Positions 1 through 20,000 of a stretch of 20,000 nt of DNA are shown piece after piece. Both the position numbers and the translations under genes were made by a program. The stretch lies in IMG/VR virus record IMGVR_UViG_3300029787_000026. One strand, 5' to 3'. The notes beneath the pieces are model-generated. The model saw nothing but the letters and a program-made list of their open reading frames with translations. It did not search any database and was not told the DNA's origin. Each line of letters starts with the position of its first letter. Position 1 is the stretch's first letter. This DNA comes from an uncultured virus (IMG/VR IMGVR_UViG_3300029787_000026). Its lineage: Duplodnaviria; Heunggongvirae; Uroviricota; Caudoviricetes; Crassvirales.

Positions 1-1
1 T

Positions 2-2968
2 GGTAGAAAAATAATGAATGATTATCAGGGTATTATATCATTTAAAAAGTTTTTAAACGTTATAGATAAATTAGGTGGCACAACTAACACGGCTGGTTTG
101 TCTCGTATGGTATTAGATTTAAAAGAGTTAAAAGATTATGTAACTGTTGAGAGTGACTTTAAACAAACACTTTATGATAAGTTGATGCAGCAGAACGCGC
201 AAAAACTAGGTCAATCAGTTAGAAAACTAGAATCACCACAACTACAAGATGCTATGGCTAGGATGGGACTAGAGCCAAGCAAACCAAATGTTGAAATAGC
301 TAAATATGAGTTAGCAAACCCTAAACAAACTAAACAGTCATACGAATCTAATAAAGCTTTAGCTAAAAAGTCAGGCACTTTATCTCAAGTTGATCTTAGT
401 AAATCTGAATTACTAAACAACATGTCTAACAGGGATAAAGCTTTAGCTTTAGCTAGAAGGTTAAAGAAAGAAACTAAGGGTATAAGTGTATACGATTTCG
501 ATGATACACTTGCTAAGTCTAAATCTAACGTGCTTTACACGCTCCCTAATGGTAAGAGAGGTAAACTTAATGCTACGGAGTTTGCTAAACGTTCAGAGGC
601 CTTAGAAGCTCAAGGAGCAAAATTTGATTTTTCTGAGTTTAACAGAGTAATTGACGGGAAACCCGGGCCTCTAGTTCCTAGAATTAAAAAAGCTATAGGA
701 AAATTTGGTAATGAAAATATGTTTGTGTTAACAGCAAGACCTCAAGCGTCAGCTAATGCTATTCATAAGTTTTTAAAAGGAATAGGTATTGACATACCTC
801 TTAAAAATATTACTGGTTTAGAAAACGGTAGCCCAACAGCAAAGTCAAATTGGATATTAGATAAAGCTGCTAAAGGTTATAATGATTTTTATTTTGTAGA
901 TGACGCTGTAAAAAACGTTAAAGCTGTTAAAGCTGTTTTAGATGTTATAGATGTTAAGAGTAAAGTTCAACTAGCTTTACAACAAGTTGATCTAAACAAA
1001 ACGTTTAACGAAATAATACAAAACAAATCAGGCATCGGCGCTGATAAAGTATTTGGTAGAGCAAAAGCTGAGGTTGTAGGTAGAGGTAAAGGTAAGTTTG
1101 ATTACATCGTTTCTCCTGGTGCTGAAGATTTTATGGGATTACTTTATAAAACATTAGGTAAAGGTAAGGTAGGAGAAAAACAACAAGCATTTTATAAAAA
1201 ATACTTAAATGATCCTTTTGCTAAAGCAGAAGAAATGATTTCTAAAGATCAAGTTAAGCTAGCACAAGATATTAAAGCTTTGAAAAAGAGTTTAGGTGTT
1301 GTACCTAAAAACCTTAAAAAGACTAATGATACTGGCTTTACAAATGAAACAGCAGTAAGAGTTAGAATGTGGACTAAAATGGGACTTGAAGTTCCCGGGT
1401 TAAGTAAAGCAGATTTAAAAGATTTAAATAAATTAGTTAAAGATAATCCTAAGCTTGAAGCGTTTGCAGATCAGTTATTATTAGCTACTAAAAACTCTGG
1501 TTGGGCACCACCTAAAGCTGATTGGCTTAGTGGTAACTTAACTTTAGATGCTAGAAATTTATTAAGAGATGTAAAGAGATCTGAATATCTAGAACAATAT
1601 GGTTGGACAGAAAATGTTAATCAAATATTTAGTGAAGCAAATTTAAATAAACTTGAAGCTGCTTTTGGTAAGAGTTATAGAAATGCTTTAGAAGGTACTA
1701 TAGCTAGAATGAAGACTGGTAGAAATAGAAAAGTAAGAAACAATTTAGAAAATAAAGTACTTGACTATATTAATAATTCTGTAGGTGCTATCATGTTCTT
1801 AAACACTAGGTCCGCTGTGTTACAAACAATATCCTCTATTAACTTCGTTAACTGGACAGATAATAATCCCATGGCTGCTGGTAAGGCTTTAGCTAATATG
1901 CCTCAATATTCTAAAGACTTTTTAAAGCTAATGAATTCTGATTATCTTCTTTCTAGACGAAATGGTTTAAAATTAAATATATCAGAATCTGAAATAGCTG
2001 ATGCTGGCGGTGGTAGAGGACTTATTAACTACATGTTAAATAAAGGTTTTGTATTTACAAGATACGCTGATAGTTTTGCTATTGCTAGTGGTGGTGCTAC
2101 GTTTTATAGAAATAGATTAAACACTTATAAGAAAAAAGGTTTATCTGAAAAAGAAGCAGAGGCAAGAGCTTTTAGGGATTTTAGAGAAATAGCTGAGAAC
2201 TCCCAACAGTCAAGTAGAACTGATAAAATTAGTCAACAACAAGCTAGTGATTTAGGTAGGGTTATATTAGCTTTTGCTAACACACCTATGCAGTATATGA
2301 GAATACAAAAGAAAGCTTATTTGGATTTAGTAAACGGTAGGGGTAATTGGAAAACAAATGCTTCTAAAATAGTTTACTATGGATTTATACAAAACCTTAT
2401 GTTCAACGCTATACAAAACGCTATGTTTGGTATTGCGTTTGGTGATGATGAAACAGACGATAAGCTAATGGCTAAGTCTGGTAGAGTTGCTAATGGTATG
2501 GCTGACTCATTATTAAGAGGTATGGGATTATACGGTGCTACAGCATCTATGGTTAAAAACACATTAATGAAAATAAAACAAATACAGGAAAAAGACGGGA
2601 AGAAAGCTTATGATGCAGCGATATTTGAAGTGTTAAACGTATCACCTACAATAGGTTCAAAAGCAAGAAAATTAAGAAGCGCTGCTATATCCGCAGAGTA
2701 TGGAGCGTTTGATGACATGGAGTTTAGTTTAGATAACGAAGCTTATATGGCATTAGCAAATATAATATCTGCAACCACAAATGTACCTATGGACAGAGCT
2801 TTAAGAAAAGCTCAGAATATAGATGGAGCATTGTTTGACGATGTGGAAATGTGGCAAAGAATCTCTATGCTCATGGGTTACCAAGACTGGGAACTTGGTA
2901 TAGGTAGAGATACAACGGGGAATAAAAAGAAGAAAAAATCAGTCCAAAATATAGACGAATGGGAATAA
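2..2968 (+). CDS. C-terminal part (at least 988 aa) of a very large phage protein, probably virion-internal/ejected polyvalent protein, with an embedded HAD-superfamily phosphatase domain
   Basis: The frame is open to the window edge (GGT AGA AAA ATA before the ATG at 14), so the gene is 5'-truncated. HAD motifs: I SVYDFDDTL (about 485-511), II FVLTARP, III conserved K (PTAKSNW), IV FYFVDD. The remainder is helical Ala/Gly/Lys-rich sequence typical of large phage internal proteins. The virion role is inference. Confidence 0.7.
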   Translation, partial: GRKIMNDYQGIISFKKFLNVIDKLGGTTNTAGLSRMVLDLKELKDYVTVESDFKQTLYDKLMQQNAQKLGQSVRKLESPQLQDAMARMGLEPSKPNVEIAKYELANPKQTKQSYESNKALAKKSGTLSQVDLSKSELLNNMSNRDKALALARRLKKETKGISVYDFDDTLAKSKSNVLYTLPNGKRGKLNATEFAKRSEALEAQGAKFDFSEFNRVIDGKPGPLVPRIKKAIGKFGNENMFVLTARPQASANAIHKFLKGIGIDIPLKNITGLENGSPTAKSNWILDKAAKGYNDFYFVDDAVKNVKAVKAVLDVIDVKSKVQLALQQVDLNKTFNEIIQNKSGIGADKVFGRAKAEVVGRGKGKFDYIVSPGAEDFMGLLYKTLGKGKVGEKQQAFYKKYLNDPFAKAEEMISKDQVKLAQDIKALKKSLGVVPKNLKKTNDTGFTNETAVRVRMWTKMGLEVPGLSKADLKDLNKLVKDNPKLEAFADQLLLATKNSGWAPPKADWLSGNLTLDARNLLRDVKRSEYLEQYGWTENVNQIFSEANLNKLEAAFGKSYRNALEGTIARMKTGRNRKVRNNLENKVLDYINNSVGAIMFLNTRSAVLQTISSINFVNWTDNNPMAAGKALANMPQYSKDFLKLMNSDYLLSRRNGLKLNISESEIADAGGGRGLINYMLNKGFVFTRYADSFAIASGGATFYRNRLNTYKKKGLSEKEAEARAFRDFREIAENSQQSSRTDKISQQQASDLGRVILAFANTPMQYMRIQKKAYLDLVNGRGNWKTNASKIVYYGFIQNLMFNAIQNAMFGIAFGDDETDDKLMAKSGRVANGMADSLLRGMGLYGATASMVKNTLMKIKQIQEKDGKKAYDAAIFEVLNVSPTIGSKARKLRSAAISAEYGAFDDMEFSLDNEAYMALANIISATTNVPMDRALRKAQNIDGALFDDVEMWQRISMLMGYQDWELGIGRDTTGNKKKKKSVQNIDEWE

Positions 2969-2979
2969 ATTAACAAGCA

Positions 2980-3141
2980 ATGGATATACAAAATTTAAAA
3001 CTTTACTTAATAAACGGATCAACACTAGGCGTAACCACACTCACAGATATAGAAATGGGACTGAAAGTATTACTACTTATTGTAACTATAGGTTATACTG
3101 TAACTAAATGGGTGCAATTAAAAAATGAAAAAAAGAAATAA
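2980..3141 (+). CDS. small membrane protein, holin-like (53 aa)
   Basis: Hand translation MDIQNLKLYLINGSTLGVTTLTDIEMGLKVLLLIVTIGYTVTKWVQLKNEKKK: hydrophobic segment(s) plus basic C-tail at the end of the late module. Confidence 0.55.
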   Translation: MDIQNLKLYLINGSTLGVTTLTDIEMGLKVLLLIVTIGYTVTKWVQLKNEKKK

Positions 3142-3218
3142 TGAGAAAATTTATTTTCAAGTTTAAGCAAGCTTGGAACAAATTGCTATATAAATCAATG
3201 TTTAAAAACTATAAATAA
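3141..3218 (+). CDS. 25-aa cationic amphipathic peptide
   Basis: MRKFIFKFKQAWNKLLYKSMFKNYK; TAATG stop/start overlap with the upstream ORF. Confidence 0.45.
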   Translation: MRKFIFKFKQAWNKLLYKSMFKNYK

Positions 3219-3225
3219 AATAGAT

Positions 3226-3264
3226 ATGTGTCCGATATGTAATGGCTACTGCGGTCTTTGTTAA
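3226..3264 (+). CDS. 12-aa Cys-rich micropeptide MCPICNGYCGLC
   Basis: ATG..TAA ORF 7 nt after the previous stop, AT-rich leader, CxxC-x3-CxxC pattern. Confidence 0.4.
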   Translation: MCPICNGYCGLC

Positions 3265-3322
3265 GCAGAAGAAATAAAAGGAACAAAAATAAAATGGGCG
3301 TACCATACCCAAAAGTTCCTAT

Positions 3323-3351
3323 AAAGGGAGGCGTTTAGTCTCCCTTTTTTT
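3323..3351. terminator. intrinsic terminator between convergent modules, possibly bidirectional
   Basis: AAAGGGAGGC-GTTTA-GTCTCCCTTT hairpin followed by a T-run on +; short A-run on the left provides a weaker U-tail on -. Confidence 0.8.
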
Positions 3352-3383
3352 ATTGTCATTATAATAACCTAAGGTTATAACTA

Positions 3384-5084
3384 TTAGCCATCACAAGCAA
3401 CACAATCTTCACTAGTTGCTTTGTCAGCTATATCTCCCCTCAATACAGATTCTGTTCTCATATAGTACAACGTCTTAACTCCTTTTTTCCAAGCATCAAA
3501 ATGAACTTTGTTTAACCACTTAGGTGTTGACTGGCTAGGAAAAGCTAAGTTTAAACTAACAGACTGATCTATGTATTGTTGTCTTATACCTGCCTGCCTA
3601 ACTAATTCTAGTTGATTTATTTCTTTAAAAGTTTTAAAAACTTCTTTTGTTTCATCGTCTAATTCTTTTATATCTTGTACTGATCCACCATCGGATAATA
3701 TTTTATCCCACACTGATCTTGTGTTTAATCCTTTTTCGTCCAATATTTTTTCAAGCGTAGGGTTTTTACGTATGAAAGTACCTTTAGCAGATTGCTCCGT
3801 GAAAACATTTGCAGCCCACGGTTCAATACCTGGCGAGATGTTTCCACTAAGTTTGCTGTTGCTAACAGTAGGAGCAATAGCGCGTAAGTGGGTATTACGA
3901 AAACCAGTTCCAGCACACCACAAAGGTTCTCCATATATCTCTGCAAGGTCCATACTAGCTCTTTCACTTTCAATTTTAATTTGTGAAAATATTTTTCTAG
4001 TTTCAAACTGAGCTGGTAAACCTTCAAAAGCAATGCTTTTTTCCTGGAGATAGGTATGCCAACCAAGAACACCAAGCCCGAGGGCGCGACCCTTTTCTGC
4101 GGAACGTACTGAGTTGGCAAAACCAATTTTGCCTTTAGCTTTTTGTATAAACTCCTCAAGCACCCCGTCAAGGAACCATATGCTGTCATAAATAATATTT
4201 GTATTTTTCCATTCATCATATTTAGCTAGGTTTAAAGAAGATAAACAACATACAAAGCTATGTGATTCATCTGTATGTAGAACTATTTCAGAACATATAT
4301 TAGTCATATGTACTTTTAAGCCGTTGTCTTTGTATGCAGCAGGGTTATTTTTGTTTGTGTTACCTTTAAATAAGATATAAGGTTCTCCAGTTGCTTTACG
4401 CTTTTGTAATAATTTACTCCATTTTTTTCTAGCGCCTGTATCTCCCTGTTCAAGCTTCCGCATAAACTTATCGCCAACGACAGCGCATTGGTGCAAATTA
4501 AGAGACTGTCTGTTGACATCTCCCTTTGGCTCTCTAATTTCAAGCCACTCTTCGAAGTCAGCATGCTCAATGTTGATATTAACTGATGCAGCTCCTCGTC
4601 TGACAGATCCTTGATTAGTAGCAAGGATTGTTGAGTCATATATTTTACAAAACGGCACAACGCCATCACTTGTTCCATTACCTGTTATTTTAGCTCCGGC
4701 GGGTCTTATTTGATTTATACCGATGCCTACTCCACCGCCGTGTTTAGCGAGTAACATCATTTCTAAATTTTTAGTACCAATATCATATATACTATCAGCG
4801 ACATCAATACCAAAGCAACTAATAGGTAAACCTCTATCAGTGCCTGTATTAGATAAAACTGGAGATGCTAAACATAACCAACCATTCCAAATGTATTCAT
4901 AAAATATATCACAAAGCTCTGGCCGATTTAATCTTCTTGCTACTGTTTTACAAACACGCATATAAGCGTCGGCAGGTGTTTCATCTTCTAATAAATAACC
5001 TCCAGTAATAGTTTTTTTATATACATCAGTATCTCCCCACGCAGGGTAATCTACATCTTTTATCCAATTGTTATTCCAATTCAT
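3384..5084 (-). CDS. nrdA: class I ribonucleotide reductase alpha subunit, short form without ATP-cone
   Basis: PISCF, GGGVG, TNICSEI active-site motif, AIAPTVS, DQSVSLN, KTLYY and C-terminal CVAC. Confidence 0.95.
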   Translation of the reverse strand: MNWNNNWIKDVDYPAWGDTDVYKKTITGGYLLEDETPADAYMRVCKTVARRLNRPELCDIFYEYIWNGWLCLASPVLSNTGTDRGLPISCFGIDVADSIYDIGTKNLEMMLLAKHGGGVGIGINQIRPAGAKITGNGTSDGVVPFCKIYDSTILATNQGSVRRGAASVNINIEHADFEEWLEIREPKGDVNRQSLNLHQCAVVGDKFMRKLEQGDTGARKKWSKLLQKRKATGEPYILFKGNTNKNNPAAYKDNGLKVHMTNICSEIVLHTDESHSFVCCLSSLNLAKYDEWKNTNIIYDSIWFLDGVLEEFIQKAKGKIGFANSVRSAEKGRALGLGVLGWHTYLQEKSIAFEGLPAQFETRKIFSQIKIESERASMDLAEIYGEPLWCAGTGFRNTHLRAIAPTVSNSKLSGNISPGIEPWAANVFTEQSAKGTFIRKNPTLEKILDEKGLNTRSVWDKILSDGGSVQDIKELDDETKEVFKTFKEINQLELVRQAGIRQQYIDQSVSLNLAFPSQSTPKWLNKVHFDAWKKGVKTLYYMRTESVLRGDIADKATSEDCVACDG

Positions 5085-5353
5085 AAGCTGCTAATTAAAT
5101 GTTTTGTCCAGGCTATTAACCCATTAATGTTTAGTACTACCAAGTTCCATTGTTTACGAGATGCTACCTGAATTAATACACAAACAAATCCTGCTATATA
5201 TAATTTAGGTTCTAATGTCCAGTGAGCCGCAAGTAAACATCCAGCTCCAAAGTAACCTATTCTACTCGATATTTTTTCTACTGGTGTCAGTCTCCTTGTT
5301 CTTACTAGGATCTTTAGTAACTTGTTCTTTAAGTTTTTTAACCGCTTCGTCAT
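5081..5353 (-). CDS. hypothetical membrane protein (about 3 short TM segments); start uncertain
   Basis: Hydrophobic segments; stop overlaps the nrdA start (ATGA); 5' part overlaps the next ORF. Confidence 0.55.
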   Translation of the reverse strand: MTKRLKNLKNKLLKILVRTRRLTPVEKISSRIGYFGAGCLLAAHWTLEPKLYIAGFVCVLIQVASRKQWNLVVLNINGLIAWTKHLISSL

Positions 5354-5492
5354 AGGCAGGCATATTTTTTATTAGCTCTAAAGTACCAACTGCTAGTTCT
5401 TTTATGTGAGCTGTTTCTGTTAAAAGGTGTTGAGCAATATTTGTTAAAGCCTCTACCTTGTTTTTCATTTCTAATAATTTATTTTCTTTCAT
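5262..5492 (-). CDS. hypothetical coiled-coil protein
   Basis: 76-aa ORF in operon orientation between nrdB and nrdA, helical amphipathic pattern. Confidence 0.6.
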   Translation of the reverse strand: MKENKLLEMKNKVEALTNIAQHLLTETAHIKELAVGTLELIKNMPAYDEAVKKLKEQVTKDPSKNKETDTSRKNIE

Positions 5493-5530
5493 ATAAATCT
5501 TTATTTATATCGTCTTCAGTTATGTTTACT

Positions 5531-6529
5531 TTAATCCCACATGTCTTCGAAGTCCTCACCTTCATTAGGCTTTGAGTAATCCGTTGAACGTATTGCAAAG
5601 AAATCAGTATGGGTATGGCCCCCGGTAAGATGATCAAACCAAGAAAGAGCATCCACTCCTTTTTGGTCATAGCTTTTGTCCGCTGTCCAGTCGTGGTTTT
5701 TGTATTTTTTAGTTTTATATCCAAGCTCTGCAAGCTTATCTCCAACCCTTTTTTTAATAAATTGTACCAAGTCATATTTTTTAATTCCTTCTATATCACC
5801 CATCTCAAATATCTTACTAATGTAAGTCATCTCAGCATTGTGCATTGTTAAAGCTGCCTCAAATATATGAGGTTCACATTCCTCTTTTAATCCTGGTATT
5901 TGTGAACACATTTGTCTAAACAGCTGGCAGCCCATTTTACTGTGTAGACTTTCATCTCTTACTGACCACTTCATTTGTTGGCCAATACCTTTTAATAAGT
6001 TTCGTAGTTGAAAACTATATAGCACAGCGAAAGCAGAATACAAACTAACTCCTTCTGCAAAAGCAGAAAATGTAGCTAGTGATTTACCTATACCTACTGG
6101 ATCATTACCCTCATAAGCTACAAGGTTGTCAAACCTAGCGGCTGTAGCTGGCTCATGTAAGAACGCTGAAAAATCTTCAAGCCCTAGTGTTTCATTTAAA
6201 TAACTATAAGCTACCGCGTGTATTGTTTCTTGAGATCCAAACATCATAGCCATTTGCTGTATCTCGTGTTTAGGAAACCATGATACAACTTTTTGTGTCC
6301 AGTAATCAGACACAGCACATTCAGTTTGAGCAAAACCTAGCAGAATATTTCCTACTAAGTTTTTCTCTGCATCAGTTAATTTTTCGTTCCAGTCTTTAAC
6401 ATCACCTGACATAGGTATTTCAGTGTGCAACCAAAACGCTTGAGCTTGTTTTAACCAACCTTCAGTATAATACTCAGGGTACTCAAAAGGTTTATAAGGT
6501 ATTCTTGGGGTAAATATAGGTGCAGCCAT
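5531..6529 (-). CDS. nrdB: class I ribonucleotide reductase beta subunit
   Basis: YKPFEYP, FWLHTE, ferritin-like ligands FAQTE, ETIH..AY, AEGV, RDESLH, and C-terminal TDFF..R..DY. Confidence 0.95.
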   Translation of the reverse strand: MAAPIFTPRIPYKPFEYPEYYTEGWLKQAQAFWLHTEIPMSGDVKDWNEKLTDAEKNLVGNILLGFAQTECAVSDYWTQKVVSWFPKHEIQQMAMMFGSQETIHAVAYSYLNETLGLEDFSAFLHEPATAARFDNLVAYEGNDPVGIGKSLATFSAFAEGVSLYSAFAVLYSFQLRNLLKGIGQQMKWSVRDESLHSKMGCQLFRQMCSQIPGLKEECEPHIFEAALTMHNAEMTYISKIFEMGDIEGIKKYDLVQFIKKRVGDKLAELGYKTKKYKNHDWTADKSYDQKGVDALSWFDHLTGGHTHTDFFAIRSTDYSKPNEGEDFEDMWD

Positions 6530-6530
6530 A

Positions 6531-6695
6531 TTAATTATATATTTCTAATGCTATATCTATAAAAGGTAAATATAACACGTGTGTTACTTGTTTTTCTTCT
6601 TCATAAGTTCTACCACCTAGTAATATACCTGGGTAAAAACCTACTGACAAAGACCAGTTATCTTTAACGTCCTTGTCCTCTATATTTTTTGACAT
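6531..6695 (-). CDS. hypothetical protein (54 aa)
   Basis: Hand translation MSKNIEDKDVKDNWSLSVGFYPGILLGGRTYEEEKQVTHVLYLPFIDIALEIYN; fills the gap and ends 1 nt before the nrdB start. Confidence 0.6.
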   Translation of the reverse strand: MSKNIEDKDVKDNWSLSVGFYPGILLGGRTYEEEKQVTHVLYLPFIDIALEIYN

Positions 6696-6798
6696 AATTT
6701 ATACTTTGTTTACAATTACTATTCTTAGACTTGGCGTGTACTCCAGGTCTTTTCTTTCTTACCTGTTTTTTGTAGGTAAATAAATTTATTTTAGCCAT
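6664..6798 (-). CDS. small highly basic protein ending in KKYRGQGR (44 aa)
   Basis: Hand translation MAKINLFTYKKQVRKKRPGVHAKSKNSNCKQSINYVKKYRGQGR; I recall the YRGQG ending as recurrent in small phage ORFs. Confidence 0.6.
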   Translation of the reverse strand: MAKINLFTYKKQVRKKRPGVHAKSKNSNCKQSINYVKKYRGQGR

Positions 6799-6964
6799 AT
6801 GTTTTTACTCCATATTTGTTTTGTACTTCTACTAATTCTTTATACAATACTTTTCCTCTTATATTAAAACTCCACTTCCACCAAGTGTCGATCTGTCGCT
6901 CAGCATACTTACGTCTTGCTAGCTCTTTCTCGACTCGAGGATTAACCTTATTGTTTCGTCGCAT
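6791..6964 (-). CDS. hypothetical protein (57 aa)
   Basis: Hand translation MRRNNKVNPRVEKELARRKYAERQIDTWWKWSFNIRGKVLYKELVEVQNKYGVKTYG; overlaps both neighbours in operon orientation. Confidence 0.5.
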   Translation of the reverse strand: MRRNNKVNPRVEKELARRKYAERQIDTWWKWSFNIRGKVLYKELVEVQNKYGVKTYG

Positions 6965-7371
6965 TCTTTTTGATTTTGTGGTTTATACAAAGTTAATGGT
7001 GCTATTTTGTTTTCTGTCAATAATTTTTTAAACATCTTCCATCTAAGTGGAAATGATTCGTTTGCTCTACCTTTTGTTTCTATTATAAAGCCTTTGCCAA
7101 CGAAATCAGGTGTGTATTTAATATTGAATATTTTTTTATTACCTCTATTTTTATACTCACCTTTACCGTTACCACATCGTTCATAAGATTCAAAAGGAAA
7201 ATCAAAACCTTCTTGAAGTTCAAATGTTTCGCCCTCGTACAAAGCTTTGATCTTTGCTTTTTTTAAAGCTTGGTACATATATCTTTCAAGGCCTGAAGCA
7301 AATGTTATACCGTCGTATATTATTTTCTTTGATTGTACGGGACCTCTTTTCTTTTTATAAAACTTCTTCAT
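6919..7371 (-). CDS. T7 endonuclease I-like PD-(D/E)XK nuclease / Holliday junction resolvase
   Basis: FASGLE, YTPDF, IIETKG motifs parallel T7 gp3 (FRSGLE, YTPDF, FVETKG). Confidence 0.8.
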   Translation of the reverse strand: MKKFYKKKRGPVQSKKIIYDGITFASGLERYMYQALKKAKIKALYEGETFELQEGFDFPFESYERCGNGKGEYKNRGNKKIFNIKYTPDFVGKGFIIETKGRANESFPLRWKMFKKLLTENKIAPLTLYKPQNQKECDETIRLILESRKS

Positions 7372-7666
7372 CGTTTACTTCTATATCGTAATGCAAACCG
7401 TCGTTTCCGTTTTGACCTATTATATTCATTCTATTTAACATAGCTTCTTCTATTTCATCAGTCAAACATCTTTTCGCAGCTTCGATATATAGTAGTGCAT
7501 CCATTAGTTCTTCTTGAACGTCAACTAAAAATCTATTTAAGTCTTTCTTTTGACCTTCAATCTCTTGCATCATAGTAGCTCCATATTTCTTTTGACCTAT
7601 TAAGCTACGTTCGTCCATCTTCCTTAGTACAGCTTGTACTATCTTATCTTCTGTTTTAATTCTCAT
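7355..7666 (-). CDS. putative all-alpha NTP pyrophosphohydrolase-like protein
   Basis: GQKKYG followed by QEELMDALLY (EExxD acidic helix); nucleotide-metabolism context. Confidence 0.5.
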   Translation of the reverse strand: MRIKTEDKIVQAVLRKMDERSLIGQKKYGATMMQEIEGQKKDLNRFLVDVQEELMDALLYIEAAKRCLTDEIEEAMLNRMNIIGQNGNDGLHYDIEVNDEEVL

Positions 7667-8438
7667 CTTTTACAAATGTTCCATTAATCATTTTACCTTT
7701 GCGTTTACTAATAACTTTATAGGCTTCATCAATACAGTGTTCAATAGTGTAACCCTGTAGATGAGCTAGATTAGTTAATACTACAACCATATCACCAATA
7801 GCATCTATAACTTCTGGCTTATCATCTTCTAGTGTGGCTTTAGCGAGCTCACCCATTTCTTCTTGTAATTTAATTAGCTGTGTTTTAGCGTCTCCTTTTT
7901 CATATAAACCTCTCTCATCAGCCCATTGTCTAATCAACTCAAATCTTTCACAATCTAAATTATTAGCAACGCAAGCTTCTTTATCAGGATTATGTTTTGG
8001 ATTATAAAATGCTTCATAAAAAGCTTTGTTGTATATATAACTTCTGTTTTCATTAAACATTGAAGTTTTAACATTGGTCATAATCCACAGAATAGTTTGT
8101 TTGTTAATTTCAAACTGGCCAAATTCTGTTTGCCAAGTAAGACCTAGGTTATCATTTAATTGTCCTTTTAATTTATTAATTGGACAAGGGAAGGTTGAGG
8201 TCTGTTCTGTTGCGTTTATTTTCATTTTATTAAATAAGTTTTTATATAATTTAAAATCTTTTTTATAGCCATAAGACGATTGAAGTTCTATTTCGCGGTC
8301 TGATATATAATCTATATCATCTGACTGCTCAAGAACCTCATACTCACCCTCCTTATAGCCTTGCATAAGGGTAACCCTGTTATTAAGATTACGTGTTACA
8401 CCTATCTTTTTACCCGGTATGTGATATAAATAATACAT
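7656..8438 (-). CDS. multidomain protein: N-terminal GIY-YIG-like segment, unknown middle domain, C-terminal MazG-like NTP pyrophosphatase
   Basis: C-terminus KLQEEMGELAKA...IDAIGD fits the MazG EExxE..D pattern; N-terminus YYLYH...KIGVTRNLNNR resembles GIY-YIG. Confidence 0.7.
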   Translation of the reverse strand: MYYLYHIPGKKIGVTRNLNNRVTLMQGYKEGEYEVLEQSDDIDYISDREIELQSSYGYKKDFKLYKNLFNKMKINATEQTSTFPCPINKLKGQLNDNLGLTWQTEFGQFEINKQTILWIMTNVKTSMFNENRSYIYNKAFYEAFYNPKHNPDKEACVANNLDCERFELIRQWADERGLYEKGDAKTQLIKLQEEMGELAKATLEDDKPEVIDAIGDMVVVLTNLAHLQGYTIEHCIDEAYKVISKRKGKMINGTFVKDEN

Positions 8439-8440
8439 AA

Positions 8441-9112
8441 TTATAATTTGTTATTATATAAGTGTAAGTTATGTGCGTGATGATAATACCAACCAGTCGG
8501 TATAGACAGTCTGTCTGCAACCATTTGTTGCAACGATGCAAATTGATATTGGTCATTGCAGAAACCGTACCAGAGATCATTAGAACGCATATAGACAGAC
8601 ATGTTTAACATACCGTCTAGTATCGTAAACTGAACCGCGTAAGTACAAGGTGTATCGTTTCTATACTTTTCATATTCTTTACAGTCATATATACTAATAG
8701 CTGCGTGTCTAGTTTCTGGGTCTTCACGTAGTTTACCTACAACATAATGTATTTGATCATTACGATTCCATTGCCAACCATAGTTAGACATTACATTACC
8801 ATCACTATCAGCCATACGTTCCCATATAGGAGGTACACTACCATAAAGTTCACCTAATTTTTTAACGTTAGGATCACCAGATAAATACCAAGCCCATTCA
8901 GCTGCAGCGTATTTCTGATTCCATTTTCTATATCTAGCTTTTATCTGTTTATCAGAAGGGTCGTGGATATAAAACCCAATATTAAATAAAGCTTTAGTGT
9001 CTTGAAATGCTTGACCTTTATCTTTTATTTTAATATAAAAATAATCGAAAGCTTCACTTGCTGTTTTAAAATTAATTTTTGTATTTGTCATAATAATATT
9101 TAGCGTATTCAC
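8441..9112 (-). CDS. thymidylate-synthase-fold enzyme, dCMP hydroxymethylase/methylase-like
   Basis: DTPCT catalytic Cys, MRSNDLWYGFCND, NLHLY; Asp at the substrate-specificity position as in T4 gp42. True start may be the second Met. Confidence 0.85.
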   Translation of the reverse strand: MNTLNIIMTNTKINFKTASEAFDYFYIKIKDKGQAFQDTKALFNIGFYIHDPSDKQIKARYRKWNQKYAAAEWAWYLSGDPNVKKLGELYGSVPPIWERMADSDGNVMSNYGWQWNRNDQIHYVVGKLREDPETRHAAISIYDCKEYEKYRNDTPCTYAVQFTILDGMLNMSVYMRSNDLWYGFCNDQYQFASLQQMVADRLSIPTGWYYHHAHNLHLYNNKL

Positions 9113-9311
9113 ATTGCTTTTGCCATATCTCTACAGGGCCAAAAGCTTCACTTGTTCCTAATAATTTTCTGTTAGGGTATATACCTGTCTCAATATCTAA
9201 AACCCATTTGCCTTCTCCCCATTTAATTTGTCTAGGAGATATACAAACGTTGTTAGCTATACACCAGTATAAAGCTTCATCTTCTTCATTGCTTCTTTGA
9301 TATGTACCCAT
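9072..9311 (-). CDS. hypothetical protein
   Basis: ORF track 9072..9350; the internal ATG at 9311 (MGTYQR) avoids overlap with the helicase. Confidence 0.6.
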   Translation of the reverse strand: MGTYQRSNEEDEALYWCIANNVCISPRQIKWGEGKWVLDIETGIYPNRKLLGTSEAFGPVEIWQKQCEYAKYYYDKYKN

Positions 9312-9324
9312 GGTACTTTTTTGT

Positions 9325-11066
9325 TTATTCCCACGGAAGGCTGCTGTCATCTGACACTGTATTTACTTGTGGTACAAATGAACCAGACTTAGGTTCCCAT
9401 GTGAAAAAGCATTCAGCTCCGTTTTCACCAAGGTTTTGAAATTTTACTTTAAGTACTTTGACTTTAGTATTTTTAGCCTCGTAGTCACGATGTACAAGCA
9501 AGCCGTGGTAAGAGGCATCATACCACTCACCGCCACCTTTAATATTGTACATATTTGGTTCTTGCGTTTTTCCATTTTGATCTCTCTGCATTTTTGTTGG
9601 GTGTGCTACAATGAATACTAGAGCGTCATACTTTTTTGCAAACGTCTCTATTTTCATTAAGTAATCCATAGTATAACGATTAACATCGTCAGACGCTGCG
9701 TTAACATCTCTTATTTTATTATATGGATCTATAACAAGGCATTTAATACCTTTACGTTTAACAAGCTCAGCACCTTTACGTAGNNNNNNNNNNGCAGCAC
9801 TGATTCAAGATCGTACTTATCCATGTCTATAAAATAAAAATTATCGTTAACATGATTTGCAACTTGTTTCCATTTATTGCTACCAATATCAGAAACAATA
9901 GGCATATCACCCCATACTTTACGCATTAACTTGTGAGCGTGTAAATATGTCGGCGCGTTTTCAGGACTTGCAAAAGCTGTTTTCCAACCATAGTTATTGT
10001 TATAACCTACAACCATTTGGTCAACAAAATCAGACTTACCGCTACTAGGTATCCCAGTAACAGTAATAAACTGACCGGTATACGTTGAAAAAATTTCGTC
10101 AAAGTTGTTGAGGCCGATTTGATAACCCGGTTTAAACCCATGTTTAACAAAGTCTGTGACTTCTCCTTCGATGTCTTTAAACGTTGTGACGTTTTCGAGA
10201 GGGTACGGTCTTGCCTTGTTAACACAGTCTTGTAATTTTTGTTTATCATATCTTTGTAAATATTCATTAGCGTCTTTACACTCATCAAAGTCAACAATAT
10301 AACATACTTCAGCACCAAGACGTCTGACCATCTCTTGCTGTAACATTTGGCCTGCTTCATCTTTGTCTATAGCTAGTATTATTTTTTCTTTGTCTTCAAA
10401 ATAATCTATACAATTATCTAAATAATCTAAATTATTATTTCCGAGCGTAGCTCCATTAGGTACTGATATAACATTAGGAACTCCAGCTTCATGAAAAGCT
10501 AGCACGTCCATTTCTCCTTCAGTAATAATACAAGTATCATAACCTACTATACTGTTTATATTGTAAAATACTTTTTCAGCACCTTTATATAATTTAAAAT
10601 TCTTACGACCATCTCTGTATTTAACATTTATAAGTTGATCGCCCATAAAGTATTGAAACTTTATAGTATTCTCGGTCTTGCCGGTTTGAGGCATCCACTC
10701 AGAGCCTTGCCCAACTTTTAAATCAAGCAAAGTCTCTGGTGATATTCCTCTAGTTTCAAACCATTTCAAAACCTTATCATCTAATCCATAAGCTTTGCCT
10801 GGATACTCAGGATCTGGTTGATCAGGTCTAACATAGACTCTTTCACTAGCTCCTTTACGTTGATAAGTATGTAATTGAAAAGACGTGTTACAATTGTGAC
10901 ATGTACCGAGACCACGTTCCCAATCATATGAAGCACATTTAAGCTTCTGATTCTTGGGCTTTCTAGTGTGGGAGCAAAGAGGGCATGTACCCTGCTTTTT
11001 TCCAGTTTCTAGCTTATGTATATTGAACTCGTCAATTACAAAACCATTGATCTCTGTTGTCTGCAT
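9325..11066 (-). CDS. Twinkle/T7 gp4-like DNA primase-helicase, one gene interrupted by a 10-N scaffold gap
   Basis: Zn finger CPLC..CHNC, TOPRIM (ITEGEMD, DKDEAG, KDANE), Walker A TGIPSSGKS. After the Ns (9784-9793) the frame reads LRKGAELVKRKGIKCLVIDPYN into the 9325..9669 ORF (VAHP, SF4 helicase motifs). Confidence 0.9.
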
Positions 11067-11467
11067 TATTTATACTTTTTTAAAATAGTATACATTTCTA
11101 TATTTGTGTCACTGTCCCACATATAATTAATATCTTTATCAAACATAATTAAATAAGGTATTTCAATGTCACAAGGGTTATAATCTATATTTAGTTTTCT
11201 TTTTATGTTTTTAATCCAAACAGAATCTGCTTCGTAACATTTAACAAGTATAGTGTTAAAGTTTTTGTTTATAATTTTATAATACTTTTTAGTATTTAAT
11301 TTATTTACAACATCTTGAGACTTTTGTTCTGTGTTTAAATAAAGATATAGATAATTTTTACTTGGATCTCTGTTACCAAGCGATTGACCAAGCTCATAAG
11401 TTTGAACTTGGCCGTAAGTCGCTAGGCTAACAAACAAACATAAAATTAAACTAAAATGGTAAGTCAT
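11066..11467 (-). CDS. hypothetical protein with signal-peptide-like N-terminus
   Basis: Likely start at ATG 11467 (MTYHFSLILCLFVSLATYG-Q); very AT-rich; stop overlaps the primase ATG. Confidence 0.5.
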   Translation of the reverse strand: MTYHFSLILCLFVSLATYGQVQTYELGQSLGNRDPSKNYLYLYLNTEQKSQDVVNKLNTKKYYKIINKNFNTILVKCYEADSVWIKNIKRKLNIDYNPCDIEIPYLIMFDKDINYMWDSDTNIEMYTILKKYK

Positions 11468-11771
11468 CTGGTTCATTAGAACCACCCGTCTTACCCACGG
11501 GGGCTGCTGTCGCAAACTCCTGTTTAGGAGCAACGCCAACATTGTTGTCATTTGTCCATACTACTTTTACGTTACCAAGGTAAACCTTGTCTGATTTAGC
11601 ATCTCTTTCCTCTTTGGTCTGTTGTACCACAACTGGACCATTGTTTCCGAACTGATCTAACTCATCGTTTAACGTAATAGTAATAGGTAAGTATTTTCCT
11701 TTTTTACCCTCGATAATTTTATCTTTAGGTATTTTAGTAAGGTCAATACTAGTTGCTATTATACTTGCCAT
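11451..11771 (-). CDS. putative single-stranded DNA-binding protein
   Basis: Small beta-rich protein with a flexible tail ending DDLPF, between recombination genes and the primase. Confidence 0.65.
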   Translation of the reverse strand: MASIIATSIDLTKIPKDKIIEGKKGKYLPITITLNDELDQFGNNGPVVVQQTKEERDAKSDKVYLGNVKVVWTNDNNVGVAPKQEFATAAPVGKTGGSNEPDDLPF

Positions 11772-11772
11772 A

Positions 11773-11952
11773 CTATGCGTATTGATTTATTTGATTAAAC
11801 ATTCTAGCTAACTGATCTTTAGTCGCGTTAGTAGTTCTCCTTAAGTTGTCTACAGCTTTAACATGATTTTGATTAGTGTAAAAATTGTTTACATTAGTTT
11901 CTAATCCTGTTACGCTGCATACTTTTAACTGTGGTTTTCTTGTTCTTGCCAT
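11773..11952 (-). CDS. hypothetical protein (59 aa)
   Basis: Hand translation MARTRKPQLKVCSVTGLETNVNNFYTNQNHVKAVDNLRRTTNATKDQLARMFNQINQYA; fills the intergenic gap. Confidence 0.6.
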   Translation of the reverse strand: MARTRKPQLKVCSVTGLETNVNNFYTNQNHVKAVDNLRRTTNATKDQLARMFNQINQYA

Positions 11953-11961
11953 ATTATTAAA

Positions 11962-12687
11962 TTAAAGGGTTTTACTTATAAAATACTGTGAAGCATCAAA
12001 GTCTTTTGTTTTGTAAAATAAATTATACGCTTCACTTGCTCTTATAACTTTATCGTGACCGGAGCTTATAAACTCTGGTGAGCAATCGAATAATCCTATT
12101 TGTTGATTGTTTTTATCTATAACAATAAATATTAATTCATAGCCAAATAGGGAACTATAAATATAAGCTTGTGAGTCGTAATTATATTTGTAAGCAGATC
12201 TTTTAAATGAATTTAAATCGTTAGTTGTTTTTAAATCAATTACTAACTTTTCATTGTGATTAACTATATCTGCTTTACCTTTCCACATATTGTCTTCAAG
12301 CTTTCCTATCGCTGGTTTTTCATACTCAATATTATCACCTTGTATAAGGTCTCTACATATAGTATTACTCAGCATTTTATCTGATAGTTTTTCTATCATA
12401 TCTACCTCATGTTGTAGTAGGCATAATTCACCACCAGATATCTCTTTATAAACCTTCGTATTTCTAGTTGATGAAGGTATCACCTTGTATTTCTTAAGCT
12501 TATGTGGCTCAAGTATAGCAGTGTGAAAATATCCACCAACTAAAAACGCTGCTGAAGGTTTGCTAGGTTGCCCTAGCGCTAAAGGATTTTTAAGTAACGT
12601 ACTAATGTCGCTATTACTAAGATACTTTTTACCAAAGTCTCCATAGTAATGCTCGTCATTACGTAGTTTTTCTATTATTTTATCCAT
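11962..12687 (-). CDS. PD-(D/E)XK exonuclease, RecE/ExoVIII-like (DUF3799 type)
   Basis: LSNSDI, GGYFHTAILEP, KGKADIV, IDLKTT, YDSQAYIY motifs. Confidence 0.8.
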   Translation of the reverse strand: MDKIIEKLRNDEHYYGDFGKKYLSNSDISTLLKNPLALGQPSKPSAAFLVGGYFHTAILEPHKLKKYKVIPSSTRNTKVYKEISGGELCLLQHEVDMIEKLSDKMLSNTICRDLIQGDNIEYEKPAIGKLEDNMWKGKADIVNHNEKLVIDLKTTNDLNSFKRSAYKYNYDSQAYIYSSLFGYELIFIVIDKNNQQIGLFDCSPEFISSGHDKVIRASEAYNLFYKTKDFDASQYFISKTL

Positions 12688-13198
12688 TTAGTGTTTTTAA
12701 TTCTTGCTCTTGCAATGACGTGAGCTTATACTTTTTCTTTATAGCGTCAATAGTACCTCCTGATTTAATATAGCTTTTAGCTTTGTTAATATCAGTTAGT
12801 TTATCTTTACCATGAGTATTAGTTGCATCACTGTCTTGTGTATCATCGATTAAGAACAAATTACCTAACGCATATTTTTTTCCATAACTAGAAGCTGTAC
12901 CGAACTGTTGAGGCACTTGCATACCTTTTTGATTAAGATCAACACCTACTATAGCCGTAGCATTAATAGTATGTTCACCATCACAAATAGTTGCTGTTGT
13001 CTCAATGATAGGCATAGGGCTTGTTTCAAGTAGTTTTTCACCAATTGTAACATACACACCTAACTCCTTTTCAAAGGGTTTAATAGCTTCGAGAATGTCT
13101 TCGGCACTGCGAAAGTAATATTTGCCGAATGAATTAAATCTAGATTTTTTAGATTTAAACTTTGTCTGAATGACGGTTAGTTTTTCGTTTATATTCAT
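12680..13198 (-). CDS. ERF-family ssDNA-annealing protein
   Basis: NSFGKYYFRSAEDI and QQFGTASSYGKKYALGNLFLI..DSD (ERF GxxxSYxxRY-like motif); adjacent exonuclease. Confidence 0.8.
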   Translation of the reverse strand: MNINEKLTVIQTKFKSKKSRFNSFGKYYFRSAEDILEAIKPFEKELGVYVTIGEKLLETSPMPIIETTATICDGEHTINATAIVGVDLNQKGMQVPQQFGTASSYGKKYALGNLFLIDDTQDSDATNTHGKDKLTDINKAKSYIKSGGTIDAIKKKYKLTSLQEQELKTLNG

Positions 13199-13260
13199 AA
13201 TTCTAGGTATTTGGTATACTTATATAATTACACATAAATATACTGTTTTACATTTATAAC

Positions 13261-14016
13261 TTACAGATAGTCAAGCACTTGCGAGTGGTCGACCTCTTCA
13301 ATCAGCTTGTTTATAGCATCTTTTTTTAGCTCTGAAACGCGCACATAATTGCTTGTTCCATTGATATTTAATTTTGCTGCAATTTCTTTAGCTGAGTGTT
13401 TATCACAGTCTAAACCATAACTTAATCTTAGTACTTCGTATTGTACGTGGTTTAAATGTTTCTTCAACAAACTTTTTAAGTATATGTTTAGAAAAGCAAC
13501 GTTGTAAGGTTCTGACTTATCAGGAAGTTGTTGAACCATAGATTCACCTTCCTCATTCAATGGTTGAGCATCGATAGATAAAAATATACTATTAAAAAAC
13601 ATTTCAACCATTTTTTTATCTTTAGGATTTTTACGTATTTCATTCATTTTATGTTCTGGTATACGCATATTACCTCTATGTCGATCAATTCGTCTACGAA
13701 TAGCCCCTTTGATACGTTTACTAAAAAATGATTTAAGAGTTTTTTCAATATCTTCAGAGTCAGTTAATTTATCCCACTCTAGTTTATCTACAGCTCTTGT
13801 TAAAGCTTCATTACCTATTTGCAATAGATCTAGTATACTTAGTATACCTGAAGCTTGGTCTCCGGTTGAAAATTTTCTAGCCAAGTTTTCTACCAATGGC
13901 ATAAACTTAACTATCATCTCATCACGGGTGTAATAATCATAAAATTTTTCTTTAGGCATTGAAACTTTTAAATCTTCTTTATACCTAATGTAGTTTTGTA
14001 TATTATATTTCCTCAT
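13261..14016 (-). CDS. phage-encoded sigma-70 family RNA polymerase sigma factor
   Basis: Region 2 (LVENLARKF, DLLQIGNEALTRAVDK, RIKGAI..MRIPEH) and region 4 HTH (VLRLSYGL..SAKEIAAKLNI..RVSELKKDAINKL). Confidence 0.85.
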   Translation of the reverse strand: MRKYNIQNYIRYKEDLKVSMPKEKFYDYYTRDEMIVKFMPLVENLARKFSTGDQASGILSILDLLQIGNEALTRAVDKLEWDKLTDSEDIEKTLKSFFSKRIKGAIRRRIDRHRGNMRIPEHKMNEIRKNPKDKKMVEMFFNSIFLSIDAQPLNEEGESMVQQLPDKSEPYNVAFLNIYLKSLLKKHLNHVQYEVLRLSYGLDCDKHSAKEIAAKLNINGTSNYVRVSELKKDAINKLIEEVDHSQVLDYL

Positions 14017-14638
14017 TCATTTCTTGTTTTGCAAGTTTTAATTCATCACACATGTGACGATATATTGTTCTTTGTGATACGTTTAGAATCTCAGCCAACC
14101 ATCTGACTGTTATCTTTTGTTGATCGTAATGTATATCAATCATAGCTTGATATATAGTTTCTTTATCTATACTAGACCTACCTATGAGTTTACCTACAAT
14201 GCTAAGCTTTTCGCTAAGTGTTAGCATGTTGTATGGTTTAAATATAACTTTGCGTAGTTTATTTTTAGGAGGTTCACCACCTGTTTTAAACACATCAATA
14301 ATCATATCGTATAGAACTTTTTTACTAATAAAAAATGTTACAAAACCGTTTTCTTTATCAGCTATAAACTCAAACCATTTTTTTAAATGCTCTAAGTTCC
14401 AAAAAGCTACATTAATACCTTTTTTACAAGGATTTAAATAGTATAATACAAGAAAATGCCATTTAAGTGATTTATATGTAGTAATTTTGGCTTTAGTATT
14501 AAATAGGTGATAACAACCATGCGTGCCATTTTTATAGTATTTATACTGTTTAGTTTCAATGTCAGGTTTATCTATACCATCATAACGATATATAACTCTC
14601 CTATCATTTAACCATTTCATGTTTCTGTTCTGTGACAT
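14003..14638 (-). CDS. DNA-binding protein with C-terminal HTH, possible replication initiator
   Basis: C-terminal ITVRWLAEILNVSQRTIYRHM is an HTH pattern; the initiator role is inference. Confidence 0.6.
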   Translation of the reverse strand: MSQNRNMKWLNDRRVIYRYDGIDKPDIETKQYKYYKNGTHGCYHLFNTKAKITTYKSLKWHFLVLYYLNPCKKGINVAFWNLEHLKKWFEFIADKENGFVTFFISKKVLYDMIIDVFKTGGEPPKNKLRKVIFKPYNMLTLSEKLSIVGKLIGRSSIDKETIYQAMIDIHYDQQKITVRWLAEILNVSQRTIYRHMCDELKLAKQEMNEEI

Positions 14639-14675
14639 TAGCCTATTACTAATTATACTATTAAGGCATTTGTCA
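14633..14675. promoter_or_regulatory. spaced inverted repeat TGACA-N3-GCCT-[19 nt AT-rich]-AGGC-N3-TGTCA
   Basis: Read directly; overlaps the 5' end of the HTH gene. Confidence 0.5.
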
Positions 14676-14856
14676 TGCCTTCTATTAAATTTAATCTTCT
14701 ATTGTATTTTTTAATTAACACTGCTTTATTAGATGCATTAATACCATTTATGGTATCTATAACAATCTCATTGTGTAAATTATTTATATGACTTCTTAGA
14801 AACTCTACGTGTTGTATTTTTCTTTTGCGCCTTTTTAATTTTATCAGCAATTCCAT
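14653..14856 (-). CDS. hypothetical basic protein
   Basis: ORF track; operon orientation. Confidence 0.5.
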   Translation of the reverse strand: MELLIKLKRRKRKIQHVEFLRSHINNLHNEIVIDTINGINASNKAVLIKKYNRRLNLIEGMTNALIV

Positions 14857-14891
14857 AAAAATTTGTTTTAATTAAGTGTTGTACTAGTTTT

Positions 14892-15356
14892 TTACTCATA
14901 TATTTTTTCTTTTTTAATATTAGCTATGTGGCTTTTGTCGCCAACATAATAGTTCCAATAAGCCGTTATACTATCACCTACAACCTTATACTCATCGGGC
15001 ATAGCTTGTGGTGGTTGTTTAAATTCTTGATTACAAGGTATTAACGGAGGTAAAAACATTAATGGTATTTTACATTTAGTTATTGTTAAATGAGTTTTAC
15101 CATATCGTTTTGTATACTCCTCACCTAAAGCAATCATATGATTGTATAACCACATATATTGTTTACTGTTTTGTCTACACCATATAGTTGATGGGTGATT
15201 TAGATGAGCCGTTTTATAAGGTACATCTTCATTACCGTAATATCTATGCGCAGTACAAAGCATCTGGGCTGATTCTAAGATCATTTTAACCACATGCTTA
15301 TTGTATTGCATCTCTGCAGCTTTTACAGGATCCTCATGTAAATAAAATATATTCAT
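14892..15356 (-). CDS. pyrimidine-dimer DNA glycosylase / DenV-like family protein
   Basis: MNIFYL..KHVVKMILESAQML..H.NHPSTIW..EY..RYGK.H..PQAMPDEYK pattern. Confidence 0.7.
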   Translation of the reverse strand: MNIFYLHEDPVKAAEMQYNKHVVKMILESAQMLCTAHRYYGNEDVPYKTAHLNHPSTIWCRQNSKQYMWLYNHMIALGEEYTKRYGKTHLTITKCKIPLMFLPPLIPCNQEFKQPPQAMPDEYKVVGDSITAYWNYYVGDKSHIANIKKEKIYE

Positions 15357-15517
15357 TCATTCCATCGTTTTAGTATATTCCATACAATAAAAGCGTTAGC
15401 AATTATAGCTTGTAATATAATTAAAGTTCTAAAAAATGCTACTTTATCTGCATCTTTATTACTTTCTCCTACTTTTTCACCAAGAGCTCTTGCCCAGTGT
15501 CTCCATAGTTTTTTCAT
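15353..15517 (-). CDS. small membrane protein (54 aa)
   Basis: Hand translation MKKLWRHWARALGEKVGESNKDADKVAFFRTLIILQAIIANAFIVWNILKRWNE; ATGA overlaps at both ends. Confidence 0.65.
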   Translation of the reverse strand: MKKLWRHWARALGEKVGESNKDADKVAFFRTLIILQAIIANAFIVWNILKRWNE

Positions 15518-15624
15518 TTATATCTTTTATTTTGTAATCTATTATAATGAGCATCTAACAAGATGTGAGCAACTTCTTCGCTGATCATATTATCATTATA
15601 TAATTTCCATATTACTTTACTCAT
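15514..15624 (-). CDS. hypothetical protein (36 aa)
   Basis: Hand translation MSKVIWKLYNDNMISEEVAHILLDAHYNRLQNKRYK; ATGA coupling to both neighbours. Confidence 0.55.
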   Translation of the reverse strand: MSKVIWKLYNDNMISEEVAHILLDAHYNRLQNKRYK

Positions 15625-15830
15625 AATCCTGATTTTTGTAAAAAGTAATTATACACTTCTGGTATATGTTTTTTGTAATAAGGTTGGCTATCTTTAACCC
15701 ACTTTTTAAGCTCTACTTTATTAGTGAAAGGTTGTCTGTTTATGTGAGTAGCCATATCAAATATAGGTTCTATATCGTCAATGAAGTCACCGACTGTCCA
15801 ACCTTCCCATATATGTTTATCTCTATTCAT
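15621..15830 (-). CDS. hypothetical protein
   Basis: Likely start at ATG 15830 (MNRDKHIWEGW), coupled to the ligase stop. Confidence 0.65.
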   Translation of the reverse strand: MNRDKHIWEGWTVGDFIDDIEPIFDMATHINRQPFTNKVELKKWVKDSQPYYKKHIPEVYNYFLQKSGL

Positions 15831-16653
15831 AATTTCTAATACATTTAAATAGCGGGTGTCTGTATGAACCTGCTTTTGTTCTTTGAAAATAAGTAAAGGT
15901 AGCACGCTTGCCAACATAAGAGTCTATTTCACTGAGCATTTTAGCTAAATCCTTGTAGGAATAACCTTTACCCGGCGGACAACCGAACTGTATACCTTCG
16001 TCATCTAGCATAATGAACTTGCCTAACGTGCCTGTCCTTTTACCTTTACCTAATTCATAACCTATAATAGTTGCTTCAGTATCGCTGAAGTCTTTAAATT
16101 TCATTAAGTCGTAAGACCTACCGTGTTTGTACAGACCATCTAGCCTTATGATAGAGCCTTCGTAACCTTGATCAAGGAACTCAGCGTGTATATCTCTAGC
16201 GTAATTGTAACTGTCAACAAGTCTAGCAGGTACATATTTGACCTGAACATCATAAATGTCTGAGTTAACAAGTTGTTGCATACGTGTTTTATAGTTGTCA
16301 TATTTGTCATCTATATAGTCGTACACGTGAAACTGTACAAGATGTTGAGCATCACGCCTGTCATCTGTTGTAGGTTTTTGCTTACGAACTAATGATATAA
16401 TCTTTTCAAAATCGCGTTTTAGCTTGTGGTTGTATAATTCGCCGTCAAGTACTATGTCAGGATGTTTTTTAAAGAACGGTATTAAAGCAAGCTCAATGTG
16501 AGCTAGATTCATAAACTTTTTACCTGTTCTTGAAAAACCACCGTCTTTAGTTAATAGGCATCTGACACCGTCAAGCTTGGGTTGTATATACACAGGTTTA
16601 GACCAGTCAACTCGACCGTCATCAAACTTGTGTGCAAGCATAGGTTTTATCAT
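15823..16653 (-). CDS. ATP-dependent DNA ligase, minimal type
   Basis: PKLDGVR (KxDG), LDGELY, FHVYD, EGSIIR, LMKFK, OB-fold with RHP.F. Confidence 0.93.
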   Translation of the reverse strand: MIKPMLAHKFDDGRVDWSKPVYIQPKLDGVRCLLTKDGGFSRTGKKFMNLAHIELALIPFFKKHPDIVLDGELYNHKLKRDFEKIISLVRKQKPTTDDRRDAQHLVQFHVYDYIDDKYDNYKTRMQQLVNSDIYDVQVKYVPARLVDSYNYARDIHAEFLDQGYEGSIIRLDGLYKHGRSYDLMKFKDFSDTEATIIGYELGKGKRTGTLGKFIMLDDEGIQFGCPPGKGYSYKDLAKMLSEIDSYVGKRATFTYFQRTKAGSYRHPLFKCIRNYE

Positions 16654-16898
16654 AGGTTTTTTAATTTTAATTCAATTTTAGTTATTCTCATTTTCACAAT
16701 AGCACATTTTTCGTACTCTTGTCTGTCTTCTAGCATAGCTAGTTGTGTTTGTAGTCTGGCTAATTCGCCAACTAATATTTCTTCTTGATTTGAAGTAAAG
16801 TTTAATGGGTAAATGTCACCGTATTTATCTATAATACGAGCAAATACTAAATCAGTTAACTGATCTATATAATCATCAAATCTATTTAAATCAAACAT
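16650..16898 (-). CDS. small protein with C-terminal UVR (UvrB/C)-like motif
   Basis: EDRQEYEKCAIVK; likely start at ATG 16898 (MFDLNR), just downstream of motif copy 1. Confidence 0.55.
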   Translation of the reverse strand: MFDLNRFDDYIDQLTDLVFARIIDKYGDIYPLNFTSNQEEILVGELARLQTQLAMLEDRQEYEKCAIVKMRITKIELKLKNL

Positions 16899-16903
16899 TT
16901 CAT

Positions 16904-16939
16904 TATTATTATCCAAATTCATTTATATTTTGTCTGTAA
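16904..16939 (-). promoter_or_regulatory. putative phage promoter, copy 1 (TTACAGACAAAAT-N10-TTGGATAATAATA)
   Basis: One of three copies with the same 10-nt spacer. Confidence 0.7.
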
Positions 16940-17429
16940 ATAAGCTAACCAATTTATTAGCGTAATATAAACCATCTTTTTTATCTGCTTGATTCCACCT
17001 GGTTTCACCATTAGAAAAATCAGTGTATTCCATATCGTTCATATACTTAGATATAATTTTTTCTGGTTTTAGTACAAACACATTGTAGCTATTGTAATTA
17101 TCCCAACAGCTAACCCATCTATCTTGTTTACCTGACCATATAATATAAGTATAATGATGGTCAATATGCATTGGATCAGCGTATAGATAGCAGCTGTCAT
17201 AGTACATATCATGAACTAATTTAGCAGCTAACCTGCTACCGTCTTGACTAGGATTAGTATGTAGCCAATTAGCTATCTGCACACCTTGCCACTCAGGGTA
17301 ACCATCGTGGTGTAAATACATGTTTACATAGCTTTTGTCACTGAAAACAACAGGGTTTTCTGCAAAACCAAGCTCTGATTCTTCAGCGTGTTTACGGTCT
17401 ACGACCATAGTTAAATTTCTAGTTGCCAT
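16923..17429 (-). CDS. conserved-looking phage hypothetical protein (MATR...YxHxDGYP type)
   Basis: MATRN..MYLHHDGYPE pattern; function unknown. Confidence 0.7.
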   Translation of the reverse strand: MATRNLTMVVDRKHAEESELGFAENPVVFSDKSYVNMYLHHDGYPEWQGVQIANWLHTNPSQDGSRLAAKLVHDMYYDSCYLYADPMHIDHHYTYIIWSGKQDRWVSCWDNYNSYNVFVLKPEKIISKYMNDMEYTDFSNGETRWNQADKKDGLYYANKLVSLFTDKI

Positions 17430-17625
17430 TTTCTTTTGATTTTTGTTCGTTATAATCTACAAAGAAGCCTATTGCCACTATAACGTGTAGCAATAAACTC
17501 GAAATAATTTCATATAAATCATGAAAAGAGTGTACAGATAAATGAATATGCCCCACCATCCAAAAAGGTATGGCAAGGTTTTGACTTATCCATATTACAG
17601 TATATTTTAAAAAATTATTCTTCAT
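17419..17625 (-). CDS. small two-TM membrane protein
   Basis: Two hydrophobic segments; overlaps neighbours in operon. Confidence 0.6.
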   Translation of the reverse strand: MKNNFLKYTVIWISQNLAIPFWMVGHIHLSVHSFHDLYEIISSLLLHVIVAIGFFVDYNEQKSKENGN

Positions 17626-17812
17626 AATTTTCTAGTATTCCTTCAATTTCAGGTTCTAGGTTAGTAATTTCTTTTGCTAGATCTAAAAAGTGAGAAAGAG
17701 CGTTGACTTCATAGCTACTAAGCTCATCTGTTTCTCGATCTTCGATCGCGTTTATGCAATCTCTCATGTCTGTGACGGTGTTTTCAAACCGACAGTAACT
17801 CATATTTGGCAT
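17615..17812 (-). CDS. hypothetical protein (MPNMSYCRFENT type)
   Basis: ORF track; acidic small early protein. Confidence 0.65.
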   Translation of the reverse strand: MPNMSYCRFENTVTDMRDCINAIEDRETDELSSYEVNALSHFLDLAKEITNLEPEIEGILENYEE

Positions 17813-17831
17813 AATTTATATTTAAAGTTAG

Positions 17832-17905
17832 GTGCGCCAGCAGGATTCGAACCTGCGACCTCTAGGTTATGAGCCTAGCGAGCTGACCAACTGCTCCACA
17901 GCGCA
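17832..17905 (-). tRNA. tRNA-Met(CAT), initiator-like, atypical
   Basis: Cloverleaf TGCGCTG-TG-GAGC AGTTGGTCA GCTC-G-CTAGG CTCATAA CCTAG-AGGTC-GCAGG TTCGAAT CCTGC-TGGCGCA-C; no encoded CCA. Confidence 0.9.
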
Positions 17906-17910
17906 ATTTT

Positions 17911-18156
17911 TTAGTCTAATAGTATCATGTATGCTCTAGCATTAGCTGATCTAAACCAGTCAAGACTTTTTTCAGTTAACTTCCAGTCTTGCACTAGTTG
18001 TGCACCCATTATTAAGTCATACATAGCTAACTCATTAGCTGTTAGTATAGCTTGTTCACCACTAAACGGATTAGTAACTAAATCACCTTCAGTATACTTA
18101 GCACCGTCATACCATTTAGGTAGTTCTGTATCTTTAATTTTCATTTTTAAGTTCAT
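17911..18156 (-). CDS. hypothetical protein
   Basis: ORF track; start may be 18144. Confidence 0.65.
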   Translation of the reverse strand: MNLKMKIKDTELPKWYDGAKYTEGDLVTNPFSGEQAILTANELAMYDLIMGAQLVQDWKLTEKSLDWFRSANARAYMILLD

Positions 18157-18589
18157 ATCCTTCTTCTATTAATTCGTTTTCAACATCTTGTTTTTTATCA
18201 TTAAAATAATCTTCATATACTTCATCAACAACGTCTTGAAACTCATAGTTGCTAACGTCTTCATCATATTCTTGAAAGTATATACTGTTGCCGTCTATCA
18301 TAGCGTTAGCCATTTTTTCAAGCCAGTCACTTTCATAATAGTATATGTCTTCGTTGATTGACGGTTTACTATCATCTTCTGTTGCAACCCACACTTCATA
18401 ACCATCAGATGTAGTTTCACTATAGAACATCATATCAGGGTTACCCCAGTCGCTTGTAATACTAAAATCAAAATGCTCTTGAATAGCTATTAGTTTTTCA
18501 TTCCAGTCTAAATCTTCAAGCGGTAGTACACCGTGATCTTCTGCCATTTTTGACAGGATAAGATCGTCTGTTAATATTTTTTTACTCAT
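18134..18589 (-). CDS. highly acidic hypothetical protein
   Basis: Very D/E-rich 151-aa ORF. Confidence 0.7.
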   Translation of the reverse strand: MSKKILTDDLILSKMAEDHGVLPLEDLDWNEKLIAIQEHFDFSITSDWGNPDMMFYSETTSDGYEVWVATEDDSKPSINEDIYYYESDWLEKMANAMIDGNSIYFQEYDEDVSNYEFQDVVDEVYEDYFNDKKQDVENELIEEGYELKNEN

Positions 18590-18822
18590 TTTTTTATAAT
18601 ATTATCACCGTACATAAAAGAGTAAGCTTCTAGTTCCCAGCTATTTAGTTCGCTGTAACTAATCAAATCTCTAATATCGTCGATAGTTAGTTCATACCAC
18701 ATAGTTTTTGACATTAGTGTGTATTTTAATCTTTTTGCACTGCTGTACTCTCTAGCACTAGCTTGCAAAGCTTTTTTAACGTCGGGCAATAAATTGTCGT
18801 AGACGGTTTTTTGTTTTGCCAT
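18586..18822 (-). CDS. hypothetical protein
   Basis: Likely start at ATG 18822 (MAKQKTV), just downstream of motif copy 2. Confidence 0.65.
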   Translation of the reverse strand: MAKQKTVYDNLLPDVKKALQASAREYSSAKRLKYTLMSKTMWYELTIDDIRDLISYSELNSWELEAYSFMYGDNIIKK

Positions 18823-18830
18823 GTTTTTAT

Positions 18831-18866
18831 TATTATTATCCAATAGATTTATTATTTTGTTTGTAA
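18831..18866 (-). promoter_or_regulatory. putative phage promoter, copy 2 (TTACAAACAAAAT-N10-TTGGATAATAATA)
   Basis: One mismatch to copies 1 and 3 in the fixed positions; same spacer length. Confidence 0.7.
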
Positions 18867-19255
18867 TTTCTTAAGTAGAATTCTAACATATAGTTTAATC
18901 TAGCAAGACCTGACCATACTTTAGCTCTAGCAATACCTTCATATATTCTAGTTTCTAGCTTACCATCGATCAAGAATGTAGTTCTTTGCTCTTGCTTATA
19001 CTGTTTGTTAAGCTGATAGTTAGATGAGCAACTGTTTTGATTTCTTACATAACCTGTTTTAAAGCAAGCTAATCTTAGTCTTTCAATATCACCTATGTAT
19101 TTAGGGTGTCTTTTTCTAGCAGGCACAGGAAATTCAAATTCTCTTGTGCCATTTTTGGCTTGTCTTTGCGTGGTAGTCTCTTTGATACCATACTCAACGA
19201 GTAACTGCCTTGCAAATGCGTTTTCTAACGCTTCTTGTTCTTGTTTCCAATTCAT
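18836..19255 (-). CDS. hypothetical protein
   Basis: 139-aa ORF beginning 15 nt after the tmRNA-like RNA. Confidence 0.7.
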   Translation of the reverse strand: MNWKQEQEALENAFARQLLVEYGIKETTTQRQAKNGTREFEFPVPARKRHPKYIGDIERLRLACFKTGYVRNQNSCSSNYQLNKQYKQEQRTTFLIDGKLETRIYEGIARAKVWSGLARLNYMLEFYLRNYKQNNKSIG

Positions 19256-19269
19256 ATTTATTAATTTAG

Positions 19270-19372
19270 TGGACGTGGCAGGAATCGAACCTGCGTTACA
19301 ACATACTCGTACGTTTTTCGGTCAAGTTACAGCATCACACTCATGCCTATGTTGTCTAACCATTTCACGCCC
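19270..19372 (-). ncRNA. mini tmRNA-like RNA (tRNA-like domain only, Ala identity)
   Basis: GGGCGTG/CACGTCC acceptor with G3-U70 and A73; stemless D-loop AAATGGTTAG; 8-bp helix ACAACATA/TATGTTGT; 3-nt AAC linker; T-arm GCAGG-TTCGATT-CCTGC; only 42 nt enclosed. Confidence 0.75.
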
Positions 19373-19376
19373 ATAA

Positions 19377-19629
19377 GGCAGCAGTTGCGGACTGGTAGTT
19401 AACTAGTATTGTCATTTATCCGCTCTTTCTGTTTTGTACGCATCGAGCCGATCATTGTCGCCTTTAATTGTACTAACGTGACCAGTATGCCGCCGCCAAA
19501 CCGCTTCACAACCGTGCACTACTATTTCAAGCTGTGGTTGTTCTTCACGTATGCTAGCTATTCACTTATGTGTAATTCCAGAGGCAGGAACTTACTGACC
19601 TTGATTTACCTATTAAGCTACTCGTCTAG
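19377..19629 (-). ncRNA. putative structured non-coding RNA
   Basis: About 250 nt without a credible ORF, visibly higher GC than flanks, several complementary pairs (see findings). Confidence 0.45.
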
Positions 19630-19824
19630 CTATTTACGCCGCCAAGCTCTGTGCACTGATGCACTTACTTCTTGACTGACGATTTGTATTGTATTACCGG
19701 TTTTATGCTCAATAATTGGTACATAACTGTACGTTTGGGTTGTTGAGCAAGACACACAAGTTTTGTAGCCCATATCTAATCGCAACTGTGGTATTTTTAC
19801 ACCGGGTTTACATTTACAATACAT
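19630..19824 (-). CDS. small Zn-finger-like protein (CxC...CxxC)
   Basis: MYCKC..IPQLRL..GYKTCVSCS, reminiscent of the DksA/TraR C4 finger spacing. Confidence 0.6.
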   Translation of the reverse strand: MYCKCKPGVKIPQLRLDMGYKTCVSCSTTQTYSYVPIIEHKTGNTIQIVSQEVSASVHRAWRRK

Positions 19825-19834
19825 AGTTTGTTTA

Positions 19835-19870
19835 TATTATTATCCAAAAGATAATTTATTTTGTCTGTAA
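19835..19870 (-). promoter_or_regulatory. putative phage promoter, copy 3 (TTACAGACAAAAT-N10-TTGGATAATAATA)
   Basis: Same motif, ending 10 nt before ATG 19824. Confidence 0.7.
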
Positions 19871-19999
19871 TAATTTATTGAGTGCAACATTTATTACATA
19901 TTCTTTCATTTCCTGATAGTCATCACCTTCAAGAGGTTGGTCAGCTAGTTGCCAATCAACACTGTCTTCAATGATTTCTTTCATATGATCCGCTACACC
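19856..19999 (-). CDS. 3' end of an acidic hypothetical protein, truncated by the window
   Basis: GVADHMKEIIEDSVDWQLADQPLEGDDYQEMKEYVINVALNKLLQTK*. Confidence 0.55.
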   Translation of the reverse strand, partial: GVADHMKEIIEDSVDWQLADQPLEGDDYQEMKEYVINVALNKLLQTK

Positions 20000-20000
20000 C

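Follow-up and report, generated by a model that had tools for sequence, protein, structure and literature searches.

A 103-nt gene on the minus strand, at positions 19372 to 19270 of the window (the whole 20,000-nt stretch of phage DNA that was analyzed), encodes a tag-less tmRNA-like RNA consisting of the tRNA-like domain (TLD) only; the gene is genuine and is conserved in a lineage of uncultured marine phages. The original prediction of a phage-encoded tmRNA TLD with alanine identity elements is upheld by the sequence itself, by a match to the Rfam tmRNA model (RF00023), by the predicted fold, and by a family of 85 copies. RNAs of the TLD-only kind have already been described from one phage and from organelles; the window lineage adds a large and well-supported family to them.

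Read 5′ to 3′ along the minus strand (19372 to 19270), the gene runs GGGCGTG, AAATGGTTAG, ACAACATA, 42 nt, TATGTTGT, AAC, the T arm, CACGTCC, and A, followed by CTA. The segments (7 + 10 + 8 + 42 + 8 + 3 + 5 + 7 + 5 + 7 + 1 = 103 nt) fall exactly where they had first been read, and the energy fold agrees with that parse (Table 1). The minimum-energy fold (−31.7 kcal/mol; z = −2.37; equalled by 2 of 200 shuffles) comprises the acceptor stem, an 8-bp (7 + 1) P2-like helix, the T arm, and two hairpins in the 42-nt insert. All seven acceptor pairs were 100% paired in 78 distinct relatives. In 72 aligned sequences, G12 of the D-loop analogue never varies, and conservation reaches 90% or more at A8, A9, T11, G13, A16, and G17. 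The insert had been thought to hold only one small hairpin; there are two (RNA positions 26 to 42 and 46 to 68), both with compensatory changes. Relatives carry GGTAT/ATACT and GGCAC/GTGCT versions of the first, and two of the four predicted pairs of the second show two-sided changes. Unlike a canonical tRNA (RF00005), the RNA lacks both a D stem and an anticodon arm with its 7-nt loop.

TABLE 1 Features of the RNA gene and of the island upstream of it, in window coordinates
Feature	Position	Strand	Details or basis
TLD-only tmRNA-like RNA gene, whole, 103 nt	19270..19372	-	G1 = 19372, discriminator A103 = 19270; sequence, fold
Acceptor stem, 5′ strand GGGCGTG, G3 at 19370	19366..19372	-	Partner = 19271-19277
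D-loop analogue AAATGGTTAG, without stem	19356..19365	-	Conservation in 72 aligned sequences
P2-like helix, 5′ strand, RNA positions 18-24	19349..19355	-	Fold
Inner hairpin 1: GGCAT, 7-nt loop, ATGCT; RNA positions 26-42	19331..19347	-	Compensatory changes
Inner hairpin 2: RNA positions 46-50 with 64-68, 13-nt A-rich loop	19305..19327	-	Fold
P2-like helix, 3′ strand, RNA positions 69-75	19298..19304	-	Fold, model-based pair counts, insert alignment
Linker AAC, 3 nt, 5′ of T arm	19295..19297	-	A76, A77, C78 ≥90% conserved
T arm GCAGG-TTCGATT-CCTGC	19278..19294	-	100% paired; two-sided changes in 3/5 pairs (variants)
Acceptor stem, 3′ strand CACGTCC (U70 = 19273), and discriminator A73 (19270)	19270..19277	-	
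3′ trailer CTA, CCA not encoded	19267..19269	-	
Unit A, structured scaffold directly upstream: outer 7-bp helix, insert slot, hairpin GCGGA/TCCGC	19373..19494	-	
M1, third scaffold with variable insert, begins right after the zinc-ribbon ORF stop	19553..19629	-	

RF00023 was the best match in its clan for the window RNA. In E-value mode, the RNA aligned over model positions 1 to 374 with 292 central positions deleted and scored 41.0 bits (E = 4.6e-15 with 501 bases searched), short of the gathering score of 47; relatives scored between 33.7 and 45.2 bits against the same model. Of the standard programs proposed as a check, the Infernal-type search found the tmRNA match just given, below its cut-off, while ARAGORN did not call the RNA and reported no tag for it. 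The sole ARAGORN call was a tRNA-Met (17832-17905), which was also the only report from Rfam at gathering thresholds, where the window RNA is absent. What the RNA shares with RF00023 is the TLD, with a 7-bp acceptor stem, G3:U70, discriminator A, a stemless GG D-loop, and a 5-bp T arm. It lacks the mRNA-like domain of one-piece tmRNAs, with its resume codon and its tag frame ending in a stop, and it lacks pseudoknots PK1 to PK4 between the P2 strands, the 42-nt insert forming two plain hairpins. The central deletion and the lack of a conserved tag frame confirm that there is no mRNA-like domain.

Two candidate tag sequences were considered and rejected. The frame GCT GTA ACT TGA in the insert, dismissed as trivial from the start, stops in only 2 of 10 insert copies, the others having CGA at that place. 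An mRNA-like piece upstream was rejected as a functional tag because the frames are not conserved (that of the L008 type has a 1-nt indel, and that of L049 has no stop) and because an RNase P cut at G1 would part the two pieces. A permuted-tmRNA Rfam model matches weakly at 19374-19513 (14.6 bits; E = 0.78), and the 3′ part of unit A, by our own reading, loosely resembles a Bacteroidota tag region; the upstream piece could be a vestige rather than a functional tag.

To collect relatives, we used sequence patterns and a covariance model. The 3′ 25-mer of the gene matched 60 IMG/VR stretches (one contig at both ends), all 60 of which have the matching 5′ strand 68 to 149 nt upstream, giving 53 distinct RNAs. 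The 5′ 17-mer matched 37 stretches, 28 with the same 3′ end and 9 with small variants in the T loop, the T stem, or one acceptor pair. A pattern that left the acceptor and T stem free matched 43 stretches, which comprised 18 with the same acceptor, one variant (L195), 5 with a tRNA-like unit with an A/U-rich acceptor, and 19 with ordinary tRNAs or others. Of the 83 stretches from a scan of a genome collection, most are tRNA-Ala genes that share the acceptor stem, 3′ halves at att sites, or true tmRNAs; seven are family members on MAG contigs, six of which have flanking ORFs that match the window's phage group.

Our own covariance model, R1 (acceptor, six P2 pairs, and T arm; alignment of 72 distinct copies), scored the window RNA at 85.2 bits (E = 8.9e-17). 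Across 77 sources it found 85 copies at E ≤ 1e-7, 78 of them distinct and 68 to 149 nt long, and matches in such numbers at this threshold put the architecture far beyond chance. Standard pairs filled 95.3% of cells compared with 80.9% after shuffling, with none of 500 shuffles reaching the observed value, in a model-fitted alignment that is biased towards the structure; sliding the 3′ partners by 1 to 3 columns lowered pairing to 30 to 54%. This model-based count was used in place of a free-register P2 test that proved too permissive (own partners of ≥5 bp in 63 of 72, swapped partners in 50%). The covariation proposed as a check on the prediction is there: two-sided changes occur in all six P2 pairs and, in rare variants, in 3 of 7 acceptor pairs and 3 of 5 T-stem pairs. 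Across the family, hardly any variation is seen in the acceptor, D-loop, linker, or T arm. Flanking proteins in the phage group are mostly 60 to 100% identical, and since the phages are so closely related, much of the invariance of the core, G3:U70 included, could reflect common descent and not selection.

The family also bears on whether the gene could be a decaying remnant of a full phage tmRNA, an att-site fragment, or an assembly artefact, a reading that is effectively refuted. It could draw on a 52.7-kb Balneola MAG contig (L169) carrying a 305-nt tmRNA whose acceptor stem is the same and which has a tag frame and a CTA trailer, and on the many att-site tRNA-Ala 3′ halves that share the 3′ sequence. 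However, the T stem and T loop of that tmRNA differ from those of the window family, and the flanks of L169 and L124 share no ORF with the window's phage group. Both TLD halves are present and perfectly paired in the 78 distinct copies, and the same sequence was recovered from independent DNA and RNA runs. A full-length tmRNA in relatives had been named at the outset as the finding that would point to a deletion remnant. None was found at the same spot in sister phages, the longest of the 85 copies being 149 nt, and each of the five genomes rated 99 to 100% complete has exactly one copy of the RNA, no tmRNA over the Rfam cut-off, and no SmpB gene.

Contigs from RNA libraries (four runs from three studies), which cannot show transcription, ends, or levels, also contain the locus. 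One contig, from run X18, spans 19266-19436, which takes in the whole TLD and part of unit A, between different flanks; its single changed letter, G26 to A, converts a G:U pair of hairpin 1 to A:U. One RNA study gave contigs over 19429-19786 and, with them, alternative forms in which M1 is removed or replaced, with joints from 19546 to 19629/19630. Coverage of 19270-19372 is absent from runs X15 and X16, and that of 18800-19086 from all RNA runs; neither gap was counted as evidence.

The elements that specify alanine are kept throughout most of the family. The 3:70 pair is G:U in 75 of the 78 distinct copies (G:C in 2 and A:U in 1), and equally many (75 of 78) have A as the discriminator. In two variants, G3:U70 is kept beside neighbors that changed on both sides: pairs 4:69 and 6:67 in L195 (GGGTGCG/CGCATCC) and pair 4:69 in the second copy of L054 (GGGAGTG/CACTTCC). 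The trailer CTA follows A73 in 72 of the 78 distinct copies, and C-T-A likewise follows the discriminator in 18 of 20 distinct canonical tRNA genes (Met and Gln) at the same loci, the window tRNA-Met included; as read from these sequences, the window RNA shares the 3′ context of the phage group's real tRNAs. Because the trailer is CTA and CCA is not encoded, CCA would need to be completed after trimming. A tRNA-Met lies near the RNA gene in some relatives (12 nt away in L005, ~90 nt in L049, and ~120 nt in L025).

On this basis, we regard it as an even call that the gene yields an alanine-chargeable RNA that is matured like a tRNA, binds SmpB and EF-Tu, and competes with host tmRNA, blunting tagging and rescue. 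Host tRNA-processing enzymes would excise the RNA from a polycistronic early transcript, with an RNase P cut at G1 and with 3′ trimming and CCA completion at the A73-CUA trailer. Host AlaRS would then charge it with alanine via G3:U70 and A73, the stemless D-loop and T arm would bind host SmpB, and EF-Tu would bind once the RNA is charged. Host tmRNA would then face a competitor for SmpB and stalled ribosomes. Since the phage RNA has neither a resume codon nor a tag frame, truncated infection products would be left untagged and host trans-translation would be blunted. As first proposed, the RNA may also counter translation-blocking defenses.

Titration of SmpB by a TLD-only RNA is an idea already in print: according to the passages cited here from PMC4131195 and PMC11915505, E. 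coli tmRNA is strongly inhibited by a TLD-like molecule whether or not that molecule can be charged, and titration of SmpB may be the cause. Because inhibition did not depend on charging in the E. coli passage (PMC4131195), the identity elements alone do not point to a decoy role. If the decoy reading is true, an abundant marine phage lineage disarms or rewires its host's main ribosome-rescue and tagging pathway by means of a ~100-nt RNA, an idea that so far rests on a single gene of a mycobacteriophage and a single experiment in E. coli. The family amounts to a set of natural experiments (the same core, lengths of 68 to 149 nt, forms with or without G3:U70, and minis without P2), and its variants could show what charging, SmpB binding, and ribosome entry each contribute.

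The mycobacteriophage gene is the closest known counterpart. Tag-less tmRNAs had originally been thought to be confined to mitochondria, a view that the published record corrects: the part of Hudson, Lau, and Williams (2014; PMC4131195) cited here lists "Mycobacterium phage DS6A (TLD only)," and PMC11915505 makes the same point in the passage cited. R1 scored the DS6A RNA (JN698994.1, ~28478-28557; about 80 nt long) at 39.1 bits (E = 4.3e-9), and the two architectures agree. Both RNAs are phage encoded and have a 7-bp acceptor stem, G3:U70, A73, a stemless GG D-loop, a short loop-closed P2, and a 5-bp T arm, with no tag frame. The window RNA has the features that set DS6A apart, namely, a complete TLD in a phage genome, a P2 that closes soon, and no coding region, and none of the five complete relatives has a full tmRNA elsewhere in its genome (no match over the cut-off). 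The two differ in acceptor sequence and in source, DS6A being an actinophage with 70% G+C and the window coming from a marine, probably Bacteroidota, phage with 48% G+C. Whereas the P2 tip of DS6A is a plain short cap, that of the window RNA is a conserved two-hairpin module exchanged among scaffolds, and, unlike DS6A, the window lineage varies from 68 to 149 nt with up to two copies per genome.

Organellar RNAs are more distant counterparts. In the passages cited, CDS-less tmRNAs persist in jakobid mitochondria (PMC3590771), and CDS-less tmRNAs of ~65 bp occur in Mallomonadaceae plastids (PMC11915505, the 2025 tmRNA database). They too have lost the mRNA-like domain and are thought to act with SmpB but, unlike the window RNA, they are vertically inherited and belong to other sequence lineages. 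The full tmRNAs of two Bacteroidota MAGs (L224 and L226) share with the window RNA the G3:U70 acceptor, the xxUGGUUxxGAC D-loop, the T arm, and discriminator A; they differ in the linker (GGAC, compared with UAAC in the window RNA). One of these two genes likewise has no encoded CCA, its trailer being CTT. In the literature covered, which holds few subscription journals, we found no large family of such RNAs in marine or Bacteroidota phages, and the only papers on CDS-less, mini-, or truncated phage tmRNAs were those of the tmRNA databases (PMC4131195 and PMC11915505).

The persistence of the organellar RNAs (PMC3590771 and PMC11915505) suggests that a tag-less tmRNA can have a use of its own, and together with the retained charging identity elements it is the argument for a rescue role. 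The alanyl-TLD with SmpB would take the nascent chain in a stalled ribosome, and an ArfB- or Pth-type host hydrolase would release the peptidyl-TLD; ribosomes stalled by host RNases or defense nucleases would be recycled and phage proteins spared. We consider such tag-free rescue unlikely. There is no release factor, ArfB-like gene, or GGQ-bearing gene among the neighbors examined, none of the five complete genomes encodes SmpB, and the sole experimental statement that we found, in the cited part of PMC4131195, is of inhibition and not of rescue.

Alanine identity and a missing anticodon are likewise what would be expected of an alanine donor for an aminoacyl-tRNA-dependent transferase, such as a cell wall, lipid, or phage enzyme, and transferases of this class accept mimics made of the acceptor and T arm. 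We hold this to be highly improbable: these two features are the only ones in its favor, the D-loop is of the tmRNA type, and no such transferase was recognized in the window when 20 proteins were compared with PHROGs and 10 with Pfam.

The 42-nt insert, at first taken for trivial filler, is a conserved two-hairpin module that also stands free in sister phages. Among 55 distinct inner domains (61 sequences compared), 28 were also matched by BLAST (E ≤ 1e-3) to sequence outside any TLD. The window's own P2 helix with its two hairpins was found in five TLD-embedded and five free-standing copies. When both kinds are aligned together, 11 of the 17 predicted pairs still form despite changes on both sides; the free-standing copy in L076 is followed, after four bases, by another TLD. 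Recurring structured units, arranged as a mosaic, make up the island that precedes the TLD. Unit A, aligned in 11 distinct copies, has 21 predicted pairs, 5 of them compensatory, and M1 was found in many islands with differing inserts. The same inserts occupy the TLD, unit A, and M1; by our own reading, the slot is flanked by GTTAG (5′) and AAC (3′) in the TLD and unit A and by TTAGG or TAGG in M1. No known RNA family reached its gathering score in the islands of 20 loci, and at E ≤ 0.5 no Rfam family besides TLDs and tRNAs appeared in 8 loci.

From these comparisons we infer that the tip of the P2 helix is a tolerant site that carries exchangeable hairpin modules in the window's lineage. Such modular exchange of inner domains with free-standing units or with other scaffolds of a hypervariable island seems, on the sequences compared, to be a new feature that the window lineage adds and that was unreported before. 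The swapping points to modular, recombining small structured RNAs, unknown to Rfam, shown on tRNA-like frames. A tentative extension, which we think possible at best, is that the TLD, unit A, and M1 are at least three interchangeable scaffolds that display exchangeable cargo hairpins, so that the phages would be shuffling small-RNA effectors or decoys. On that tentative reading, the mini-tmRNA might cause its cargo to be processed like a tRNA and make it more stable, and might perhaps also bring it to SmpB or the ribosome.

The mobility of the inserts fits at least as well with a second role for the frame, that of a processing handle and carrier scaffold. Here the frame would mainly recruit RNase P and the tRNA 3′-end machinery, charging and SmpB binding would be incidental, the cuts would define the 3′ end of the upstream modules and the short leader of the next gene, and the frame would stabilize and display the insert at the P2 tip. 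We regard this, the chief alternative to the decoy reading, as possible but the less likely of the two. The 28 inner domains found outside TLDs, the equal numbers of embedded and free-standing copies of the window insert with their compensatory pairs, and the sharing of inserts with unit A and M1 all favor it. So do the trailer common to tRNA genes and the gene's placement: it is always codirectional with its neighbors and in many copies ends 12 to 20 nt before the next start codon.

Some of the phages have two TLDs or paralogous tRNA-like units, and the units without alanine identity are a further point for a processing role. One paralogous type has A1:U72 and U73, with G3:C70 in two copies and G3:U70 in one; another consists of 40-nt minis in which P2 is absent and A3:U70 occurs in two of three; and one paralogous copy has an encoded CCA. 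These departures from alanine identity within the same phages also count against the decoy reading.

The minimum substrate of RNase P is a minihelix of acceptor and T arm. Beyond that need, most positions of the 10-nt D-loop and the AAC linker are conserved to 90% or more; G3:U70 survives in the two variants with changed neighbors; and the best database match is to tmRNA, not to tRNA. Because the D-loop is conserved and G3:U70 is kept beside changed neighbors, the frame would be more than an RNase P signal, and because the inserts are shuffled, it would be more than a plain decoy. The decoy, scaffold, and rescue roles are not mutually exclusive. Units shaped like tRNAs within longer transcripts, cut out by host tRNA enzymes and adjoining other structured RNAs, are known from the t-elements of plant mitochondria and from tRNA punctuation, and murine gammaherpesvirus 68 makes chimeras of tRNA-like and pre-miRNA parts. 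Such tRNA-like processing signals have neither a tmRNA-type D-loop nor alanine identity, both of which are conserved here, and the analogy is functional only.

The window is a replication and nucleotide-metabolism module of a phage; it encodes both ribonucleotide reductase subunits, thymidylate synthase, MazG, a primase/helicase, Erf, an exonuclease, a sigma factor, and DNA ligase. The RNA gene and all its neighbors lie on one strand. Upstream, a 64-amino-acid zinc-ribbon ORF (19824-19630) is followed by the 257-nt noncoding island, and downstream, a 139-amino-acid ORF starts 14 nt past the RNA gene. A promoter and terminator scan of 18700-20000 gave counts no better than those of shuffled sequences, and a search of the 20-kb window for antisense targets of three conserved loops returned only trivial opposite-strand self-matches.

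When 18800-20000, and also the RNA by itself, were compared by blastn with 50,697 phage records, no family member turned up. The best match of the primase/helicase is in Cellulophaga phage phi10:1 (41% identity), followed by matches in phages of other Bacteroidota; with phi10:1 as the nearest cultured relative, the host is probably a member of the Bacteroidota. The taxonomic labels of MAGs whose contigs carry family members conflict with one another (Bacteroidetes, Ilumatobacteraceae, and "Aliivibrio") and were set aside for host inference. The DNA of the window is present in runs labelled marine metagenome.

The TLD, the 103-nt tag-less tmRNA-like RNA of the window, lies downstream of a hypervariable non-coding island that contains two further modules, unit A and the M1 scaffold (see the table). 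Unit A is closed by an outer helix, GGCGGCA/TGCTGCC, and encloses a GCGGA/TCCGC hairpin whose covarying forms are GTGGA/TCCAC, CGCGGA/TCCGCG, and CTCGGA/TCCGAG; a slot for an insert lies 3′ of CGTTAG, and ACTGGT and ACCAGT form a possible pseudoknot pairing. A search of Rfam with unit A returned no known family. The tmRNA_permuted model scored 14.6 bits (E value of 0.78) at window 19374-19513 (-), a loose likeness of the 3′ part of unit A to the tmRNA tag region. One frame of this stretch reads ...NYQSATAALWA; its reading frames are not kept across variants. A lost mRNA-like domain could have left the 3′ part of unit A behind as a vestige.

Both ends of M1 are conserved and its insert is variable. 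RNA-library contigs include forms that lack M1 and forms in which 42 other letters take its place (joints 19546 to 19629/19630). In 51 of the 61 loci, the zinc-ribbon protein is kept upstream of the island, with identity of up to 100%; its nearest named Atlas cluster is a DksA/TraR-type zinc finger, at 0.89, which we treat solely as a lead. The 984-aa ORF had no match in either PHROGs or Pfam. Islands in eight related stretches carry a further unit with a T arm. AACTAG/CTAGTT closes this unit, and C(T/C)GACG(A/G)GTA comes before it. The motif CTAG is strikingly common across the whole island.

Coordinates of the TLD-associated features (L-numbers are stretches of related phage, other viral, or MAG contigs; R1 is the covariance model of the TLD family)
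Feature	Location	Strand	Context
Unit A, structured RNA	window 19373-19494	-	directly upstream of TLD
M1 scaffold	window 19553-19629	-	starts immediately 3′ of zinc-ribbon ORF stop codon
64-aa CxC...CxxC zinc-ribbon protein	window 19630-19824	-	upstream of island
984-aa ORF	window 14-2968	+	opposite strand
Unit with T arm GAGGGTTCGATTCCCTC or GAGGTTCGAATCCTC	L010, L016, L009, L011, L025, L036, L072, L013		islands upstream of TLD
Second TLD-like type	L042:1420-1510, L055:1310-1403, L060:105-198	- (all)	same phages
40-nt mini-minis	L037:1328-1367, L058:4594-4633, L001:4572-4611	-, +, +	
Second TLD of L174	L174:1263-1350	+	closest relative of window; ~70 nt upstream of main copy
305-nt tmRNA, tag GKNNILPLFGGAGVKAAA*	L169:1218-1523	+	Balneola MAG contig, 52.7 kb
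tRNA-like unit, ~81 nt	L184, L196, L200, L215, L220		other viral contigs
TLD-only-like RNA, 79 nt, 70% G+C	L103:1444-1522	+	actinomycete MAG contig; R1 48.6 bits
TLD-only-like RNA, 147 nt	L155:1502-1648	-	Anaerovoracaceae MAG contig; R1 48.2 bits

Additional TLD-like units were found in the same phages. The second type has the CTA trailer of the TLD family, A1:U72, and a U discriminator, with G3:C70 in two copies and G3:U70 in one; alanine identity is absent. The mini-minis consist of an acceptor of 6 bp, a bulge resembling a D-loop, and a T arm, and are followed by CTA, with P2, the helix adjoining the tRNA-like core, entirely missing. The 3:70 pair is G:U in L037 and A:U in L058; L001 has the same score as L058. 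The second TLD of L174 has the same acceptor as the main copy, with CCA encoded 3′ of the discriminator, and a free-standing hairpin module sits between the two.

On the Balneola contig, the full-length tmRNA shares its acceptor stem and CTA trailer with the mini family of TLD-only RNAs but has a different T stem and a different T loop. The regions flanking it show no relation to the window's phage group, and this RNA may be a full tmRNA carried by a phage. The ~81-nt unit (R1 score of 29.9 bits) has the D-loop AAATGGTTAG, T arm, and ACTA end in common with the TLD family but differs in its A/U-rich acceptor and A3:U70. Both TLD-only-like RNAs from MAG contigs carry the acceptor GGGCGTG/CACGTCC.
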